Below are positions 1 through 64,000 of a stretch of DNA of 64,000 nucleotides, piece after piece (within the stretch, counting starts at the first letter, position 1; each line of letters begins with the position of its first letter). Location of the stretch: assembly GCA_023700245.1 (NCBI GenBank), contig JAJPRE010000004.1, forward strand, positions 24,068 to 88,067, read 5' to 3'. Origin of the DNA: Candidatus Thalassarchaeaceae archaeon (GTDB lineage: Archaea > Thermoplasmatota > Poseidoniia > Poseidoniales > Thalassarchaeaceae). The notes under the pieces were generated by a model, which saw only the letters and a list, made by a program, of their open reading frames with translations, ran no database searches and was not told the origin of the DNA. A program made the position numbers and the translations under genes.

Positions 1-840
1 CCCTTTTTTTATTGATCCTCGATGAAGTATTACATCCAATGTTTTCCCCAAACCTCTTTCTTCTTTCATTTCAAGAACGGTCCCTTCTCCTGAACCTTCA
101 ATATCTGATAGTTTTTCAATCAAATATCTTTCTGCAAGGCCTATTACTACGGCCAATAGGTCCTGTATCCCTTCTCCTTCTCTGGCTGATATTGGGACAA
201 CTGCAACATCTTTAGTAAAATCTTTAACTTTATCATATCTTTCTATGTTAAATCCATGTTCTGCAAATTGGCCTACTAATTTCCAATATTTCTGTTCAAA
301 TAAGTCAAATGCATCTTTAGACTGCTTACGAAGTGAATGCGCCATAGACCTTTCTTTTTGACAATTCCAACCATGAACTCTGTCTACCTTATTTGCAGCG
401 ATGACAAATGGCGTTTTAGATTCTTTAAGAATACGCATGGATTCAATTGTTTGTGGTTTACAACCTTCATTTATATCTACTATCAAAATCGCAATATCTG
501 CCAAGGAACCTCCTCTTGAACGCAATGCAGAGAATGATTGGTGGCCCGGCGTATCTATGAATAATAGTCCAGGAGAATCAAATATTTTTCCTCCAAGAAG
601 TTCAGCACATAATTCGTTTAGAATTTTCGCAGGAACTTCTGTTGCTCCGATGTGTTGAGTAATGCCACCCGCTTCTCTATCCATTACTGATGATCGAGAC
701 TCTAAGCCTAGAGATCTTACATGATCCAGAAGGGATGTCTTACCATGATCTACATGGCCCAATATGGCAATAATTGGCTGTCTAGTTTTATCCAATCCAC
801 CATCTCCATAGTTCCATCTCTTTAACTGTATCTTACTCAT
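1..840 (-). CDS. infB: Translation initiation factor aIF5B/IF-2, N-terminal part (runs off the left edge; not in the ORF track)
   Basis: Manual translation from ATG at 840: [36 protein letters not shown]...[12 protein letters not shown]...FIDTPGH...ANKVD, the G1/G2/G3/G4 motifs of IF2. The start overlaps the ndk stop. Confidence 0.97.
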
Positions 841-1288
841 ATATTTGTTCTTCAATATCTCTCTTCCAATCAGAAATACCGTCAGGAAACCATAAATTTA
901 ATTCATATTTTGCTGTATCTTCAGAATCTGATCCGTGTATTAAATTATGACCGATGTCCATAGCCAAATCTCCTCTTATTGTCCCCGGGAGCGCATCTCT
1001 ACCATTTGTAGGGCCAATTAAGTTTCTTGATACTTTAATTGCCTCAACTCCTCTCCATGCCATTGCAATAACTGGTCCAGAAGTAATAAATTTTATTAGA
1101 CCAGGATAAAATGGTCTTTCCTTATGTACTGCATAATGAGCTTCTGCTACTTCATTTGAAGGTATTACTTGATGTAAACCAACTAAACGCAATCCCTTAT
1201 TTTCAAATCGGGCTAATATTTCACCAACTAATCCTCTCTGAACACCATCTGGTTTAATCATTATATAGGTAGTCTGCATATCTCCCAT
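833..1288 (-). CDS. ndk: Nucleoside diphosphate kinase
   Basis: [24 protein letters not shown] and NLIHGSDS (phospho-His) motifs. Confidence 0.98.
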
Positions 1289-1368
1289 ATTCTGCCCGAC
1301 TAACCTCCCCTATTTCAACGCAAAGCCCAACTTGGTACATCTTACACTCAAAGAGCCGAATTATTGAT

Positions 1369-1854
1369 TTGCTATCAGCACTTCGAATGTATATGCGTGT
1401 ACTACATATATTACTCATTTCTATGATAATGACTACTTCAGGTTGCTTATCTAGTGTAGAAGATACAATTAATCCTGAACAGGAATTATTTGACGATACA
1501 GTTTTTATTGATGAAGATGAACATATTAAGTTGACTTGGACTATTGACAGTGTTAGAGTTATTCGAATAAATCTTGAACTCTTAGATGGCCCTAATATTG
1601 ATCTTTATACTATGACTGAACTTAATTATGCGGATTATAAAGAATGTAATGCATTCAATTATATTGTTAAACTAAGTGATCCTAATACTTCTAATGTAGA
1701 TATTGAAGTTACTGTGGACGAAGGTACCTATGTTACGGTATTGGATAATACTGATTGCGGAGAAGCACAACCTCCAGACCAGTCAGGTGGTAACCCATTA
1801 TTAAGCGACGATAATGATCGGGCCAGAGTGGAATACAAACTTACTGCTCAGTAA
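1369..1854 (+). CDS. Hypothetical acidic lipoprotein (beta-sandwich-like); true start may be the internal Met
   Basis: Hydrophobic signal followed by TTSGC (lipobox-like). Mature part is acidic and beta-rich. Confidence 0.7.
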   Translation: MLSALRMYMRVLHILLISMIMTTSGCLSSVEDTINPEQELFDDTVFIDEDEHIKLTWTIDSVRVIRINLELLDGPNIDLYTMTELNYADYKECNAFNYIVKLSDPNTSNVDIEVTVDEGTYVTVLDNTDCGEAQPPDQSGGNPLLSDDNDRARVEYKLTAQ

Positions 1855-1895
1855 AATGAAAATATATTATGCTCAGTAAAATGAAAATATATTAT
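1845..1895. repeat. Perfect 25-bp tandem duplication spanning the stop codon of the lipoprotein gene
   Basis: TGCTCAGTAAAATGAAAATATATTA at 1845-1869 and again at 1870-1894. Confidence 0.95.
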
Positions 1896-1931
1896 TAATG
1901 GAAAAATAATTACTTAAAATTTAAGGTTAAG

Positions 1932-2123
1932 TTATTTAATTCCACCTTTCACATAGCGCTGTGTCCATTTTAGTCTTCGTGGATTACGACGTAACTTTAA
2001 CGCATTTTTTCGAGCTTTACTATCTTTGAACCACATTACTGAACCATCTTTTTTAACAAACATCATGCCTGTCCCAGGTTCAATTTCTTCATGTGAGAAA
2101 CTACAAATTCTTCTTTCTGGCAT
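1932..2123 (-). CDS. rpl24e: 50S ribosomal protein L24e
   Basis: CSFSHEEIEPGTGMMFVKKDG and NPRRLKWT motifs; sits in the L7Ae-S28e-L24e cluster. Confidence 0.97.
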   Translation of the reverse strand: MPERRICSFSHEEIEPGTGMMFVKKDGSVMWFKDSKARKNALKLRRNPRRLKWTQRYVKGGIK

Positions 2124-2132
2124 TTTAATAAC

Positions 2133-2351
2133 CTACCTAGTTCCTAATCTACGGGCTTCTCGTCCAGTATCTCTTAACATTAGGATATCTCCTACTCGAA
2201 TTGGTCCAACAACATTACGTGCAATTATTCTCCCAATATCTCTTGGATTATTTGAGTCATTAACTCTAACCTTGACTTGAGTAGCTTCTCCAGTCATCCC
2301 GGTTCTACCAACAATTTCAACAACTTCTGCTGGCCACGCTTCTTTTGCCAT
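2133..2351 (-). CDS. rps28e: 30S ribosomal protein S28e
   Basis: [23 protein letters not shown] and [23 protein letters not shown]. Confidence 0.97.
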
Positions 2352-2374
2352 ATCATCATCTCCCGAGGTTATTC

Positions 2375-2755
2375 TTACTGTGACAAGGTCTCAAAGTGAC
2401 CTTTAATTTCATTAAATCTGTCTTGAGCATCTTTTTCCATGCTAATTACAGCTACTGCTGCAGTTTTGGTTCCATTACTCATTCCTGCTGCTTCAGCAAG
2501 GAATGTTTGATCGGCCACATATATGAATGGAATATCTTTTTCTTTACAAATCATTGGAATATGGGCTAATAATTCTCCTGGACTTACATTTTCCGCCATT
2601 ACTATCATTAGTGCAGTACCTCTCTCTGCAGCTTTGGTAACTTCATTTGCACCCTTCTTCAGTCTTCCACGTTCATTCTTCCCAACGGCCTTCACCATTT
2701 CATAGACTTGCTCTTGTACGTCTTGCGGGGTTTCAAAAGATATATGTACACTCAT
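2375..2755 (-). CDS. rpl7ae: 50S ribosomal protein L7Ae (K-turn binding)
   Basis: [15 protein letters not shown]...[24 protein letters not shown]. Confidence 0.97.
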
Positions 2756-2774
2756 TAGATAATCTCCTCATGTA
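2747..2774 (-). promoter_or_regulatory. Kink-turn overlapping the SD sequence and start codon of rpl7ae (probable autoregulatory element)
   Basis: Minus strand reads UACAU-GA-GGA-GAUUA-UCU-AAU-GA-GUGUA: tandem G.A/A.G pairs, a 3-nt bulge and a 5-bp NC stem. GAGGAG and the AUG (2755-2753) lie inside it. Confidence 0.65.
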
Positions 2775-2798
2775 GGTAAGTCGGCGCACGACTTGGCT

Positions 2799-2806
2799 GA
2801 TATAAA
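2799..2806 (-). promoter_or_regulatory. TATA box for rpl7ae-rps28e-rpl24e
   Basis: TTTATATC on the minus strand about 25-30 nt upstream of the K-turn-containing leader. Confidence 0.55.
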
Positions 2807-2817
2807 CGCAACGCATT

Positions 2818-2826
2818 AAAAAAAAA
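2818..2826 (-). terminator. Archaeal poly-U terminator after prs
   Basis: T9 on the minus strand, 13 nt downstream of the prs stop. Confidence 0.55.
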
Positions 2827-2838
2827 TCCAGATCTAAG

Positions 2839-3795
2839 TTATATTAATTTTTTAATGCCCCTAGACAATGCATTAGCAGATTCTACAACTGCCCTAGGAT
2901 TTGATAAAGAGTCGGTACTGTAAACGCCGTCTACATGATTAGCCATTTTTGTAATTGCACCACCAGTAAAAAGACCATGCGTACATGCTGCATGAACTTC
3001 TAATGCACCCTGTCTTCTTAGCGCATCGCTAGCTCTACAGATTGTTCCACCAGTACTAATCATATCGTCAACTATGGCTACAATTTTTCCTGAAACATCT
3101 AAATCTTTAGGTGTATGTTCTATAGTGTGAGCATCAATTCTAGTTTTTTCCAAATAAGAAAACTCACAACCTATTATTCTAGCGACTTCTGAGGCTCTCT
3201 TTATTGCACCTTTATCTGGGCTTAGGATAAAATCTGGCACCACATCTCTGCTTAGTTTATCAGCAATTTCTGGCATAGAACTAACAAATTCTATTGGAAA
3301 ATTCAATTTTTCAAGTACAGATTGCTCGTGCAGGTCTAATATCACCATTCCATCACAATAATTAGTCAATAACTTACCTATGACTTCTGCTGATATTACT
3401 TCTCCTTTTGAAAATCTTTTATCCTGCCTAGAATATCCATAGTATGGAATTGCTAGAATTATTCCAGGCCCAACATCCTCTAGATTTTGCGGTTCTTCAC
3501 CTTTTAAATTTACTAAATCTCCCTTTCTAACATCTTTAATTGAATTTAATAATAAAATAGTTTTTAATATCTCGGAGTCAGGAAATGTGTTGGAAACTAA
3601 TATGACTTTTTCAGATCTTACGGATTCTATTGCATCATTTGGCAATCTGACATAACCTTCTCCATCAGGAAATCTCCTATCTTCCATTATTACATGTTCC
3701 ATGTTCATTATGTCAGCCAATGAACTCGCAATTTTTTGACCATTAGCACCGCTAACTATTGGCATATTGTTCTGGTCGAACAGTTCACCCTTCAT
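2839..3795 (-). CDS. prs: Ribose-phosphate pyrophosphokinase
   Basis: RRFPDGEGYVR, IPYYGYSRQDKRF, SPDKGA and IVDDMISTGGT motifs. Confidence 0.96.
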   Translation of the reverse strand: MKGELFDQNNMPIVSGANGQKIASSLADIMNMEHVIMEDRRFPDGEGYVRLPNDAIESVRSEKVILVSNTFPDSEILKTILLLNSIKDVRKGDLVNLKGEEPQNLEDVGPGIILAIPYYGYSRQDKRFSKGEVISAEVIGKLLTNYCDGMVILDLHEQSVLEKLNFPIEFVSSMPEIADKLSRDVVPDFILSPDKGAIKRASEVARIIGCEFSYLEKTRIDAHTIEHTPKDLDVSGKIVAIVDDMISTGGTICRASDALRRQGALEVHAACTHGLFTGGAITKMANHVDGVYSTDSLSNPRAVVESANALSRGIKKLI

Positions 3796-3823
3796 GACTA
3801 TGTCGATTAATATAAATTGTATT

Positions 3824-3901
3824 TGGTGGACATGACAAGATTTGAACTTGCGACCTCCCGGTTATCAGCCGGGTGCTCCAGCCAGACTAAGCTACACGTC
3901 C
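3824..3901 (-). tRNA. tRNA-Ile(GAT), intronless, CCA encoded
   Basis: Minus strand GGACGTG...CCCGG-CT-GAT-AA-CCGGG...GTTCAAATC...CATGTCC-A-CCA; acceptor, anticodon and T arms all pair. Confidence 0.97.
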
Positions 3902-3951
3902 TTGTGTGACCTCGCGAGTTATACTTTGTTTTTGAACACTACTCACAAAAC

Positions 3952-4545
3952 TTAGTCTTTATCAAAAACTACATCTTCGCTGTTCAATTTTATATAACTG
4001 GGCAATGTACTCAATCTTTTAGCAGAACATTTCAGTATTATTTCATCCAATCTAGCAGTTGTTCTTGATAACTGCCCAACTGGCACGATTATCGTTTCAG
4101 GTAGTGAATATTTAGTTTTCATCATAAAATGAGGTTTTACTATTAATCCCTTGTAAGTTCTTTTTATCTTTACTAATCCTATTACATTGCCTATGTCAGA
4201 TCCATCATTATCTAATACTGCACGGTCTTTTAGTTCATCCGGGGCGAATAATTTTTCATTAATTCTAACTGTATTTCTCCATCTTCTTTGTAATTCTCTC
4301 ATAGATTTTGATAATTTTACGGCTCCATCTGATCGAATGCTATGTACTAATTCCTTTGACAAGGGGGCATATTCAGCCGGTTTTCGCATATATTCATTTG
4401 CTACATTATCTACAACTTGGAGTCTCATGGATTTAACATAATCATCACTTGGATGAAACCTTTCTCCTGTTATAATGCCCACTAATTTATCTCCAACATA
4501 TACTTCTCTTTGTAGCAACTCTTGTATTCTAAATTCATCATTCAT
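3952..4545 (-). CDS. Tandem PRC-barrel-like protein (start likely Met at 4545, not 4650)
   Basis: Two segments with the PRC pattern: IQELLQREVYVGDKLVGIITG and PDELKDRAVLDNDGSDIGNV...IIVPVGQL...DEIILK. Confidence 0.7.
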   Translation of the reverse strand: MNDEFRIQELLQREVYVGDKLVGIITGERFHPSDDYVKSMRLQVVDNVANEYMRKPAEYAPLSKELVHSIRSDGAVKLSKSMRELQRRWRNTVRINEKLFAPDELKDRAVLDNDGSDIGNVIGLVKIKRTYKGLIVKPHFMMKTKYSLPETIIVPVGQLSRTTARLDEIILKCSAKRLSTLPSYIKLNSEDVVFDKD

Positions 4546-4641
4546 TGTATTTCCTCTGAAAGGTGTTTCTGCACTCCCGCCGTCTTCCTCAAGTAAGCCA
4601 AGGTAAGAAAGGCACTTATATATATTCCATAAACTAGAATA

Positions 4642-4759
4642 ATTTTTCAATTAGAATTTTTATAATAAAAGTAATTTTTCAATTGAAAAATCAAACTGAC
4701 TTTAATTATTTGGTTGATTATCAGAATTTAATTTTTAAAATATTTTTCAATTAAAAAAT
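4642..4759. promoter_or_regulatory. Three copies of an 18-bp palindromic motif in a divergent promoter
   Basis: ATTTTTCAATTGAAAAAT is a perfect palindrome at 4674-4691. ATTTTTCAATTAAAAAAT is at 4742-4759, and a degenerate ATTTTTCAATTAGAATTT at 4642-4659. Confidence 0.55.
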
Positions 4760-4793
4760 CATTAATTACGGAAAAAGAGATTTTCTTCAGAAA

Positions 4794-6347
4794 ATGTTGA
4801 TGAACGGTAACACTCTCGGACGATTGATGAACTCTGTCCTTAACCAATTAGATGTAGTCCGTAGTAAATCTGGAAATGCCAATACAACTGGTCTAAATGA
4901 TAATTTTATTACAAAATTTAGCAAATTGGATCCTTTACTGTCCCAAGCAGTCGATGAAGCAGTAATCAATCAAAATAATTTAATTAACGACTTTGGTTCA
5001 GAGGTTCTTAAAATGGATGAACAAGATCTTATTTCTAAATTACAAAGTGATTATGTTAACTTTTATTCTAAGTATACCATTAACCCATACGTTGCAATTG
5101 CTGCAAGAGGTCCCTGGATAATTACTTCGCATGGAGCTGTTTTGCATGATAACGGAGGATATGGGATGCTCGGAATGGGCCATGGGCCAATTGATATATT
5201 ATCGGCAATGAAAGAAAACTGGGTTATGGCGAACGTTATGACACCGTCTTTCAGCCACAAAAGACTTGCTGATAGGCTAAGGAAAGAAGTCGGCCACAAG
5301 AGAGACTTTTGCCCATTTAGTAGATTTGTATGCTTAAATAGTGGCTCTGAATCAGTTACCATATCTCTTAGGATATCTGATGTAAATTCATTCAACATGA
5401 CTTCAAAAGGTGGAAGGCACGAGGGCAAAACTCCAAAATTACTTGCATTGACTCAAGGATTTCATGGTAGAACCGATAGACCCGCTCAACTATCAGATTC
5501 ATGTAAAGAAAAGTATGATTCCAATCTAGCCACATTCCGGGATCGTCAAAATTTAATTCTTGTTTCGCCGAATAATATAGTCGAACTCAGGGAAGCCTTC
5601 TCAAGCGCAGAATCGAATGGAGATTTCATAGAATTAATGGCAATTGAGCCAGTTATGGGAGAAGGAAATCCCGGATTATGCATAACCAGGGAATTCTATG
5701 ATGAAGCAAGAAAATTATGTACAAATAATGGTACTATGCTTTTGGTAGATTCTATTCAGGCCGGATTAAGGGGCCAGGGATGCCTTAGTATTGTTGATTA
5801 TGCTGGTTTCGAAACCTGCAAAGTTCCAGATATGGAGACATGGTCCAAAGCCCTTAATGCAGGACAATACCCTCTCTCGATTGTCGGACTAAGTGAAAAT
5901 GCAGCTAATTTGTATGAGGTTGGAATATATGGGAATACTATGACTACAAATCCTAGAGCTTTGGAGACTGCCGTGGCTGTTTTGGATAAAATAACTCCAA
6001 AACTAAGGAATAATATTGTTAATAGGGGTGCTGAATTCCTAGAAAAATTGAATTTACTTTCGGACGAGTTACCTGGATGCATAACTAAAATCCAAGGTAC
6101 TGGATTATTACTGAGTGCTGAATTAGATCCAACTAAATTGACTGTCATTGGTCCTGGAATGGTAGAGGAATGGTGTAGGTGCAATGGTTTAGGAATAATT
6201 CATGGAGGTACAAACGCTCTAAGATTTACTCCACATTTTGAACTAACCTCTTCTGAAATAGATCTTATAATATCTGTGTTGAGGGACGCTTTAATTCATT
6301 TTACAAAACCTAAAGGTGCTGAAAATTTATTGGCCCAAGTGGTATGA
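4794..6347 (+). CDS. Class III PLP-dependent aminotransferase
   Basis: NSGSESV, FHGRT, IEPVMGEG, DSIQAG and WSKALNAG (PLP lysine); substrate not assignable. Confidence 0.88.
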   Translation: MLMNGNTLGRLMNSVLNQLDVVRSKSGNANTTGLNDNFITKFSKLDPLLSQAVDEAVINQNNLINDFGSEVLKMDEQDLISKLQSDYVNFYSKYTINPYVAIAARGPWIITSHGAVLHDNGGYGMLGMGHGPIDILSAMKENWVMANVMTPSFSHKRLADRLRKEVGHKRDFCPFSRFVCLNSGSESVTISLRISDVNSFNMTSKGGRHEGKTPKLLALTQGFHGRTDRPAQLSDSCKEKYDSNLATFRDRQNLILVSPNNIVELREAFSSAESNGDFIELMAIEPVMGEGNPGLCITREFYDEARKLCTNNGTMLLVDSIQAGLRGQGCLSIVDYAGFETCKVPDMETWSKALNAGQYPLSIVGLSENAANLYEVGIYGNTMTTNPRALETAVAVLDKITPKLRNNIVNRGAEFLEKLNLLSDELPGCITKIQGTGLLLSAELDPTKLTVIGPGMVEEWCRCNGLGIIHGGTNALRFTPHFELTSSEIDLIISVLRDALIHFTKPKGAENLLAQVV

Positions 6348-7021
6348 TGGGCAAAGATATTTGTATCCAAGGAACTAAAGATTTCTTTTATTTAGCACTC
6401 GAAGATAGGTTAAAACGTTCCGGAATAAATATTACTTCAGATGCAAATAACGCTAGTACTACAATTGGAATCGATACTAATGATGAAGTTGACTTATTGA
6501 TTATCCCTAAAGGTAGTAAAAATAATAATGGCAGACTAGTAATTACTATTCATGATCTCATAATACCCACAGGTTATTCCAAATGGAGCCCAAAAGATAT
6601 TTATTTATTTGTGGAGCAAATTAAAAACAATGAAATTAATATCGTTGACAAATCAAAAATACATTACTTAGTTCATATCAGGGATGCCATTGAAGCGATA
6701 TCTATGATATTATTATCTAATAATTTTCAAGATTCTAGAGGTACTATGAATATCTGCGGAAGAAGGGCATGGTCAAATGAGTCTATTTTCAATGAAATAA
6801 AGATGTTATGGACAAGATTTCATAACTCAATAAATTATACTCATACCACTGAATCTTTATCAAAAATACCAAGTATTATTAAAGAAAATAATAGGAAAAA
6901 TAGAGAAAGGCCGAGCCTTGATTCACTAAATAAAGAATTAATAAGAGCGGGAGGAGATGGCTGGCATCCCCTCACGCCTTTGCGTACAGGACTAATGGAA
7001 TTGCTTGCACAAAACCTTTGA
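6344..7021 (-). CDS. Hypothetical protein, degenerate NAD-dependent epimerase-like
   Basis: VHIRDAIEAI, NICG and W.PLTPLRTGL resemble the C-terminus of extended SDRs; no GxxGxxG motif. Confidence 0.55.
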
Positions 7022-7061
7022 GTCCACTCTGAACTATATTTTTTATTAGTTTAAGAAATAA

Positions 7062-7244
7062 TTAACGAGTGTTCTTATCGTTTTGAACAGCTAGACGAAC
7101 TGCTTGAGCATGAGCCTTCATCTCTTGCATAGCTTTTCTTACACGTGTTCCAGCAGCAGAGTTGCCACCGTCGTGTTTACCAGCATCTGTGAGTGCTGCA
7201 GTCAATTCATCAATCATTCCTTGTACCATATCGCTAACGGACAT
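7062..7244 (-). CDS. Small histone H1-like (Hc1-family-like) protein
   Basis: 60 aa two-helix protein with GNSAAGTRVRKAMQEMK, matching the GNxxAGTRxRK signature. Confidence 0.75.
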   Translation of the reverse strand: MSVSDMVQGMIDELTAALTDAGKHDGGNSAAGTRVRKAMQEMKAHAQAVRLAVQNDKNTR

Positions 7245-7299
7245 ATCTCATCGCACCATAGTGCCATTATTAGCCATTACTGTTACTTAAAATCTAAAT

Positions 7300-8286
7300 T
7301 CATTGTTTATTGAACAAATCTGCACCTAATATTGGAAGTATAATACTTGCATCTCCTTCAACTACTACTTGTGGGGCAGTAGGTCGTATTTTACCCCAAG
7401 AAATGGCTTCTTTCAACCTTGCACCTGATAAAGACCCATCATATTCTGGAGCAGTTGTTATTCCAACAGCTGAATCCAAACCCCCTCTATATTGATTCCA
7501 CCAAATAACATGGTGCTTTGAAATTCCACCACCTATCATTAATGCATGACTTTCTTTCGATGTCCACGTTAAATCAGATAGTATTTGTTCATCTGCAAGA
7601 AAATCAATCATAAAATTTGGACTCTTTTGTCTGTGCATAAATAGTTGAGCACCAATCGCCCCATCCGATAATCCCGGAATAACAATGGGAATTCTATTTT
7701 TTGCAGCCCAATATAAAATTGAAGTTTCATCATCTATTCTGTCTCCAAGCTCCCAACAGAGCTCTACAGAGCCGAAGCCAAGCCAGGGATTTTCAGGATG
7801 CTCAATTTTACGCTTGTCTTCAATTTCCTTTAGCCATGGTAAAACTGTTTTTTCTAATATTTCTCCATAACATTCATTCGGTATCACCACATTCCCTAGT
7901 CTATTCAAACCTTCATCGCCTAATGCAATATCATCTAGATCAAAATCTCCATGAAAATAATCTTCATATGTACGCGCAATATCGTGGTCTAAAGTTCCAC
8001 AAGTTGTAATTATAATATTAAATTTTTTATTTTTGATTGCTTCAAGAAAAAATCCTCTTGTACCTGTAGCGCATAAACATGCAGGGAAAGAAAGCCAATT
8101 TATTACCCCTTCTTGATCTGTTTTAGCAATAGAATCACGCAATATATCTCTGGCCTTTGCTAACTTGCTAGCAGTAAATCCTCCTGCTTGTCCCATTTGA
8201 TCGATTAATGAACTAACATTATTAACAACGGAAAAATCATAGTCCTTTACTGGAGTATTAAAATCACCTTTAGAATATTTCGGCAT
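7300..8286 (-). CDS. dys: Deoxyhypusine synthase
   Basis: GGGISKHH and DGSLSGARLKEAISWGK (active-site Lys). Confidence 0.96.
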   Translation of the reverse strand: MPKYSKGDFNTPVKDYDFSVVNNVSSLIDQMGQAGGFTASKLAKARDILRDSIAKTDQEGVINWLSFPACLCATGTRGFFLEAIKNKKFNIIITTCGTLDHDIARTYEDYFHGDFDLDDIALGDEGLNRLGNVVIPNECYGEILEKTVLPWLKEIEDKRKIEHPENPWLGFGSVELCWELGDRIDDETSILYWAAKNRIPIVIPGLSDGAIGAQLFMHRQKSPNFMIDFLADEQILSDLTWTSKESHALMIGGGISKHHVIWWNQYRGGLDSAVGITTAPEYDGSLSGARLKEAISWGKIRPTAPQVVVEGDASIILPILGADLFNKQ

Positions 8287-8297
8287 AATGAATCCGA

Positions 8298-10595
8298 CTA
8301 AGGTTCTAAATTTGAATCCGTCGCATTTTTCATTTGATATATTCTATCTCTAATTGTAGCTGCTCTTTCAAAATCTAATCTTTCAGCAGCCTGTTTCATC
8401 TCTCCCTTTAATTTTTTAATTATTTTTTCTAGCTCTTCATTTTTTGAATCATCAAAATTACTAATCTCTTCATCAATCCAATTAGGTTGAGATATATTAT
8501 CAACTAATGAATTATTACTACTCCATGCACCTACTCCTAAGTCAAATTTATTAGTAAGTGCCTTAATTCCCTTCTTTGGAATTTTCCCAACTAATTTCCT
8601 ACCTCCTTTTTCACCTTTACCTGCTACTCCTGCCATTAAGTCTTCAATTTCTAATCCCATCTTTGGAATACTTTTTTTGATAGTTTTAGGAGTTATATTA
8701 TTTGCTAAATTATGTTTATTTTGCCTACTTCTTCTAGATATTGTTTGTTCAATGGAGGCCTCCATTGCAGGAGATATTGTGTCAGCATAGAGTATGACTG
8801 CCCCATCCTCATTTCTAGACGCTCTCCCGATTGTTTGAAGTAAAGCACGTTCATTCCTTAGAAAACCCTGTTTATCAGCATCAAAAATTGCTACTAATGA
8901 CACTTCAGGTATGTCCAAACCTTCTCTTAACAGATTAATTCCTACAATTACATCAATATGTCCTATTCTCAGGGCTTTAATTATTTCAGTTCTTTCTAAA
9001 GTATCAATTTCACTATGCAAGTAATGAGCTTTAACGCCCATTCTCTGAAAATATTCTGAAATCTCTTCAGCAAATTTAATCGTCAGTACTGTAACCAAAA
9101 TACGTTGATTCAATTTTATTTTTTCATTTATCATGCCTAATAAGTCCTGTACCTGACCTTCAGTTGGTCTTACTTCTATTTTAGGATCCAATAATCCAGT
9201 TGGCCTGATTTCCATTTTTACGATGCCATCAATTTCTGACAAGACTTGTTGCATAGTTCTTTTTTCTTTTGATTTTTTTATTTCTGAAGGAATGGCTCCT
9301 CCTCCGCTGCTAACATGTAACAAACCTTCTGGAACTGCCTGATTAGTAATTTCAGCTAGGTGACGTAACTCCCTCTCTCCCGGAGTTGCGCTAACATATA
9401 GCATCTGAGGAATCAGTTCTTGAAATTCTTTTATTTTTAATGGTCTATTATCATAAGCTGAAGGAAGTCTAAAGCCATGATCAATTAGATTTTTTTTCCG
9501 TGAATAATCTCCTCCATACATTCCTCCAACTTGAGGCAAACTCACATGAGATTCATCCATAATTACAAGATAGTTACTTTTTCCTCCGTGAAATTTAGTT
9601 GCATTTCTAGAAAAAAAATCTAATAAACAATAGGCACGTTGTCCTTTTTCCCTACCATCGAAATGTAAAGAATAATTTTCAACACCTTTACACGATCCTA
9701 CCTCAGATAACATCTCCAAATCAAATTTTGTACGTTGTTCTATTCTATGACTTTCCAATTCCATACTTTTGGAATCATAATATCTAATTCTTTCATCCAT
9801 TTCATCTTCTATGTCTCTCAAAGCATCATTAAATCTTTCCTCATCAGTCATATAGAATTCTCTAGGATGTATCCATGCCTCCTCAATTTCATCCAGTACT
9901 TCCCAAGATACTGCTTCACAAACTTGAATCTTTTCAATTCCTTCCCAATTGAATCTTATTCGTAACGGATCATCCCTACTAGGCATCCAAATATCTAGTA
10001 TTTCTCCCCTTAATCTAACATCCCCTTTAGTCAAATCTCCCTTTGTACGCCTATATTGAAGTCCAACCAAATCATGTACGATATTTTGAGGGTCCGATTC
10101 TTCCCCTGTACACAAACGTAAATGATTTTGCTCAAACACTTCTGGAGGATTCAAACCGTATATTATAGATACCGAACCTACAGCAATTACATCCGGCCTA
10201 GATACAAGGGAGGCAACTGTCGAAAAACGCTCTTGTTCAATTCTTTCATTCATTTGTAATTCCTTATCGATAAATAAATCTCTCCCTGGTATGTATGCTT
10301 CTGGTTGATAATAATCATAATAACTAACAAAATATTCAACTGCATTTTCAGGAAACAAATCTGACATTTCTTGCCATAATTGTCTTGCTAATGTCTTATT
10401 ATGGGATAATATTAGTGTAGGGCGTTGTAATTTTTTAATTATATTGGCCATAGCAAATGTCTTTCCAGAGCCAGTTACGCCTAGTAAAACACAACGCTCT
10501 TGACCACTTTCAATTTGCTCAACTAGTTTATCAACGGCTTGTTGTTGATCCCCAGCCGTTCCATAATCAGATTTCAAAACAAACATAATTACCAC
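8298..10595 (-). CDS. uvrB: Excinuclease ABC subunit B
   Basis: GVTGSGKT, YYDYYQPEAY, DESH, LREGLDIPEVS and a C-terminal UVR domain. Confidence 0.98.
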   Translation of the reverse strand: MVIMFVLKSDYGTAGDQQQAVDKLVEQIESGQERCVLLGVTGSGKTFAMANIIKKLQRPTLILSHNKTLARQLWQEMSDLFPENAVEYFVSYYDYYQPEAYIPGRDLFIDKELQMNERIEQERFSTVASLVSRPDVIAVGSVSIIYGLNPPEVFEQNHLRLCTGEESDPQNIVHDLVGLQYRRTKGDLTKGDVRLRGEILDIWMPSRDDPLRIRFNWEGIEKIQVCEAVSWEVLDEIEEAWIHPREFYMTDEERFNDALRDIEDEMDERIRYYDSKSMELESHRIEQRTKFDLEMLSEVGSCKGVENYSLHFDGREKGQRAYCLLDFFSRNATKFHGGKSNYLVIMDESHVSLPQVGGMYGGDYSRKKNLIDHGFRLPSAYDNRPLKIKEFQELIPQMLYVSATPGERELRHLAEITNQAVPEGLLHVSSGGGAIPSEIKKSKEKRTMQQVLSEIDGIVKMEIRPTGLLDPKIEVRPTEGQVQDLLGMINEKIKLNQRILVTVLTIKFAEEISEYFQRMGVKAHYLHSEIDTLERTEIIKALRIGHIDVIVGINLLREGLDIPEVSLVAIFDADKQGFLRNERALLQTIGRASRNEDGAVILYADTISPAMEASIEQTISRRSRQNKHNLANNITPKTIKKSIPKMGLEIEDLMAGVAGKGEKGGRKLVGKIPKKGIKALTNKFDLGVGAWSSNNSLVDNISQPNWIDEEISNFDDSKNEELEKIIKKLKGEMKQAAERLDFERAATIRDRIYQMKNATDSNLEP

Positions 10596-11495
10596 TTAAC
10601 TGATTAGTTTCAAACTTCCCAAAATTAATGAAATCAATAATAACCATCCTGTAGACATAGATACTCTGAATAATACATTTTGAAAATCATCAAATTTTTC
10701 CTGAGATAAAATTACATAAATATTTACCAATGCCATTATTCCTGCAGTTGCTATGAACCATATCTCATTTATTGGATCCGCAATAGCAAAGCAAGTAAAC
10801 CAAAGTAATGTTAACTGTACCGAAGTTCTAGTTGTTACTTTTTCATTAAATCTTGCAGGAAAAGAATATATTCCATTTTTTTTATCATTTTTAATATCCA
10901 TTTTTGCATAATTAATATCGAATACTGTAATCCATAGCATTACTCCTACTGATATGAAGAAGATCTTAGGAAACCAAAGCAATCCTGCATATCCTTCACT
11001 AATCCCAGTTATCGCGGACCATCCGTGTACGTCAGCAGCAACTGCTAACCAAGCACCCGCTGGTGCCAATGCAAGACAGATTCCTAACCATAAATGACAT
11101 AGCCAAGTAAATCGTTTTGTGTATGGATAAATAAAAAATACTAATACTGGCAACCAAGACATCATTAAAGCTACTTTATTCAACATTCCAGCACCAATTA
11201 TCAATATAAAAAAGAACATTATTGATAATATCCAAGCACCTTTTATAGATATCGATCCCGATATAAGATGACGATTTTTAGTGCGAGGATTGGATGAATC
11301 AATGTCTTTATCTATTATTCGATTTAACGTCATCGCCAAACCTCTAGCACCTATTGCTGCAAAAAATATCCACAAAATATTAGAATTTGTATCAGGAAAC
11401 TGCTCTATTGCTATGATGTAACCAATAAGAATGAAAGGTAAAGAAAATAAAGTATGCTCTATCTTAATGAAACTTAAAATATCTTTTAATTTCAT
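10596..11495 (-). CDS. ubiA: UbiA-family polyprenyltransferase (MqnP-like)
   Basis: IKIEHTLFSLPF, NRIIDKDIDSSNPRT, YPYTKRFT and FDINYA; multi-TM. Confidence 0.9.
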   Translation of the reverse strand: MKLKDILSFIKIEHTLFSLPFILIGYIIAIEQFPDTNSNILWIFFAAIGARGLAMTLNRIIDKDIDSSNPRTKNRHLISGSISIKGAWILSIMFFFILIIGAGMLNKVALMMSWLPVLVFFIYPYTKRFTWLCHLWLGICLALAPAGAWLAVAADVHGWSAITGISEGYAGLLWFPKIFFISVGVMLWITVFDINYAKMDIKNDKKNGIYSFPARFNEKVTTRTSVQLTLLWFTCFAIADPINEIWFIATAGIMALVNIYVILSQEKFDDFQNVLFRVSMSTGWLLLISLILGSLKLIS

Positions 11496-13348
11496 TAATA
11501 ACCCATCCTTTTCATCATATTCTGAACTTTTTCTAACATATCTTTGTCATGTAATGTCACAGCCGGCCATCTTCTAACAGGTAGTGGGCCATTTTTGGAT
11601 GGAATGGGCGCCGTTGCATCCCATGCCACTCTTTGTTTAGTTTTATCAAAATGAATATCTCTTCCAACATCAAACCTACAAAATAATTGCCAAAGTAATT
11701 TCCTTTTCCAATCATCTCTCTTTAGATTAATATCATCATCAGTTATGAATAACCATCTTAAATTCTTTGAAGACTCTAAATTCCAAACTTCTTCACAAAT
11801 TTTTCTTATCTTGTTCCGTTGTTTCTCTGCAGCCTCTTCGTTATATTCTTCAACATTTATTTCCGGCTTCGGCCCACCTTCAATATTGGTAGTAACTACC
11901 ATCATCGAAGGTCTCAACATTCTAACATCAATAATTCCTTCTATTGCAGATGCGGATATTGCAACCGAATTAATATTTGAATTATTTTTATCAAATTCCT
12001 CAACTTCTGAATTTTCACTTGTTGCATCTATTAGCAACTTGGTATGAATATTTTCAATTGGTGAAGCATGTTCTAATGTGTCTGCAACCATTCCTTCAAG
12101 AAATACTAAGTCATTTGGAATATTAACATTCGATTCTATCGCATCTAGAAGGCAATCTAAATCTTTAACTGGATGATTTTTATCTACTGCTATTATAGTT
12201 TTCAAAAACATCATTTGTCCTGCACCCAATAATCCAAGAGCAGTTTTTCTACTCTGTCTTGGATATCGTTGCTTGGAAGATACAATGGCAAGATTATGAA
12301 ATCCAGTTTCAAGTGGTAAGAATAAATCTATTACATCCCTATGTTGGAATTGTAATACGGGCCTAAAAGAATCTCCAATCGCTTCCCCTAAATACCCATC
12401 TTCCATTGGAGGAACTCCCACAATTGTCATTGGAATAATTGGATCTTTTCTATGAGTAATTTTAGTAACATGCATAACTGGATAATAATCTGCTAATGAA
12501 TAATGACCAAAATGGTCTCCAAATGGACCTTCAAGACGAGTCTCACCTGGAATCATGTAACCTTCAATTACAAAATCACATTCTGCAGGAACAAATAAGT
12601 CATTAGTTTTACATTTGACTATCTTTAATCTCTTTTTACCTAATAATCCAGCAAATTCATATTCTGATAAATTATCTGGCAGGGGTGAAATAGCACTAAA
12701 AATAATCTCTGGTGGCCCACCGAGGCAAATCGCAATCGGCATTTTTGCATCTTCAGATTCAGCCGCATGATCTGCACCATGCTTATGTGCTTGCCAATGT
12801 AAACCTAATTCTTTTGATCCAAAAACCTGACTTCTGTACATTCCCATATTATGTTCTCCTGTTTTAGAATCAGCAGTTATTACAAGTGGCAATGTCATAA
12901 ACGGGCCACCATCTAACGGCCATGTGGTGGGAATTGGTAATTTATTGAGGTCAGGATCATCAATAACGATTTGCTGGCAAGCAGCTTTCTTAACCCTTTT
13001 AGGGGCCATAGACATACCTTCCATTGCCAAACCCAATCCCTTCCATGGTGCCTTCAATATGCCACCAATATCAGGTTTCATTAGTGCAACCATTCTATCT
13101 CCAATCTCCTTAGGTTCTTTAACACCGAGAGCAAGATTAGTCCTCTCTCTTGTTCCAAATAGATTCATGGCTAGGGAATATTTACTGATACTGCCATCTG
13201 CCAGCCTTGGTTGATCAAATATTACTGCCGGCCCCCCATTCTTGACTAGATAATCTGCAATACAGCCTGCTTCAAACTTAACATCAACAGGATTACTAAT
13301 TCTAAGTAGATCATTTCTGGCTTCTAGTTCGCGGATGTATCTTGCCAT
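11495..13348 (-). CDS. ubiD: UbiD-family (prFMN) decarboxylase, MqnL-like (start likely ATG at 13348)
   Basis: NMGMYR, LHWQAHKHG, EGPFGDHFGHY and PPMED motifs. Confidence 0.92.
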   Translation of the reverse strand: MARYIRELEARNDLLRISNPVDVKFEAGCIADYLVKNGGPAVIFDQPRLADGSISKYSLAMNLFGTRERTNLALGVKEPKEIGDRMVALMKPDIGGILKAPWKGLGLAMEGMSMAPKRVKKAACQQIVIDDPDLNKLPIPTTWPLDGGPFMTLPLVITADSKTGEHNMGMYRSQVFGSKELGLHWQAHKHGADHAAESEDAKMPIAICLGGPPEIIFSAISPLPDNLSEYEFAGLLGKKRLKIVKCKTNDLFVPAECDFVIEGYMIPGETRLEGPFGDHFGHYSLADYYPVMHVTKITHRKDPIIPMTIVGVPPMEDGYLGEAIGDSFRPVLQFQHRDVIDLFLPLETGFHNLAIVSSKQRYPRQSRKTALGLLGAGQMMFLKTIIAVDKNHPVKDLDCLLDAIESNVNIPNDLVFLEGMVADTLEHASPIENIHTKLLIDATSENSEVEEFDKNNSNINSVAISASAIEGIIDVRMLRPSMMVVTTNIEGGPKPEINVEEYNEEAAEKQRNKIRKICEEVWNLESSKNLRWLFITDDDINLKRDDWKRKLLWQLFCRFDVGRDIHFDKTKQRVAWDATAPIPSKNGPLPVRRWPAVTLHDKDMLEKVQNMMKRMGY

Positions 13349-13456
13349 ATTACCCCACTTCATACAACGTCGAAGCACTTGGAGGATGAGAATGTTCGCT
13401 TTTTAGCGTAGACATTTGACCGAGAGATTCTTTGACATAAACTATCTCCGAGTGCT

Positions 13457-14686
13457 ATGGCTGATGGCATTAAGGCGTGTGATGTTTTGGTAATAGGTGC
13501 TGGCCCAGGCGGTGGAAATGCGGCTTTACATAGTGCTAGGGCCGGACTTTCTACAATAATTATTGAAGATCATGAAGAAATAGGGACACCTGTTCATTGC
13601 GGTGAATGTATTTCTGATGTTGCATGCGACAATCTTGATTTAGAATTGCCCAAACATGTAATCAGTAAACGAGTAAATGGTATAAGAGTAATTTTTCCTG
13701 ATGGCACAGAAAAAAAATTAACTGAAAAGGGATATGTATTAGAAAAACACCTCTTTGAGAGATGGATATGTGATGAGGCTATATCTGAAGGTGCTGCAAT
13801 ACATCTGGGACATAAATTAAATTCAATGGAAAAAATTTACAAAGAAGGTAAATTTTCTGGATGGAGATGCGACGGTAAAGGTGATAATTTCCCTATTGAA
13901 GCAAAAATTGTAATAGATGCGTCTGGTGTAGCGGGTATTTGTTCCAGATTACTTAGTTTAAATCCTAGGCCGAAGGTTATAGCTGGTATGCAATATGAGA
14001 TGTTGGAGGTTCCAACAGATGACTATCTAGACTTTTATATCTGGCCAAAATATGCTGAGAAAGGATATGTCTGGATGATTCCAAAATGTGATGGCAGGGC
14101 AAATGTAGGCCTGGTTACCGAAGACAAATCTAGGACCAAAAAAGGTCTTGATGAATTCATTGCAAATACGCATTTCAAAGACTTAGAACAAGTAGCACCT
14201 CCATGGAAAATTAAAGGTAATCCTGCTTTTGGAGGAACAATTCCTATTTCCGGACCTCATGAAAATACATATGCAGACGGACTAATGCTTGTTGGTGATG
14301 CAGCTGGATTCACATCTCCCTTATTCGAAGGTGGATCCCACCTCGCCCTAAAATCAGCAGTTTTTGCAGCCCAAATTGCGTCTAAATCCATATCTTCGGG
14401 AGATATCACTTCTTCTTCTCTGGCTGAATATCAATCATTGTGGAAAAAAGAATTCCCCCCTTATTCTAAGATTTTAAGTGGTAAATCAGCTCTATTTGAT
14501 TTATCTGATGACGATATGTCATTAATGGCTAGATGCTTCCCTGATGAAATGAGTAATATGGGGCCACATGGAAAATTAGCGGTTTGTTTCAGAATCTTAG
14601 TTCTAAGGCCTTCATTATATGCAAGAAAAATAATCCCTGCCATGTTATCTTTTGGATATTCTCGTGCAAAGCATTACGGCTGGTGA
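13457..14686 (+). CDS. Geranylgeranyl reductase family FAD oxidoreductase
   Basis: VIGAGPGG, CGECIS, YVWMIPK and VGDAAGFTSPLFEGG. Confidence 0.9.
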   Translation: MADGIKACDVLVIGAGPGGGNAALHSARAGLSTIIIEDHEEIGTPVHCGECISDVACDNLDLELPKHVISKRVNGIRVIFPDGTEKKLTEKGYVLEKHLFERWICDEAISEGAAIHLGHKLNSMEKIYKEGKFSGWRCDGKGDNFPIEAKIVIDASGVAGICSRLLSLNPRPKVIAGMQYEMLEVPTDDYLDFYIWPKYAEKGYVWMIPKCDGRANVGLVTEDKSRTKKGLDEFIANTHFKDLEQVAPPWKIKGNPAFGGTIPISGPHENTYADGLMLVGDAAGFTSPLFEGGSHLALKSAVFAAQIASKSISSGDITSSSLAEYQSLWKKEFPPYSKILSGKSALFDLSDDDMSLMARCFPDEMSNMGPHGKLAVCFRILVLRPSLYARKIIPAMLSFGYSRAKHYGW

Positions 14687-17054
14687 TGACATACTATCAT
14701 TTCTTGGGCAAATGCTGCTCATAGTCGCATTTTCTCTATCTATTTATCACATTATAAATAATAAACCAAGAAAATATACTCGTCTTAATGATATAACATT
14801 TATAATACAGTCTTCACCTTTTTGCTTACTTGTTTTTGCATTTTTAACCGATGCCGATTCTTTAAAACTGGTGGCTGAATATGGAGGTTCTGAACTTCCA
14901 GTTTTGTATCGTATTTCAGCAGTATGGGGCGGTAGGGCTGGCCCCTTACTCCTGTGGGCATCATTAATGGCAGCAGTTACTTGGATTATGTCTCAATTAA
15001 ATAATATTGATGACTTAACATTGAAGATAATGCATTTTTGGGTCACATATCTAATATTTATTTCTTGGTTATTAGATCCTTTTTCACCATATCAAGGAAT
15101 TAATGGGGAATTAAATCCATTACTTCAAACAAATCTTATGGTAATACACCCACCACTGGTATTTCTGTATTATTCTCTTTGCATGGCTACTGCGACTGTT
15201 GCCCTGGCTGGAATTATTCAAAAAAATCATAGTAGAACAATTCATGATCAATTACTTCCTTGGGCACGTTCTGCTTTTTTTATAGGGACTCTTGGAATTG
15301 GACTAGGTGGACTTTGGGCATATACTGTTTTGGACTGGGGAGGATACTGGGCGTGGGATCCAGTCGAAACTGGATCTATACTTCCATGGATGACTTTACT
15401 TTTGATAATACATGCACGTTCAAAACCAAACTCCAGTAGTGCTTATTCTATTTCTCCGGCACTGGGGATAATTACCGGAGTTTTAGCCTTACATGCTACT
15501 TTGGTGACACGTGCCAATGGAGTATGGGCATCAGTTCATGCATTTGTCGGTAATGAAGCAAGTACCTTATCTAAGGATCCATATTTGAGGATAATAGATA
15601 TTTCCGATTTTACTCCAGTAGGAATTGAAGTCATTTCATACCTTATTGCAATAATTATATTGGGGTTATTCTCAATTATTCACCTCTACAGGGAACAATC
15701 TTCTAATTTGCTTTTAGATGGAGAAAAATCATTTTTTGAGTCAAATAACTATATTTCATTAGCATTACTAATATTTTTCTTCGTGATAGGAATTGATATT
15801 GGTTCAAGTGCAATCTTGGTACTAGGTATGGTTATTTTATTTCTAATGCTTCATGAATCATCTGAAAGACCTGCGTTTCATTGGATGTTAGCAGGCATAG
15901 TTTTGATGTTATATTCTAATTGGTCATGGTCAGCAAATATTTATCAATCATTTTTAGGAATGATTCCCTTTCTTATTCCTTGGTTCTTATCGGATGTTGA
16001 AGATGATATCTCTGTCTTGGTCAAACCCTTCAAAAATACCTCTCATAGGACCCAATTAGCAAAAAATATTCCTTGGTATGGCGGTGCAACATTTCTCTTA
16101 TTGACATGGATTCTTCTAACAGTCGAGATAGAAGGTAGTAATATTTTAGCACACGAATTTTATGGTGCACCATTGATTGGTTTACTAGCAATTGGATTAA
16201 CGCTATATTCATGGGGAAATTCTGTTACATCCCGTGATGGAAATATATTATTATTTACATGTTTATTAATTTCTATAATTTTGGCATATCTTTCAGACGA
16301 CATATATCTTCCTGGAGATCCAAGCCTTAGCGTTACGCCAAGTATTTCTAGGGGCGCTTTAGGATTATTTATGTTAACTTGGCTAATTTTTGCTTTACCT
16401 CCAACATTTAAAAAATTATATTCGACATCAAGAAATATAATTTATAAATTAAATAAAGATGGTTTTAAGGGTAGAAATTTATCAAAAAGATTTAGATTAT
16501 TGGGATCCAACTTAGCACATTTTGGAATATTATTATTATTAATAGGGCATGTATTTACTACGACTCTAGTAGATAGAACAGATCCTTCCCACTTAGTTAC
16601 CTTGGTAAAAGATCAACCTATAGAGCATAGAGGCTATGATTTCATTTTTACTGATGTAGAAACAATAAATTCTAGTGATTCTCAGTATCCATTTTCTATT
16701 GGTGATGGATATATTGGAATAATAATTGATGTTATGAAAGATGGCGAAAAGATAACTCAAATATCTCCTGGTATGCTCAGATTTACAACTGGAAATTCAG
16801 TTTCTCCAAGGTCTGAGGTTGATAGATTCTCTACATTGTATGGAGATACAATTGTCATTCTTGATTTTTATCAGTCTCAAGAATTATTAGAATGGATGAC
16901 ATTTGGGCAGTCCGAAGAAGTTGATAGAGTTAGAATAACTGTACATTCTTTGCCAGGCAGCCATTTAGTATGGTCAGGTTGGGCCATAATCATGCTTGGG
17001 AGCCTTTTTTCGCTATCTTCTGGAGATATTAGGTCTTCAAAAGAAGAAGAATAG
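14652..17054 (+). CDS. ccmF: Cytochrome c biogenesis heme lyase CcmF (start may be Met at 14712)
   Basis: WGGRAG, LNPLLQ, IHPP, WAYTVLDWGGYWAWDPVET and HAF, plus the C-terminal soluble CcmF domain. Confidence 0.93.
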   Translation: MDILVQSITAGDDILSFLGQMLLIVAFSLSIYHIINNKPRKYTRLNDITFIIQSSPFCLLVFAFLTDADSLKLVAEYGGSELPVLYRISAVWGGRAGPLLLWASLMAAVTWIMSQLNNIDDLTLKIMHFWVTYLIFISWLLDPFSPYQGINGELNPLLQTNLMVIHPPLVFLYYSLCMATATVALAGIIQKNHSRTIHDQLLPWARSAFFIGTLGIGLGGLWAYTVLDWGGYWAWDPVETGSILPWMTLLLIIHARSKPNSSSAYSISPALGIITGVLALHATLVTRANGVWASVHAFVGNEASTLSKDPYLRIIDISDFTPVGIEVISYLIAIIILGLFSIIHLYREQSSNLLLDGEKSFFESNNYISLALLIFFFVIGIDIGSSAILVLGMVILFLMLHESSERPAFHWMLAGIVLMLYSNWSWSANIYQSFLGMIPFLIPWFLSDVEDDISVLVKPFKNTSHRTQLAKNIPWYGGATFLLLTWILLTVEIEGSNILAHEFYGAPLIGLLAIGLTLYSWGNSVTSRDGNILLFTCLLISIILAYLSDDIYLPGDPSLSVTPSISRGALGLFMLTWLIFALPPTFKKLYSTSRNIIYKLNKDGFKGRNLSKRFRLLGSNLAHFGILLLLIGHVFTTTLVDRTDPSHLVTLVKDQPIEHRGYDFIFTDVETINSSDSQYPFSIGDGYIGIIIDVMKDGEKITQISPGMLRFTTGNSVSPRSEVDRFSTLYGDTIVILDFYQSQELLEWMTFGQSEEVDRVRITVHSLPGSHLVWSGWAIIMLGSLFSLSSGDIRSSKEEE

Positions 17055-17086
17055 TTAGATTTATTTTTACATTTTAAACCGTTTGA

Positions 17087-17830
17087 ATGAAAAAGGGTGA
17101 GCAAGTCGCCGGGTTGTCCGTGGAGGCTAATAGAATGGAAGAAGGCTCAATTATTCACATTGATTATGATCTATTTAACGCAAGTACCGAGAAGCTCATT
17201 GAGACTACTCGGGAAGATGTAGCAAAAGAACACGAGGTATTTGATGAAAATCGTACCTATGCTCCTATGATATCAATAGTAGGCTCGGGAAGACTCATCA
17301 AAGGGTTTGAACTACATTTGGCTGATGCAGAAGTGGAAACAGATTATAATTTTGACATCGATGCATCTGATGCATATGGCGAAAGAGACCAAAGTCTAAT
17401 AGAAACTATTTCTCAAAACGTTTTACTAAAGAGTGTTAAAGATACAAATACGCTACATATTGGTGGACCTGTAGAGATTGGCGGAAGAACTGGGATTCTA
17501 CAATTCTTGAGTGCAGGGAGGGCAAGAATAGATTATAATCACCCATTAGCTGGAGTAACTCTTAGGTATAAATACAATATAGTAAAGGTTGTAGAAGACC
17601 GTAAAGAACGTGTTGAAACATTATTGAAGATGAATACTGGTCGTGAAGATTTTGAGGTTGAATTCGATGGTGATGATATGACAGTAACATTACCAGAAGA
17701 AATCTCCTATGATCAAAATTGGCCATATGCAAAATTTTCTTTAGTTCAGACAATAAGGGAAAACCTTGGAGTGGGAATTGTAGTTTTCCGTGAAGTACAC
17801 AAACCTCGTGTAATTGAAGAAGAAGAATAA
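17087..17830 (+). CDS. slyD: FKBP-type peptidyl-prolyl isomerase (archaeal long type)
   Basis: IDY...IETT...GRLIKGF...AYG.R...IDYNHPLAG motifs. Confidence 0.93.
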   Translation: MKKGEQVAGLSVEANRMEEGSIIHIDYDLFNASTEKLIETTREDVAKEHEVFDENRTYAPMISIVGSGRLIKGFELHLADAEVETDYNFDIDASDAYGERDQSLIETISQNVLLKSVKDTNTLHIGGPVEIGGRTGILQFLSAGRARIDYNHPLAGVTLRYKYNIVKVVEDRKERVETLLKMNTGREDFEVEFDGDDMTVTLPEEISYDQNWPYAKFSLVQTIRENLGVGIVVFREVHKPRVIEEEE

Positions 17831-17884
17831 TTTTCTTATAATTAACATTCGTAGGTTTAATGTCACATGACTTCTTAGCAAGAG

Positions 17885-17956
17885 ATGCCTCAATGACGAC
17901 AAAAGGGTTTACTGAGCCGAAAGGCATTGACGTTCCCTATGAGTACCGAGAGGCAT
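17885..17956 (+). ncRNA. Box C/D guide sRNA, probable guide for Cm34 of pre-tRNA-Met
   Basis: Terminal stem AUGCCUC/GAGGCAU. Box C AUGACGA at 17893-17899, a 12-nt guide, box D' CUGA at 17912-17915, GCC-GAAA-GGC stem, box C' UUGACGU at 17927-17933, a 12-nt guide, box D CCGA at 17946-17949. Confidence 0.8.
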
Positions 17957-17998
17957 TCAATAAATGGATTCAAGTTATGCTACTCTTTCCGCATAGTT

Positions 17999-18619
17999 AT
18001 GGGAGATGCTAATGCACTACGTCCACTTATGGCAATTATGTGTATTTGTTTGTTAACTAGCGGATGTCTTGGCTTAGCAATGCAAAGAGAAATAATGGAA
18101 GGTATGCGTGATCCTGTTATAACTATAGAGAAGTCTGATAGATTTGGTTGGGATTATACATTTGATTCTTCATCGGACTTAAATGCAATTTTGTACTCTA
18201 ATGAAACTCCTATTATTTTTGATGAAACAGTTTCAAAATTAGTCATTGAGTTTCGTGCCCAATTTCCTTACTCTTCTACAATTGAAGAAGCCGTCGGAAA
18301 CGAAACAAATGAATATAGATATGTAGAAGTAAGGCTATGGCAACCTGGTCAAAAATCTGCTGGAGGGAATCCATTTTGGGAAGTGAAGGCCACTCAAGAT
18401 TACTCTTTAGAAAGATTTACATTTGGTAAAAGTGATTTAATATCAGGTGAATGGAGTTTTGAAGTCGAAGCCCGAGGTTATGGAATTACTGCCCCTATAG
18501 ATCAACTATCTTTCCATGATCATTTCGAAGTATATGCAACAATTACGAAGCCATGTGTACAATTCCCCGAAACTCAAGAGGGTTTAGAGTGCACATTTAT
18601 CTCTGAATTAGAAGAATAA
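17999..18619 (+). CDS. Hypothetical lipoprotein (start at ATG 17999; the track's TTG at 17927 lies inside the sRNA)
   Basis: Signal peptide LMAIMCICLLTSGC followed by a beta-rich acidic domain. Confidence 0.75.
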   Translation: MGDANALRPLMAIMCICLLTSGCLGLAMQREIMEGMRDPVITIEKSDRFGWDYTFDSSSDLNAILYSNETPIIFDETVSKLVIEFRAQFPYSSTIEEAVGNETNEYRYVEVRLWQPGQKSAGGNPFWEVKATQDYSLERFTFGKSDLISGEWSFEVEARGYGITAPIDQLSFHDHFEVYATITKPCVQFPETQEGLECTFISELEE

Positions 18620-18685
18620 AATATTTTCAGTTATGCGTAGCGCTTATGAATAGAAGGCAGGTGGCCGCGATACCGAGGTTTAATT

Positions 18686-19300
18686 ATGGATGAAAGCATG
18701 GCCCCTTTGGTACCTTTTGAAACATATGAGCAACATGCTGTACATATAGGGACTAATCAAAAATCTGCAGACATGAAAAGATTCCTTGACACAGAACGTC
18801 AGGATGCCGCGGGTCTTCATTTAATAGATATTAATCAAACAGATTCAAGGATAAGGACAGTTGCAAAATTCCTTTCAAACTATGATGCTGATAGGATTCT
18901 AGTTGTTAGTGCCCGACAGTACGGACAACGCCCGGCTAGAATGTTTGCTCAATCTATAGGTTCTAAACATATAGTTGGCAGATTTATCCCTGGAACATTA
19001 ACAAATTCACGATTACGTACATACATTGAACCAGAGGTAATTATAGTTACAGATCCAGCTGCAGATTCTCAGGCCCTAAATGAAGCAGTTAATACTGGAC
19101 TTCCAGTTGTTGCAATTTGTGATGCAAATAATAAATTGAGAAATGTTGATATCGCTCTTCCAGCCAACAACAAAGGTCGACGTTCGTTAGCACTGATATT
19201 TTGGTTACTTTCTCGTGAAATCCTCAAGATTCGCGGCACGATTACTGATGCAGATTGGGAACGTTCCCAAGATGTTTCAGATTGGGAATCAACATTCTAA
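18686..19300 (+). CDS. rps2: 30S ribosomal protein S2
   Basis: HIGT, GRFIPGTLTN, VTDP..D.QAL.EA and PANNKG. Confidence 0.97.
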   Translation: MDESMAPLVPFETYEQHAVHIGTNQKSADMKRFLDTERQDAAGLHLIDINQTDSRIRTVAKFLSNYDADRILVVSARQYGQRPARMFAQSIGSKHIVGRFIPGTLTNSRLRTYIEPEVIIVTDPAADSQALNEAVNTGLPVVAICDANNKLRNVDIALPANNKGRRSLALIFWLLSREILKIRGTITDADWERSQDVSDWESTF

Positions 19301-19341
19301 TTTCCGACGTTCTCATAGGTGAGTTATTTTTCGGCTCAACA

Positions 19342-20319
19342 ATGGCGGATACTGCTATCCCACTTTTCTTAGCGCCGATGGCGGGAGTGTCTGATTTAGC
19401 ATACCGATTACTTGCACGTGAGTGCGGAGCAGACCTAACTGTTACAGAATTCACTGCAGCGGCCGGATTATCAAGAAATGCTTCCCATTCATGGTTGAAA
19501 GTTGAAAGCCATCCTAGGGAGTCTCCATTCATTCCACAGATTTTTGGAGGAATAATAGAAGAAATGGTCCATACAGTAAAATTACTTCAAGATAGAGCAG
19601 ATATTATAGATATTAATTTTGGTTGTCCTGCCCCAAAGGTATGCAGAAATGATGCAGGGGCTGCATTATTAAGAGATCCTGATCGAATTGTAAAGATGGT
19701 CAAGTCTTGTTTAGATGTTGCCAAAGTTCCAATTTCTGTTAAAGTAAGATTAGGTACTGGCAACGGACCTAATACTGCCCTTGAAGTAGCACAAAGATTA
19801 GAAAAAGAAGGCATAGAGAGAATCTGTGTACATGGAAGAACTCTTAGACAAAGATATTCAGGTTTAGCTGATTGGGATCAAATAAAAGAAATTGTAGATG
19901 GAGTAGATATACCCGTAATAGCAAATGGAGATATTGTAGATTCTAAAACAGCAAAGATGTGTATGGACGTTACTGGAGCAGCAGGTCTGATGATAGGCAG
20001 AGGGGCAATCGGTGTACCAAATATATTTCATGATATTAAGCGAGATCTTCGTTGGGATCCCAATCCTCCACCTTGGAAAAATCAAAACCCAGCAACTGCT
20101 AGACTTTGGTGTTGGAATAGGTATTTAGAAATTAGTAAAGAAGTTTATGCAGGTCAAATAAATAAAAATCTAAAAAGGCATGCAATTTCTTTTACCAAAG
20201 GATTATCTGGGGCATCAGCAATGCGTGTAGAACTCCATTCAGTCAATACTCAAGAAGAGCTTGGTAATAGAGTAACCAAATATTTGGAAGAATTAAACTA
20301 TCAGGAATTGACTGCCTAA
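19342..20319 (+). CDS. dusB: tRNA-dihydrouridine synthase (DusB-like; start at internal Met MADTAIP)
   Basis: LAPMAGVSD, DINFGCP, SVKVRLG, VHGRT, IANGDI and MIGRGA. Confidence 0.92.
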   Translation: MADTAIPLFLAPMAGVSDLAYRLLARECGADLTVTEFTAAAGLSRNASHSWLKVESHPRESPFIPQIFGGIIEEMVHTVKLLQDRADIIDINFGCPAPKVCRNDAGAALLRDPDRIVKMVKSCLDVAKVPISVKVRLGTGNGPNTALEVAQRLEKEGIERICVHGRTLRQRYSGLADWDQIKEIVDGVDIPVIANGDIVDSKTAKMCMDVTGAAGLMIGRGAIGVPNIFHDIKRDLRWDPNPPPWKNQNPATARLWCWNRYLEISKEVYAGQINKNLKRHAISFTKGLSGASAMRVELHSVNTQEELGNRVTKYLEELNYQELTA

Positions 20320-21401
20320 TCTTCTAAAAGCGCTTTATCTAATCTTTCAGCAACTGTATTTAACCTTCTCAGTATTCGTTCTACTTTGGTCATTACAATT
20401 TGTTTTACTTCTTCTCCATCTTGTCCTGAAATTATAAATCCAAATGGCATTCTCCCTCCTAATGTATTCAATAATATTTTTTGTGATCCAATGGGCAAAG
20501 GTTTCAAACAATCCTCTACTTTTTTTATACTAAGATTTTTAGATTTTGTGGCATCTAATAATTTATTAGCAATGTCATCATCTATTCTTCCAAGTCCACC
20601 CCTGGTCCTCAACCAATCTTCACCTCTTGCATCATATTGGCGTGTTATTCCTGAAAAAATATCTTGTGCTATCCTGTCAAACATAGGTACTCTTTCAACA
20701 ATTCCTGAACTTCTGAATCTATCAATAGTTCTTTTCACCCTAGACCGTGTTTCAGATAATTTTTCAGCAATTGATAATATCGTTATTGGATTAACAGAGG
20801 AGGATAATTCTATGAATATATTCTTGGCTAATTCATCTTCATTTTTTGTCCTATCACCATTTAGCCCTAGATCTTCAATTAATGAATCTAGTCTATCATG
20901 TCCCTTTTTAGATGGTGAAGGCTCAGATACTTTTATTTTGAAATTAATTTCTCCTCTCTCATTTAGAAACCTCATCCTTTCTTTTGATGGATGAATATAT
21001 TTACCTAATTCAAACATTCTTAATTCCATAATCCCTATTGCTTGTATGGATAATAAATTAATGGCTGCAGTTATACTACCACCTCTGAGGACATAAATAT
21101 GCCATCTTCCATAACTTTCCGAAGAAACCAATCCCGAATCTCTTAACTTTACCATTTGATGATGCATTCCTGTTTGAGATAATCCACAAACATCTCCAAG
21201 ATCCCGCGTATCCCAGCCCTTTAAAGGCTCTAAAAGTAATGCCTCTTTCATTATCCGATGTAACGCACCTAATTCTGCATCTTCCCACGATTCCGATTTA
21301 CGTTTAACTAATCCAATTGCATCTAGGATCCAAGAAAGTAAGATATCGGGATTTTTACTACCTGTTGGCATAGGCATCTCAATTAGGTTTAGCCTAATCA
21401 C
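20316..21401 (-). CDS. Two-domain winged-helix transcriptional regulator
   Basis: Two HTH segments: TRDLGDVCGLSQTGMHHQMVKLRDSGLV and ILSIAEKLSETRSRVKRTIDRFRSSGIVE. Confidence 0.75.
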   Translation of the reverse strand: MIRLNLIEMPMPTGSKNPDILLSWILDAIGLVKRKSESWEDAELGALHRIMKEALLLEPLKGWDTRDLGDVCGLSQTGMHHQMVKLRDSGLVSSESYGRWHIYVLRGGSITAAINLLSIQAIGIMELRMFELGKYIHPSKERMRFLNERGEINFKIKVSEPSPSKKGHDRLDSLIEDLGLNGDRTKNEDELAKNIFIELSSSVNPITILSIAEKLSETRSRVKRTIDRFRSSGIVERVPMFDRIAQDIFSGITRQYDARGEDWLRTRGGLGRIDDDIANKLLDATKSKNLSIKKVEDCLKPLPIGSQKILLNTLGGRMPFGFIISGQDGEEVKQIVMTKVERILRRLNTVAERLDKALLED

Positions 21402-21455
21402 ATCATTACTCGCGTATCGTAAGGCACAAGAGCATTGGCTATGTTATTGGCAATA

Positions 21456-22112
21456 TTATGCTATTTCTTTACGAATATCTAACCACGGGTAATCAACTTT
21501 AGATCGTGCAAGACTTTCTAGATGGGGTGCCAAAGAGATTTTACTTTCACATAATATCCCTCTTCCTCTTAATACCGAAACAGCTGAATGAACTGAAGCA
21601 CGTGATCTTCCTAAATCACGAGCCAATTGAGCTTGTGATACTGGATTAGGAGATTTAGATAATCTTGTAACTATATTCTTTTGAACAGTGGACAAGCCTA
21701 CTGGTAGCATAGATGCAGCCGTATATTCATCAGTAACTCCTGTTCCTTCTAGTATTTCCACTTGTGCTGGTGCACCTGCATAGTAACATGTTCTGCCATT
21801 TACAGGTACTACTGTGACAGTTTTTTCGTTAGTTAATACTCTTAAATGATGCCTTAATGTGCCATTTGCAGCATCTAGTTGTCTCTGTAGTTCTCTAAAA
21901 TGTATTCCAGGTGATTTCTCAAGTGTGGATATAATTCTACTTCTTAATGGATGAACATAATTCTCATGTTGCGGTGCAGACAGTGCTCCTTGAATAAGTG
22001 GAGTCGGAAAAAAGGGAATAATGGTACAAATGCCAAACGCCCCACCCAGCATTGCTGTCAAAAAATCAGCAGTCAAAGGATAAGTACTACGGAGTTGTTC
22101 TAGCACAGCCAT
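21456..22112 (-). CDS. Membrane-anchored tandem winged-helix regulator
   Basis: N-terminal TM, then PGIHFRELQR.LD.ANGTLRHHL and a second HTH SQAQLARDLGRSRASV. Confidence 0.8.
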   Translation of the reverse strand: MAVLEQLRSTYPLTADFLTAMLGGAFGICTIIPFFPTPLIQGALSAPQHENYVHPLRSRIISTLEKSPGIHFRELQRQLDAANGTLRHHLRVLTNEKTVTVVPVNGRTCYYAGAPAQVEILEGTGVTDEYTAASMLPVGLSTVQKNIVTRLSKSPNPVSQAQLARDLGRSRASVHSAVSVLRGRGILCESKISLAPHLESLARSKVDYPWLDIRKEIA

Positions 22113-22183
22113 ATAGCAAATCCTCCCATTCTAACCTTTAACTATACATGGTCTTATGTTTCATCAATGCTCATATTTTAAAA

Positions 22184-22663
22184 TTATTTTTCCTTAACAA
22201 CTCTACCTTTTTGAATCTTCATATATGCTACTAGGGGGCTCAGTAATCTTCCAGCATTCCTGCCATGTTCCGTTAATTGATATCTGACTCTAATTGGGGG
22301 CCCTTCATCCACAATTCTATTCACAAGTCCTAACTCTGCACAGTGAGTAAGCTTATCAGAAAGAGTTCTACTACTAATCCCTGTTAACAGTTTCCTCATC
22401 TCATTAAACCTACGATCTCCTGCAATATATAATGTAGATAATATTTCAATACTCCACCTTGAGCTAAAACTAGAGAATGCCTCAACTGCAGCACTTACCT
22501 CCCATGCTATATCGTAACCTTCACTTTCGTTATATGACGCAAAAGTTTTTCTTATTTTTGTACCACTTTTTCTAACGTCCTCAATAGCCGAATCTATAAC
22601 TTTGAAATCTTCATCTGTAACAATCATCGGTTCCCTTACCATAGTATCAAGTAACTCGCACAC
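22184..22663 (-). CDS. HxlR-family transcriptional regulator (GTG start)
   Basis: SRWSIEIL...RRFNEMRKLLTGISSRTLSDKL...GLV.R...PPIRVRYQLTEHG. Confidence 0.9.
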   Translation of the reverse strand: MCELLDTMVREPMIVTDEDFKVIDSAIEDVRKSGTKIRKTFASYNESEGYDIAWEVSAAVEAFSSFSSRWSIEILSTLYIAGDRRFNEMRKLLTGISSRTLSDKLTHCAELGLVNRIVDEGPPIRVRYQLTEHGRNAGRLLSPLVAYMKIQKGRVVKEK

Positions 22664-22669
22664 TATCTA

Positions 22670-22752
22670 GTGTATAAATTACACCTCGCTGTGTTCATTA
22701 ATACTTATCTATTAATATAGGAATATTCTTGCGTACGGTGTAGAATTAACAC
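22670..22752. promoter_or_regulatory. Two GTGT-N7-ACAC inverted-repeat operators upstream of the HxlR gene
   Basis: GTGTATAAATTACAC at 22670-22684 and GTGTAGAATTAACAC at 22738-22752. Confidence 0.55.
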
Positions 22753-22891
22753 TTAATATATGAGGGGAAAAAATGGATAAATTTTTAGAGAATTGGGTTG
22801 AAGAAGTATTTGAGATAACTGAAATAGAAGAGAGTATTGCAAACTCTTAAAATTCAAATAAATAATTAAATTTTTCTGAATATTATAATAA

Positions 22892-24967
22892 CTATGAATT
22901 TTTATATTTGGCTCTTCTTCCTTCAATTAAAGCAGATAAGCCTTCTAACGAATCAGACGTACTAAATATATGTTCTAAATTATCTAATTCCTGTTTCAAT
23001 CCTTGATTAAATTCTGTATCCTTATTATTTGCAATATCTAATAATTTTGACGCGATATTCAGGGCTATTGGTGCAGTGCGAGATAGGGACTTTATCTGTC
23101 TAGAGACTTGATTATCACTCAGATCAAAATTTTCTAAATCAGATCCATTTAGGATACTGTATAAATTTTCATCAGTGTAAAAACTTCTTGCAAATTTAAC
23201 TATTGAATGACTTTCGTCTATTGAATTTTTAAGGTATTTATCATTATTTTTACCTAAATTAATAATTTCATCAATAGATTTATCAATATCATTTACATCA
23301 ATAAGATGGGTCAATAAACCAAATGCCTTGGCTGTTTCAGAATTTAAAAAATTACCTGCCAGTACTGCATATCTGGCAATCTCTAATCCGCAAATTCTAG
23401 TTGTTCTCTGAGTACCTCCTAGGCCAGGATATATTCCTATATTAGTTTCTGGAAATCTAAACTGCGTTCTATTTGTGCCTATCCTGTAGTCACAAGAAAG
23501 AGCAAGTTCCAAACCTCCACCTAGGGCTAAGCCAGTAGTTAGCGCAATAGTAACTTTAGGACTATTCTCAATTTTATTTAATACTTCATGGCCGTGAGCA
23601 GTAAAGTCATATATTTCTTGGAATGAATCCTCGTTTATCTTGTCTACGAAGAATTTTACATCTGCTCCTGCTACAAATGCTTTACCTGCACCTTCTAGTA
23701 CGATTGTATTTACACTATTATTTTGATTCAATCCATCTATTACCTCACCCAACTCAGTTACCAATTTAACATTCAATGCATTCATTGCTTCAGGGCGATT
23801 CAACCTAACTATTGCAATACTGTCATTTATTTCAACATCAATATATGAGAATATAAAATCTTCAGAAATATTAAATTGATTTTCTAATGTAACTGGGATC
23901 TTAAAATTGACTAATTTACAATACTTTTCAGCCATACGGTACGCTTCTTTAATCCCAATCCTATTAGCTATCTCGAATGGGCCCTCATCCCATCTAAGGC
24001 CGACTTTAGCACCTCTATCTACATCTTCCTTAGAACATATTTCTTCATCAACTATTTGCCCTGCTACTGCAAAAACTTGCCCCAACAACCTCTCTTTTAC
24101 AGTTATAGATAAGTTTTCATCATAATATTCTTCATCTCCTATTTTCCATAATTCTCCGCTATCAACCATTTCTCTAAGATTTTTAGCACCAACATATCTT
24201 GGAGTATCTAGTTGCTCTGCTAAATAATCAGTGGCATGTAGGGCAATAGTTGGCCCTGTTAAATTCATTAGTGCAAAAGGTCCCATTCCTATATTAAATG
24301 CTTCACGTGCTATTGAGTCTATTTGTGCTGCTGTAGCTACACCTTCTTGCAGTAAGATACACGCCTCATTTAACCAAGGAACAAAAAATCTGTTAACTAC
24401 AAATCCAGGTCTATCTTTACAAATTATAACTACTTTACCCATTGTTTTACAATATGTTTCAACAGCCTTCAAAGTATTTTTTGTCGTACTTTCAGCAGGA
24501 ATTATCTCTACTAATCTATTTTTTGCAGGATGGTAAAAGAAATGTAATCCAATAAAACGATCAGGTCTACCACTAGATTTAGCCAAATTATTTACAGAGA
24601 GTGATGATGTATTACTTGCTAATATTGTATGTTCATTACAAACTTGATCGAGGATAGTAAATACATCCTTCTTGACATTAAAATCTTCAAAAACTGCTTC
24701 GATTACCAAATCGGTTTTTGGATCTACATTTTTAGTCCCAACAACTCCAGAGATTTTTTCTTTTATTGCGTTAACTTGATCAATATTGAATATTCTTCTT
24801 TCTAATGCTTCTTCCAATAAATTTGAAATTATTTCTTGTCCATGATTGACCCACTTCTCTTCTCTATCTACCATTTGTATTTCAAAATTCTCTTGTGCAG
24901 ATTTTTGAGCAATGCCTGAACCCATATTTCCGGACCCAATGATGGCAACAGTCTTGATTGAACTCAT
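22892..24967 (-). CDS. Bifunctional 3-hydroxyacyl-CoA dehydrogenase / enoyl-CoA hydratase (archaeal domain order)
   Basis: IGSGNMGSG, EAVFED, SNTSS, HFFYP and GFVVNR, followed by crotonase motifs NRPEAMNA, AFVAGAD, GGGLEL and PE. Confidence 0.93.
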   Translation of the reverse strand: MSSIKTVAIIGSGNMGSGIAQKSAQENFEIQMVDREEKWVNHGQEIISNLLEEALERRIFNIDQVNAIKEKISGVVGTKNVDPKTDLVIEAVFEDFNVKKDVFTILDQVCNEHTILASNTSSLSVNNLAKSSGRPDRFIGLHFFYHPAKNRLVEIIPAESTTKNTLKAVETYCKTMGKVVIICKDRPGFVVNRFFVPWLNEACILLQEGVATAAQIDSIAREAFNIGMGPFALMNLTGPTIALHATDYLAEQLDTPRYVGAKNLREMVDSGELWKIGDEEYYDENLSITVKERLLGQVFAVAGQIVDEEICSKEDVDRGAKVGLRWDEGPFEIANRIGIKEAYRMAEKYCKLVNFKIPVTLENQFNISEDFIFSYIDVEINDSIAIVRLNRPEAMNALNVKLVTELGEVIDGLNQNNSVNTIVLEGAGKAFVAGADVKFFVDKINEDSFQEIYDFTAHGHEVLNKIENSPKVTIALTTGLALGGGLELALSCDYRIGTNRTQFRFPETNIGIYPGLGGTQRTTRICGLEIARYAVLAGNFLNSETAKAFGLLTHLIDVNDIDKSIDEIINLGKNNDKYLKNSIDESHSIVKFARSFYTDENLYSILNGSDLENFDLSDNQVSRQIKSLSRTAPIALNIASKLLDIANNKDTEFNQGLKQELDNLEHIFSTSDSLEGLSALIEGRRAKYKNS

Positions 24968-25059
24968 ATACCGCCCAAAGCAATCTTGCCCATATATTCA
25001 ACTGATAAACGACCTCATTTCACAATAATTTATGTCAACTCCCTCTTTCCGAAAAGAAT

Positions 25060-27702
25060 ATGCGCCATGCTAACCGAGTAAGTATGGCAATTGTATTCAT
25101 TCTTGTTGTATCAATATGTAGTCCTGTAATAGCGAAGGAAGATGGTAAATTTAATTCATCAAATGGTTGTAGTTGCCATACTTCGAATACGCCAGCCACA
25201 ACTCCAACTCATAATTTTCCTTCTACATACACTCCAAATCAATCGTATTCCATATCGATTGGATTTAGTGGAGGCGTTACAGGTTATGATGGAGGATTTT
25301 CTTTAGAAGTAAGTCAAGGTACTCTTTCTACTGGAATCTCAATTGGGAGCGTCAAGATTAATTCTGCTGGTAACCAGGCTACCCATACAACTCCCGACTA
25401 TCGAAGTTGGGGACTTTATTGGGAAGCCCCATCAACGGGTTCAGGAAATATAATCTTTGAATTAGCTGTCTTATCAGCAAATGGTAATGGAAATAAAAAT
25501 GGGGACTCATGGGGAATCATCTCTCCTTTTACTTCTACAGAAATAACTACAAACAATACGCCTCCAGAAGCCAACTCATTATCATTTATACCTATTAATC
25601 CTACTAAAATGACAGGATTATCAATTAATTATACATTTTTTGATTCTGACGGAGATATTGAACAAAATACAGAAATAAATTGGAAGTTAAATGATATCGA
25701 CATTTCTGAAGTAGATAACTCGACTTCTTTACCAAATTCTTTAATCACCAAAGGAGATTATTGGAAAGTAACTATTATTCCATCTGATGGCATAGATTTA
25801 GGAGAAAATATCTCATTAGGGCCTATATTAATTGGTAATTCCCCCCCTTCAGTTACAAATTTTTTCACCCTTCCTGAAAATCCTGATGATTCAGATGAAA
25901 TATCTCTATCATATAATTTTTCAGATTTAGATGGAGATGATGAAGAAGGCACATCAATTCATTGGTATCTTGATGAGTTAAGGCAAAATGAAATCGATAA
26001 CTTTACTTCAATTCCTAGCATAATGATTAGACCTGGAGATATTTGGCAAGTATCGATTACCCCTAATGATGGCCAAGATTTTGGCCAGGTTATTTGGAGC
26101 AATGAAATAATTATTGGTACTTCTAACACTCCGCCAACGATAATTATCTCACCATTCTATTATGATTATTATACGAACATTGATATCCAAGCTTCGATAA
26201 ATTTTTCAGATATTGATAATGATGAAATTCAAGACTTAGAAATTAAATGGTTCCAGAATGGTGTCCAAGTTTATTCGTTAAATAATCTACAAATAGTGCC
26301 TTCAACATTAACACAAAAAGGAGAAAATTGGAATTTTTCTGCTAGAGCTAGTGACGGATTAACGTGGTCAGGTTGGACAAGTTCTGATAACGTAATAATC
26401 ATCAATAGCCTTCCCAGTATAAATTCAGCAAATATAATTCCTAATAAAGAAATAACTACTGTCGATAATTTTCATGCTTCTTGGATATATTATGATGAAG
26501 ATCAAGATGAAGAATCAAACAGTACCCTGAGATGGTTTATTCATGGAGTATTAATGCCTGAATATGATGGTTTGAAGACAATAAATTCATCATTTACAGA
26601 AAGAGGACAAATATGGTCATTTCAAGTCACTCCCAAAGACGGCGTTAATCAAGGATTATTGTTAGAAAGTCCCTCGATATTAATTAAAAACGCAGCCCCG
26701 GAAAGCCCTCAAATATATCTGGAAAATGGTAATGAAGGCTCTCTTAATTTGATGAATGAACTCAATTCTACTGATAATAAAAATGTCTTTTCTCAGTACA
26801 ATCTAATAGCAAAAATTGGTTATTATGATCCAGATGATAGTATTCTCAATATTGATATTCAATGGTCAAGAAATGGTTTTCATGTTCCCGAACTAGATAA
26901 TTTGACATTTGTTTCATCTGAAAGATTGGAGCCTGGACAAACATGGTCTATTTTAGTTGAAATAACTGATCCATTGGGGCTTAGTAATTTCTCTATCATT
27001 TCCATATCTATATCAAATAATCATCCTGAAGCTAGAATTTCATATTCTCCAGAAACTATCATTCCCGGCGTACCAATTATGCTAGATGCTTCAAAATCAT
27101 TTGATTTAGATGGAACGATAAATAGTTGGTTATGGACTATAGACGATTATCAAATAAATGGCCAAAATATAAATTTACTACTTGAAACTGGGCAATATTT
27201 GGTTCAACTATCAGTTACGGATGATATGGGGTCCCGCAATACAACTTACGAGACAATTATTATTGAAGATATTTTAATTGTAGATTCAATTATTGCGTCT
27301 CTGGATGAATCTGACATAAATCTTGAATGGGCATGGAAAGGCAGTCCCACTGAGTTTAATATTTATAGATCAACTTCTCCAATCCTTTCACTATTTGAAG
27401 ACCATCAATCTAAAAAATTAACTCCAATTGCAACTACATCTGAAAGTAAGTGGTCCGAAAAAGTACCTATTGGAACTACGCTATATTATTCTATAACGAC
27501 GTACTATGATGGCGAAGAAGTTATTTGGATTGGTGAAAATGGCACTAATATAATTAGTATAAATGCCTCTACTGCATCTAACTTTGATGCTTCAAAATCT
27601 TTTGATTCATCAACATTATCAATTCCATTTTCAATTTTGTTAATCATGATGGGAATTTCAAGTATATTGTTGAATGTTCTTAAGAGGAGGAAGAGAATTT
27701 GA
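25060..27702 (+). CDS. Surface protein: Reeler-like (choice-of-anchor V-like) domain, five Ig-like repeats, PKD, C-terminal TM
   Basis: Signal peptide; GCSCH; W.AP..GSG...LSANG.G...GD; repeats N.PP...Y.F.D.DGD.E...W...G..W.....P.DG; DAS.S.D.DG.I..W.W (PKD); TM followed by KRRK. Confidence 0.8.
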   Translation: MRHANRVSMAIVFILVVSICSPVIAKEDGKFNSSNGCSCHTSNTPATTPTHNFPSTYTPNQSYSISIGFSGGVTGYDGGFSLEVSQGTLSTGISIGSVKINSAGNQATHTTPDYRSWGLYWEAPSTGSGNIIFELAVLSANGNGNKNGDSWGIISPFTSTEITTNNTPPEANSLSFIPINPTKMTGLSINYTFFDSDGDIEQNTEINWKLNDIDISEVDNSTSLPNSLITKGDYWKVTIIPSDGIDLGENISLGPILIGNSPPSVTNFFTLPENPDDSDEISLSYNFSDLDGDDEEGTSIHWYLDELRQNEIDNFTSIPSIMIRPGDIWQVSITPNDGQDFGQVIWSNEIIIGTSNTPPTIIISPFYYDYYTNIDIQASINFSDIDNDEIQDLEIKWFQNGVQVYSLNNLQIVPSTLTQKGENWNFSARASDGLTWSGWTSSDNVIIINSLPSINSANIIPNKEITTVDNFHASWIYYDEDQDEESNSTLRWFIHGVLMPEYDGLKTINSSFTERGQIWSFQVTPKDGVNQGLLLESPSILIKNAAPESPQIYLENGNEGSLNLMNELNSTDNKNVFSQYNLIAKIGYYDPDDSILNIDIQWSRNGFHVPELDNLTFVSSERLEPGQTWSILVEITDPLGLSNFSIISISISNNHPEARISYSPETIIPGVPIMLDASKSFDLDGTINSWLWTIDDYQINGQNINLLLETGQYLVQLSVTDDMGSRNTTYETIIIEDILIVDSIIASLDESDINLEWAWKGSPTEFNIYRSTSPILSLFEDHQSKKLTPIATTSESKWSEKVPIGTTLYYSITTYYDGEEVIWIGENGTNIISINASTASNFDASKSFDSSTLSIPFSILLIMMGISSILLNVLKRRKRI

Positions 27703-28781
27703 AATCTAGAATAATCACTTTAATCGGATTATTTATTATTTTATCATCAACAAATATGACTTTAGGTAACCCGGGAGGAAACGAAGATGGGAATAGGGAT
27801 TTTACATGCGGAGGTTCATGTCATGGAGATCCCTCACTCTCTCAAGTATCCGAAGGAAAAATTTTCATCGATTCCAAGGAAATAATTTTTGCAGGCACGG
27901 CAGTATCAATTAATGTAAATGTGAGTTTAGAGGGTTCATCAAAAGAAAACCTTCTCGGGGTTTTTCTTTTGAGTTCATTGAATGGTAATGGCGACCAACC
28001 TAATGATCATGGTTGGAAAATAATTCAGGATCCTAATGGAGGAATAAATAATTATGTTGAAATTATGATTCCGAATAGTGGAAATGTAATATTAACATGG
28101 ATATTAACTGCACCTATACAAATTGGTGAGCAAAATTTGTATGTCCAAATTAATCATGGTAAATTGAATAATCCTGATAATCTAGCATTGACCGGAGTTT
28201 CTGAAGCGCATAATATTAAAATTCTGTCCACTCCAGAAAATTTACCCGGATTTTCTGATACTTGGATTGCTCCACAATACCGTATATCTGGAGACAATTC
28301 ACCATTAATAATAAACACAAAAAATACAAATAAAATATCGGCAAAATGGAAATTAGAAGGTGATAACACTATACATCAAGCACAAATTAATTCTATTAAT
28401 GAAAATTCTTGGGAAGTATTTCTACCATTCACAACTGGAGATATAGAAATAAAATATATGGTTACGACATATAATGATGATTTTCCAGTAGAACAACCAT
28501 GGTTAACTATTGGCACTATCCCACCACCTTTTGAAGGTTCATTACTTGGTGCCAGGCTTCAAGCATTTGCATTCACATGTATAATAACTGGTTTTATTAT
28601 TAGTCTGCAATCTGCATTTAAACCGCAAAATGATAAAAAACAGATTAACACTAAAGAATCAAAAAATGAGAGTATTAAAGCAAAATTAATCAGGAGTTCC
28701 GAATATCCTGGATGGCTTTGGGATACAGTAGCCGAAAAGTGGATTCCAGAAAATGATGATAAAAAGGAGATTCATAAGTAA
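27699..28781 (+). CDS. Second Reeler-like surface protein with CxxxCH motif and C-terminal TM (TTG start)
   Basis: Signal peptide; FTCGGSCHGD; LTWILTAP; GAGGAGG SD; TTG start overlaps the upstream TGA. Confidence 0.75.
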   Translation: MKSRIITLIGLFIILSSTNMTLGNPGGNEDGNRDFTCGGSCHGDPSLSQVSEGKIFIDSKEIIFAGTAVSINVNVSLEGSSKENLLGVFLLSSLNGNGDQPNDHGWKIIQDPNGGINNYVEIMIPNSGNVILTWILTAPIQIGEQNLYVQINHGKLNNPDNLALTGVSEAHNIKILSTPENLPGFSDTWIAPQYRISGDNSPLIINTKNTNKISAKWKLEGDNTIHQAQINSINENSWEVFLPFTTGDIEIKYMVTTYNDDFPVEQPWLTIGTIPPPFEGSLLGARLQAFAFTCIITGFIISLQSAFKPQNDKKQINTKESKNESIKAKLIRSSEYPGWLWDTVAEKWIPENDDKKEIHK

Positions 28782-29377
28782 TGGTTGGAGCAGCAACTTT
28801 TCATGCAGCAATGGTAGAAATAACAATTGGAAGTTTGACACTATCTGTAATTTGTACAATTATGTGTTTACAATATGCATTTAAATCACCAATTGATAGA
28901 TTAAATCTTTCAGAAAATAAATTATTAACGATGGATAGGGCAGCACTTATTGGGGCTATTTTAGGTACCATAATGATGCCATTTTCTATAATGTCCGGAA
29001 CTCTTTCAGTAGCCGGAGATCCTGCTGGCTCAATATTATTATACAATAAATTTATTTATAGCGGATTAGCATTGGGTTTTTGGGTTTCATATGTTATTGG
29101 AAGAGTGCGGTTAGGGCCAAATCTTTGGAAGAATAAAAAGCTTAATATTTTACAAGTTTCAACTGCAATTTTAGCTTTCTTTATGACTATAACGATAGCA
29201 TCAATTGGAGGAAAATTAGTTAGAAATGAATCATTATTGGACTTAATTCCTTTTTGGTTCCCTATCAATTCTACAATAGTTATTCATCCATTATTATCTA
29301 TTATAATAATTTTAACTGGAATTTGTTCAATTATTACTGTATCAAAATTCGGAGAAATTATTGAATACGAAGATTAA
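28781..29377 (+). CDS. Integral membrane protein (DUF2231-like)
   Basis: About five TM helices; N-terminal FHAAMVEITIG and late A.IGG.LV; start overlaps the upstream stop (TAATG). Confidence 0.6.
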   Translation: MVGAATFHAAMVEITIGSLTLSVICTIMCLQYAFKSPIDRLNLSENKLLTMDRAALIGAILGTIMMPFSIMSGTLSVAGDPAGSILLYNKFIYSGLALGFWVSYVIGRVRLGPNLWKNKKLNILQVSTAILAFFMTITIASIGGKLVRNESLLDLIPFWFPINSTIVIHPLLSIIIILTGICSIITVSKFGEIIEYED

Positions 29378-30596
29378 AAAATAAATCTTTTATTCTTTTA
29401 GCATGTTCATGTGGGCTTAAATCTAATTTTAGTATCTTCTCTCTGCCTGCAATCATCCATTTTTCCCTATTATTGACATTTTTTGCTTGTTTTAATGCTT
29501 CATGCCAACTAGAGATATCATCTCTTTCTAGTAATCTACCATTCAAATCATCACTTATTGTATCTCTAAATCCGCCTTCATTTACAAATATAGCAGGTGT
29601 TCCAACTGCAAATGCTTCTATCGGAGTCAATCCAAAAGCTTCTCCATAAGCCATACTAATTATGGCCCTTGAATTTCGCATTAACGTCACCAGTTCAGAT
29701 GATGATAATCTTGGTGCAACCCAAAAATTTACTGACAATCTTTTTGCGTGATCTTGTAGTTTTATTATGTCTTCAGGGTTTCCCCCTCCCACATGAACCA
29801 GTGATAATTTAGTACCAGATATCATTGAAATTGTTTCCCAACTCCCTTTTACAAAACTTGCTTTACCTATGGCAACCACATAATCATCTTCAGAATCATA
29901 TGGATTAACTATGTCATTAGTATCTTCTTGAGGGAATTCCGATATATCGACACATGGCCATAAAACATCGGTCTGAATTCCATATACTATTTTTGCCCTT
30001 TCTGATGAATAATTTGAGTTACTACTTATTGATGAATGATTACGATTATTAAATTTTTTAATTATTGACTTATCCTTCATTTTAGCATATGAAAGTAATA
30101 ATTTTGTTAATTTTAAATTTCTTTTAGATTTGCCTTGGATATCAAAATGCAATACGTCTTCATGCAGGCCCCTATGCGGCTCTAATAAGTGTAAATGACA
30201 CGGTAGATTTACTGGAATGCACTTTAATAATCCAAAACTTCCATCGCCGCTTACAATATGAATTGCATCTGCAGACTTTATTTCTAAACTCAATCCTTCA
30301 CAATTTTTCCATGCTCTTGTTGCAGAATTAATTCCGGTATCCAATATTGTAGAAATTATATCTCGAGGCATTTTCCATGGATTTTTTGGAGTAAATAGTG
30401 GAATATTGAATTTTTTACATAATTTTTCTAGTTCTGGAACTGAGTTGAGTGTAGCAACTTTTACATCAAAAAATTTTGTTAAGGAAGGAATTATTCTTAA
30501 TAAGTCCCTCTCCGCTCCTCCCATTGCAGCAAAACTTCCTTTTGCTACTATTAATGACTGATTCATATCAGCCGTTGGCTCGGCATAACTGCCCAT
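29358..30596 (-). CDS. GT4-family glycosyltransferase
   Basis: MGGAER at the N-terminus; EAFGLTPIEAFAVGTP (E-x7-E) motif. Confidence 0.9.
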   Translation of the reverse strand: MGSYAEPTADMNQSLIVAKGSFAAMGGAERDLLRIIPSLTKFFDVKVATLNSVPELEKLCKKFNIPLFTPKNPWKMPRDIISTILDTGINSATRAWKNCEGLSLEIKSADAIHIVSGDGSFGLLKCIPVNLPCHLHLLEPHRGLHEDVLHFDIQGKSKRNLKLTKLLLSYAKMKDKSIIKKFNNRNHSSISSNSNYSSERAKIVYGIQTDVLWPCVDISEFPQEDTNDIVNPYDSEDDYVVAIGKASFVKGSWETISMISGTKLSLVHVGGGNPEDIIKLQDHAKRLSVNFWVAPRLSSSELVTLMRNSRAIISMAYGEAFGLTPIEAFAVGTPAIFVNEGGFRDTISDDLNGRLLERDDISSWHEALKQAKNVNNREKWMIAGREKILKLDLSPHEHAKRIKDLFFNLRIQ

Positions 30597-30648
30597 AATC
30601 TTTCAGATAACCCGTTCTCATTTAAGTTCAACATCTCACGGCGAAGCC

Positions 30649-31800
30649 ATGGTCCGACGAGTTCTTTTGGCTCGGGGCGGTACGCTATCCATTACAAATG
30701 GACTTGGTAGGGCTCATAATTCAATTGTTTCAGTATTAAATCGAGCTCTGGTTCCTAATTGGACTAAAGTAAAAGTAATTGAACATCAAATTATTTCAAA
30801 TGTATTCTTAAGAATTTTTAAACGATGGAAACAACACCCAAAAATAGTATCAGAAGAAACATCAAAAATGGGAATCGACCTTTTACATATAACTGATCAA
30901 GAACAAGCTCATTTGGTACCTCATAATTCTCCAATACCAGTTGTGGTTACTATACATGACTTATTTCACATCAGACCAAGAACAATTGAAGCTGGCGATG
31001 TATATATTTCAGTTGGCGAACAAAAACCAAATATGGTTAGAAAAAGAGATTTATTAAGAATAAAGGCAGGAATCAAGAGAGCCGATCTTCTGATTTGTAT
31101 TTCAGAAGAAACAAGAACTGACGTTAAAAAATTATTTCCTGGAAAAGAGACAGCATTAGTACGAAATGATATAGATATTGACTATTGGAATCCATATTTA
31201 AATCCAATATCAAGGGATATTATTTCTGAATATGATGATACTTCAAAATGCCTATTAATTACTGTTGGTTCAAATGATAGACGAAAAAGATTAGATTTTA
31301 TTGATGAAATATTTTCAAATCTTCCTAATGATGTCAAAGAAGATATAAATTTAGTCAAAATTGGAAGTGAAATAAAAGCGTCCGAAGTACAACTTATATC
31401 ATTTTTCCAGCATGCTGAAGCATTATTATTTCCAAGTATTTCCGAAGGTTTTGGATATCCTCCAGCCGAAGCAATGGCGTCCGGGTGTCCAGTGGTGGCT
31501 GCTAATTTACCTGCGCACAACGAAGTCATTCCTCAGAATTGCTTAATTGATCCAATTAATATTGATGCCTGGGTTTCGGCTATTACGAAAATACACAGTG
31601 AATGGTTAAGTTCAGGAAAAACAGATAGGATACCTGATGATTCATTAATAAATCATGTATCAAATTTACTCAGTCCAAAGGTACATGGAGAAGAACTTTC
31701 TAAAGCATATAATTCTGCATATAATTTATCTTTAAAATATCTTAACACCCAATCACCAATAAATCATAATTATATATTATTTGATGAGCGCTCGCTTTAA
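30649..31800 (+). CDS. GT4-family glycosyltransferase
   Basis: VVTIHDL and LFPSISEGFGYPPAEAMASGCPVV. Confidence 0.9.
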   Translation: MVRRVLLARGGTLSITNGLGRAHNSIVSVLNRALVPNWTKVKVIEHQIISNVFLRIFKRWKQHPKIVSEETSKMGIDLLHITDQEQAHLVPHNSPIPVVVTIHDLFHIRPRTIEAGDVYISVGEQKPNMVRKRDLLRIKAGIKRADLLICISEETRTDVKKLFPGKETALVRNDIDIDYWNPYLNPISRDIISEYDDTSKCLLITVGSNDRRKRLDFIDEIFSNLPNDVKEDINLVKIGSEIKASEVQLISFFQHAEALLFPSISEGFGYPPAEAMASGCPVVAANLPAHNEVIPQNCLIDPINIDAWVSAITKIHSEWLSSGKTDRIPDDSLINHVSNLLSPKVHGEELSKAYNSAYNLSLKYLNTQSPINHNYILFDERSL

Positions 31801-31863
31801 TACATTACATAGCCAATTTAGGAATCTTCTAAAAAAAAAATAATAAATTTTGGAGTTAATCTA

Positions 31864-32616
31864 ATGATAAACGATATTCACACCAAAAAAGACTCAAAAA
31901 AAGTATTGTTGAATGTGAATGAATTAACAAAAGGCTTCGGTTCTGGACGAAATAGGCTCGAAGTTTTGAAAGGCATCAATCTTGAAATGAATGATGGAGA
32001 ATTAGTTGCTTTGATGGGGCCTTCTGGATGTGGTAAATCTACTCTGCTGAATATTATAGGTGGAATCTTGCATGCCGATGGTGGATCAATTTCCTTAGAT
32101 AAATTTAGTTATGGGACCGAATCTCCGAGTAAAGTAGTAGATGTAAGGAGAAAGGGTGTAGGTTGGATATTCCAAGATTTTCATTTAATAGATAGATTGT
32201 CGGCTTTAGATAATGTTATCTTCGCACTCGAATTAGCCGGTATACCTTCCAAAGAAGCACATTTTAAAGCAGAAGAAGCATTAATTAAAGTTAATCTACA
32301 AGACCGTATGGATTTCATCCCAGATCAATTATCCGGCGGACAACAACAAAGGGTCGCTATAGCAAGAGCAATTGCTGGTGACCGTCCCCTTTTATTGGCA
32401 GATGAACCTACGGGTAATTTAGATGTCAAAAGTGGTGAAGAAATAATGGATTTATTTAAGGAATTATGTAAAGAAGGAGTTTCTATATTGATGGTGACTC
32501 ACGATCCAATGTTGGCGTCTAAGGCAGATAGAATGCTTTTATTGAAAGATGGTTTAACTGCTGCTTCGGATATACGTTCTGCTTGGGGAACTGATTCAGG
32601 AGTTGAAGAAGAATGA
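31864..32616 (+). CDS. MacB/LolD-type ABC transporter ATPase
   Basis: GPSGCGKS, LSGGQQQR, LADEP and VTHD. Confidence 0.95.
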   Translation: MINDIHTKKDSKKVLLNVNELTKGFGSGRNRLEVLKGINLEMNDGELVALMGPSGCGKSTLLNIIGGILHADGGSISLDKFSYGTESPSKVVDVRRKGVGWIFQDFHLIDRLSALDNVIFALELAGIPSKEAHFKAEEALIKVNLQDRMDFIPDQLSGGQQQRVAIARAIAGDRPLLLADEPTGNLDVKSGEEIMDLFKELCKEGVSILMVTHDPMLASKADRMLLLKDGLTAASDIRSAWGTDSGVEEE

Positions 32617-35600
32617 CTAATTTTGATGAAATCATTCCATCTGATTCTAATGATAAAAATAAATTTATAGAATATATTAAATCTCGTTCATTACCTATTA
32701 CAAATAGGATAATATCTTTCCCAGATAACCTCCTTATGGCTGCCAAGAGCTCTTGGAGAGGCCGTGAGAGAGTTTTAGCAGCCTTTGCTGGAGTCTTCTT
32801 GGCATCTTTGGTAATTACCACCGTCCTTGCTTACTCAGTAGGTTTATCCACAGCATTTCTACAAGAGTCTTTGAAAAATGAAAATTTTGATGCACAAATT
32901 ACTTTTGATAAAGATCCAGGAAAAGACTTCAGAACAAATAACTCTGTTTTATGGGAATCATTATGTGATGAATTAGTAAGTATGGATGAATTCTCTGACT
33001 GTGGAATTGTTTATGGAAGACAAGGGATTAGGGCCGATAGTATATTTGATGATGGCAATATCAAAGCCCAACCACTTGTAGTTGATTCAGTTACTGGAAC
33101 AATTGGTGATTGGATAAATGTAAGTTGGAAATATCCCGAAGCAGCAGAACAAGGCCCTCCAATAAATGGTAATAGGCCAATTAGATTCTACGGTGATGGC
33201 ATATGGGATGGAGAATTAGGGGAACGTCATGCACAAGATGCTATTTATGGAAATTGGCCTAGTAGTCATATTGATGCAGAAAATAATAGGAGCATAATCC
33301 TTCCTTCACAAATTGCTAGTAGGGCAGGCGTTTCAGTAAATGAAACAATTGAATCTTTGACATTTACATTTGTCTCTGATGCTAGAGGCGGAGGTGATGC
33401 AGACCAAATATCTTCATGTCAAGGTGAAATTGAAACAAATTTTGAATCTGGTTTCCAATTTTGTAGGGAAAAGCTTACTGTTTATAATTTAACAATTTCA
33501 GCCATATATCAAGAACAATTTGGCAATCCAACTTTATTATTCAACCCTTTAATGGTTTCAGATTCAGTACTTAATGATTCACAAAAATTAATTTTGATGA
33601 ATAATGACCATGGTTATCTCGGAGTTTCAGTTGATAGAAATTTATTACCAACATCTTCAACTTCAGCAGCTACTTCATGGCTTAACGATTTAGAGAAAAC
33701 TATAGAAGATAAAAATTATACTTTAAATGATGGCTCTGTTATTCAAATTCGATATAATGATGTAATTTCTGGTACAATAACATTTTTGAATATATTTTTG
33801 GGAATTATTCAAGTGTTTGATTATATCTTAATGATTCCAATAATAATTCTATCATTTTCAGTATTAATCTATGGACTTGTATTATCTCTAGAACAACGTA
33901 AAAGAGAAATATCAATCCAACGTGTAATTGGCGGTACTGAAAGTAACTTAACTGGTATGATTTTATTGGAGCTATCTGTTTTAGGATTCGCTGGCTGGTT
34001 TACTGGATATATATTGGCATTGCTTTCTGTTCCATTGGTATTGGATGCAGTAGGATTCATGTCATTCAGATCTTCCGGTGCAAGTGTAAATCCAACACTA
34101 TCATTTGGTACAACCTTTTTCATTATCCTTACTACTGTTGGCCTAACTTGGTTATTTGGAAGAAGTAGAGTTAAAGATTTCCTTAGAATTGAGATTGATG
34201 AAGGAGTCAGAAGAGTAGCGTCTGAAAAGAAGTCAAGATTCTGGTTACATATGTTAATTTTTATAATTGGATTTTTATCATTTTTTGAAAGTTGGATACA
34301 AAGTAATGGAGGATGGGGGCCATTTAACTCAAGTGGAATAATCTCCAATTTTATTGTCAATGCTCTATTATTATTATTTGGGCCTTTTATGTTGTGGATA
34401 GGAGGTGCACTTGTTCTAGGACGATTAGGTGCAGCTGGGCCAAGAATTTTCACACTATTATTGGGATGGTCACCTTTAGTAACCGATATTCGCAGAGGAC
34501 TTAGGGGGTCAGGTTCAAGTGAGTCAGTAAATAGATTGGCGGTAATAATGCTACTAACATTATCTATAGTAACTTTAGCAGCTGTTCAAGGATATACTGG
34601 TACAATTGTGGATGAAAGAACAACTTCTGCAGATAATGGAGCTGATATTCAAGTACAGTTTAGTACTTCCATATCGGAAAAAGAAGCAAGAGAAGCGGTT
34701 CAACTAGCAATTGGAAAAATTGACAACTCTAATATTGAAAATATTGATTCAATGACCTCCGTTGGAGATGTTTTCACTAATCTCCAGGGAGAAGGCACGC
34801 GACTACGAACTTGGATATTATTTGATAATCATGAAGATACACTCTTATGGGATACTCAAGCAATACCTGGCACAAGTATAAATGATGTTTCTACAGAATG
34901 GAGTAATGGTGGATTTACTGCTGGAGAAATCGCTAATCAACTTGACATATCCGGTGGAGATTTTATCACAATTGAATATACTAGTTATAATTTCTCATTA
35001 GGTTCAGAAGGATTGGAAATAACATCAACTGTAACCGAAGCCAACATTCAATACATGGGGCGCCATAGATGGGTTCCAGGACTTGAATCATCTCAATCTT
35101 TACAGGTTATAGTGATAGGAGAATCAACATATAGGGATTTAGTAGGAAATCAAACTGCTGATTCATACACCTCAAATAAATGGTTCTTTGAATTATGTGA
35201 TCAAAAAGATAAGGGTTGTTCAGATGCTTTACGTAAATTGAATACAGAAATATCAAATGTAGTCGGAGTCACATCTTCTACAGATTGGCCAACAGTCCAT
35301 GAGGAAAATGAACGTAAAGGGGGATTGATATTTGGTACACCCGGCCTTCTTAGTTTACAATTTGTTGTCGCCTCTCTTGCGTCTGTAGCATCTGCTTTCG
35401 TTTTCTTATCACTTGTATTGACACAGAGAAAGCGTGAACTAGCTATTCTTCAAGCAATAGGGGCAAGCCCAAACCAAGTAATACGCCTGGTATTATTCGA
35501 GATTATGTCCATACTCTTGGTAAGTATGGGCTTGGGAGTCATATTGGGGTTAGCAATAGCCGAATCTTTCAATGGTTTCTTTGGAATATTTGGTTTTATA

Positions 35601-35771
35601 TTCCAAATATTTTTAGGAGAATCGGCACCCATAGATAGGGAATTAATTTGGCCATGGCTTGATTTAGCAATAGTCAATAGTTCAGTATTAATTGCAGTTG
35701 TGATGGCATTACTTTACACAACACGCAAAGCTCTAAAAGCAGACTTAGCAATTGTGTTGAAGGGAGAATAA
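32613..35771 (+). CDS. FtsX/MacB-type ABC permease with two modules
   Basis: QRKREISIQRVIGG and QRKRELAILQAIGA, each followed by a TM bundle; two large extracellular domains. Confidence 0.9.
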   Translation: MTNFDEIIPSDSNDKNKFIEYIKSRSLPITNRIISFPDNLLMAAKSSWRGRERVLAAFAGVFLASLVITTVLAYSVGLSTAFLQESLKNENFDAQITFDKDPGKDFRTNNSVLWESLCDELVSMDEFSDCGIVYGRQGIRADSIFDDGNIKAQPLVVDSVTGTIGDWINVSWKYPEAAEQGPPINGNRPIRFYGDGIWDGELGERHAQDAIYGNWPSSHIDAENNRSIILPSQIASRAGVSVNETIESLTFTFVSDARGGGDADQISSCQGEIETNFESGFQFCREKLTVYNLTISAIYQEQFGNPTLLFNPLMVSDSVLNDSQKLILMNNDHGYLGVSVDRNLLPTSSTSAATSWLNDLEKTIEDKNYTLNDGSVIQIRYNDVISGTITFLNIFLGIIQVFDYILMIPIIILSFSVLIYGLVLSLEQRKREISIQRVIGGTESNLTGMILLELSVLGFAGWFTGYILALLSVPLVLDAVGFMSFRSSGASVNPTLSFGTTFFIILTTVGLTWLFGRSRVKDFLRIEIDEGVRRVASEKKSRFWLHMLIFIIGFLSFFESWIQSNGGWGPFNSSGIISNFIVNALLLLFGPFMLWIGGALVLGRLGAAGPRIFTLLLGWSPLVTDIRRGLRGSGSSESVNRLAVIMLLTLSIVTLAAVQGYTGTIVDERTTSADNGADIQVQFSTSISEKEAREAVQLAIGKIDNSNIENIDSMTSVGDVFTNLQGEGTRLRTWILFDNHEDTLLWDTQAIPGTSINDVSTEWSNGGFTAGEIANQLDISGGDFITIEYTSYNFSLGSEGLEITSTVTEANIQYMGRHRWVPGLESSQSLQVIVIGESTYRDLVGNQTADSYTSNKWFFELCDQKDKGCSDALRKLNTEISNVVGVTSSTDWPTVHEENERKGGLIFGTPGLLSLQFVVASLASVASAFVFLSLVLTQRKRELAILQAIGASPNQVIRLVLFEIMSILLVSMGLGVILGLAIAESFNGFFGIFGFIFQIFLGESAPIDRELIWPWLDLAIVNSSVLIAVVMALLYTTRKALKADLAIVLKGE

Positions 35772-35773
35772 AT

Positions 35774-36766
35774 ATGGTGATTGATGATAATGTTATTCTG
35801 AACGCAGATGGCTTATTTCATATTTATGAATCTAAGGCAGAAGATGGAAATGTCGTTGCCCTAAGGGGAATTCATGTATCTATAAAAGAAGGAGAAGCAG
35901 TTGCTGTCGTTGGACCTTCTGGTTCAGGAAAGTCAACTTTACTAAAATGCCTCGGTGGTCTAATGAAGCCCTCTGCTGGAAATGTTTCTTTAGCAGGAAA
36001 ACGTATGACTCGACTAACTGGCCAAGAATTAGTTAATTTACGTCAAAAAACAATTTCATTTATTTTTCAAGACTCAAACTTACTTCCTCACATGAATGCT
36101 CTCGATAATGTCGCCCAACCACTTAGGCATCAAGGTATATTGCCTAAAGTTGCAAGATTGAAAGCCCAAAATTTACTTAATAAATTAGGTGTCGGCGAAA
36201 GATCCAAAGGTTTACCAGAACAACTTTCCGGAGGAGAACAACAGAGAGTAGCGATTGCTAGGGCATTAATTACTGATCCAAAATTAATACTTGCTGATGA
36301 GCCAACAGGGGCACTGGATCCTATTACTAGCAGAGAAGTTCTAGAGTTATTTTCAAGTTTAAATAAGGAATTTGGTGTTGCCTTTTTGTTAGTGACGCAC
36401 AATCGTGAAGTCGCCTCATTTTGCGAGCGTTCCTTGGAATTACGGGAAGGTAGATTTATTGCACAACATGGAACTAATGTCGATATATCAGCTTTATCTG
36501 AAACTAGGGAGTTATTGGTTGATGACTCAGGAACAGTCACTCTTCCGCCTGATGTTTTGTTAAAAATTGGAGGACCTGGAAGGTTCGAAATCCCTGTTAA
36601 TGAAAAAGACATAATTCATTTAGAAAGGGTAGAGGAAGACAAAGTGGAATTGAATTCGAGTGCTAAGTTAGTTCTCTCTGCAACTTGTCCCGCGTGCCTT
36701 CATGATTATTCAGATAGTATGATTCAATTATGTCCTAAATGTGGCTCTACAAGGCCAATGATTTAG
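35774..36766 (+). CDS. ABC ATPase with C-terminal AbrB-like segment and zinc ribbon
   Basis: GPSGSGKS, LSGGEQQR, LADEP, VTH; then VDDSGTVTLPPDVL and CPAC...CPKC. Confidence 0.9.
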   Translation: MVIDDNVILNADGLFHIYESKAEDGNVVALRGIHVSIKEGEAVAVVGPSGSGKSTLLKCLGGLMKPSAGNVSLAGKRMTRLTGQELVNLRQKTISFIFQDSNLLPHMNALDNVAQPLRHQGILPKVARLKAQNLLNKLGVGERSKGLPEQLSGGEQQRVAIARALITDPKLILADEPTGALDPITSREVLELFSSLNKEFGVAFLLVTHNREVASFCERSLELREGRFIAQHGTNVDISALSETRELLVDDSGTVTLPPDVLLKIGGPGRFEIPVNEKDIIHLERVEEDKVELNSSAKLVLSATCPACLHDYSDSMIQLCPKCGSTRPMI

Positions 36767-36845
36767 AATTAAGCCAAAGTAGCCGACTTAAAAGGGTAAT
36801 CATTATACCGTTTTATTAAAATGATATTGCTATTACGGTGTTTTT

Positions 36846-38795
36846 ATGAAGAACCTCTTATCTTCGATACGCCGGCCACTATCTGTTGGTATTTTTCTGT
36901 TAATTTTACTGCCGTCATTGACTACTGCATTACCAGTAGACTCTGATATCGACGAAGTCCAAGAACAAGATAAATTCTGGTGGGAAGAAACTTCGATGGA
37001 CCTAGATAGAGATGGTATCCATGATGCAATTTGGTTAGCAATACAAAGTGATCTTCACACATGGTTTGATAGCGATTACAGAATTAGTGTGATTGTAGAT
37101 TTTGACCATTTACCAACTCATTTAGATCAAATAATGTTAGAAGAGGAAATTGATTTTGAAACTCAATTTAGATATCATTTGATTCATAGCATAGCAGGTA
37201 CTGTTAGTATAACAAAAATTGAACTTTTATCAAATTTACCAGGTGTGGTGATGGTAGAACTTGATGGTATTTTGTCAGTTCAAATGGCTGAAGTCAATGA
37301 TGTTCATGGAATTCCAATGATTTGGGATGAAACAGGTTACACCGGTGCAGGAAGTGTAGTTTCTATTATCGATACTGGAATTGATTCTGATCATGTTGGC
37401 TTAGATGATTTAGATGATGATAATTCAACAAATGATGCTAAAGTAATTGCATTTTATGATGCTGTTAATTCTCCAGAATTAACTAATGGAACTGAAGTAA
37501 AGGCATATGATGACCAAGGCCATGGTACTCATTGTGCAGGAATAACTGCAGGAACCGGAGCTCCAAATTATGAATATGTAGGAGTTGCGCCTCAAGCACA
37601 ATTGGTAGGTGTCAAAGTACTAGATTCAGGAGGTTCTGGTTCATTTGCAACTGTTATGGCCGGAATGGAATGGACTGTTGATAAAAGACATGATTTCAAT
37701 ATTCGTGCTGCTAGTATGAGCTTGGGCGGACCTGGAGTAATTGAATGGACTTCTTCAGAGGAAGAATCAGTTAATAGAATGGCAAACGAGATGATGAGAT
37801 CAGGAATTGCATTATTTATTGCAGCAGGAAACTCTGCTGTATCCGCTCAGATTGGTACGCCTGGTTCTGCTGAAGATGTTATTACCGTAGGATCATTAGA
37901 TAAAAATACGGCAATTGCAATTTATTCAAGTCAAGGACCTACTGAAGAAGGGAGAGTAAAACCAAATATTGCATTCGTTGGTTCAGATGTAATGGCTCCA
38001 GATTTTAATACGGGCGACGGATATACGTCAAAGTCCGGTACAAGTATGGCAACTCCTGGTGCAGCAGGTCTAGCTGCTCTAATGTATCAAGCAAATCCTG
38101 ATTTATCTCCATTTGATATTAGAAATATAATGCAAGAGACATCCATCTATCGTGAATGTCATTTTATGGGTGCCAATGAACCATGTGCAGAAGATTTAAT
38201 TCCTAAAAATAGACAAAATAATGTCTATGGTCACGGACAAGTTGACGGATACCCAGCACTTCTAGAGGCAGCAAATAGTATTTATTCACTTTCTTTATCT
38301 CTAAACTTAACTACTATCAATGAAGTATCTGAGGATAATCGAATTTATATTGCTTCAGGAGATAAAATAGAAATTGCAGTTGATGGGAATCCTTCTAATA
38401 TACAATGGAGAACTTGGGATATGAGGGATAATTGGATGAATCACCCAGATTTCAATCAAGGTAATGGAATTGTTGAGGTTTCACACTCTATGTTTGCAGA
38501 TAGGCTACAATATCTTCCTGGAAATCAAATAGAAGGAAATCAAACATTAATGGTTCGTGCAATTTTAGAAGACTCTTCTTCTACCAACCTTATTGTACAT
38601 TTATTCATTTCTGAAAGTGAAATATCTGCTGAATCATCTGATTCTGATTCAAGTAATGGAATAATAATGATTCTGGGACTTATAATAATATCTTTATTAA
38701 TTACTATTTCAATTCTTGTAATGCGCAATCAATATGAATTTGTAGATGAGAGTTTAGATATTAACGCCGATGTATCAAATGATGAAAATATTTGA
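36846..38795 (+). CDS. Secreted, membrane-anchored S8 subtilisin-like peptidase
   Basis: Catalytic triad motifs IIDTG, HGTH and GTSMA; signal peptide; C-terminal TM. Confidence 0.95.
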   Translation: MKNLLSSIRRPLSVGIFLLILLPSLTTALPVDSDIDEVQEQDKFWWEETSMDLDRDGIHDAIWLAIQSDLHTWFDSDYRISVIVDFDHLPTHLDQIMLEEEIDFETQFRYHLIHSIAGTVSITKIELLSNLPGVVMVELDGILSVQMAEVNDVHGIPMIWDETGYTGAGSVVSIIDTGIDSDHVGLDDLDDDNSTNDAKVIAFYDAVNSPELTNGTEVKAYDDQGHGTHCAGITAGTGAPNYEYVGVAPQAQLVGVKVLDSGGSGSFATVMAGMEWTVDKRHDFNIRAASMSLGGPGVIEWTSSEEESVNRMANEMMRSGIALFIAAGNSAVSAQIGTPGSAEDVITVGSLDKNTAIAIYSSQGPTEEGRVKPNIAFVGSDVMAPDFNTGDGYTSKSGTSMATPGAAGLAALMYQANPDLSPFDIRNIMQETSIYRECHFMGANEPCAEDLIPKNRQNNVYGHGQVDGYPALLEAANSIYSLSLSLNLTTINEVSEDNRIYIASGDKIEIAVDGNPSNIQWRTWDMRDNWMNHPDFNQGNGIVEVSHSMFADRLQYLPGNQIEGNQTLMVRAILEDSSSTNLIVHLFISESEISAESSDSDSSNGIIMILGLIIISLLITISILVMRNQYEFVDESLDINADVSNDENI

Positions 38796-38829
38796 GATAA
38801 TTAATTAACAACAACTCCCTAGATACGCC

Positions 38830-39192
38830 ATGCTACCATCATTCAATGTACTAGGTACTGATTTGAAAGAATGCTCTATGGATCCAATAACTGGGTGGTT
38901 TAGGGATGGTTGTTGCAATACAGATAGAAATGATGCATCATTACATACTGTATGTTGCATTGTTACTGATGAATTCTTACAATTTGCACTATCAAAAGGA
39001 AATAATCTAATAACGCCGGCTCCTCAATTTAATTTTCCAGGTTTAAAGTCCGGAGATCAATGGTGTGTATGCGCTCAAACATGGCAAGATGCATATGAAC
39101 AAGGTGTTGCTTGTCCAGTAGTATTGGAATCAACTCATGAAGAAACTCTTCAAATTGTGTCATTAGATAACTTAAAGAAATTTACAAAATAA
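38830..39192 (+). CDS. DUF2237-family protein
   Basis: NVLG..L..CS.DP.TGWFRDGCC and GLK.GDQWCVCA..W..A. Confidence 0.9.
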   Translation: MLPSFNVLGTDLKECSMDPITGWFRDGCCNTDRNDASLHTVCCIVTDEFLQFALSKGNNLITPAPQFNFPGLKSGDQWCVCAQTWQDAYEQGVACPVVLESTHEETLQIVSLDNLKKFTK

Positions 39193-39207
39193 ATGACTAA
39201 ATTATTA

Positions 39208-39984
39208 TTAGAAACAGTCTCTAGATTCGCCACTATTTGTGCCGTCGGGGCATATTGTGTAGTACCATTGTATTCCCATCCAAACAGTTTTTGTATCAAA
39301 TACTGCACCAGTTAAATCCGCGAATTGTAAATCTGTAAAACCTAAATCTGTACCATTGAGATTAGTACCGATTAATTTAGTGCCAGCCATATATGAGTCC
39401 CTAAGGTTACTATTGCTAAGGTCAGAATATGAAAAATCAACATATGATAAATTTGATTTACTCATCTCAACATTAGTTAAAATAGCCTCTTTAGCAATGG
39501 AATAATATAGATTAGTACTAGAAAAATCAGATTCAGTAAAATCTGAATTACTGATATCAGAATTCATCAAATTCGTATTACTCATATCTGATTCTAATGC
39601 CGAAACAAATGATAGGTTGGCAAAATTTAATTGTGCATAATGGAAATTTGCAGAGAACATTCTAGAATTCGATAAATCTGAGTTATCAAGATTCGCCGCT
39701 AAAAATATAGTTTCTCTTAAATCTGCACCTCTAAAGTCAACATATTCTAGATTAGCTAAAATAAAGTCTGAATTATACAAATTTGCTCCTTGTAAATTTG
39801 CACCACTCCAATTTGTGCGATCGAAATTAGCTCCAGCAAGATATAACCCTGATAAATCTAAATTCTGAAAGTTTCCAGTTTCAATTGCATTTTTCACTTT
39901 GGGGTCAATCTCAACAGAACTAGTGCAGCCAGACAAAGAATTTAACAAAATCAATAAGGTTAGAAGCGCTGACACCTTACTCAT
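39208..39984 (-). CDS. Pentapeptide-repeat lipoprotein
   Basis: LSGC lipobox; long A(N/D)Lxx-type pentapeptide array. Confidence 0.9.
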   Translation of the reverse strand: MSKVSALLTLLILLNSLSGCTSSVEIDPKVKNAIETGNFQNLDLSGLYLAGANFDRTNWSGANLQGANLYNSDFILANLEYVDFRGADLRETIFLAANLDNSDLSNSRMFSANFHYAQLNFANLSFVSALESDMSNTNLMNSDISNSDFTESDFSSTNLYYSIAKEAILTNVEMSKSNLSYVDFSYSDLSNSNLRDSYMAGTKLIGTNLNGTDLGFTDLQFADLTGAVFDTKTVWMGIQWYYTICPDGTNSGESRDCF

Positions 39985-40153
39985 TAAAAAAAACCTGATT
40001 GATGTGTTAATTAAACATTATTACTTAAAAATAATTTTTTATTCAAAATAATTCTTAAAGTAAACTACTCACGATGAAGTTAGTGTGCAGTATGACACTA
40101 AGTAATATTTTTTCAATTAGTTTGAAATTAAAATAAAAAATGAGGTAATTATA

Positions 40154-42253
40154 ATGAAATATAAATCAAATCAGACATTTACTATTCTACTAATATTTAT
40201 GATGCTATTTGCTGGTTGTACTGGCAACGAAGATATGGCCGAACCAATGGAAGAAACTATTCTTGGATGCACGGACGTTTCTGCCACTAATTATGATTCA
40301 AATGCAATGACTGATGATGGTAGTTGTGAATTTAATGAAGATGATAATACTTCCACTGAATCCTTTTTAGAAATTCCTCACACGGATGGGTGTGATAATA
40401 CTAATCCTATACATTGCATGCTTCCGTTTCCTTCAGATGCTTTTTTGGTAGATGATGATTCTACTGCTACAGGTAAAAGAATGTCATACTCGCCTTCAAC
40501 AATACCTGGATCTGGAACTGTCGATGAAGTTTATGCTCCGATTCTCAATCAAATAGACGGAGCTAGCCCTAATACACAAATTATGACAGCATTCTATGTC
40601 GAGCCAGATGTCTCTGAGTTGGCAGGTCAATTTTCAATCGGCAAAAGTCTTGACCCAAATCATTCAACAATGATAATTAATCAAGAAACCGGATTTTTAG
40701 TTCCACATTGGGTCGAATTAGATCTTAGATCAGAATCAGACCAGCCAACTATACTTCATATTAGGACAATTGAAGCACTAGATCATAATACTGCTTATGT
40801 TGTATTGATGAATGGACTGGTAGATTCTAATAATGACAAAATAGTCGCTCCTGATGGATTTTCTGCCCTCAGAGATGGTGTCATAACTACATCTCCAGAT
40901 GTCGAAAATCGTAGACCTTATTTTGAAAATTTATTCGCATGGATAAGTGACAATACAAATCGCCCAATTTCAGAATTACAGACTGCATGGAGTTTTAATA
41001 CAGCTTCCACAGAATCTCTAATTGGGCCACTACTCTCTATGAGGGATGATGCATTAGATAGAATAGGGCCGGATGGATTAGGTTGTACAGTAGAATCTAA
41101 TACAGAGATAATGACCGAGGATGGCAACAGAAGTCACTGGTTAATTACAGGTACATACACCGCTCCACAGTATACAGAATCATTTTATCCTCCAACATTA
41201 TTACGTAGGACATCTGATACGGATAGGACTCCTGTTTTTGTTGAAAATAGGGAAATACCATTTTGGCTAGTAATTCCCGGAACTGCAACTGTCAAAGGGC
41301 CCGCTGACTTGACTATATGGGGGCACGGATTCCTTGGAAATGGTAATACATCAGGACTTAACAGTTGGGCTAATCAAAATAATGCTGCATTGCTTGGTAC
41401 TAGTTTTTATGGTTGGTCTGATGATGATTTTACTAGTATTGAATATGCAGTTTTGAATATGAATTATTTTCAACATCAAGCAGAAAGATTAGAACAAGCT
41501 ATGATAAATCAGGTTGTAATGATTAAATCATTTAAGGGTATTTGTGCGGAGTTGCCGGACCTTTATTTAAATGATACTAAATTAATTGATGTTACCAACC
41601 CTACTTATACAGGATATTCCAATGGCGCAATACGTGGACCCTCAATAGTCGGTTTATCTCCAGATTTAGATCGAGGAGTCCTATGGGCCGGCGGATCTTC
41701 CTTTACCCATATAATTGAGAGATGCACTCAATACGACAAATTTCATTTTATATTTTCAAGTGACTTTGGCTATTCAAATCAATTAGATAGAGCCGTTGCA
41801 ATATCTATTATGCAATCTTTCTGGGATCCTGTTGAAGCTGATACATTTTTGTATCTTAGAGAAGAAGGATATAAAGATAAAATACAACCTTATGAGTTAA
41901 TGACATTATTTTCAATTACAGATTTACAGATTTCTAATATTTCTTCTGCTAGGATGATGAGGACCGGGGGAATACCACTTCTAGACTCTTCTACAATCAC
42001 GCCTTATGGTTTTGAGGGTCCAAATATAGTATCCTCTGGATACAATGGTTCCGTCGGAGTTTTCTTTGATGGGGGATATGAACATGCTCCAGATGGCAAT
42101 ATCTATGGGCAAGAGCCGCATTCAGCACATAATGCAATCGGGGGACTTATTATTGCAAGAGCTATGGCTTTCACTTTCCTTAAAACAGGTGTAGTTCTTG
42201 ACACATGTGAAGGAGATTGCTCGTTTACAGATGAAGATGTAAATTGGAATTAA
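40154..42253 (+). CDS. Secreted lipoprotein with Ig-like N-terminus and alpha/beta-hydrolase domain
   Basis: FAGC lipobox; GCTD..A.NY...DDGSC motif; CMLPFPSD; GHGFLG; nucleophile elbow GYSNG. Confidence 0.75.
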   Translation: MKYKSNQTFTILLIFMMLFAGCTGNEDMAEPMEETILGCTDVSATNYDSNAMTDDGSCEFNEDDNTSTESFLEIPHTDGCDNTNPIHCMLPFPSDAFLVDDDSTATGKRMSYSPSTIPGSGTVDEVYAPILNQIDGASPNTQIMTAFYVEPDVSELAGQFSIGKSLDPNHSTMIINQETGFLVPHWVELDLRSESDQPTILHIRTIEALDHNTAYVVLMNGLVDSNNDKIVAPDGFSALRDGVITTSPDVENRRPYFENLFAWISDNTNRPISELQTAWSFNTASTESLIGPLLSMRDDALDRIGPDGLGCTVESNTEIMTEDGNRSHWLITGTYTAPQYTESFYPPTLLRRTSDTDRTPVFVENREIPFWLVIPGTATVKGPADLTIWGHGFLGNGNTSGLNSWANQNNAALLGTSFYGWSDDDFTSIEYAVLNMNYFQHQAERLEQAMINQVVMIKSFKGICAELPDLYLNDTKLIDVTNPTYTGYSNGAIRGPSIVGLSPDLDRGVLWAGGSSFTHIIERCTQYDKFHFIFSSDFGYSNQLDRAVAISIMQSFWDPVEADTFLYLREEGYKDKIQPYELMTLFSITDLQISNISSARMMRTGGIPLLDSSTITPYGFEGPNIVSSGYNGSVGVFFDGGYEHAPDGNIYGQEPHSAHNAIGGLIIARAMAFTFLKTGVVLDTCEGDCSFTDEDVNWN

Positions 42254-42266
42254 AAAAATATTATTT

Positions 42267-42467
42267 TTAATTCTCACTATCTCTTTTATCCTGTAAGAAA
42301 GAGACTAAAGCCTCAATACTTGGAAATTCAATTGTAACTACACTTATGTGTTTACAATCTTGACAAATAAATCTCTTTCCGGTTTCATAACCCATATATG
42401 GAGATATTCTTGGACTAAAACAATTAGAACAAACTTCAATTATCTTTACATTTTCATATTCTTCCAT
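42267..42467 (-). CDS. Small zinc-ribbon protein
   Basis: CSNC...CQDC pairs in 66 aa. Confidence 0.7.
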   Translation of the reverse strand: MEEYENVKIIEVCSNCFSPRISPYMGYETGKRFICQDCKHISVVTIEFPSIEALVSFLQDKRDSEN

Positions 42468-42568
42468 AGGTTAATGTAAAAGATGTACCTATTTAATAGA
42501 TTGTAATAATTATATAAATTCTATAAATCCGGAGGTAACTCTAAATGAGGGTCCTTTTATGATTAAGC

Positions 42569-45500
42569 ATGGAAGGGTATCCTAAAAAAACAGTTTTGAA
42601 TTCAGATTCTGATGCATCAATGTATGGATTTTATGCCTCTTTAGCAGCAGGAGGATTTCTGTTAGCATATGCAATTTATTATGTAACAATTGTAAATGTA
42701 ACAACAGATTATGCTTACTTGACACTAGGAATAAGTACTGCAATTATGGCGATAATGGCAATCATATTTCACGAATGGTCCCTTAAAAATAAAGGGCAAG
42801 AAAGAGATGAGAATGCGATTGAAGAATATATTGGAGGTACTGCAGTTTTAATGGGCGCGCTTTCAGCAATTTGGCTTTCACGTTTTATGGTTTATTATTT
42901 AGGAAAAGAAAATAGTTTGATAGAAATCCAAGAAGGCGTAATATGGATTCCAATTTGGCTTTCTTTACTTCAAACAATTTCGTTAATATTTGTCATGGAA
43001 ATTTCTACTAGGATGATCGAAAGGCATTCATTAGGCACATTACCAAGAACCATAGTTATCTTAGCACCCATTAGTTTAGCATTTAGTGCAATCTCAATTT
43101 GGTTAGATTATTCAAATGGGCATTTGGAAATTTTTCTCACTACTTCATTCCTGTTACTATTGAGTAGTTCAATTTTATATTCTCTTCGCTTAAATCGTTC
43201 TGCATTATATTTATTATCTTCAGGAATAAGTGTCGCACTTCCAATTTATCTTTCTCTTAATAATCCAGAACATGCTAGCCTTCTTGTCCCAATTGTGATA
43301 TTAATTGGAATTACGGCCACAGATAGAAGCCTGTCTAGAGATATGGTTGAAAGAGGCTCTGGAGTAGTTGTAGCTGCGATTTTATTTACTCAAATATTAG
43401 CTTCTACAGATAATACTCCTTATGTATTTGCTAATATTTTCGTAAGTTCAGATCCCTTTAATCTTGTTTTCTGGCTTTGGGCCGCGCTACTAATTGGATG
43501 GTTTGTTCCAACAGCAATGGTACGAACTCCTGCAATGCCAATAGCATTGGCCCTTTCATTAGCACTCCTGTCTGATCAAGCTGCAATAATTGGATGGTTA
43601 ATTGGAATATGTGCTTTCATATACTTAGAAACAAGGCCTCAGGCTAGAAGCTGGGTTGTCCGTTTTACTTACATTGCCATGCTCATATCTTGGTATATTT
43701 CAGGTACAATAGGCGCTGAACTAGATAGTACTTTGCTGTCATTCAATAATTTTTCATTAGATGCCGTAACATGCTCTTCACTAGTATTATTCCCCATATT
43801 GTTAATGATTGGTTTTTGGGGTGAAAAAAGAGGAACATTTGGCTTTTACGAGGGACCTAATCTCCTTTTATTATTAGCTTCATTAAATATATTACTAATG
43901 GGAGAAACAAACTTTATATATCCCGTATTAATAATATCAGCGTCCTTATTTCAAGCTTATAATTATACAATGAAAAAATTTGGCCAAGAGTTAGAAAAAG
44001 ATCTAGTATCAGCTCTTTTATTACCTATTATTTTTGTAATTTTATTTTATAATAATAATGAATCAAATTTAATTTTTTCATTAATATTGATATCAGCATC
44101 GTTGTTCCAATTTTATATCTTTTATGAAAATAATAATAGAATTGGTGGAGATAAAAGTATATTATCTATTTCTTTATTACTTCCAATTATTATTGTTGCC
44201 ATATTTGATAATAATAACTTTACAATTTTTGATATTAAACCCTTACCAATTGCTTCTGGTTTAGCCATTTTACTAATATCTCATATCAATAGAAAAGATG
44301 ATGAAAATCTAATACTAAAATCAGAATTTTTAATATCCTTTGTATTATTTACTATATTTTTCATTCAAAATTTTGATTCATGGTCTGATTCAGGATTAAT
44401 AGTTAATGCGACATTAATTTCTATGTCTTTACTTGTAACTTTACTACTATTGGAAGGAGGGGCAATTCGTAACTCCACTCCTATTGAAAGACTAATTGGC
44501 ATATGTTATCTTTTACCTATTGCAGGGGTTTCATCATTGATCTTAACTCAGGAAAGTGAAAGTATATATTCGCTTTTAATACATGATATTTTAATTCTTA
44601 TTCCTCCGCTAATTGTCAGCATTAGGCTGAAAGTTCTTACAGATTTATCCCGGGAAGCAAGGGATTATGGGGCCCTAACTCTCTTATTATTACTAATAAT
44701 TGGATTAACTGATATTTCGGGAGGACTATTGGCAATCCCAGTTTTCGGACTTACAGTACAACGGGCATCCAAACATGTTTCATCCCCAATACTCATTTCT
44801 CTACCAATATTTGCAATAGGTTATGCAACTTTATTTTCATTCGATGCTTCAGAAGATGCAATACTTTGGCCTTGGCTAGATAGTATTTCATATATTGGAG
44901 ATAAATCAGAATTATTAGGTTTTCAAACACCCCGTTGGTCCGCTTTGTTATTATCCACAATTCCTGCCATGGTGCTATATTATTTACCAGATGAAAAAAA
45001 GAGATTAGATGGATCTAGATATGGTCCAGAGCAGATGTTTGGGCCCTTTTTAGCAACTCTATTTACTATTTCTTTTTTATTGCCAGATGAGCGTCTTGCA
45101 CCAATTTTTATTGTTACTACTCTTACTTATGGTTCATGGAAGTATGGTATTTTGGGTTGGTTTTGGATAACCCCTATTGCTACCTTTTGGGCTTCATTAA
45201 ATTTAATTTCATTAATTGAAGAAAATGAAGGTATACTAAATACAAATATAGAATATGCTGCATTTTTTGGGGGTATTATTGGTTTATTACAATATTTACT
45301 AATACGTAATGATATTATTTATTCCAATGTCAAAAATCTTGAATTACTTGACTCTTCATATGATTACTTGGCCCTGAGTTCTAGACTGATGGCATATGCT
45401 TTATTCTTTATGGCAGGTGATATTTCCGATATTATACCATTTTTAACCAGTATTATGATAGGAATAGATACTTTACGTAACAGCGAACCTATACTATTCA

Positions 45501-46402
45501 ATATATCAATAGTTTTACAGTATTATACTCTATATTTATTCAATGACAACTATCAAACTAGTGCATTATGGCCTGTTTTAATTGGTATAATGATGTTATC
45601 TTTATCATGGCTTAAGTATAATCCATTTCCTGAAAAAACTAATCAAAACAGCATTGGAAGTATCAGTTATGATGCAGACTCAAATACCTATCAGAACTTG
45701 CCAAATATAGAATCTAACATAGACTTTGATTTTGAAAAGAACTTAGGATTGGTTGGGTCAATATTTGCCCTTATTTTTATGCTTCCATTTTCCTTATCGT
45801 TGGCTTTTGAAACTGCAAATCAATCGTTGTTTGGTTTAACATTGATTTCAATATCTGCACATCATATGATTTTAGGATTTCAACGTGATCAAGGTTGGAG
45901 GCGATTGTTTAGCCTTGTAGGATTGCCATTAGGACTAGTTTATACTGGTATAGTATTCGAAGGATTAATACTAGTTCTAATGTTATTTTTGGCGGCTTTA
46001 ACTCTTATTGGGCAGTCATTGCTTTATTCTTCAAAAGGAGGTTTAGAGATAGGAAGTACTCTAGAAGGCTCGGAATCAATAGTCTCAAAAATTGGCCTCC
46101 CTGATCCTAATATGTTTGAATCTGAATTAAAACAAAATAATGAAGAATCACCTGAGCCTAACAACAATCAGAATAATGAAGGCATTAAAAATCAATTAGG
46201 AAAAGAAATAGATAATATTTCTAAGTCATTATTTACTTCGGATATTCTTGATTTTAAGATAAAATTAGATGAGACATTAGTTTCCAAAACTCAAATTAAT
46301 ATAAATATGGCATATGAATCTCACGATGCTTCAGTATGGCTACCAATTTTAGTAATTAACTCAGAAGGAACATTATTATTGGAATGGGAAAAAAGAATAT
46401 AA
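42569..46402 (+). CDS. Very large polytopic membrane protein of unknown function
   Basis: 1277-aa ORF composed almost entirely of hydrophobic helices, with an acidic C-terminal tail. Confidence 0.8.
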   Translation: MEGYPKKTVLNSDSDASMYGFYASLAAGGFLLAYAIYYVTIVNVTTDYAYLTLGISTAIMAIMAIIFHEWSLKNKGQERDENAIEEYIGGTAVLMGALSAIWLSRFMVYYLGKENSLIEIQEGVIWIPIWLSLLQTISLIFVMEISTRMIERHSLGTLPRTIVILAPISLAFSAISIWLDYSNGHLEIFLTTSFLLLLSSSILYSLRLNRSALYLLSSGISVALPIYLSLNNPEHASLLVPIVILIGITATDRSLSRDMVERGSGVVVAAILFTQILASTDNTPYVFANIFVSSDPFNLVFWLWAALLIGWFVPTAMVRTPAMPIALALSLALLSDQAAIIGWLIGICAFIYLETRPQARSWVVRFTYIAMLISWYISGTIGAELDSTLLSFNNFSLDAVTCSSLVLFPILLMIGFWGEKRGTFGFYEGPNLLLLLASLNILLMGETNFIYPVLIISASLFQAYNYTMKKFGQELEKDLVSALLLPIIFVILFYNNNESNLIFSLILISASLFQFYIFYENNNRIGGDKSILSISLLLPIIIVAIFDNNNFTIFDIKPLPIASGLAILLISHINRKDDENLILKSEFLISFVLFTIFFIQNFDSWSDSGLIVNATLISMSLLVTLLLLEGGAIRNSTPIERLIGICYLLPIAGVSSLILTQESESIYSLLIHDILILIPPLIVSIRLKVLTDLSREARDYGALTLLLLLIIGLTDISGGLLAIPVFGLTVQRASKHVSSPILISLPIFAIGYATLFSFDASEDAILWPWLDSISYIGDKSELLGFQTPRWSALLLSTIPAMVLYYLPDEKKRLDGSRYGPEQMFGPFLATLFTISFLLPDERLAPIFIVTTLTYGSWKYGILGWFWITPIATFWASLNLISLIEENEGILNTNIEYAAFFGGIIGLLQYLLIRNDIIYSNVKNLELLDSSYDYLALSSRLMAYALFFMAGDISDIIPFLTSIMIGIDTLRNSEPILFNISIVLQYYTLYLFNDNYQTSALWPVLIGIMMLSLSWLKYNPFPEKTNQNSIGSISYDADSNTYQNLPNIESNIDFDFEKNLGLVGSIFALIFMLPFSLSLAFETANQSLFGLTLISISAHHMILGFQRDQGWRRLFSLVGLPLGLVYTGIVFEGLILVLMLFLAALTLIGQSLLYSSKGGLEIGSTLEGSESIVSKIGLPDPNMFESELKQNNEESPEPNNNQNNEGIKNQLGKEIDNISKSLFTSDILDFKIKLDETLVSKTQININMAYESHDASVWLPILVINSEGTLLLEWEKRI

Positions 46403-46445
46403 TTTAATTAATTAATTTAAATTATGATAATAAATACTTATTATA

Positions 46446-48389
46446 ATGCGAAAGTATGAGATGCTAGTTTTATTACCGAAGGACATGACAACAACATGGG
46501 TAGTAGATTCAAATGCTTTTATTCATCTTGGATCATTGTCTCCTATGGGATTAATTGAGTCTTTAGAAAATGCGTTGAAAGATAATGGAATCAAATTACA
46601 TGTAACATCTGGAGTACATGATGAAGTTAGAAATGTCCGATTCCAAAAATGGGATGGTAGGCCAAATTTACTTTCAACAATTAGTCATTTACTTACTACT
46701 GTAACTATCGGCGAAGGAGAAATAAGGGCGATAGCCCAAAAGATCGGTGAAAAAGCTGCTCCACAAGATGTAGACTTATCGCTAATGGTTCTTGCAGCAA
46801 GATATGAGTTAGAAGGGCGCAAAGTAGTATTAGTTACTGATGATTTTAAGATGACTACTACCAAAGTAAAAGCTGGTTTCGGATTTGAAACATGCCCTCC
46901 GTCAACATTTATCAATAGGCTTTCAGAATCTGCTTCAAATAAACATACTACGACATTACGAACTTTATCTAGGCATATTAGAGCGGCAGAGATGAGATAT
47001 GCAATTAGCAGAAATGCTGAATATGATATACAAGCAAAATTAACTTGGCTTGTTGATAGTCTTCTAACTAGCAGACCTCAAACCAAAGTACAAGAAAACT
47101 CAACAATTTCAGACGAAGACTCTATGGTACTTACACTAATGTCCCATATGAGGGGCGAAAAAATAAAGAAAAGCCGTTTTAAAAAACTTGGAAGACTTCC
47201 TGAAATTTGTAAATCTGTCTCTCAAATAGATTCCCAACTTGCGACGTTATTAGATGAAAAGGATATGTCTGATATTTCTATTATTTATGAGCAATTTTTA
47301 GAAATTCTTAGAATAACTTTGGAAAATACGGGAGTAGGACTTTCACCGCTTGAAGACTCTATTTCAGTAATAGCCCATCGTGCAATGGCAGGTCCAATTA
47401 GTCGTTTGGAAACAGTTTTAGGATTAATGGCTAATCTAATAGGTAGAGATCAAATTGCACGCTTGCACTTTACAAGGGCATTACATCAAGCCAGCCTAAG
47501 TAATGATAATTCTGCAGAAATTAGAACCTTACACCATTTAGGATTATTGGCATTAGCAGAAGGAAATTTCCAAAGATCAGCTGAACTTTTTGAAGCTGCA
47601 GATTTACAAGCCCAAGTTAAGGATGCACCAAGATTGAGGCACGTCATTGCAGCAGGTCTTTCAAGACATTTATCTGGAGATGACACTAATGCTAAATCTC
47701 TAATTCAGAGTGCTAATGACATAATAGAAAGTAATGAAAATTTAGCTATAGAGCCATTATTAATCTTGGGTCGATCATTAATGGGAATAGATAGGCCATG
47801 GTTGGCAATGGAAATTTTTGATGAAGCATTAGAATGTGCTATCGAAGCAGAATTGCCAAACGAAATCTCTCGTATACAGGGATTACTTTTACTCGTAAGT
47901 ACTGCTGCAGCAGGACAAGATAATGAAGAAAATATTGCTATCAGGGGCCTTTTAGATCGACTCAATACTACTGATGTCAAAACAGATAAGGAAGTTAATG
48001 AAGTCATCTCAACAGTGGAAAAAATATCACAAGAACATCTTAAGCCACTTGAGGATACATGGAAAGAGTGGCGACCTGCATCAGATTTATTCGCAAACGA
48101 AAGGAAATTAGATGTCCTAAGGTCGATATCTGATTCTGAAGGTCAAACACTTGTCATAGTTCACCATAATATCTTAGGGGGTCTTGGCCTTTGGATGCCA
48201 GCAAATACTCCTGAATTTGCACCAAATCAGCATATCGTAATATCGGGAACTAGAATAAAAGTTGCCGATGCAACTGCGGAATTGGCAGATAAGCATAATA
48301 TTAGAGGTGTTATTGCCATTGAAGATCCTGATGAATTAGATATTTCAGTAGATATTGTTGAAGCAATTATTGAAGAAGAGAATAATTGA
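46446..48389 (+). CDS. PIN-domain nuclease fused to TPR-like helices and a C-terminal beta domain
   Basis: VVDSNAF, VHDEV, QDVDLSL and VTDDF (PIN acidic tetrad); helical repeats A..HF.RAL, A.ELFEAA and A.EIFDEAL. Confidence 0.7.
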   Translation: MRKYEMLVLLPKDMTTTWVVDSNAFIHLGSLSPMGLIESLENALKDNGIKLHVTSGVHDEVRNVRFQKWDGRPNLLSTISHLLTTVTIGEGEIRAIAQKIGEKAAPQDVDLSLMVLAARYELEGRKVVLVTDDFKMTTTKVKAGFGFETCPPSTFINRLSESASNKHTTTLRTLSRHIRAAEMRYAISRNAEYDIQAKLTWLVDSLLTSRPQTKVQENSTISDEDSMVLTLMSHMRGEKIKKSRFKKLGRLPEICKSVSQIDSQLATLLDEKDMSDISIIYEQFLEILRITLENTGVGLSPLEDSISVIAHRAMAGPISRLETVLGLMANLIGRDQIARLHFTRALHQASLSNDNSAEIRTLHHLGLLALAEGNFQRSAELFEAADLQAQVKDAPRLRHVIAAGLSRHLSGDDTNAKSLIQSANDIIESNENLAIEPLLILGRSLMGIDRPWLAMEIFDEALECAIEAELPNEISRIQGLLLLVSTAAAGQDNEENIAIRGLLDRLNTTDVKTDKEVNEVISTVEKISQEHLKPLEDTWKEWRPASDLFANERKLDVLRSISDSEGQTLVIVHHNILGGLGLWMPANTPEFAPNQHIVISGTRIKVADATAELADKHNIRGVIAIEDPDELDISVDIVEAIIEEENN

Positions 48390-48511
48390 TAATCAATAAA
48401 TACAATCTAACTTTCGTAGTACCAATTCAATGAATATAGATGGATTATGTTATTCATTTTTGAAATCTATGAATGGATACTATAATTTCCTAAGGTCTCT
48501 TCCATAGGCCA

Positions 48512-49990
48512 ATGAGAGGTAAGGCTTTACTAATTATTTTGATTATGTTAATGGTCCCATTTTCAGGTTGTTTGAACTTTGATGAGGATGAGAAGATTAT
48601 TCCAAACGAAGAAGTATATTCCAATGGATTATTTACTACTAACTCAAAAGGAATAGGAATTGACGTACCGCCAATCGTTTTGGATTTCTTCTTCAGTAAT
48701 GTGGGTGAAGATGGTCCTGAACCAAGTATAGGGATTACCTCAACAGGATGTATTTTCTTTATTGCAATGGAAAAACCAATGCGTTCATGTGATTATGGTT
48801 TGACATGGGAAAATTCTCGAGATATAACTCAGGCACCTTTTACTAGTGATCCATATGGGTGGGTAGATCCAGTAACTGATAGGGTATTCAATATCCATAT
48901 GATGGGTCTCGAGTCAACTTGGATTGGATGGTCAGATAATGATGGTGAAAGTTGGTTAGGAAATCCACATGATTCAGGAACTACTCCTCTAAATGATCAC
49001 ATTAAGTTGGCAACAGGACCTTGGGTTAGTGATGGATATGGAATCCCTGGTACACTGTCGCCTATTTATGAAGAAGCAGTTTATTTCTGCTATAATAAGG
49101 GCCTAGGAATTTTCTGTTTTACTAGCTTTGATGGTGGGGCTACCTTCGAAGTAGGTGGCCAGATATTCGGTTTAGCCACAAGTGATGGTGGACTACATGG
49201 TGCGATTACTACTGCCCCAGATGGTACTGTATACGTTACTCCTAGAGTAGAAACTCCTGCCGTAATTTTTTCAAAAGATAATGGATATTCATGGGAAACC
49301 CGCGAAATGGGCAATGATGTCGGTACTCCAAATCCACGAAAAAATTCTGAAGTAGCAACAGATACAGATTCTAATGCTTATCACATTTGGACAGGTGCAG
49401 ATTTTGGAGTTTATATGTCTAGAAGTACAGATTCAGGAGAGTCATGGGAACAATCTAGTATTCGAATTAGTCCTGTTGAGGTAATTTCAACTACGTTTCC
49501 ACAAATCGATGCTGGAGATCCTGGGCGTATTGCAATAACATATCTTGGAAGTGAAAATAGTTCTCAACTTCTCAGTACTGACATAGATGGAGAGGAATGG
49601 AATGGAAATCCCCACTATGCTAATAGTAATGTAAGTTATTATCTTTACATAACTTATAGTCTAAACGCTTTAGATGAAGAGCCTATATTTCATACTGTTA
49701 GAGTTTCACCTGATCCAGTTCAGATAGGTAGTATTTGCCTTAATAGCGGAGATTGTCGAGATATAGGAGGTTCAAATAGAAATCTCCTCGATTTTAATGA
49801 CCTACATATAGATAGAGATGGCCGAGTATATGTCGCATTTGCAGATGGCTGTACTGAAACTTGCGCTACTGATTTCAACTCAACTGCTGAAAATTCTAGA
49901 AGTAAAACTGGTTCTGTGTATTATCTGAGTAACGGGCCTAGTCTGTATGAATTCGTAGGAGAACTATCAGAATTAACTTTTTCCGAGTAA
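48512..49990 (+). CDS. BNR/Asp-box beta-propeller (sialidase-family-like) lipoprotein
   Basis: FSGC lipobox; five Asp boxes (SCDYGLTW, SDNDGESW, SFDGGATF, SKDNGYSW, STDSGESW). Confidence 0.85.
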   Translation: MRGKALLIILIMLMVPFSGCLNFDEDEKIIPNEEVYSNGLFTTNSKGIGIDVPPIVLDFFFSNVGEDGPEPSIGITSTGCIFFIAMEKPMRSCDYGLTWENSRDITQAPFTSDPYGWVDPVTDRVFNIHMMGLESTWIGWSDNDGESWLGNPHDSGTTPLNDHIKLATGPWVSDGYGIPGTLSPIYEEAVYFCYNKGLGIFCFTSFDGGATFEVGGQIFGLATSDGGLHGAITTAPDGTVYVTPRVETPAVIFSKDNGYSWETREMGNDVGTPNPRKNSEVATDTDSNAYHIWTGADFGVYMSRSTDSGESWEQSSIRISPVEVISTTFPQIDAGDPGRIAITYLGSENSSQLLSTDIDGEEWNGNPHYANSNVSYYLYITYSLNALDEEPIFHTVRVSPDPVQIGSICLNSGDCRDIGGSNRNLLDFNDLHIDRDGRVYVAFADGCTETCATDFNSTAENSRSKTGSVYYLSNGPSLYEFVGELSELTFSE

Positions 49991-50022
49991 ACTATTCAAG
50001 TCTCCGATATACTTGGTAGAAC

Positions 50023-50241
50023 ATGAAGATAGCGCGGCATACACTTGAGGCAGAAAACTTATCAGATCTTTTTGTACTGATTGATGCAGTTGTAAATAAG
50101 ACCAAATTAGAATTCCCCAAACTCCAAGTCATATTTGATGATCATATAACTAGTGTTTACAAGGGCTTTAATCCTAAATATACTCATGATGAGGGATGGA
50201 TTACTTCTATTATTCTAACTCAAATAACAGAATCTAGATGA
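50023..50241 (+). CDS. Hypothetical protein
   Basis: 72-aa ORF co-directional with and tightly spaced to its neighbours. Confidence 0.5.
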   Translation: MKIARHTLEAENLSDLFVLIDAVVNKTKLEFPKLQVIFDDHITSVYKGFNPKYTHDEGWITSIILTQITESR

Positions 50242-50250
50242 TGATTAAAT

Positions 50251-50661
50251 ATGTTTTTATTAGAAAAATCTATTCTTTCTCCTAAAGATTACATGTCCCT
50301 AAGGGCCTCAGCAGGCATGGCTAAAAGATCACTGAAAGGTGCGCAAAAAGGCCTAGGTAATGAAATCTATTCAGTAGTAATTAAGATTAAAAAAACCAAT
50401 GAAATAATTGGCATGGGAAGAATTATTGGAGATGAAGGTACTGTTTTCCAAATATGTGATATGGCTGTAAAAAGTGAATGGCAGAACAAAGGTGCTGGTA
50501 CAATGATTATGGACGATATGATGAAGTACATTGAAGAAAATGCTGAAGAAAATGCTTATATTAATCTATTAGCAGACGTCAATGGATTTTATGAAAAGTG
50601 GGGATTTGAGTTAACTGCTCCAAATTCAGTTGGTATGTTTTATAAAAAAACAAATGATTGA
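50251..50661 (+). CDS. GNAT-family N-acetyltransferase
   Basis: IIGMGRIIGD...DMAVKSEWQNKGAG and GFYEKWGF. Confidence 0.92.
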   Translation: MFLLEKSILSPKDYMSLRASAGMAKRSLKGAQKGLGNEIYSVVIKIKKTNEIIGMGRIIGDEGTVFQICDMAVKSEWQNKGAGTMIMDDMMKYIEENAEENAYINLLADVNGFYEKWGFELTAPNSVGMFYKKTND

Positions 50662-50686
50662 AAAATAACTATGCCAACCTCTTCAT

Positions 50687-51121
50687 ATGTTAAATGCAAA
50701 CGATGATGATAATTGTGTTGTCTGCGGCTGTGAAATGATAGAGTCAGAAGTCATGAATCAAGCCTGTTCAAGTTGTGGATGCGAAGATTGTGGAAAAGCC
50801 CTACTAACTGATGAAGAAATAAGTGAACAACTTTGCAAATCTTGTGATATCAATTCATTGATAAAAATCCAAAATGAAGAAAAAGAAGCAAATAGAAAGG
50901 GCCTTTGCCAGCAATGTTATCCTTACAAAGATACCAAAGCTTCACGCGAAATACTAGTAATTGATGGTATGAAATCCGTTTGTCAAGATTGTTATAATAG
51001 TCACATAGAAACTAATGCAATGCAAAATGAGCTTGTCATAGAAAATGAATTTGAATTAAATATTAATGAAATTTTAGAATCCGCAGGAATAAAGAATGAA
51101 TTTATGGAAGATGAATATTGA
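50687..51121 (+). CDS. Cys-rich putative multi-zinc-binding protein
   Basis: Six CxxC pairs (CVVC, CSSC, CEDC, CKSC, CQQC, CQDC); acidic tail. Confidence 0.65.
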   Translation: MLNANDDDNCVVCGCEMIESEVMNQACSSCGCEDCGKALLTDEEISEQLCKSCDINSLIKIQNEEKEANRKGLCQQCYPYKDTKASREILVIDGMKSVCQDCYNSHIETNAMQNELVIENEFELNINEILESAGIKNEFMEDEY

Positions 51122-51246
51122 TAAAATATGTCCATTATTACCTATTCAATGAAAATTCAAACAATATGAATAAATTTTGAACATAAATATCCATTTTCAG
51201 ATAATTTAGCCGATTTAGTTAAAACATAATCTACTCACGGCTAATC

Positions 51247-53001
51247 ATGACTTTAGCACCAATTGATTATGATTACGGGATAGATGCAAACTATTTTTTT
51301 GCTACGACGATAACTTGCGATAATGAAGAAGCACGTAAAATGTATGTCCGTGCTTTTGGACACATGTTGAATTATAATCACGAAGAAGCAATTGCATGCT
51401 TTTCAGAATGTGCAGAGTTAGATCCTAATTGCGCTATGGCATGGTGGGGAATTGCATATTGTGTCTCTTCAAATTATAACTGGGCTCCCGGCCTTGGTTC
51501 CGGCCACGATTCTATCCAAAAAGCAATTACTCTCAAAGATGGATGCTCAGAACTAGAAAAAGACCTCATTGATGCACTAGCAGAGCGTCATTCTGCAGAA
51601 GCACGTGACGCAGCAGATCCGGCCGTCCTTAATATGGGAAATAGCCCCGAATTAAATGTTGCATTTGCCCATGCTATGGCACCTCTTTACGTGAAATATA
51701 GCGGAAACTTGGATGTTACTGCAATTTATGTAGAAGCACTCATGAATCTAAAAGCATGGCAATTATGGGATAAGAATACAACAACTGGAGAAATTACTCC
51801 TGCAGATGATAATACTCTACTTTTGGTTAAAATTCTAGAAGATGCTTTTGAAGGTAGTGAAGAAGCAAAGAGCCATGTAGCACTTTGTCATTTGTATTGT
51901 CACGCTTTGGAACTTTCACCATTCCCAGAGAGGGCCTTACCTCAGGCTGATGTACTTCGTACTCTAATGCCAGGATTAGGTCATTTAGTTCACATGCCAT
52001 CACATATCGATGCGTGGGTAGGGCAGTGGAAAGAAGCTATGGATTGCAATATTGCAGCTGTGGATGCAGATGATCGTTATGTTGAAATTACTGGTAATGA
52101 GTCTCAATTTTATAAATTTTACAGAATGCACAATCATCATTTCGTGGTCTGGTGTGCTATGTTCGAAGGACAATACGAAACTGCACTAAAGTATGCACGT
52201 AAAGCGGTCAGCACTCTTCCAGCAGGAGATGCTGAATCTGGTGTACAATTCATGTTAGCAGGAATAATCCCAATGGGGGCAATTTTCCTTGAATCATATG
52301 TTACAATGCCTTGGCATGTTATGATTAGATTCGGTAAGTGGGATGAAATTCTAAATGAACCACTTCATACAGATGTAGCTGTTTTCCCTGCTGCAATTGC
52401 AACACAACATTATGCTAGAGGAGTTGCTTATGCTTCAAAGGGCATGGTGCCAGAAGCAGAAGCAGAACAGGTTTTATTCAAAGAAGCAATAAAAAATCCT
52501 GCTCTTGCAGGACGAGTACTTCACAACAATTTGATGTATCAAGATCCAAGTGATGGACCTTGTATTCTTTTGGTAAATGATGCTATACTTGACGGTGAAA
52601 TAGAATACCGCAGACAATTCCTAGCAAAGGAAAACGGAAATTCTTCTGACTTCACTGTAGCATTTGATCATCTACGCCGTGGAGTAGATCTTTCACTTAA
52701 TCTTGCATATAACGAACCTTGGGGGCAAATGCAACCAGTACGTCATATTCTCGGTGCACTTCTTCACGAACAAGGAGAAATCGAAGAGGCGGAAGCAGTT
52801 TACCGTGCTGACATCGAACTATGGAAGGACAATATGTGGGGATTACTAGGCCTCAAACTTTGTCTAGAAGATCGTGGCGATGCACCTGAAGAACTCGCTG
52901 AAGTGACTGCTTTGTTCAATGAACGCAGTTCCCGTGCTGATATTAAACCCGCAAAAACTTGCTTCTGTGCTCAAGATAGCATAGATGAAAGTTGCTGCTA
53001 A
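51247..53001 (+). CDS. Tetratricopeptide-repeat protein
   Basis: YNHEEAIACF...ELDPNCAMAWWGIAY, HLYCHALE, HMPSHI and YNEPW...P.RH.LGA motifs; ends CFC...CC. Confidence 0.85.
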   Translation: MTLAPIDYDYGIDANYFFATTITCDNEEARKMYVRAFGHMLNYNHEEAIACFSECAELDPNCAMAWWGIAYCVSSNYNWAPGLGSGHDSIQKAITLKDGCSELEKDLIDALAERHSAEARDAADPAVLNMGNSPELNVAFAHAMAPLYVKYSGNLDVTAIYVEALMNLKAWQLWDKNTTTGEITPADDNTLLLVKILEDAFEGSEEAKSHVALCHLYCHALELSPFPERALPQADVLRTLMPGLGHLVHMPSHIDAWVGQWKEAMDCNIAAVDADDRYVEITGNESQFYKFYRMHNHHFVVWCAMFEGQYETALKYARKAVSTLPAGDAESGVQFMLAGIIPMGAIFLESYVTMPWHVMIRFGKWDEILNEPLHTDVAVFPAAIATQHYARGVAYASKGMVPEAEAEQVLFKEAIKNPALAGRVLHNNLMYQDPSDGPCILLVNDAILDGEIEYRRQFLAKENGNSSDFTVAFDHLRRGVDLSLNLAYNEPWGQMQPVRHILGALLHEQGEIEEAEAVYRADIELWKDNMWGLLGLKLCLEDRGDAPEELAEVTALFNERSSRADIKPAKTCFCAQDSIDESCC

Positions 53002-53027
53002 TAGTGTAGTTTGAATATTTAGTCGAC

Positions 53028-53074
53028 TGTAGACCGCATATTTCCCCAGTTTATCGGGAAAATATGCGATCACA
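53028..53074 (+). other. Strong intergenic hairpin
   Basis: CGCATATTTCCCC (53035-53047) pairs with GGGAAAATATGCG (53056-53068), one mismatch and an 8-nt loop; it extends through TGT/ACA. Confidence 0.6.
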
Positions 53075-53155
53075 GATAGCGTTCGTAAACTATTATCAAT
53101 GGAATAAATTCCAAGATGCGTTTAGCCAATCAAGACTCAATAATATGACAACTAG

Positions 53156-53162
53156 TTTTTTT
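53156..53162 (+). terminator. Poly-U terminator
   Basis: T7 run between convergent genes. Confidence 0.4.
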
Positions 53163-53192
53163 GAAAATTAAAATATAGTGTATTAGTTGATT

Positions 53193-53549
53193 TTATTCAC
53201 TACCAACGAGTTTGTAATCATCAGAAAGTGGAGTTGCACCAGTTTCCATAGAGATGATTTTACCATCTTTGAATCGAATGAAAGACATTACTGCTTCAGA
53301 AGTAGATCCATTTGCAAAATGCACTACGGAGTGAGCCATTCCAACCTCGTCATTTTCGAACAGAACTCTATTGTTTTCAGAGCGAACAGAATCATTACCA
53401 GCAAATCCAATCATATCGGATTTACTCATTGTTGCCCCGCCTATATGCGGATTAAAAACAAATTCATCATGAATTACTTCATCAAGTGCTTCTAAATTTC
53501 CATTTTCCCAGGCTTCATTGTATTCTGCTATGATAGACATACTGCTCAC
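53193..53549 (-). CDS. NTF2/SnoaL-like protein
   Basis: YNEAWENGNLEALDEVIHDEFVF...RVLFENDEV...RFKDGKII. Confidence 0.8.
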   Translation of the reverse strand: MSSMSIIAEYNEAWENGNLEALDEVIHDEFVFNPHIGGATMSKSDMIGFAGNDSVRSENNRVLFENDEVGMAHSVVHFANGSTSEAVMSFIRFKDGKIISMETGATPLSDDYKLVGSE

Positions 53550-53689
53550 TCTCTATCGACGTTTAAAAATATCATGGTTGCAACTTCTAATACACTTCAC
53601 TCAATATATTGCCAATACTCATCAAGAATGGAACTAATACTAGATTCAGAAAAAATAAATAAATGATATGACTATAGGATTTGATATAT

Positions 53690-53704
53690 GTGTAAACTCT
53701 ACCC
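53690..53704. promoter_or_regulatory. GTGT-N7-ACCC motif upstream of the wHTH gene
   Basis: GTGTAAACTCTACCC, 50 nt before the ATG at 53754. Confidence 0.4.
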
Positions 53705-53753
53705 TCTAAAATAGAATTGTTTTTGTACTAATCATCATCCTTGTTAGATTATT

Positions 53754-54104
53754 ATGAAGAAGCAACGAGACTTTCCAATTACTCTTTATAGGATTCTATT
53801 GTATTTATCTAGGATGCGGACAAATTCTGCAACTGCAAAACAATTAGTAAGGATTGAAAGAGCAACTGGAATAGATAGAAAAGAATTAAGAAATTTGTTA
53901 ATTAAGTTAGAAAAAATGGAATTAATAGATAAATTTGATTCTGGTAACATTGGTCGTGGAGGGCATGCAATAGTTCACTGGGAAGTTACTGAGAATGGAC
54001 GAATGTGGCGATCAGATATTGGAAGATTCATTCAATTAGGCCAAAGAATGGAGATATATCCTAGTGAATTCTTCTACCTTCCCTCGGATGATATGAAAAT
54101 ATAA
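53754..54104 (+). CDS. Winged-helix (PadR/MarR/HxlR superfamily-like) DNA-binding protein
   Basis: IERATGIDRKELRNLLIKLEKMELID...WEVTENG (HTH plus wing). Confidence 0.75.
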   Translation: MKKQRDFPITLYRILLYLSRMRTNSATAKQLVRIERATGIDRKELRNLLIKLEKMELIDKFDSGNIGRGGHAIVHWEVTENGRMWRSDIGRFIQLGQRMEIYPSEFFYLPSDDMKI

Positions 54105-54117
54105 ATAATTAACATAG

Positions 54118-54132
54118 GTGTATATTTAACCC
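54118..54132. promoter_or_regulatory. GTGT-N7-ACCC motif overlapping the TATA-like box of the small-gene operon
   Basis: GTGTATATTTAACCC, 26 nt before the ATG at 54158. Confidence 0.45.
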
Positions 54133-54157
54133 CCTATAATGTATCTCCGAATATTAT

Positions 54158-54460
54158 ATGCAAACCCACTGTGCGGTAACTATGTCTGGACCGAAACCTG
54201 TAGATAAAGTCACAAAAGGACTTAATGCATTAGTTGATGAATTTTCTTCAGCAGTAAAAGAATTAGTCAACGCAGGGGAAGAAACAGTAGTCCATCTGGC
54301 TGTTGGCGGTGGACGGGCAATAAGTGCGATAATAGATGCTACAGGCGAAGTTACCAAAGTAACTGTAGAAACCGCTAGTAATGTTGTGGGAACAATAGGC
54401 GATAGCGCATCTCGTATTGTAAAAGGAAGTAAGAAAGACAAGCAAGAAGAGGAGAATTAG
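54158..54460 (+). CDS. 11-mer-repeat amphipathic helical protein (start could be 54182)
   Basis: Seven contiguous 11-residue units from residue 15 to 91, mostly hydrophobic at positions 1, 4, 7/8 and 11. Confidence 0.75.
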   Translation: MQTHCAVTMSGPKPVDKVTKGLNALVDEFSSAVKELVNAGEETVVHLAVGGGRAISAIIDATGEVTKVTVETASNVVGTIGDSASRIVKGSKKDKQEEEN

Positions 54461-54462
54461 GT

Positions 54463-54642
54463 ATGATATGGAAAATATATGGATTAGTAATGACCTGCGT
54501 TTTAATTGGAGGAACTACGGCAATAGTAGGAGCATCAGTAAGTAGCTTTAGGCACTATGCAGGATGGAAAGAGAATCTAAATGAGGATTTAACAGAAATA
54601 AAAGAAATTAATAAATCAAAAGTAAAAGGAGGAAAAAAATAA
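54463..54642 (+). CDS. 59-aa membrane peptide (below the ORF-track cut-off)
   Basis: MIWKIYGLVMTCVLIGGTTAIVGASVSSFRHYAGWKENLNEDLTEIKEINKSKVKGGKK; upstream GGAGG SD-like; stop overlaps the next ATG (TAATG). Confidence 0.7.
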   Translation: MIWKIYGLVMTCVLIGGTTAIVGASVSSFRHYAGWKENLNEDLTEIKEINKSKVKGGKK

Positions 54643-54827
54643 TGATTAGAGAATTAACAATTATTGGAGCTATTGGTCTTGCAGTAACGGCATCAAATTA
54701 TATGGCATATGCAGGTTCTGCAGGAGCAGGATATAAATTTGGAAGAGAATGGGGAACTAAAATATGTAATTTTAATGATGGCTTTTTAGATACTGTTTAT
54801 ACAAAATTAAAACAAACAGAAAATTAA
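54642..54827 (+). CDS. 61-aa Gly/Ala-rich membrane peptide
   Basis: GGAGG SD; hydrophobic GAIGLAVTAS...AYAGSAGAG followed by an amphipathic tail. Confidence 0.7.
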   Translation: MIRELTIIGAIGLAVTASNYMAYAGSAGAGYKFGREWGTKICNFNDGFLDTVYTKLKQTEN

Positions 54828-54875
54828 AACTTATTATCCCTATTACTACCAGCACAGTTTAATCTTTAATTTGAT

Positions 54876-55700
54876 GTGGTTGCTATGATAATTGATTTAT
54901 TACCATCTTTTCCCCCACAAACTCTGAAAGATTGGACATTTATTGTATTATTCGTGTCTCTCTTATTAAGAATTATATTGGTATTAAGGCCAATTAAAGA
55001 AATTTCAAATTTTTTCGATGGAAAGCCAACTGTTGGATTAAAATTAATTCGGGAATTAGAAATTAAGGGACTAAATCAATTTGTAATTACTGAAATTGCA
55101 TTAGCTATATTTCCAGCATTACTAGGTGTTCCAATAATGTATTATTTTCGTGTTGATGAAGTTCTAATTGTGGAAATGAATGCAGTATTACTTGGTATTT
55201 TTATTATCGGAATGATATCATGGTTATATTTTGATTTCAAAAACTCAAGTGCTACAAATAAAAAATTATTATTTGCAATAAATGAATTAAATTCCATAGC
55301 AGATTCACTAGATACCTTGAAGAGAATGTCAGGATTAGATAAATTGAACATTCTGGTACAGGCAAGAAAGGGACTTATAAAATTGAAAAATATGACTACT
55401 TCCAAATTACCTGACAAAATTCAAGAAGCAGGTGCTACTTCTTCTAGCTACATATCTTCATTTTTTTCCCCAGCTACTTCCTTATTAAGCAATCTTGGGA
55501 ATGCAATCATTGATACAATGAGTGAAAAAATTACCGAAGTTGCAACCTTTGGATTATCCGAACTTGATGAATTGTTGGAAGATCAATTTAAAAATTATAC
55601 CAAGCGAACCCATATTCAAATATTTACTACCCTGATTCGTACTATTGCACCATCAGTTTTCGTTACAATGATAGCAATTTCCTATCTTAATTACTACTGA
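54876..55700 (+). CDS. Membrane protein with three N-terminal TMs, a long helical soluble region and a C-terminal TM
   Basis: Hydrophobic-segment pattern; no recognised family. Confidence 0.7.
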   Translation: MVAMIIDLLPSFPPQTLKDWTFIVLFVSLLLRIILVLRPIKEISNFFDGKPTVGLKLIRELEIKGLNQFVITEIALAIFPALLGVPIMYYFRVDEVLIVEMNAVLLGIFIIGMISWLYFDFKNSSATNKKLLFAINELNSIADSLDTLKRMSGLDKLNILVQARKGLIKLKNMTTSKLPDKIQEAGATSSSYISSFFSPATSLLSNLGNAIIDTMSEKITEVATFGLSELDELLEDQFKNYTKRTHIQIFTTLIRTIAPSVFVTMIAISYLNYY

Positions 55701-56941
55701 TTGAAAAGTTTCTTTTCACTAGGAGATGCAAATATTACCCATAATAGCCCTATGGCAATCTGTATTGCTCCAGTGATTGCAATCACTTCTCTTAATTCTA
55801 GAAGTTCATTTTCTAGTATTAAGGCAGCAGCAAGTGCTGAAGATCCCATTGTGAATGTAATTACCAAATAGTCAGTGCCCGCAACTCTGCCTCTCCATTC
55901 ATCATCTGAACGAGTTTGCAACATAGTTGTTGAATAGACCCAATTAACTCCCGAACTAGCATGTGCGCAGAATACTAGTAATAGTAACATATTATTCCAT
56001 TCAATTTGTGAAACAACAAGATAAAATATTCCTGAAATTCCTACTGATACTCCTAAAAGATAGGGCAAGATAACTGTCTGCTTCATCAAAGGTTTAGCAA
56101 TAATGGGGCCAAAACCAGAACCAAAGCCTCTGACCATAAAGAGCAAACCAATTCCTGCTGCCAATTCTCCAAAACCGGTCTCCATTCCTATCAATATCAA
56201 TAAGAAAACTTGTGCACCTCCTCCAGAGGCCCACATTCCTTTAGCAAACACTACTCTTCTTACAGATGGTCTGTTTTGAATATATTTCCAACCGGAAACA
56301 ATTTCGACTATTGCCGATTTAGGAGTTAACCTAGTTTGTATAGGATTATCTGGTCCACCTGATGGTAATCTAGAAATTAATAATATTGAGAATATGAAAG
56401 TCAGACAATCAATCCACAAAGCAGTAGTTACTCCAAATTCTGAAATTGTAAAACCACCTACTCCTGCTCCTATCCCCAATGCAGCAGACCATCCTCCAGA
56501 TCCTAATGCATTAGCAGTAATTAACTCATCATTAGTACATATTTTTGGTAAATATGAAAATTCTGCAGGATCAAATAAAGATTTTGCTAGAACCATGACA
56601 AAGGCAAGTAAATAGTATGAAAATAAATTATTTAATAAGTCTAATGAAACAACTGTAACTAGTGCAAATAAGGATATAAAATTAGACAACATCATCAAAC
56701 CTTTTCTAGAATATCTATCAGCGAACATCCCTGAGAAAGGATCACACAATGCCATTCCAAAACTTCTAGTTACCAATACTCCTCCAATTGCAAGTGGAGA
56801 ATTATCAGTAGCTTCTCCTGCTAGTATGAATAATGCAATTACAGTAAACCAATCTCCAATATATGAAATCATATCTGCTACAAACAGTCTGCGAAAGGGC
56901 TTATTGCCTTTCAAAAGTTGAAAGTACCCTACATCCGACAC
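55694..56941 (-). CDS. MFS transporter
   Basis: About 12 TMs; GMFADRYSRK motif A. Confidence 0.92.
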   Translation of the reverse strand: MSDVGYFQLLKGNKPFRRLFVADMISYIGDWFTVIALFILAGEATDNSPLAIGGVLVTRSFGMALCDPFSGMFADRYSRKGLMMLSNFISLFALVTVVSLDLLNNLFSYYLLAFVMVLAKSLFDPAEFSYLPKICTNDELITANALGSGGWSAALGIGAGVGGFTISEFGVTTALWIDCLTFIFSILLISRLPSGGPDNPIQTRLTPKSAIVEIVSGWKYIQNRPSVRRVVFAKGMWASGGGAQVFLLILIGMETGFGELAAGIGLLFMVRGFGSGFGPIIAKPLMKQTVILPYLLGVSVGISGIFYLVVSQIEWNNMLLLLVFCAHASSGVNWVYSTTMLQTRSDDEWRGRVAGTDYLVITFTMGSSALAAALILENELLELREVIAITGAIQIAIGLLWVIFASPSEKKLFNQ

Positions 56942-57019
56942 GGCTTTGCGCCACTACTAATGCATATCATCCCTGCTATGACAAGAATACCTAAGAAGTC
57001 AAGCCGTAGGGGGAGAAAT

Positions 57020-57556
57020 ATGTTCGAACAGCGTTTGGTATGGCTAGATTTGGAAATGACGGGTTTAGATCCTCATGAAAATACTATCATAGAAATTGCA
57101 ACAATTGTAACAGAAGGTAATCTTGACATTGTTGATGAAGGGCCTAGTCTTGCAGTATCTCAACCTGAAGAAGAACTTGATAAGATGGATGAATGGAATC
57201 AAACTCATCATACTGAAAATGGTTTAATTAATAGAGTAAGAAATAATGGAGTTTCTATGAAAGAAGCAGAAGAACAAACTCTAGAATTCCTAAGGACTCA
57301 TTGTCTAGATGGAGTACCTCCTCTATGTGGTAATACAATAGGTCAAGATCGTCGATTCTTGAGAAAATATATGCCCGAATTACATGATTTCTTCCATTAC
57401 AGAAGTGTAGACGTAACTTCAATCAAAGAAGTAGTTACAAGATGGTATCCTAATTCTCCAAGATTCAGTAAGCGATCAGGGCATAGGGCAATGGACGATG
57501 TTCGAGGTAGTATTGAGGAATTAGCTCATTACCGAAAACATGTTTTTGATGCTTGA
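57020..57556 (+). CDS. orn: Oligoribonuclease (start at ATG 57020)
   Basis: LVWLDLEMTGL, LCGNTIGQDRRFL, HYRSVDVTSIKE and HRAMDD (DEDDh). Confidence 0.95.
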   Translation: MFEQRLVWLDLEMTGLDPHENTIIEIATIVTEGNLDIVDEGPSLAVSQPEEELDKMDEWNQTHHTENGLINRVRNNGVSMKEAEEQTLEFLRTHCLDGVPPLCGNTIGQDRRFLRKYMPELHDFFHYRSVDVTSIKEVVTRWYPNSPRFSKRSGHRAMDDVRGSIEELAHYRKHVFDA

Positions 57557-57721
57557 ATTTTAATAATTTTAATTAGTATTTGATAAATCCTCTTGAAATT
57601 CTGAGAAGACCAATTGCTAATTCATGGGCCGATACAGACACTAATCGGCATGTAATATCTTGAGGATGAATTATAACAACAATTACTTTAAAAAAAACAA
57701 ATACTGACAAGTGATACCATT

Positions 57722-58102
57722 ATGTCTTTTGACTCTGATTATGAGCCGTGGTTTCAACCACCCGGATGGGTTGTCGGTCCTATTTGGTTAGTACTTTACT
57801 CGATGATTGCAATCAGTTTCATGATGATGTTATCTAAAAAAGAAGAAATTTCCAATAACAATATAATAATCACCCTATTTTTAATCCAACTATTGGTGAA
57901 TATAATGTGGCCGAATGTGTTTAACTCAGCAGAATATCTTACATCTTTCCTGATGATAGTAATCATGGTGGTTTTTACGTTGATATATGCCTATGCGACT
58001 TACGGGCCAGCCAAAGAAGCATCAATCTTAGTTTGGCCCTATATTCTATGGGTAAGTTTTGCTGGAATGATTAATTTTGCTTATTATCTAAATGCAAGAT
58101 GA
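57722..58102 (+). CDS. tspO: TspO/MBR-family protein
   Basis: PWFQPPGWVVGPIWLVLY...QLLVNIMW...PYILWVSFA..N. Confidence 0.9.
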   Translation: MSFDSDYEPWFQPPGWVVGPIWLVLYSMIAISFMMMLSKKEEISNNNIIITLFLIQLLVNIMWPNVFNSAEYLTSFLMIVIMVVFTLIYAYATYGPAKEASILVWPYILWVSFAGMINFAYYLNAR

Positions 58103-58192
58103 GCCATTACTGGCCCTTGCTGAACCTCCGAATAAAAGTGTCTTTCTCAATGTGTTCATATGCCCTTCCATTTCACGTAGGGCTTGAGATAA

Positions 58193-60064
58193 TTACTCAT
58201 CCCACCAATTAGGGACATTAAACCAATTTTCATGATCTATAGGCCTGTCTAAGGTCGGTAAAGTTAGAACTTGATATCCTGCAAATATTGTCATACCTAT
58301 TGGTGCACATGGCGAGGGAAGGTAATCTTCCCCAGTCTCAGTAATTACCAATTGAATAGTATGTCCTTTTGGAACTATGACATCCATTGGATTAAACTCC
58401 ATAAGCATCCTATAATTTGTCATAGGATATGTTGGCAATGCATCATATCCTCCATCTCTATATCTAACATCCATAGTTGCATGACCTAATCTTAATCCCG
58501 AAGTTCCATCAAACATTGTTACAAATAATTGCCCTCCATTGCATGTATTTGTTCTCACATCAATGTGTAATGTTGGCAATCCTGAGATATGCATATCATC
58601 CATCAAAGGAAGACTAGTAATTGTCATTGATTGTTGGGAATTAACTGTTCCAGCCATTCCTCCATCCCAGTCTGCAATTGCATACTGAATATTAGTGGTA
58701 TCTTCTGCTGGCCATGTTTCTTCAATATGCCATTCTCCATCATTTCTCTGTACTTGGACATAAGACTCTGGCTCTTCGCCTATATCTTTCAAATAATATT
58801 CAAACCATGGGAATAATTCAACGGCCCAATCCATTCTTGATACGCTTGGAAAAGCCTCTGCCCCGTATCCTGATTCTAACTCTTCGTGAACTGTCGGCTG
58901 GTCAGGATAGTTATGCCCCCATTGTCCAGAAATAGTTCGAACATTAATTCCAGCATCACTCAATAATTGATGTGTCGGGAATGCATGGTATGGATCTACA
59001 TTCCAATCTTGTAAACCCCAAACAATATACACACTTCCTTGATAATTGTCTATTACATCCTGTAAGTGATATCTTTCATCCCAATAATTATTCCATTCAT
59101 CTCCTCCCAATCCCGCACCTAACCAAGTACTAAAGGGATTCAAGGGCCCTATAGCATCATCAGAACAGAATCTCATATCATCAGTAGTAGCATCAGAAGT
59201 TGCCCCTTCATACAGAACATCATAGAGCATTGCCCTAGCTTCACTGGAGCCATTTCGATAGAACATTTGCTGTACTCCGATTGATCCAGATATTGGGACA
59301 ATAGTCTTTAGATGTTCAGAGGGATTCTGTGCAGCTTCCCAATTGGTTGTTCCTGCGTATGATTTACCCATTAATCCAACATTACCATTTGACCACTCTT
59401 GCTCACCAAGCCAGTGAACTGCTGATTGGATGCCGATTTGCTCACTAAGTCCTTTTACATCCTGACAATGAGTAGATTTACCTGTACCGAATGTCGAAAT
59501 TTGGGCTAAAGCATATCCATGAGGCACAAACTCTTCTAATACCCATAAACCGACACCTGCATCAGGAACAGTATTCGGATTAGAATCATCACCAACAACT
59601 CCTTCTCCTCCAAAATCATAGTAAGGATGGACGGTTGCAATTACAGGTATTTTGGTTCCATTAGGGACATCTGGCATCCATAAAGAAACATGCATCAAAG
59701 CGGGCTCTGGATATCCTACATCTTGTTCAGAGATTGGCAAGTCAACTTCAACGAAAAATTCCGTAGGACCAGACCAAGAGTACAAACCTTCAACTGGTAA
59801 TTGACTTCTCCACCCAGTCATGTTTAATTCCATATTTTCTCGTTTATTAATCGGAGTTTCCCACCATTCATATTCTGAATTACTAAATGCACCTGGGCCT
59901 GCTCCGGACCAAATAGTTGAGCTAAAAATCATTCCTACAACTGCAACAGTCGTGAAGAAAATTCCAACCTTTTTACCTATGCTTAAATTGATTAAGAAAG
60001 AAGAGTTTTTAACATCGAAGAAACTCCTTTTTTCAATTAACTCAGCATCCAAGGCATCAACCAT
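58193..60064 (-). CDS. CocE/NonD-family hydrolase (X-Pro dipeptidyl peptidase-like), N-terminal TM
   Basis: GTGKS, W...NGNVGLMGKSYAG, GLQDWNV and GQWGH. Confidence 0.9.
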   Translation of the reverse strand: MVDALDAELIEKRSFFDVKNSSFLINLSIGKKVGIFFTTVAVVGMIFSSTIWSGAGPGAFSNSEYEWWETPINKRENMELNMTGWRSQLPVEGLYSWSGPTEFFVEVDLPISEQDVGYPEPALMHVSLWMPDVPNGTKIPVIATVHPYYDFGGEGVVGDDSNPNTVPDAGVGLWVLEEFVPHGYALAQISTFGTGKSTHCQDVKGLSEQIGIQSAVHWLGEQEWSNGNVGLMGKSYAGTTNWEAAQNPSEHLKTIVPISGSIGVQQMFYRNGSSEARAMLYDVLYEGATSDATTDDMRFCSDDAIGPLNPFSTWLGAGLGGDEWNNYWDERYHLQDVIDNYQGSVYIVWGLQDWNVDPYHAFPTHQLLSDAGINVRTISGQWGHNYPDQPTVHEELESGYGAEAFPSVSRMDWAVELFPWFEYYLKDIGEEPESYVQVQRNDGEWHIEETWPAEDTTNIQYAIADWDGGMAGTVNSQQSMTITSLPLMDDMHISGLPTLHIDVRTNTCNGGQLFVTMFDGTSGLRLGHATMDVRYRDGGYDALPTYPMTNYRMLMEFNPMDVIVPKGHTIQLVITETGEDYLPSPCAPIGMTIFAGYQVLTLPTLDRPIDHENWFNVPNWWDE

Positions 60065-60252
60065 TGCTCTTGCGGCTAGATGATAGCAGATTATCCTAAT
60101 GCTTTGTTGGATAGAATTATTATATTCCTATTTCAACATCTAAAACCAAATTATCTCAATTGATACTTGAATCCTGATTAGAACGTTTAGAGTTTAGATA
60201 CACACTCTTCAGTTACATCAGGACTATGTGCTTAGGCCTAGTCAGGCTATTT

Positions 60253-61155
60253 ATGAAAGTCGCAGTCATACAGATGTCGCCAGTATTTCTAGACAAAAAA
60301 GCATCTTGGCAAAAACTCAAGGCACTTATTCTCGAAGCAATTGGTGAAGGTGCTAGCGTAATTACGTGGGCAGAGACATTACTTCCTGGATATCCAGTTT
60401 GGATGGGATTGACTGATTCAGCACGTTGGAACCAACCCGAACAGAAACGTGCGTATTCGACCTATGTGAGAGAAGCAGTCAGTCTAGACGGGCCAATAGT
60501 TACAGAGATGCGTAAGGTCGCCTCTGAGCATAAAATAATGCTAATGGGTGGTATACTTGAAGCAGGAGTTAGCAGTGTCTACTGTACACTACTAACTATT
60601 GGTTTTGAAGGTGAGATACTTGGTAGACACCGTAAGATAAAAACAACCTACGACGAACGTCTGATATGGGCGGATGGAGATATCGAGGGACTACGTACCT
60701 ACGATACTCCTGAGGGTAAAATAGGTGGATTAAATTGTTGGGAGAATTGGATTCCTCTCGCTCGTGCTGCACTACATCAAGAGGGTGAAATGATTCATGT
60801 TGCAGTCTGGCCTGGTTCTTATTCTCTTACAAAAGATATTACTAGATTTATGGCAATGGAAGGAAGATCTTGGGTTCTATCAGCATGTGGGATATACAGG
60901 GGAGAGGATTTTGGACATCTCTCACTTGATGATTTCCCAATGCGGGATGAAATGCTAAAATTTGGAGGATTACACTCAGGAGGATCTATGATTGTAGATC
61001 CAAATGGTGAGATAATAGCGGGGCCACTCCCAGATTATGAGGAAGGAATACTATATGCAGATGTAGATAGAAGAACAGTTGTAGAAGAGAGGCAAAATTT
61101 TGATTATAGTGGCCATTACAGTCGATCAGACCTTCTTACACTAACAAGAAAATAA
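60253..61155 (+). CDS. Nitrilase (carbon-nitrogen hydrolase; start at MKVAVIQ)
   Basis: Catalytic E (WAETLLPGYP), K (HRKIK) and C (LNCWEN); DYSGHYSR. Confidence 0.9.
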   Translation: MKVAVIQMSPVFLDKKASWQKLKALILEAIGEGASVITWAETLLPGYPVWMGLTDSARWNQPEQKRAYSTYVREAVSLDGPIVTEMRKVASEHKIMLMGGILEAGVSSVYCTLLTIGFEGEILGRHRKIKTTYDERLIWADGDIEGLRTYDTPEGKIGGLNCWENWIPLARAALHQEGEMIHVAVWPGSYSLTKDITRFMAMEGRSWVLSACGIYRGEDFGHLSLDDFPMRDEMLKFGGLHSGGSMIVDPNGEIIAGPLPDYEEGILYADVDRRTVVEERQNFDYSGHYSRSDLLTLTRK

Positions 61156-61241
61156 ACAGACATTAATGAATGAATGTTAGAAGAGGAATTTCTTCTGCTT
61201 TAGCATGGCCAGTTAATCGTAATTATTTAGGAAGGAAAAAA

Positions 61242-62822
61242 ATGAAAACAGCAATAGTATGGTTTAGAAAATCTATCAGGATACATGATAATCCAGTTTT
61301 AACATGGGCAAATTCCTCTGAAGATATCGATTCGATAATTCCTATTTATATCATGGAAGATAAATGGAATCAAGATGAGGGAAGTATTCAAGGACAAAGT
61401 CGTTTGAATTTTCTCTACGACTCTTTGCTTGACTTGGACAGAAATCTCAAGGAGAATTATGGGGCAAAAATCTTAGTTTTCTCCGGAGATCCTGTTGAAA
61501 TTATAGAATCTATAATTAATAGTTTAGACAGTGAAATCAATTGGTTATTGTGCGATTATTGCTCTGAACCTAGAAGTAGGAATGAAATTAATAAAATTGA
61601 GAAAAATTTGACTAATTTGGGAATCCATAGCAAAGTATTTCCAACAGTAAATACCATTTTAGATGTTGAAAAAATCACACAATCAAATAATTTTATTAAT
61701 CCAAAATCATCAAAAGATATAGACAGAATTTTCAAAAAGAACCTCAAAATAAGTCCTGATGGATATCTAGTTGATGAGGCAATTCCAATCCCTCATAATA
61801 TTTGCACAGACTCATTAATATTGGAAGCTGTAATTAAAGGCACCCGAGCTTCAAAATATTATGTTCCATGCGAAGAAATCAGACAGAAATCAGAGCAACT
61901 AATATTGAAATCAGAACGAAATAGTCCCTACTTTCCGGGAGGAGAGAGAGAAGCATTGGCAAGACTCAAGAAGAAGGTTTCAGAAAGGCCTGACTTCGTT
62001 AATAATTTTAAAAAACCGAAGACATTTTCCACTAATGAAAAAGGAAATCCTATGGAACCTACAACTACAGGATTATCGCCATACATCAGTCATGGATGCC
62101 TATCTGTAAGACTTGTATGGAATGAATGTGCAAAGGCCCATTTCAACTCAAATCATACCAAGCCTCCGGAATCACTCCATGGTCAATTGATGTTCAGAGA
62201 AATGTTTTATCTCTTGTCTAGATCTGTTGAAAACTGGGAAGATGATGCCAATAATTCAAACTGTAAACCAATCAATTGGGGAGAATATAATCAGTCGAAG
62301 ATTATTGCTTGGGAGTCGGGAATGACAGGTTTCCCCTACATTGATGCAATGATGCGACAGTTAGATGAAACTGGTTGGATGCACCATTTAGGTAGACACG
62401 CAGTATCCTGTTTCCTCACTCGTGGCCAGTTATGGCAAAATTGGAAATATGGAAGAGATGTGTTTGAAAGAAAACTAGTGGACTCTGATTGGGCAATAAA
62501 TAATGGAAACTGGCTATGGCTGGCTGGAGTTGCACCCTTTTCTATGCCATATTACCGAGTGTATAATCCATGTCCCGATTCAAAATCTAGTTTGAATGTA
62601 GAGGCTATGGAAGCTAACTTTGTACGATTTTGGGTCCCAGAACTAGCCTCATATCCCTCAAAATATATTTTTGAGCCACATTTGGCGCCTTTAGAGGTAC
62701 AAAGATTATCAAAATGTATCATTGGTCAAGATTATCCTTTACCGATAATCGATAGGAAAGTAAGCCGAAGTGAAAATCTTTCGATGTTTAAGGAGAATCT
62801 AGAAAGACTCAAAAGAATGTAA
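61242..62822 (+). CDS. Cryptochrome/photolyase, eukaryotic (6-4) photolyase/animal-CRY type (start at MKTAIVWFRK)
   Basis: WFRKSIRIHDNP, TGLSPY, PPESLHGQL, TGFPYIDA.MRQL..GWMHHLGRHAVSCFLTRGQLW..W, DSDWAINNGNWLWL and EPH.AP..Q...C.IG.DYP.PI. Confidence 0.92.
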   Translation: MKTAIVWFRKSIRIHDNPVLTWANSSEDIDSIIPIYIMEDKWNQDEGSIQGQSRLNFLYDSLLDLDRNLKENYGAKILVFSGDPVEIIESIINSLDSEINWLLCDYCSEPRSRNEINKIEKNLTNLGIHSKVFPTVNTILDVEKITQSNNFINPKSSKDIDRIFKKNLKISPDGYLVDEAIPIPHNICTDSLILEAVIKGTRASKYYVPCEEIRQKSEQLILKSERNSPYFPGGEREALARLKKKVSERPDFVNNFKKPKTFSTNEKGNPMEPTTTGLSPYISHGCLSVRLVWNECAKAHFNSNHTKPPESLHGQLMFREMFYLLSRSVENWEDDANNSNCKPINWGEYNQSKIIAWESGMTGFPYIDAMMRQLDETGWMHHLGRHAVSCFLTRGQLWQNWKYGRDVFERKLVDSDWAINNGNWLWLAGVAPFSMPYYRVYNPCPDSKSSLNVEAMEANFVRFWVPELASYPSKYIFEPHLAPLEVQRLSKCIIGQDYPLPIIDRKVSRSENLSMFKENLERLKRM

Positions 62823-62839
62823 TTATACGTTATTTTTGT

Positions 62840-64000
62840 TTAGAATTCACTTAATATTTCTGCAAATATCATCATCATCATCAGCCCAATTATCATCATA
62901 ACTGTCATAATGTGGCATAAAATCGCAAAAGCGATCTGAGAATTTCGATTTTGTATTTTATTATAGGGGTAAATCTTCTCTACCTTTTCTTTACCGCCCT
63001 TTATCCCAAAGACTACTCTAAAATATGTTGCACGTCTGGCAATTTCAAAGCAAACCAATACGCTCACTAATACTAATATTGAACCAATTACGAGGTTGAT
63101 ATAATATCCGATTCCAAGAAGTCCAAATATTGCTATGGGCAAGAATGTGATATGGAGATGGACAATATAAGTTGGATATACGGCCTCGTTTAGATAACCT
63201 AAATACTTGTTTGGTTTGTTAAGAAGTTTTGAAGCCCAACTGAAAATCAATAAACACCAAAACCAAGCATGGAGTGATTGAATCAAAGCTGCGAAAGTTG
63301 CACCGATCGAGAATGCCGGAAATCCATAATCTACCCAACCACCATCCATCACATCTGGAATGTCAGAAGATTCTTGCAAAGTAAACCAAATAATGGCAAA
63401 GATTGGCGTTACGATTGTGACGGTAATTCTTAATTTATCGATAGCATCGAAATACTCTTCCTTAGCAGAAATCAGTAGATATCCAAATAAGAAATACAGT
63501 AAATATCGGGGGAATTCCCACCACATTCCTACCTCGCCGAATGCCCAAGGTTTGAACAATATTCCATTTATTGCAAGGACTATAGGTGGCAACAATAGAA
63601 TTCCAAGACCATGACGAATACTGAGTATTGAGCGTATAAAATTCACCAAGCTTCCTTCTGGATTATTGCGAACATGGGCGAACAATGGTGTGAGAATGAT
63701 CGAATAAATTAGTAGATTATAGATAAACCAAAGATGCCCATATGGCATATTATCCGCACCTGGAAATATGGTAAATAAACCGACTAAGGAATAAATTGGA
63801 TTGAAAATTCCGAAGAAAAGTATGAATATACTAAATAACAAAGGAATTCCTAGCCTAGATCCTCGTTCCATGACATAAGTCTGCCAAGTTCTGTGACGAA
63901 AAGCAAATGCAGTCCCCATTCCAGAAATCACAAACAGTGCCGCAAGTCGCCATTGATGCATAACGGCAATTACAATGAATAGCGGGATATTGAACATCTT
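62840..64000 (-). CDS. Acyltransferase-3 family (OpgC/MdoC-like) membrane acyltransferase, probably truncated at the right edge
   Basis: HQWRL..LFVISG, R..RLGIPL, YGHLWFIYNL and YLNEAVYPTYIVH; the frame is open to the window end. Confidence 0.85.
   Translation of the reverse strand, partial: KMFNIPLFIVIAVMHQWRLAALFVISGMGTAFAFRHRTWQTYVMERGSRLGIPLLFSIFILFFGIFNPIYSLVGLFTIFPGADNMPYGHLWFIYNLLIYSIILTPLFAHVRNNPEGSLVNFIRSILSIRHGLGILLLPPIVLAINGILFKPWAFGEVGMWWEFPRYLLYFLFGYLLISAKEEYFDAIDKLRITVTIVTPIFAIIWFTLQESSDIPDVMDGGWVDYGFPAFSIGATFAALIQSLHAWFWCLLIFSWASKLLNKPNKYLGYLNEAVYPTYIVHLHITFLPIAIFGLLGIGYYINLVIGSILVLVSVLVCFEIARRATYFRVVFGIKGGKEKVEKIYPYNKIQNRNSQIAFAILCHIMTVMMIIGLMMMMIFAEILSEF

Follow-up and report, generated by a model that had tools for sequence, protein, structure and literature searches.

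In archaea, a box C/D guide RNA encoded in the intron of pre-tRNA-Trp directs the modifications Cm34 and Um39. In the intron-containing tRNA-Met, the guide for Cm34 is a C/D sRNA with a gene of its own, first predicted as sR49 of Pyrococcus (PMC2584109), and as part of the intron joins in the pairing, methylation comes before splicing (Grosjean et al. 2008, PMC2584109 section 13). Eighteen candidates have been reported and 17 aligned, from Halobacteria, Methanosarcinales, Thermococcales, Methanothermobacter and Methanocaldococcus; all 17 aligned guides carry (G/A)CC(C/G)UAUGAG and none is from Thermoplasmatota (PMC2584109 Additional file 5). The halobacterial members have more degenerate boxes, and a D'-C' spacer of 19-21 nt as against 4-10 nt in the other orders (PMC2584109). 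Passages of PMC4033218 and PMC6601510 credit Joardar et al. 2011 with the experimental demonstration that sR-tMet of Haloferax guides Cm34, and with its name.

A predicted RNA of this type is encoded in the window, i.e. the whole stretch of 64,000 nucleotides of DNA analyzed here, which comes from a Marine Group IIb (Thalassarchaeaceae) MAG (1.47 Mb, 50 contigs, 36% G+C, ~82% complete). Marine Group II, of which no member has been cultured, ranks with the most abundant groups of planktonic archaea, and to our knowledge its non-coding RNA genes are barely annotated. Comparison of the RNA with its putative target indicates that 17885-17956 (+) very probably encodes a box C/D guide RNA that directs 2'-O-methylation to C34 of unspliced elongator tRNA-Met. 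It is a new member of the known family of Cm34 guides, in which neither Marine Group II nor Thermoplasmatota had been listed, and it would extend the RNA-guided, pre-splicing Cm34 route on elongator tRNA-Met to this phylum. The analysis also yielded, for practical use, a corrected start (17999) for the downstream gene and a covariance model with which the sRNA can be found across the order.

Like Haloferax sR-tMet, the RNA is encoded apart from the tRNA gene, would act in trans, and has the D guide core CCCUAUGAGU lying across the exon-intron junction with N+5 on C34. As in haloarchaeal sR-tMet, box C is AUGACGA, box D is CCGA, and the D'-C' spacer is base-paired instead of forming a short K-loop. 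However, the spacer is 10-11 nt long rather than 19-21 nt, the D' guide of the Haloferax RNA is unrelated to that in the window, and the host, unlike Haloferax, is a mesophilic marine planktonic archaeon of the Thermoplasmatota. Pyrococcus sR49 and its homologs in Methanosarcinales, Methanothermobacter and Methanocaldococcus have the guide (G/A)CCCUAUGAG, the target and the pre-splicing logic in common with the RNA described here, but differ in having canonical UGAUGA and CUGA boxes, spacers of 4-10 nt and other D' guides; the guide core of these published members is matched by UCCCUAUGAG in the window. The first-pass annotation of the window had likened pairings within the RNA to those of Haloferax sR-tMet. 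In Rfam, sR-tMet (RF02163) was the best match of the RNA and the sole match genome-wide, although at 23.5 bits it falls below the gathering cut-off of 50 (E = 0.12 locally, 0.044 genome-wide). The RF02163 consensus has an internal stretch of 27 positions compared with 21 in the window, in line with the longer haloarchaeal spacers. The Rfam model thus misses this RNA, and standard annotation would do the same.

Three further systems invite comparison. A dual-guide form found in Methanomassiliicoccales, Thermoplasmata, Poseidoniaceae and Aciduliprofundum has the D guide and architecture of the RNA in the window, but its D' guide AAGAGGGUCA pairs with 23S rRNA 1917-1926, whereas the window copy keeps AGGGUU only. 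The pre-tRNA-Trp intron guide is likewise a C/D guide that directs methylation to the wobble nucleotide of a pre-tRNA whose intron is still in place, but it forms part of the intron of the very RNA on which it acts; the sRNA in the window is a separate gene on another contig. The host's own tRNA-Trp gene (C6:2427-2615) has a 113-nt intron with a full C/D layout (AAUGACGA ... CUGA ... UGAUGA - CAACUGGAGCA - CCGA). We take this to be the well-known guide for Cm34 and Um39 that resides in this intron; its box variants, AUGACGA and CCGA, are those of the tRNA-Met guide. The human box C/D RNPs of SNORD97 and SCARNA97 2'-O-methylate C34 of elongator tRNA-Met (PMC6601510), but they are eukaryotic, are encoded in introns of protein-coding genes and work as two cooperating guides (Vitali and Kiss 2019, PMC6601510).

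Architecture and conservation of the guide RNA

The first-pass annotation had proposed an unannotated box C/D layout with two 12-nt guides, and all of its elements were found (Table 1). The boxes are in the order of archaeal box C/D sRNAs, both guides are 12 nt long and the terminal stem has 7 bp, which places the RNA in that class. Relative to the consensus RUGAUGA and CUGA, boxes C and D are each off at one position and box C' at two or three; the GA dinucleotides that K-turns require are there. Folding to the energy minimum (-19.4 kcal/mol, z = -2.0) yields both the terminal and the internal stem, as well as a contact between the two guides, AGGG:CCCU, which is discussed below.

Table 1. 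Features of the guide RNA locus, its predicted target and homologs with the helix-69 guide
Feature	Position	Strand	Remarks
Promoter-like element TAGGTTTAATG / TAGGTTTA(A/T)TG	17852-17862	+	TATA-like TTTAAT; kept in 7 relatives while flanks diverge (alignment A3)
Box C/D sRNA gene	17885-17956	+	72 nt, elements in archaeal C/D order: ATGCCTC, a, ATGACGA, CAAAAGGGTTTA, CTGA, GCCGAAAGGC, a, TTGACGT, TCCCTATGAGTA, CCGA, GAGGCAT
Terminal stem, 5' half, ATGCCTC	17885-17891	+	pairs with 17950-17956; 7 bp
Box C ATGACGA (AUGACGA)	17893-17899	+	no variation in 25 Thalassarchaeaceae homologs
D' guide CAAAAGGGTTTA (RNA CAAAAGGGUUUA)	17900-17911	+	12 nt; N+5 = G17907
Box D' CTGA (CUGA)	17912-17915	+	CTGA or CCGA in every homolog
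D'-C' spacer stem-loop GCC-GAAA-GGC (GCCGAAAGGC)	17916-17925	+	3-bp stem; canonical stem of internal K-turn
Box C' TTGACGT (UUGACGU)	17927-17933	+	TGACGT 17928-17933 invariant; 17927 is T in at least 90% (alignment A1)
D guide TCCCTATGAGTA (RNA UCCCUAUGAGUA)	17934-17945	+	12 nt; N+5 = G17941; invariant in A1
Box D CCGA	17946-17949	+	invariant in A1
Terminal stem, 3' half, GAGGCAT	17950-17956	+	partner of 17885-17891
Downstream gene, corrected start	17999-18619	+	206 aa, not 230; lipoprotein-like N-terminus MAIMCICLLTSGC
Intron-bearing CAU tRNA	C25:8985-9137		77-nt intron at 37/38; on a contig other than that of the sRNA
Homologs with D' guide AAGAGGGUCA			L106-L109, L117, L118, L121, L162, L164, L210, L214, L311-L383

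Twenty-seven of 80 related loci carry the sRNA unit within 2.5 kb of a gene for an FKBP-type isomerase, five of them in the opposite orientation. In an alignment of 25 sequences (A1), boxes C and D and the D guide are invariant, as is box C' except for its first base; the first-pass annotation had staked its prediction on conservation of the boxes in relatives, and this was borne out in the 25 homologs. It had also pointed out a stem between D' and C' (GCC-GAAA-GGC), and here the stem is kept across homologs, as G-C or G-U and C-G, while the loop is free to change (GAAA, AAAA, ATAT, TCAT, AATT, or 2 nt shorter). The terminal stem is paired in 96% of cells over the 25 homologs, and at one pair three sequences show a double-sided exchange of U-A to C-G. 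This pattern, i.e. fixed boxes and D guide, variable loop and flanks, and stems that are kept, is typical of a guide RNA.

A covariance model (R1) built from the aligned Thalassarchaeaceae sequences matched 132 of 151 Poseidoniales genomes, representing 21 of 22 genera and nearly always in single copy, with weaker matches elsewhere in Thermoplasmatota. The sRNA occurs in differing gene contexts and orientations. In a pattern scan for the C'-guide-D module, using one genome per species, at least 120 stretches were found, and the 80 loci listed include Halobacteria, Methanosarcina, Methanothrix, Methanoperedens, Methanomassiliicoccales, other Thermoplasmata, and Marine Groups II, III and IV.

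The proteins expected of such an RNP are encoded in the host genome: fibrillarin (PF01269, 152 bits) and, in an adjoining gene, Nop5 (PF01798, 93 bits) on contig C25, and L7Ae (PF01248, 69 bits) in the window at 2375-2755. By analogy with the family, L7Ae would bind both K-turns of the RNA, C/D at the terminus and C'/D' in the interior, the latter closed by the GCC/GGC stem, after which Nop5 and fibrillarin would assemble on the RNA.

Pairing of the D guide with the elongator pre-tRNA-Met

The first-pass annotation had predicted that the D guide targets C34 of a tRNA-Met with an intron at 37/38. A search with aragorn, allowing introns, found three CAU tRNAs in the host genome, only one of which has an intron (Table 1). 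The two without an intron read CUCAUAAC and, going by their stems, look like the initiator and tRNA-Ile2. The intron-bearing tRNA reads GGACTCATA/GGGTATTT across the junction (also written GGACUCAUA/GGGUAUUU, the slash standing for the splice site), so that its intron begins GGGU. Bases 17935-17944 of the D guide (CCCUAUGAGU) form 10 Watson-Crick pairs with C25:9015-9024, i.e. with A31-A37 and the first three intron bases, G+1 to G+3, and G17941 (N+5, the fifth guide base upstream of box D) faces C34. The prediction therefore held as to the target, the modified base, the position of the intron and a pairing that crosses the exon-intron junction. It held less well for the exact target sequence: the inner 10 bases match, but the outermost two bases of the 12-nt guide are unpaired (the target has G...U in place of U...A), so that 10 of the 12 predicted target bases agree.

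When the D guide was scanned in the N+5 register against the host rRNAs and tRNAs, tRNA-Met was the top match. The 10-mer ACTCATAGGG occurs four times in the 1.47 Mb on both strands, one occurrence being the antisense of the sRNA gene itself. Because the 10-mer is so rare, a match in an anticodon loop and in the N+5 register is far beyond chance. The spliced tRNA-Met offers the D guide only 7 pairs, which suggests that the substrate would be the precursor and that methylation would have to precede splicing. The D guide of the assembled RNP would thus pair with 10 nt of pre-tRNA-Met, and fibrillarin would be expected to 2'-O-methylate C34, the wobble cytidine, before the intron is removed. The pairing of the D guide with both anticodon loop and intron, with N+5 on C34, is the property shared by sR49 and sR-tMet.

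We compared genomes with and without the sRNA to see how the tRNA-Met intron begins in each. Of 12 Poseidoniales and one Marine Group III genome carrying the sRNA, all 13 have an intron-bearing tRNA-Met gene reading GGACUCAUA/GGG. With the host included, the intron begins with GGG in 14/14 carriers as against GGA in 11/11 intron-bearing tRNA-Met genes of non-carriers; the carrier introns read GGG(C/U), whereas those of the non-carriers (L276-L287, genera g10 and g19) begin GGAC. In one further non-carrier genome (G105), the recovered tRNA-Met copy has no intron. The sRNA model gave no match in any of five genomes of g19 (Poseidoniaceae) or in seven of eight of g10 (Thalassarchaeaceae). The eighth g10 genome (G029) gave a match of 27 bits, which we rejected as a homolog, since the RNA concerned is C/D-like but of another kind and lacks the tRNA-Met guide; this RNA (L299:77-139) has a GCCGC/GCGGC stem, box C AAUGACGA, an internal UGAUGA and box D CUGA. 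A search for the guide pattern with a changed first C allowed gave no credible match in g10 or g19. Candidates for relics of the sRNA fared no better: the one pattern match in G029 had no boxes upstream, and weak model matches under lax filters in the two genera were read as coding sequence or as the different C/D-like RNA.

The two genera that lack the guide and have GGA introns thus lend support to a functional link between the CCC of the guide and the GGG of the intron. This is support and not proof, since the contrast between carriers and non-carriers probably reflects only two independent events, one per family. If the link is real, the guide pairing would be the reason for keeping the tRNA-Met intron and its first three bases in these archaea. 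There is no base-by-base covariation of guide and tRNA among the carriers examined, because the tRNA side, GGACUCAUA/GGG, is invariant in all of them and so leaves no room for compensatory change. Some Marine Group IIa guides have lost pairing at guide positions 2-3 while the tRNA is unchanged.

The tRNA-Met introns themselves (C25:9022-9098 and L122-L134) share a box-C-like RUGAGCG or AUGACGU followed by CCCCU, and have one or two CUGA motifs just 5' of the 3' splice site. A stretch in these introns, CCCCUGAG, resembles the D guide (CCCUAUGAG) minus UA. The motifs could belong to the bulge-helix-bulge fold or to a K-turn.

The D' guide and 23S rRNA helix 69

A scan for the D' guide AAGAGGGUCA joined to the tRNA-Met guide found it in at least 120 Thermoplasmatota species. 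Among the 80 records listed, nearly all are labelled Thermoplasmata, Methanomassiliicoccales, Poseidoniales, Aciduliprofundum or similar, or generic archaeal, one is labelled bacterium, and none is labelled Halobacteria or Methanosarcinales. This guide forms 10 Watson-Crick pairs with helix 69 of 23S rRNA (E. coli 1917-1926, numbered by alignment to MG1655 rrlH) and its N+5 falls on C1920; the rRNA match was equalled by 1 of 300 shuffled guides. In bacteria, it is the protein TlyA that methylates C1920. The D' guide (G)AAGAGGGUCAG is common to Poseidoniaceae, a third Poseidoniales family, Methanomassiliicoccaceae and various Thermoplasmata; its complement, UGACCCUCUU, is in helix 69 of the host 23S rRNA and occurs exactly three times in the genome. 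Dennis et al. 2015 (PMC4644070) describe helices 68, 69 and 71 as hot spots of archaeal methylation and use a minimum of 9 bp for guide duplexes; with 10 bp, the duplex formed by AAGAGGGUCA is longer than this. We conclude that the Thermoplasmatota form of the RNA would ancestrally have been a dual guide, for C34 of tRNA-Met and C1920 of 23S rRNA, with methylation at these sites predicted from complementarity. The helix-69 guide predicts RNA-guided Cm1920 in Thermoplasmatota, a testable proposition for archaeal ribosome modification, and its occurrence in the wider phylum is worth following up, as is the joint absence of guide RNA and intron GGG in two genera.

The D' guide in the window would descend from this helix-69 guide, which is intact in many other Thermoplasmatota. 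It keeps the helix-69 register, with G17907 opposite C1920, and AGGGUU is contiguous at 1918-1923 (5 Watson-Crick pairs and one G.U); beyond it come a mismatch, A.C, and another two pairs. Searches of the rRNAs and tRNAs gave no significant target for this guide, the best match being 9 pairs in 23S rRNA, including a G.U, which 127 of 300 shuffles equalled. Box-flanked stretches of guide length, loosely defined, often score as high in the C1920 register across the genome, and because these stretches and the shuffles score as well, the helix-69 match is no better than chance. A search for a second C1920 guide elsewhere in the host genome gave only loosely box-like chance matches. We also considered the D' guide as a second clamp on pre-tRNA-Met and rejected this, as over 14 genome pairs the complementarity never rose above that of shuffled guides.

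It is possible, though we think rather unlikely, that the D' guide in the window still functions, either by directing Cm1920 through the weak 6+2-bp duplex or by acting on a new target. The guide is nearly invariant in seven close relatives, with one A-to-G change (L014), whereas the adjoining 4-nt loop changes freely, and the base facing C1920 is the one expected from the homologous guide that forms 10 Watson-Crick pairs with 1917-1926 in at least 120 species. However, a contiguous duplex of 5 Watson-Crick pairs and one G.U is well below the common criterion of at least 9 (PMC4644070), in-register scores of this size are frequent genome-wide and among shuffles, and the searches of tRNAs, rRNAs and pre-tRNA-Met gave no target. 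Furthermore, elsewhere in Thalassarchaeaceae the D' guide varies in sequence and is 10-12 nt long, with the register shifted where it has 10-11 nt. The D' guide in the window is therefore best read as a decayed copy of the helix-69 guide that has lost most of its complementarity.

This reading also bears on the pairing of AGGG (17904-17907) with CCCU (17935-17938), which the first-pass annotation had suggested as a contact between the two guides. The contact is present in the minimum-energy fold but has no covariation behind it; as the D guide never varies, the contact cannot show any. Since ACCCU occurs in helix 69 as well as in the D guide, the contact arises automatically, and a remnant of the ancestral helix-69 guide is the better explanation for it.

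A speculative scenario, to which we give a minor share of our belief, is that the Thermoplasmatota tRNA-Met guide RNA began as a two-target RNP and that in Marine Group IIb the D' guide was freed from its helix-69 role yet stayed nearly constant within the clade of the window, so that it would have either a new target or a use for the AGGG:CCCU contact, e.g. in keeping the tRNA guide covered up to the time of RNP assembly.

In three homologs from Poseidoniaceae (L102, L103 and L104, genera g15 and g16), the diverged D' guides UGGACCUG and CGAACUUG form 8 bp, G.U included, with the T-arm of tRNA-Met, CGGGUUC(A/G). The N+5 positions of these pairings disagree and 30-65 of 300 shuffles equal them, and the pairing is probably due to chance.

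Other roles, flanking genes and transcripts

We also considered that the RNA is a genuine C/D sRNA with its main job elsewhere, i.e. at an rRNA site such as 23S UACUC*GUAGGUA, or as a chaperone or timer of pre-tRNA-Met folding or splicing without methylation. The 23S site gives 10 contiguous pairs with the D guide, but one of them is a G.U that adjoins the target base, and rRNA matches of this length with a G.U were common in shuffles of two D' guides (40/300 and 127/300). An effect on splicing is conceivable, as the D guide must open the bulge-helix-bulge of the pre-tRNA. Against these points, the match to tRNA-Met is all Watson-Crick, is conserved across phyla and vanishes together with the intron GGG, and the Haloferax homolog is credited, in the passages referred to above, with guiding Cm34. 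We therefore regard a main job elsewhere as improbable and keep to guidance of Cm34 on pre-tRNA-Met.

That the stretch is no more than the 5' end of the downstream protein gene, read from a TTG start at 17927 through the open frame 17927-18619, with the C/D layout a chance resemblance, can be practically dismissed, as ATG 17999 is invariant with a TATA-like element upstream, a 2-nt indel in relatives breaks the frame from 17927, the 72-nt unit also stands beside other genes and in the opposite orientation, and conservation tracks the boxes and the guide rather than codon positions. The same evidence on the downstream gene shows that the start at 17927 is wrong, as the first-pass annotation had suspected: ATG 17999 is invariant in seven relatives and is preceded at ~24 nt by the TATA-like AAGTTATG, which reads GAAATTATA in relatives, and the indel in the relatives falls between the sRNA and this ATG.

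The sRNA is flanked by the FKBP-type isomerase gene (17087-17830) and by this downstream gene, which encodes a small protein with a lipoprotein-like N-terminus; a search of Pfam gave no family for the 206-aa protein. All relatives of the FKBP protein come from Marine Group II MAGs, and the nearest carry the label Thalassarchaeaceae or MGIIb. The TATA-like TTATAAT that had been noted near 17837 is there, at 17836-17842 and ~46 nt ahead of the RNA, but its sequence is not kept in relatives. The promoter-like element in Table 1 is centered ~26 nt upstream of 17885, the usual distance of an archaeal TATA box, and going by this position it would act as the promoter of the sRNA.

The region is present at 95-99% identity in marine metatranscriptome assemblies from several studies. 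In four runs, one contig of ~0.8-1 kb covers the FKBP gene, the sRNA and a further ~130-180 nt at a depth of 28-78, although such contigs cannot resolve transcript ends; the depth falls sharply further downstream, ~100 nt into the downstream gene. In another run the contig ends at 17955, an end that, in an assembler contig, cannot show a discrete small RNA. These contigs, in which the sRNA is joined to the FKBP gene, are compatible with its expression. Contigs with the sRNA of other Marine Group II species are also found in metatranscriptomes.

Follow-up and report, generated by a model that had tools for sequence, protein, structure and literature searches.

Two anchored surface proteins with variant CXnCH motifs and a membrane partner: a putative electron-transfer operon in a marine archaeon

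We analysed a window of 64,000 nucleotides from the genome of a Candidatus Thalassarchaeaceae archaeon, and we propose that a three-gene operon within it encodes an outward electron-transfer branch, in which P1 and P2 are anchored monohaem c-type cytochromes and P3 is their partner. We hold this explanation, taken as a whole, to be slightly likelier than its opposite; its central element, that the N-terminal domain of P1 and P2 carries haem c, appears on sequence grounds somewhat more probable. If the haem reading is true, the domain takes the place of ordinary cytochromes c in the respiratory chain of the Marine Group II (MGII) archaea, which are abundant in the sea. Reeler-fold monohaem cytochromes with a CxxCH motif have already been predicted in Ignicoccus (Kletzin et al. 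2015), and what is new here is the variant spacing of the cysteines. Surveys based on CxxCH miss P1 and P2, whose Cys spacings are 1 and 3.

Organisation of the operon

The three genes (Table 1) overlap at their stop and start codons, and the letters at the junctions agree with the open reading frames, as described in the first-pass annotation (TTGA and TAATG). P1 ends with AGA ATT TGA, in which the TTG start of P2 lies at 27699 (ATTTGA), preceded by GAGGAGG; the P2/P3 junction reads AAG TAA TGG (TAATG), preceded by AAGGAG. Judging from the position of the TATA-like element in the divergent intergenic region, the leader of P1 is putatively short or absent.

P1 consists of a signal peptide, a haem-type N-domain, about five beta repeats of about 95 aa, a PKD domain, a further beta domain, and a C-terminal TM helix with a KRRKRI stop-transfer sequence. 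Its N-domain is held on a long stalk, as had been proposed; the tandem repeats (with DxDGD-type acidic motifs at aa 195, 289 and 384) and the PKD domain lie between it and the TM anchor. P2 has a signal peptide, a divergent haem-type N-domain, a second beta-sandwich, a TM helix and a conserved cytoplasmic tail; only the two beta-sandwich domains precede the anchor, which agrees with the earlier placement of its domain close to the membrane. The third gene had been described as encoding a multi-TM protein with an N-terminal His, and P3 indeed has five predicted TM helices and an invariant H8.

P2 and P3 are both present in 53 genomes and both absent from 10; P2 occurs alone once, in a draft genome, and P3 never does. 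Co-occurrence of the genes had been put forward as a test; P2 and P3 are gained and lost jointly, and the joint loss of P1, P2 and P3 indicates that the module is accessory. Adjacency alone is weak evidence, because synteny in MGII is conserved far past these three genes.

Table 1. Features of the operon and its surroundings, in coordinates of the window (TM, transmembrane).
Feature	Position	Strand	Description
Putative archaeal promoter	24968..25059	+	divergent intergenic region; A/T-rich TATA-like element AATAATTTATG about 25 nt 5' of P1 ATG
P1	25060..27702	+	880 aa, type-I anchored surface protein; ORF read
P1 Sec-type signal peptide	25060..25134	+	aa 1-25, no twin-arginine motif; probable cleavage after VIA
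P1 choice-of-anchor V / Reeler-like beta-sandwich	25132..25515	+	aa 25-152; NF041895 75.3 bits, cut-off 42
P1 C37-S-C39-H40	25168..25179	+	tgt agt tgc cat, codons 37-40; proposed contracted haem-c site, proximal His
P1 A-T-H108-T	25378..25389	+	near-invariant His; candidate distal axial ligand
P1 stalk	25552..27255	+	about five tandem repeats, then PKD (aa 653-732); boundaries read from sequence
P1 C-terminal TM anchor	27616..27672	+	predicted
P2	27699..28781	+	360 aa, TTG start overlapping P1 stop; type-I anchored
P2 mature N-terminus NPGGNEDGNRDFTCGGSCHGDP	27768..27833	+	invariant block holding proposed haem-c site
P2 C37-x3-C41-H42 (CGGSCH)	27807-27824	+	codons 37-42; proposed haem-c site
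P2 ectodomain	27831..28523	+	beta-sandwich domains aa ~45-176 and ~185-275
P2 N118-Y119 and H153-G154	within ectodomain	+	invariant; candidate distal-ligand positions
P2 TM anchor	28545..28607	+	predicted
P2 tail motif YPGWLWD-x5-W	28704..28742	+	cytoplasmic, conserved; P337, W348 invariant
P3	28781..29377	+	198 aa, five-helix membrane protein; ATG overlaps P2 stop; distant DUF2231 relative
P3 F-H8-AAMV-E13	28799..28819	+	His, Glu invariant; predicted outer end of TM1 (positive-inside rule)
P3 C25-x3-C29	28853..28867	+	predicted inner end of TM1; C25 invariant
P3 Y88-N89-K90	29042..29050	+	outer start of TM3; N, K invariant; Y88 is His in f22 homologs
P3 SIGGKLVRNESLLD	29201..29242	+	outer end of TM4; G143, G144, S151, D154 invariant
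CcmF (cytochrome c synthetase)	14652..17054	+	PF01578 81.7 bits plus CcmF_C; same window, outside operon

Haem-type motifs of P1 and P2

Codon positions and predicted Sec cleavage sites place CSCH and CGGSCH 12-14 residues behind the cleavage sites, in accordance with the annotation. The conservation of these motifs, also proposed earlier as a test, shows that they are not due to chance: Cx3CH is present in 106/107 P2 homologs and CxCH in 34/36 P1 homologs. Among 28 diverse P2 homologs, with identities down to 31%, C37, G38, G39, C41, H42, G43, D44 and P45 are invariant. The additional His residues that had been pointed out also coincide with conserved positions, namely P1 H108, near-invariant in the core family, and P2 H153 (NHG), which is invariant. 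The AF2 confidence of the P2 mature N-terminus is low (pLDDT below 50), as is expected of a segment that folds around a cofactor.

Sequence comparison assigns the N-domains of P1 and P2 to the NCBIfam choice-of-anchor V family, a remote relative of Reeler. The members of NF041895 (see also NF041894, the MXAN_6652 family) include P1 (75 bits) and two paralogs in the genome (75 and 67 bits). It describes surface-protein N-domains followed by alternative anchors and has no function assigned to it; P2 has diverged too far to score. The label Reeler-like is tenable as remote homology only: the top PDB matches of the family profile are to the F-spondin Reeler domain (E about 2e-3), and P1 reaches 14.4 bits with the Pfam Reeler model, for which the cut-off is 21. 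P2 itself passes neither the Reeler nor the choice-of-anchor V model. Compared directly as profiles, P1 and P2 resemble each other weakly and over a short stretch (95% probability with the signal peptide, 28% without), so that their homology rests on intermediate sequences.

Across the family the CH is fixed and the Cys spacing varies from 1 to 5. The 150 family representatives include 82 with Cx3CH, 11 with canonical CxxCH, nine with CxCH, seven with Cx4CH and three with Cx5CH. Nine members have a single Cys, and in 7/9 the Cys at -3 is present and that at -1 absent (CSAH type), unlike the usual pattern of haem sites with one thioether. The syntenic P1 ortholog in genome G092 has a canonical CGSCH (GCGSCHG) and gives the sole, sub-threshold match to the cytochrome c model PF13442 in 51 MGII genomes. 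In its variation, therefore, the CXnCH motif behaves like a c-type haem site, in keeping with its initial description as an atypical haem-type motif. We know of no demonstrated haem-c site with a one-residue Cys spacing, and a literature search for 'CXCH' returned the Rieske motif only.

Redox contexts and the Ccm machinery

The bulk of the argument for the haem reading comes from the Rieske/cyt b, CoxI and Ccm context. Firstly, a paralog of the domain is the lead gene of an operon encoding Rieske, cyt b and cyt b-C/HdrD-like proteins, an arrangement kept in genome G185, and a paralog is fused N-terminally to COX1 (oxidase subunit I; 476 bits). P2-type proteins also lie within a cluster of 4-, 8- and ~16-haem cytochromes (G150) and next to a CEGCH protein (G146). 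Secondly, MGII genomes retain the full archaeal Ccm machinery, which is without CcmH/I (PMC9084895), and have no classical cytochrome c; MGII has also been reported to be without cytochrome c1 (PMC6336850). CcmF, 10 kb 5' of the operon, is proposed to be part of the machinery that matures P1 and P2. Elsewhere in the genome there are a CcmA/B fusion, a CcmC with WWD motif and a Trx-CcdA fusion; CcmE is present in 47/51 Poseidoniales and was not found in the source genome, which is 82% complete. In a family-agnostic census of G000 and the single-contig G185, the secreted CXnCH proteins all belonged to the choice-of-anchor V family; the Ccm machinery is without other substrate in MGII genomes. 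Thirdly, Cytochrom_C_asm genes are present in 72/72 Poseidoniia and in 29/29 other Thermoplasmatota with a strong NF041895 match, compared with 76/229 background genomes (hypergeometric P = 1.7e-16, a value that ignores phylogeny; about ten families).

Co-occurrence with Ccm is confounded with respiratory lifestyle. The first-pass annotation contained neither the copy of the domain that leads the Rieske/cyt b operon, nor the fusion of the domain to CoxI, nor the CcmF in the window.

The membrane protein P3

P3 and 9/19 of its homologs match DUF2231 (PF09990) weakly over four TM helices (best E = 3.9e-4), every match lying under the curated cut-off. No function is known for DUF2231, of which the literature searched gave an incidental mention only, and a fold search with P3 gave no match below E = 0.05. 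H8, the sole invariant His, is kept even in homologs at 23-25% identity. In f22 homologs K145 is replaced by His and, in an ungapped reading, C29 is His by position.

The analogy drawn earlier with Reeler/DOMON/b561 proteins has an unexpected parallel: in f22, a distant lineage, the gene of the P3 homolog is coupled in translation to that of an anchored EB_dh protein (DOMON superfamily, 106 bits), which carries CQGCH and CLVTCH. P3 itself was rejected as cytochrome b561-type, as it has one invariant His and no four-His pattern.

Proposed function

In the explanation that we favour, P1 and P2 would be exported by Sec, anchored at their C-termini, and carry a single c-type haem on a Reeler-like beta-sandwich. 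After cleavage of the signal peptide, the archaeal Ccm system (CcmAB, CcmC, CcmE, CcmF, Trx-CcdA) would attach one haem covalently to the N-terminal Cys-x1-Cys-His of P1 and Cys-x3-Cys-His of P2; the motif His would be the proximal ligand, and the pocket may be closed by distal H108 in P1 and H153 or Y119 in P2. P2, near the membrane, may form a complex through its TM segments with P3, a DUF2231-like protein of five helices in which ligand-type residues are conserved on both predicted membrane faces. P1 would hold the same kind of haem domain atop a stalk of about seven beta modules, and from one haem at the tip of so long a stalk electrons can reach the membrane only if the stalk bends. We infer that the three proteins form an optional, outward-facing branch of the MGII respiratory chain, which would deliver electrons to an external partner. 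Sister copies of the domain would stand in for cytochrome c1, where a copy leads the Rieske/cyt b operon, and for the oxidase-fused cytochrome c, where a copy is joined to CoxI.

Alternative explanations

It is possible, but unlikely, that CXnCH and the distal His bind Cu, Zn or non-haem Fe instead of haem, in which case the domain would carry electrons in the manner of copper proteins, or bind or scavenge metal, and P3 would transport metal or act as a metallochaperone (TM CxxxC, Met-Asp). Cys2His2 ligands suit a metal well, and the single-Cys CxxH variants are as compatible with a metal as with haem; however, metal sites rarely tolerate Cys spacings of 1 to 5 in which CH alone is constant, and some orthologs have the canonical CxxCH. 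Blue-copper proteins (halocyanin, sulfocyanin) are common in Archaea where bacteria use cytochrome c (PMC4122944), but the fold here is Reeler-like, not cupredoxin, a family member lies within a multihaem cytochrome cluster, and the universally kept MGII Ccm machinery would be left without a substrate. The intramembrane C25-x3-C29 of P3, with its Cys/His swap in distant homologs, is as seen in metal transporters. Of the two functions suggested at first, electron relay or metal acquisition, a redox relay is the best reading, and nothing ties the module to iron or metal acquisition.

Less probable still is a role without redox function, in which P1 and P2 would be structural or adhesive proteins of the cell surface, associated with an S-layer or binding particles, the cysteines a disulfide staple, the His structural, and P3 an anchor or assembly factor. 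P1 is adhesin-like, with its long Ig/PKD stalk, 'choice-of-anchor' families are by definition surface proteins, and the P2 fold search gives generic Ig tandems only; moreover, the eukaryotic F-spondin Reeler is haem-free and binds heparin (PMC4429474), and MGII are particle-associated polymer degraders (PMC6336850). This would leave unexplained why an invariant His follows the second Cys immediately, and also the single-Cys members, the CoxI fusion, the lead position in the Rieske/cyt b operon, the multihaem clusters, the pairing of the P3 family with an EB_dh cytochrome, and the Ccm link.

With a similarly small probability, P1 and P2 carry haem c as we propose, and P3 is a factor dedicated to maturing or handling their non-canonical sites (as apocytochrome thiol reductant, as chaperone or by delivering haem), much like the dedicated CX15CH/CXXCK lyases. 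CcmH/I are missing from archaeal Ccm (PMC9084895), P3 combines a conserved Cys pair inside the membrane with a His on the outer face, and Cx3CH occurs in both known partners of the P3 family (P2, CGGSCH; the f22 EB_dh protein, CLVTCH). On the other hand, G146, G150 and G077 have Cx3CH family members without any P3 homolog, and MGII genomes without P3 also lack P1 and P2, yet keep CxCH paralogs (G177). This pattern ties P3 to P1 and P2, not to the motif type.

Binding of a Rieske-like or other Fe-S cluster by the CxCH box with other ligands is highly improbable: although the conserved box II of Rieske proteins reads CxCH (PMC4122944) and P1 offers two Cys together with conserved His residues, its N-domain has no box I (CxH...C) and no Cys beyond the two of CSCH, the Cys spacing in the family is variable, and P1 and P2 have Sec signal peptides without RR, whereas the Rieske protein proper of this genome, in an adjacent operon, has a twin-arginine (RREF).

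Comparison with known systems

The closest likeness, by description, is to the Reeler-fold monohaem cytochromes predicted in Ignicoccus (I. hospitalis Igni_0759/Igni_1052), Pyrolobus and Hyperthermus (PMC4429474), which are, like P1 and P2, predicted only and not purified. Both groups have an N-terminal signal, Cys-Cys-His about 30 residues from the start, a beta-sandwich (modelled on F-spondin Reeler, 3COO, in Ignicoccus), a distal His near position 110 (P1 H108 matches the conserved His111 of the Ignicoccus model) and a C-terminal TM helix. The Desulfurococcales proteins have the canonical CxxCH, and they are without the long stalk of P1, the second beta domain and conserved cytoplasmic tail of P2, and a coupled P3. 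Eukaryotic Reeler domains (PF02014; F-spondin, reelin, and FRRS1/SDR2 with Reeler-DOMON-cytochrome b561) are remotely similar in sequence in their beta-sandwich core, and the pairing of the P3 family with an EB_dh protein repeats their link to DOMON-type and membrane redox partners; however, the N-terminal CXnCH extension is absent from them, and they are not known as haem-binding domains.

CbsA of Sulfolobus is an extracellular, TM-anchored monohaem protein whose gene adjoins that of a polytopic membrane partner, CbsB, and its haem is a non-covalent haem b. CbsA-CbsB with SoxL2-SoxN (cytochrome b558/566, a module of an archaeal complex analogous to bc) provides a cytochrome c1 stand-in in an archaeon without classical cytochromes c (PMC4122944). 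The likeness to P1-P2-P3 is one of organisation, sequence kinship not being expected, and P1-P2-P3 lie outside the Rieske/cyt b operon, which contains a paralog instead.

The Reeler-like fold has no relation to that of class I cytochrome c. Cytochrome f is a beta-sandwich that binds its haem close to the mature N-terminus and is anchored at its C-terminus; no homology of the domain to it was detected. Haem-c domains are likewise fused or tethered to respiratory complexes in caa3-type oxidases and membrane-tethered cytochromes c (cy, c552), but the fusion in the MGII oxidase is to subunit I and not, as in the caa3-type, to subunit II.

Organization of the three-gene module

The window belongs to contig C34 of a Poseidoniales (Marine Group II, MGII) genome, here called G000, of 1.47 Mb and 82% completeness. 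An ORF listing under translation table 11 gives the coordinates of the three coupled genes P1, P2 and P3, which are collected in the table together with other features of the window. The first-pass annotation had described these genes as overlapping at their stop and start codons, and both overlaps are present: the TTG start of P2 lies inside ATT-TGA and is preceded by GAGGAGG, and P2 and P3 share TAA-TG, preceded by AAGGAG. It had also placed the two Cys-His motifs correctly. No ribosome-binding sequence like those before P2 and P3 is present upstream of P1. A fadB-like gene transcribed divergently lies at a distance of 92 nt, and an A/T-rich element in the region between the two may be TATA-like.

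Features of the window and their coordinates
Feature	Position	Strand	Remarks
P1	25060-27702	+	880 aa (ORF listing)
P2	27699-28781	+	360 aa, TTG start (ORF listing)
P3	28781-29377	+	198 aa (ORF listing)
P1 CSCH	25168-25179	+	codons 37-40
P2 CGGSCH	27807-27824	+	codons 37-42
P2 tail motif YPGWLWD-x5-W	28704-28742		cytoplasmic tail
CcmF	14652-17054
HxlR-type and HVO_0163-like HTH regulators	21456-22663	-	upstream of the fadB-like gene

According to hydropathy and AF2 models, P1 has a cleavable N-terminal signal and a single C-terminal transmembrane (TM) helix followed by KRRKRI, and P2 consists of a signal, two beta-sandwich domains, one TM helix and a cytoplasmic tail of 58 residues. P3, which had been described as a multi-TM protein, indeed has five TM helices. 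The signals of P1 and P2 are of the Sec type, with hydrophobic N-terminal segments and AxA-type cleavage sites, and they do not contain an RR motif, in contrast to the Rieske protein of G000, which carries RREF. The confidence of the AF2 model of P2 is low exactly at its Cys-x(n)-Cys-His (CXnCH) motif.

Identity of the P1 and P2 domains

Residues 25-152 of P1 score 75.3 bits against the NCBIfam choice-of-anchor V model NF041895 (150 positions, cut-off 42 bits), and two paralogs of G000, encoded on contigs C43 and C26, reach 74.8 and 67.2 bits, respectively. P2 does not match this model at E <= 1, a BLASTP comparison of the P1 N-domain with P2 was not significant, and hhalign gives weak P1-P2 profile similarity when the signal peptide is left out. 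The profile of the P2 family, searched exhaustively against 1.84 billion representatives, recruited 214 proteins, many of which share the N-domain only. Since several of these recruits also score on NF041895 (P0367, 40 bits; P0337, 30; P0326, 26), the P2 domain is, judging from these profiles, a divergent member of the superfamily of P1.

The designation of both proteins as Reeler-like holds as remote homology. Thus, the three best PDB matches of a profile built from 13 core-family domains are all F-spondin Reeler structures (2zou, 2zot and 3coo; E = 2-3.5e-3), and one MGII paralog exceeds the gathering threshold of Pfam Reeler PF02014 (22.4 versus 21 bits). P1 itself, however, remains below this threshold (14.4 bits, E = 0.058), and P2 has no match to the Pfam family. 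The F-spondin alignment starts only downstream of the CH motif, and the CXnCH segment is therefore an N-terminal addition. For P2 alone, hmmsearch of its profile against PDB sequences gave no meaningful match, and Foldseek of its full model against the PDB gave generic tandem-Ig matches only.

The core family conserves GCxCH, GF.L, (A/L)TH (H108 of P1), W...W.AP and NG.G..GD.W, and the P2 type conserves NY.E, W..AP and HHG. The additional histidines picked out beforehand as possible distal ligands, those of ATHT and NHG, coincide exactly with conserved positions of the core family and the P2 type. Neither P1 nor P2 has a Pfam match to class I cytochrome c (PF13442/PF00034); their domain is a beta-sandwich.

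Haem c as the best reading of the CXnCH sites

The earlier interpretation of the motifs as atypical haem-type sites is supported in part: haem c is the best reading of the CXnCH sites in the P1/P2 family, a cofactor that we infer from several lines of evidence. Firstly, the motifs are conserved, as the first-pass annotation required. Cx3CH is found in 106 of 107 P2 homologs, and G-C-x-C-H is kept in 34 of 36 P1 homologs, the most distant one having CGGGSCH. In 28 P2 members with identities down to 31%, the motif is part of an invariant block, NPGG..(R)D..CGGSCHGDP, and N118-Y119, W134, P139, H153-G154 and a cytoplasmic PGW..W are invariant as well. Across the superfamily n varies from 1 to 5; among 150 representatives, 82 have Cx3CH, 11 CxxCH (for instance CNGCH, CDNCH, CKLCH, CIQCH and CYGCH), nine CxCH, seven Cx4CH and three Cx5CH, and nine have a single Cys. 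Haem-c sites vary likewise, the Cys-His pair being fixed and its distance to the first Cys variable (PMC4429474). The P1 ortholog of genome G092, which likewise has a divergent fadB gene on one side and P2 and P3 downstream, carries a canonical GCGSCHG. We know of no precedent for a haem-c site with n = 1, and a literature search for a CxCH haem motif returned nothing relevant.

Secondly, G000 encodes a cytochrome c maturation (Ccm) system that includes CcmF, a CcmA/B fusion, CcmC with WGKPWDWGDLRL, and a thioredoxin-CcdA fusion. CcmE was not found in the 82%-complete G000 and is present in 47 of 51 Poseidoniales. The MGII gene set matches the streamlined archaeal CcmABCEF of Methanosarcina, which is sufficient there (PMC9084895). 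Because Ccm substrates need Sec export, the Sec-type signals of P1 and P2 also favour haem c. At the ccm locus on contig C18 (L005 5311-7472), the CcmA ATPase and a CcmB-like membrane domain form one protein of 469 aa, the end of which overlaps the start of ccmC.

Thirdly, no candidate substrates other than members of this family emerged. PF13442 exceeds its cut-off in none of 51 MGII genomes, and the lone weak match is the motif of the G092 P1 ortholog itself. A family-agnostic census of ORFs combining C-x(1-5)-CH with an N-terminal hydrophobic segment identified in G000 only P1, P2 and the two paralogs, besides thioredoxin-type proteins and a stray 1.5-kb contig; in G185, a single-contig genome, it yielded six family members and no classical cytochromes. 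The stray contig (C39, 1562 bp) carries an ORF at 81-689 with five CxxCH motifs, which we rejected as a native cytochrome. It resembles the pentahaem subunit of bacterial alternative complex III and, given the very short contig and the lack of a counterpart in the complete G185, is probably bin contamination.

Finally, in a sample of 301 Thermoplasmatota, Cytochrom_C_asm genes are present in all 72 Poseidoniia and in all 29 other genomes with NF041895 matches at E <= 1e-14, against a non-Poseidoniia background of 76/229 (hypergeometric P = 1.7e-16, ignoring phylogeny; about ten families).

That the CXnCH motifs form a metal (Cu, Zn or Fe) site is also plausible, and archaea do use cupredoxins. 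A metal site would, however, leave Ccm without a substrate, and it fits the variable Cys spacing poorly.

P3 and its possible role

P3 homologs form more than 300 clusters and keep H8, E13, C25, C29, M51-D52, Y88-N89-K90, R108, R110 and SIGGK..R.ES..D. They are restricted to Poseidoniales and one distant high-GC family, f22, whose homolog (23-25% identity) is translationally coupled to an upstream gene for an anchored exoprotein. The latter matches EB_dh (DOMON superfamily; 106 bits), carries CQGCH behind its signal and has a second motif, CLVTCH, internally. Because P3 is coupled to P2 and its f22 homolog to the EB_dh protein, there would appear to be two unrelated settings in which the P3 family serves haem-type proteins anchored outside the cytoplasm. 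Invariant in both lineages are H8, E13, C25, D52, N89, K90, W101, R108, W116, G143, G144, S151 and D154. In f22, Y88 and K145 are replaced by His, as is C29 when read by position and not from the gapped alignment. These residues of ligand type are grouped at both predicted faces, the outer and the inner one, an arrangement that would be compatible with bound haem or metal.

P3 scores below the gathering threshold of DUF2231 (PF09990; 13.8 versus 26.4 bits), and weak matches to this domain were found in 9 of 19 P3 homologs (best E = 3.9e-4); a literature search on DUF2231 returned nothing relevant. P3 does not show the four-His pattern of cytochrome b561/ferric reductases, His8 being its sole invariant His. 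No Foldseek match of the P3 model had E < 0.05, and those to b561, Dcytb and STEAP had E = 0.1-0.8 and TM < 0.45; we did not take these weak likenesses, or that to bo3 subunit III, as evidence.

P3 might instead be a dedicated maturation factor, but this explanation is disfavoured by its distribution. Genomes G146, G150 and G077 encode Cx3CH proteins without any P3, and P3 is thus not a general factor for such sites.

Redox settings of the paralogs

A complex-III-like operon on contig C43 (L003 7522-13310) starts with the gene for the 273-aa paralog, which has GCTCH and a C-terminal TM helix. It is followed by genes for a 149-aa membrane protein (weak DUF7318), a Tat-Rieske protein and the N-part of cytochrome b (143 bits), and finally by a 927-aa fusion of a cytochrome b C-terminal/subunit-IV-like part, a 4Fe-4S dicluster and two CCG (HdrD/GlpC-like) domains. 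The pairing of paralog and Rieske/cytochrome b is also present in G185. MGII have been reported to be without cytochrome c1 (PMC6336850), and judging from gene order the paralog occupies its slot. As the cytoplasmic extension of a bc-type complex, the 927-aa fusion is unusual.

In G185 (contig C1 13726-16038, L027), an exported choice-of-anchor V domain with CNCH is followed within one protein by COX1 (476 bits). NF041895 matches of this CoxI-fusion type, about 770-790 aa long, occur in many MGII genomes; the gene was not found in the incomplete G000. In G150, of Thermoplasmatota family f43 (37% GC), tetra-, octa- and ~16-haem cytochromes surround a P2-type protein (NCVNSCH), and G146 encodes another such protein next to one with CEGCH. 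The G150 cytochromes (contig C1 2879500-2887000, L107) mix CxxCH, Cx3CH and Cx4CH. No match to PF01578 (CcmC/CcmF/CcsA) was found in G150 at E <= 1e-5, so that either the gene was missed by the search or the maturation system may be unusual; we rejected G150 as a counter-example to the Ccm link, since obvious multihaem cytochromes adjoin its family member. A third paralog, on contig C26 (L004 5660-6775, minus strand), has CSCH and a multi-TM C-terminal half instead of a single anchor, and an ortholog maps to 931193-932185 in G185.

If the cysteines formed a purely structural disulfide in an adhesin, the CoxI, Rieske and multihaem settings would go unexplained. A Rieske-like cluster is excluded: CxCH does correspond to Rieske box II (PMC4122944), but the domain contains only two Cys, has neither box I (CxH...C) nor Tat export, shows variable Cys spacing and is exported by Sec.

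Comparison with known systems and possible function

The closest precedent for P1 and P2 is the set of predicted Reeler-fold cytochromes described by Kletzin et al. (2015), monohaem proteins hypothesized for Ignicoccus, Pyrolobus and Hyperthermus that gave 100%-confidence models on F-spondin Reeler and combine C28-x-x-C31-H32 with a conserved His111 and a TM helix at the C-terminus (PMC4429474). P1 and P2 share this architecture. Unlike the Ignicoccus-type proteins, which have CxxCH, they have non-canonical spacings, are embedded in a three-gene module, and belong to a set of paralogs found throughout the respiratory chain of MGII. The same survey searched CxxCH only and reported no cytochromes c for MGII (PMC4429474), and motif-based surveys of cytochromes would be affected in general, as CxxCH scans miss proteins of the P1/P2 type. 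In functional terms, such a pair, a predicted anchored cytochrome together with its polytopic partner, resembles CbsA/CbsB of Sulfolobus.

In the mechanism that we propose, Sec would export P1 and P2, and Ccm would attach one haem to each CXnCH motif, with His40 of P1 and His42 of P2 as proximal ligands. A P2-P3 membrane complex would exchange electrons with the membrane or cytoplasmic side, and P1, whose stalk comprises about seven modules and would hold a haem of the same kind at its tip, would be a distal carrier that stays tethered, is probably flexible, and reaches out to a redox partner that is either external or neighbouring. The complete scenario is a speculative one, which we consider rather improbable in all its parts together: CxCH would be a covalent haem-c site served by archaeal Ccm; Reeler-fold cytochromes would make up the whole c-type set of MGII (c1 analogue, oxidase-fused donor and P1-P2-P3); P3 would represent a new family of electron-transfer subunits for anchored Reeler- or DOMON-type cytochromes; and the module would be an outward electron conduit.

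MGII, which are still uncultured, rank with the most abundant surface-ocean microbes. If the scenario is true, these archaea would possess a conduit that could serve, for example, extracellular electron exchange or reductive iron acquisition. Metabolic reconstructions of MGII include Rieske/cytochrome b and a 'cytochrome c oxidase', yet neither cytochrome c1 nor a carrier (PMC6336850), and the P1/P2 domain family provides a testable candidate for all of the missing c-type haem proteins; it would also explain the retention of a full Ccm system. If confirmed, the family would form a further class of cytochromes c, based on a beta-sandwich of Reeler fold, and the known range of haem-attachment motifs would reach down to a spacing of one residue.

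Distribution of the module

The P2 family comprises at least 107 clusters, every one from MGII. The expectation that the genes co-occur was borne out in our Poseidoniales sample: P2 and P3 are both present in 53 genomes and both absent from 10, P2 occurs alone in one draft, and P3 never does. Genome G177 (97% complete, five contigs) is without P1, P2 and P3 and retains the CoxI fusion and the bc-operon paralog. These presence-absence counts and the G177 pattern show that the module is accessory and is lost whole. P1-P2-P3 would be the accessory, outward-facing member of the MGII Reeler-like set. Its patchy distribution could mark an ecological trait, an interaction with environmental redox partners, that can be tracked in metagenomes. 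Three-gene synteny is kept down to 31% identity; adjacency alone adds little, because the flanking genes are kept equally.

P337 and W348 of the strongly conserved motif in which the P2 tail ends are invariant in 28 homologs, and the most divergent P2 clade has P.GW...EQW in its place; such conservation points to a binding partner in the cytoplasm or to a function in sorting. The two HTH regulators upstream of the fadB-like gene are syntenic with P1-P2-P3 in all loci inspected.

Follow-up and report, generated by a model that had tools for sequence, protein, structure and literature searches.

Which function could unite a wHTH gene with the four co-directional genes that follow it, coding for an amphipathic repeat protein, two tiny peptides (pepA and pepB) and a polytopic membrane protein? 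This question is raised by a module of ~2 kb (Table 1) in the window, that is, the whole 64,000-nucleotide stretch of DNA from a Candidatus Thalassarchaeaceae archaeon that was analysed here. The initial annotation had taken it for a conserved, undescribed membrane-associated module headed by the wHTH gene, and our analysis supports this description: all five ORFs were found as described, the small ORFs are real genes, and the five-gene operon is confirmed as a real, conserved unit. No paper describing the module was found in the literature; Hou et al. 2016 (PMC5069720) report very highly expressed "intrinsically disordered proteins" in MG-II. The neighbours of the cassette in the window encode MFS transporter, oligoribonuclease, TspO, peptidase S15, nitrilase, GNAT, TPR and SnoaL proteins as well as large orphans, and a defence-island setting was rejected given neighbours such as the MFS transporter, oligoribonuclease and TspO.

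Table 1 Genes and putative control elements of the module, in coordinates of the window
Feature	Position	Strand	Remarks
Putative operator O1	53686..53714	+	over wHTH promoter; overlaps TATA-like TGATATATG (53682-53690); holds ACCCTCTA half-site
wHTH gene	53754..54104	+	ORF, 116 aa
Candidate operator O2	54115..54136	+	inverted repeat TAGGTGT-N7-ACCCCCTA; lies 5' of the TATA box of the repeat gene
TATA-like box ATATTATAT	54151..54159	+	~27 nt before ATG 54182
Repeat-protein gene	54182..54460	+	92 aa; the ORF itself opens at 54158 (54158-54460)
pepA gene	54463..54642	+	59 aa
pepB gene	54642..54827	+	61 aa
Membrane-protein gene	54876..55700	+	probable start ATG 54885, 271 aa; "mem1" paralogue type

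The tight coupling claimed earlier could be located in full in the window, namely a gap of 2 nt between the repeat gene and pepA, a TAATG overlap at the pepA/pepB junction and the SD-like sites GAGGAG (54449-54454) and AGGAGG (54627-54632). Among 60 loci, the pepA/pepB overlap is 4 nt in 55 and 1 nt in 4, the window being one of the latter. Gene order in MGII relatives, on which the claim of a module had been made to hinge, is kept across two families: wHTH, repeat protein, pepA, pepB and membrane protein follow one another invariantly in 67 loci from both families of Poseidoniales (Marine Group II), well beyond what chance would give, and the cassette was found outside this order in nothing that was searched. 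All five genes are under purifying selection (dN/dS 0.01-0.34), with values of 0.01-0.05 for the repeat protein, 0.02-0.09 for the wHTH, 0.04-0.33 for pepA and 0.04-0.34 for pepB. In metatranscriptomes, one RNA contig covers 54307-55000, running from the 3' part of the repeat gene through pepA and pepB into the membrane gene, and another (X27) starts exactly at 54182; the wHTH gene lies outside the contig coverage. The two small ORFs are therefore both transcribed, as judged from these contigs, and selected as genes. The repeat-pepA-pepB segment had the top contig depth of 20 kb in three of four metatranscriptomes and came behind the TPR gene in the fourth, contig depth being a poor measure of expression. 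Expression appears to be constitutive and not stress-induced.

The 11-mer repeats reported earlier for the first of the small proteins are statistically real, but its length had been given as 100 aa. Most likely the protein begins at ATG 54182 and comprises 92 aa, because nearly all relatives begin with M-x-G-[PK]-K at this position, a TATA-like box lies ~27 nt upstream and an RNA contig begins there. This distance from the TATA-like box also implies that the mRNA starting at the repeat gene is probably leaderless. The spacer between the wHTH and repeat genes is constant in length among the loci (mostly 64-78 nt), with an A/T box equally distant wherever this could be measured. A scan for bacterial promoters and terminators was set aside as uninformative for an archaeon.

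Seven 11-residue amphipathic repeats, followed by an acidic tail, make up the repeat protein. Its BLOSUM self-similarity reaches z=4.5 at an offset of 11 residues and z=2.8 at both 22 and 33, its hydrophobic power peaks at 3.6-3.67 residues, and the 11-mer register is regular over 28 homologues, with hydrophobic positions 1, 2, 5, 8 and 9. The motif NAGEET.VH.AVG..R is invariant, and every repeat has invariant residues of its own. Homologues of the protein fall into 286 database clusters. The repeat protein gave no family match, nor a fold match at E<=0.001 when AlphaFold2 models were compared with the PDB by Foldseek. These models are of low confidence (best pLDDT 66, others 50-56) and show residues 35-64 as strands; the alpha/beta model was rejected owing to its low confidence and the helical hydrophobic periodicity of the modelled strands.

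With perilipins, alpha-synuclein, apolipoprotein A-I and group 3 LEA proteins, the repeat protein shares an 11-residue periodicity that runs without a break at 3.67 residues per turn, a hydrophobic face rich in small residues, and an acidic centre with basic residues on its flanks. The module might accordingly be read as serving the coating or biogenesis of lipid bodies or vesicles, in which the 11-mer protein would cover a lipid monolayer or curved bilayer like perilipins, synucleins and phasins, and the peptides and membrane protein would act as biogenesis factors. The amphipathic 11-mer architecture (11/3 register, small hydrophobic residues, class-A-like charge pattern) is the trait that fits such a coat; a high transcript depth and a dedicated regulator, as in PhaR/PhaP and MLDSR/MLDS, would agree with it. 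However, the cassette is optional within a genus, and no match to the perilipin, synuclein, apolipoprotein or LEA families of Pfam was obtained for the repeat protein at E<=1. Moreover, the invariant residues peculiar to each repeat point to a specific structure formed between proteins and not to lipid binding of a generic kind, and the protein is conserved far beyond the needs of a generic lipid binder. The likeness to the eukaryotic 11-mer proteins is at most convergence, and we consider a role as lipid-body coat improbable.

In both peptides, a hydrophobic helix begins directly at the N-terminus and is followed by positive charge. The long hydrophobic helix ascribed to the two in the initial annotation is a clear TM helix in pepA, but hydropathy shows the pepB helix to be weakly hydrophobic in the window's genome. 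The helix of pepA leads into a juxtamembrane motif, G...S.F(R/K)HY, of which G, S and H are invariant among 55 unique sequences. That of pepB is Gly/Ala-rich and precedes G.GRK.GR..C..D, in which G, G and C are invariant and R, K, R and D are conserved in >90% of 55 unique sequences; the polar residue in mid-helix is Asn in the window and Glu in most relatives, with E or N in 82%. No Pfam or NCBIfam family was matched by either peptide at E<=1, except for one meaningless stretch of 14 residues. In some relatives a third peptide lies between pepB and the membrane gene.

A pair of small cationic peptides, hydrophobic and rich in Gly, beside a polytopic membrane protein could also be a two-peptide membrane toxin with an immunity protein, as had been proposed earlier. 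The toxin would be an archaeocin or belong to an addiction module, and the 270-aa protein would confer immunity. This hypothesis is disfavoured by several results. Among the hallmarks of two-peptide bacteriocins and archaeocins, a leader peptide, a processing peptidase and an exporter are all absent from the cassette and its conserved flanks; the peptide motifs, predicted to be cytoplasmic, are invariant over two families; the supposed immunity protein mostly occurs without the peptides; and the peptides are constantly coupled to an ultra-conserved soluble protein. A toxin function is thus very unlikely.

For the membrane protein, the 3+1 TM layout described earlier was reproduced by hydropathy and AlphaFold2, while its length of 274 aa was not: translation probably begins at ATG 54885, giving 271 aa, because the closest database homologues have 268-271 aa. 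The predicted layout consists of TM1-3, a cytoplasmic helical domain of ~120 aa and TM4 (AlphaFold2 model: pLDDT 80, pTM 0.68). In the family alignment (A2), R32 in TM1, E73 in TM2, W116 in TM3 and P259 in TM4 show little or no variation, and most rows shown have an Asp at about residue 120. No fold match was found at E<=0.001 in the PDB or among the viral fold models of BFVD (AlphaFold2 and Foldseek), and the best natural match of the family in a PDB profile search was ZorA, at a non-significant E=0.46. The family comprises just 215 clusters among 1.84 billion representatives and shows no domain fusions.

The membrane family is near-core for the order, being present in 226 of 301 genomes; the four-gene cassette occurs in 46 of the 301 (~15%) and in 12 of 26 genera, and varies within genus. 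Where present, it consistently lies directly upstream of a membrane-family gene, which is intact in 42 of the 44 loci with enough sequence beyond pepB, and its place on the chromosome, flanked by housekeeping genes, is constant in both families. The conserved anchor is the membrane protein, to which the other four genes are accessory. The initial annotation had overlooked this, as well as the recognisable candidate operators of the wHTH and the existence of variants with a nuclease. Because most genomes carry its gene without the cassette, the membrane protein would have a basal function of its own. Natural variants of the module differ in the presence of an HNH nuclease, of a third peptide or of a second membrane paralogue.

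The first of these variants bears on the earlier statement that none of the products is enzymatic, which holds for the window, where HNH is absent, but fails for the family as a whole. Of the 71 loci from the scan, 5 encode a TM-anchored HNH nuclease inside the operon, between pepB and the membrane gene, and two further metagenome homologues carry HNH in the same slot. The HNH domains of these cassettes score 23.2-24.7 bits against the Pfam HNH model (cut-off 21.4), whereas only weak matches were obtained in PADLOC (E>=0.018), and the viral searches gave nothing but weak matches to generic phage HNH.

The main rival explanation is a membrane-anchored system against viruses or other mobile elements, whose membrane proteins would detect an entering virus at the envelope or keep it out. 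The effectors would be the HNH nuclease tethered to the inner face in some variants and membrane permeabilisation by the peptides in others, following a logic like that of Zorya type II (ZorAB with the HNH protein ZorE), Kiwa or membrane-bound injection nucleases. Besides HNH domains above the Pfam cut-off, this explanation draws on the patchy distribution of the cassette, the frequent ending of contigs at its locus and a HEPN-like ORF in the pepB/membrane-gene slot of one locus. A tree of wHTH and repeat protein departs in part from taxonomy, with genus g17 of family f3 grouping with family f1 and g16 being split, and in one lineage a serine recombinase and RM-like genes adjoin the cassette. 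The conserved charged residues within TM helices of the membrane protein and pepB and the faint ZorA profile match would also agree with it. On the other hand, no component matched PADLOC, the position among housekeeping genes is fixed in both families and not in defence islands, most cassettes have no recognisable effector, and the partner membrane protein is near-core. In addition, the repeat protein and wHTH are ultra-conserved (dN/dS 0.01-0.09), with signs of an arms race absent. On balance, an antiviral function is rather unlikely.

The module was compared with Zorya type II (ZorA-ZorB-ZorE). Both have a polytopic protein with a long cytoplasmic helical domain, small single-pass partners and HNH in some variants, and a patchy distribution is likewise found for Zorya and other membrane-anchored defence systems. 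In contrast to Zorya, the topology here is 3+1 TM, the partners have cytoplasmic tails and no peptidoglycan-binding domain, most cassettes are without nuclease, and the locus is fixed. Neither a MotA-like ZorA nor a MotB-like ZorB was matched in PADLOC by any component or by mem2 homologues, and Foldseek was negative. A bolder version would make the cassette an MGII-specific immune module for membrane surveillance, in which the abundant 11-mer protein, kept at the inner face of the membrane by two or three tiny anchors and the four-pass protein, would report or seal bilayer perturbations caused by virus entry, and the tethered HNH of nuclease variants would cut incoming DNA at the membrane. 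Such a module would follow Zorya- or Psp-type logic in an archaeon without being homologous to either, and at its core would stand a convergent helix of the perilipin/synuclein kind, a proposal that we regard as doubtful.

Searches of all five proteins and their other-family homologues against Pfam, NCBIfam, PHROGs and PADLOC gave nothing above thresholds. The cassette might also be the remnant of a virus or plasmid or a module domesticated from one. Patchiness would suit this idea, as would the weak, sub-threshold matches that the wHTH has to plasmid ORF80-type and Replic_Relax models and the name "phage-related protein" given to the repeat protein in some JGI records. The repeat protein also has weak matches to tape-measure proteins; in the PDB profile search, one phage tape-measure protein and designed armadillo repeats were its only matches, and both likenesses were rejected as compositional, the tape-measure resemblance probably being explained by shared repeat-rich composition. 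However, the repeat protein and wHTH had no relative in 2.9 million IMG/VR contigs, whether single sequences or profiles were used, nor a match in 50,697 GenBank phage records by tblastn, and the BFVD comparison was negative. Integrase, replication and structural genes do not travel with the cassette, and its chromosomal position is fixed. The viral origin suggested in the initial annotation is thereby disfavoured, and we hold a viral or plasmid remnant to be extremely improbable.

The wHTH family is confined to the order Poseidoniales and well conserved (mean column identity 70% in alignment A3); its GRGGH wing and the YPxxFFYLPSD motif at the C-terminus are both invariant. Its Pfam-type matches, to MarR_2, HTH_5, TrmB and PadR-like models, are all sub-threshold (MarR_2: E=4e-4, 20.8 bits against a cut-off of 27 bits), and the best PDB profile matches, Lrs14-like (E=0.13), Sso10a-2 and TA0346, are not significant; a winged-helix fold class is nevertheless likely. 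With Lrs14-like, Sso10a and PadR/MarR-like regulators the protein has in common a length of ~115 aa, an HTH with a basic Gly-rich wing and a palindromic candidate operator at its own promoter. It differs from them in that matches stay below family thresholds and YPxxFFYLPSD lies outside every matched region.

The candidate operator, of the palindromic kind expected for MarR/PadR/Lrs14-type regulators, is present at fixed positions before both the wHTH and the repeat gene. Upstream of the repeat gene, the inverted repeat (O2) is centred at -56 from the ATG in 32 of 59 loci under a strict test, and an O1-type repeat lies 12-20 nt 5' of the wHTH ATG in other loci. The repeat is ~23-fold enriched at these two promoter positions compared with the remainder of the loci. 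In the window, O1 and O2 are identical at ~16 of 23 positions (aligned by hand, with no tool); we infer that O1 is an operator here as well, the repeat match being weaker in the window's genus than in other genera. The strict pattern occurs three times in the whole 1.47-Mb genome, which is the chance level, and a wider wHTH regulon was rejected on this ground.

We propose that the cassette is a Poseidoniales-specific, self-regulated membrane-surface module working like Psp or phasin systems, a tentative reading to which we assign a probability of about 0.4. The wHTH would repress itself and control the operon via the inverted repeat. PepA, pepB and the four-pass protein would form a platform, with their conserved basic/aromatic tails and helical domain facing the cytoplasm. 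The abundant 92-aa repeat protein would fold as a long 11/3 amphipathic helix, with a hydrophobic arc of ~130 degrees and a polar face acidic at the centre and basic at the flanks, and would dock on the platform and the bilayer, so that the cytoplasmic membrane may be stabilised, shaped or monitored. The regulatory logic would be akin to that of PspF/PspA/PspB/PspC or PhaR/phasin, in which a regulator is combined with an amphipathic protein at the membrane periphery and with small anchors in the membrane.

This membrane-surface reading is favoured by the invariant order and tight coupling in both families, by purifying selection on all five genes, which is extreme for the repeat protein and wHTH, and by candidate operators at two fixed positions in a genome without a wider regulon. 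It also agrees with the RNA contig spanning the operon and the depth of the repeat-pepA-pepB segment, the regular 11-mer amphipathic register, the TM predictions with positive charge after the peptide helices, and the consistent placement directly upstream of a near-core membrane-family gene. Against it stand the missing homology to PspA/B/C, phasins, perilipins and synucleins, and an occurrence in ~15% of genomes, varying within genus, a pattern more usual for accessory or defence genes than for envelope housekeeping. It leaves the TM-anchored HNH of some cassettes unexplained, and the low-confidence strands modelled in the repeat protein and the apparently constitutive expression, for which contig depth is a poor measure, do not favour it either.

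The analogy with the E. coli pspF/pspABC system and Bacillus LiaIH extends to a dedicated module under local regulation, with a regulator beside the operon, a peripheral helical membrane-binding protein and two small single-pass proteins, the latter features being predicted here; the architecture alone is analogous. In Psp, the regulator is an AAA+ enhancer-binding protein and the soluble protein a 220-aa ESCRT-III-like coiled coil, whereas the cassette has a small wHTH and 92 aa of 11-mers, adds a four-pass protein and is patchily distributed, and the two are related in neither sequence nor fold. Correspondingly, no PspA_IM30 (ESCRT-III-like) domain was found in repeat proteins from two families, nor a PspB or PspC domain in pepA or pepB (Pfam, E<=1). 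PhaR/phasin and MLDSR/MLDS each pair a regulator with an abundant amphipathic protein that coats lipid or PHA inclusions in bacteria. They share with the cassette a small dedicated repressor, as proposed here, nearby operators and a highly expressed small amphipathic helical protein, but there is no homology, and in the module integral membrane proteins are obligatory partners.

The surface ocean has few archaea as abundant as Poseidoniales, and we know of no cultured representative. For a group so abundant yet uncultured, orphan modules that are conserved and well transcribed offer one of the few ways into its cell biology. Five protein families are newly defined by the present module, and one of these is near-core in the order. 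Its regulator-operator pair is self-contained and amenable to in vitro testing, the 92-aa protein is short enough to be synthesised for lipid-binding tests, and the natural variants with HNH nuclease, third peptide or second membrane paralogue serve as built-in genetic controls. If the module is antiviral, it would represent an MGII-specific defence mechanism without homologue among known systems; if it maintains the membrane, it would bear on the unusual membrane biology proposed for this lineage.

Searches with phmmer and jackhmmer on the ORFs of relatives' loci revealed the order wHTH, repeat protein, pepA, pepB and one or two membrane-protein copies, identical in every repeat-protein locus. 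This conserved order was apparent in a first set of ~27 loci from 12 genera and two families, and in a wider set of 71 loci (GTDB r232, one genome per species) it was kept in all 67 with a scorable repeat-protein gene, with all five genes on the stretch examined in 53. The membrane gene was intact in 42 of the 44 loci with at least 1.4 kb past pepB and degraded or frameshifted in the remaining two. The initial annotation had staked its proposal on conserved gene order in MGII MAGs, unannotated small ORFs included, and such order was recovered in these 67 loci from both families. Its MGII assignment was right, because the cassette relatives are named Candidatus Thalassarchaeaceae (with MGIIb-N1 as a congener), Thalassarchaeum, Poseidoniaceae and Poseidonia. 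The tight coupling of the repeat gene, pepA and pepB that it described, with a 2-nt gap, a TAATG overlap and SD-like motifs ahead of both small ORFs, is likewise present in the window, whose source genome is 1.47 Mb and 82% complete and where an MFS transporter gene is convergent with the membrane-protein ORF. The pepA-pepB overlap measures 4 nt in 55 of 60 loci and 1 nt in four, the window among the latter. Pairwise dN/dS is low for the repeat protein (0.01-0.05), the wHTH (0.02-0.09), the membrane protein (0.03-0.12) and pepA and pepB (0.04-0.34), which marks all five ORFs as protein-coding and under purifying selection.

Coordinates of the cassette, the membrane gene, the putative operators and the HNH slot genes (window positions unless a relative's locus is named)
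Feature	Position	Strand	Basis
wHTH gene, 116 aa	53754-54104	+	ORF list and sequence
Repeat-protein ORF	54158-54460	+	ORF list and sequence
pepA, 59-aa ORF	54463-54642	+	ORF list and sequence
pepB, 61-aa ORF	54642-54827	+	ORF list and sequence
Membrane protein, 274-aa ORF	54876-55700	+	ORF list and sequence
O1, weaker upstream inverted-repeat copy, overlaps TATA-like box	about 53686-53714		own comparison
O2, downstream inverted-repeat copy TAGGTGTATATTTAACCCCCTA	54115-54136		window
HNH gene	L036 4193-4672	-	
HNH gene	L037 1446-1862	-	
HNH gene	L038 1870-2310	-	
HNH gene	L039 2341-2715	+	
HNH gene	L139 1369-1779		
HNH gene	L141 5001-5402		

The repeat protein was initially annotated as 100 aa; the gene is real, as its dN/dS indicates, but its length is better read as 92 aa. 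Nearly all relatives begin with M-x-G-[PK]-K, which corresponds to ATG 54182 in the window, across the family mostly 64-78 nt separate the wHTH stop from the repeat-protein ATG, an A/T-rich box lies ~27 nt ahead of this ATG, and the start of one metatranscriptome contig falls exactly on 54182, a contig end being weak evidence for a transcription start. Together, these features suggest a 92-aa protein translated from ATG 54182 on a leaderless mRNA, in which case ATG 54158 would fall inside the TATA-like box. The 274-aa membrane-protein ORF is also present, but its start probably lies at ATG 54885, since its closest database homologues have 268-271 aa.

Of 301 sampled genomes of the order, 46, from 12 of 26 genera, encode the repeat protein, and its presence varies inside the window's own genus. 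Profile searches did not find it in other orders of the class, and the wHTH profile gave only weak generic wHTH matches elsewhere in the phylum. When genome contigs were searched, the cassette appeared only in Poseidoniales records, save two bacterially labelled contigs, L112 (Opitutia bacterium) and L127 (Deltaproteobacteria bacterium SAG), whose archaeal cassette probably reflects mis-binned or contaminating Poseidoniales DNA. In contrast, the membrane-protein family (profile A2) occurred in 226 of the 301 genomes, 25 of 26 genera and 51 of 66 high-quality genomes, and in 1.84 billion representative proteins it made up only 215 clusters, each of 250-340 aa or a fragment and free of fused domains. 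In cassette-free genomes, the paralogue mem2 takes this position by itself, with a ChrR-type cupin gene divergent from it in Poseidoniaceae and with GNAT and the downstream genes on either side in the window's genus; both paralogues lie in tandem behind the cassette in some genera. Given this near-core family and the patchy cassette, the four upstream genes are an accessory cassette always attached to a near-core membrane protein, which argues for functional dependence of the cassette on the membrane protein and not the reverse.

Several loci show rearrangement around the membrane gene. In the window's genus, the same GNAT gene and 849-aa gene flank wHTH, repeat protein, pepA, pepB and mem1, the window's paralogue type, in one genome (G009 L019) and mem2 only in another (G011 L028), with mem1 and mem2 ~20% identical, an allele-like replacement at one locus. 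Two Poseidonia loci (L125 3403-3567, L121 238-402) carry 54 codons of a second, divergent membrane-protein gene, a fragment that stops 20 nt short of the wHTH ATG and may have been left by recombination or insertion at the membrane gene; in L125, a serine recombinase and RM-like genes come immediately upstream. In one Poseidoniales genome (L117 5112-6844), the repeat protein, pepA and pepB are present, the wHTH gene was not detected and the membrane gene is in five fragments, so that this cassette may be decaying. The ChrR-type cupin (120 aa; Pfam Cupin_7, E=3.7e-12; L022 6795-7157, minus strand) was found in 38 of the 71 loci, divergent from the cassette or, where that is absent, from the lone membrane gene; in the window a SnoaL-like gene (53193-53549, minus strand) holds its position.

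The repeat protein has a significant 11-residue periodicity (self-similarity z=4.5 at offset 11 and z=2.8 at offsets 22 and 33), and hydrophobic power over residues 6-84 is maximal at 3.6-3.67 residues. Among 28 homologues, hydrophobic residues fill repeat positions 1, 2, 5, 8 and 9, position 3 holds an acidic residue and positions 7 and 10 frequently a basic one, which would give a helix with a hydrophobic arc of ~130 degrees and a polar face acidic at its centre and basic at its flanks, the pattern of a class A amphipathic helix. These sequence physics fit a membrane-surface helix. Each repeat also has its own invariant residues (e.g. NAGEET.VH.AVG..R), pointing to specific protein contacts beyond lipid binding alone. 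An AlphaFold2 model with a helix, three strands and a helix (low confidence, pLDDT 66, pTM 0.41) was set aside, because the modelled strands show helical and not strand-like periodicity. pepA has one clear TM helix directly followed by an invariant G...S.F(R/K)HY, and pepB a helix rich in Gly and Ala, whose middle holds a Glu or Asn in 82% of sequences and which leads into G.GRK.GR..C..D, its Cys invariant; the basic residues behind both helices suggest cytoplasmic tails by the positive-inside rule. The membrane protein was modelled as all-helical with good confidence (pLDDT 80, pTM 0.68), with helices at ~17-46, 66-90 and 103-144, a cytoplasmic helical domain and a last TM at 246-271. Nearly invariant across its family are the charged Arg32 (TM1) and Glu73 (TM2) within TM helices and Trp116 (TM3), which is followed by Asp in most sequences among the matches listed. 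The five proteins gave no significant match in Pfam, NCBIfam, PHROGs, PADLOC, PDB sequences, PDB folds or viral folds. A domesticated viral membrane module, one of the origins first suggested, is disfavoured by the tests of rival readings, as is a two-peptide toxin with the large protein as immunity protein.

Metatranscriptome contigs match the locus at 95-97% identity. A 715-nt RNA contig covers 54307-55000, from the repeat-gene end through pepA, pepB and the spacer to the membrane-gene start, and a second covers 54259-54749 at depth 68. Over 20 kb of the window, repeat-pepA-pepB had the deepest contig coverage in three of four runs and came behind a TPR gene in the fourth, and the wHTH gene had none, contig depth being a poor expression measure with DNA carry-over possible. 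This uneven coverage fits a well-transcribed polycistronic RNA with a weakly expressed regulator. The TPR gene (584 aa, 51247-53001) has RNA contig coverage as strong as the repeat operon, and contig X27 fuses its end to the GNAT gene's start (50232-50388 / 52879-53002); gene order therefore differs in a close relative. A Red Sea study (PMC5069720) reported very highly expressed disordered proteins in MG-II, to which the repeat protein could not be linked.

The wHTH matched Pfam only below threshold (MarR_2, E=4e-4, plus HTH_5 and TrmB), and its best PDB matches, Lrs14-like, Sso10a-2 and a PadR-like chain, were not significant. Its family alignment is very conserved, with an invariant GRGGH wing and C-terminal YPxxFFYLPSD. 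Inverted repeats of the form TAG(G/C)GGGT-N4-6-ACCCCCTA (variant TATACCGGTATA) stand at two fixed sites. In 32 of 59 loci (strict test) one has its centre 56 nt ahead of the repeat-protein ATG, immediately upstream of the TATA box, and in 17 of 59 one is centred 12-20 nt ahead of the wHTH ATG; taken together, the two sites show ~23-fold enrichment relative to the remainder of the loci. This placement independently supports a DNA-binding role of the wHTH, and we infer that it may repress itself and control the local operon through these putative operators. With only three occurrences in the whole genome, the strict pattern is at chance level, so a wider regulon is not indicated.

In some cassettes pepB and the membrane gene are separated by an additional gene, either for a third peptide, single-pass and ending in an acidic ..D..FIDD.. 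tail, or for a protein of 124-159 aa that combines an N-terminal TM helix with a Cys4 HNH nuclease domain (CRICG..GYTEWHHIIS...NPGN.VELCK.CH; 23.2 and 24.7 bits on Pfam HNH, cut-off 21.4). The HNH variant is found in 5 of 71 loci, in both Thalassarchaeaceae and Poseidoniaceae. Two more metagenome homologues occupy the same slot, one sharing the window's MFS and oligoribonuclease flank, and a more distant relative has an unrelated gene context. The window's slot is a 48-nt spacer to GTG 54876, with no HNH or third-peptide gene. In L039, a 143-aa ORF behind the HNH gene (2720-3151, plus strand) has a HEPN-like R-x4-H motif (RNKVAH; Pfam HEPN_RiboL-PSP, E=8.5e-4, below cut-off). Three large ORFs upstream in the window (699, 1277 and 647 aa; 46446-48389, 40154-46402) have no Pfam match at E<=0.001. 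The tethered nuclease and the patchy distribution would suit a membrane-anchored defence system, as would a wHTH and repeat-protein tree that does not run cleanly along taxonomy (FastTree, ~200 residues, no support values, suggestive only). However, most cassettes lack an effector, PADLOC gave no match, conservation is extreme and the locus is fixed amid housekeeping genes; we consider defence the main alternative, though less likely than the reading favoured below.

We tentatively favour a regulated membrane-surface module (probability roughly 0.4), in which a regulator would control an abundant amphipathic protein, small membrane anchors and a membrane protein, an arrangement whose logic resembles both Psp/Lia and PhaR/phasin systems. 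This reading leaves the patchy distribution and the tethered nuclease unexplained. The lipid-body coat of the initial annotation is a special case of it, for which we found no independent support. A literature search found no publication on the module, and by all membership tests run it lies outside every described system; its mechanism is proposed by analogy only. These data indicate a real, conserved and transcribed membrane module, restricted to Poseidoniales in our searches and built of protein families without known relatives. It occurs in an abundant lineage and is both compact and testable.
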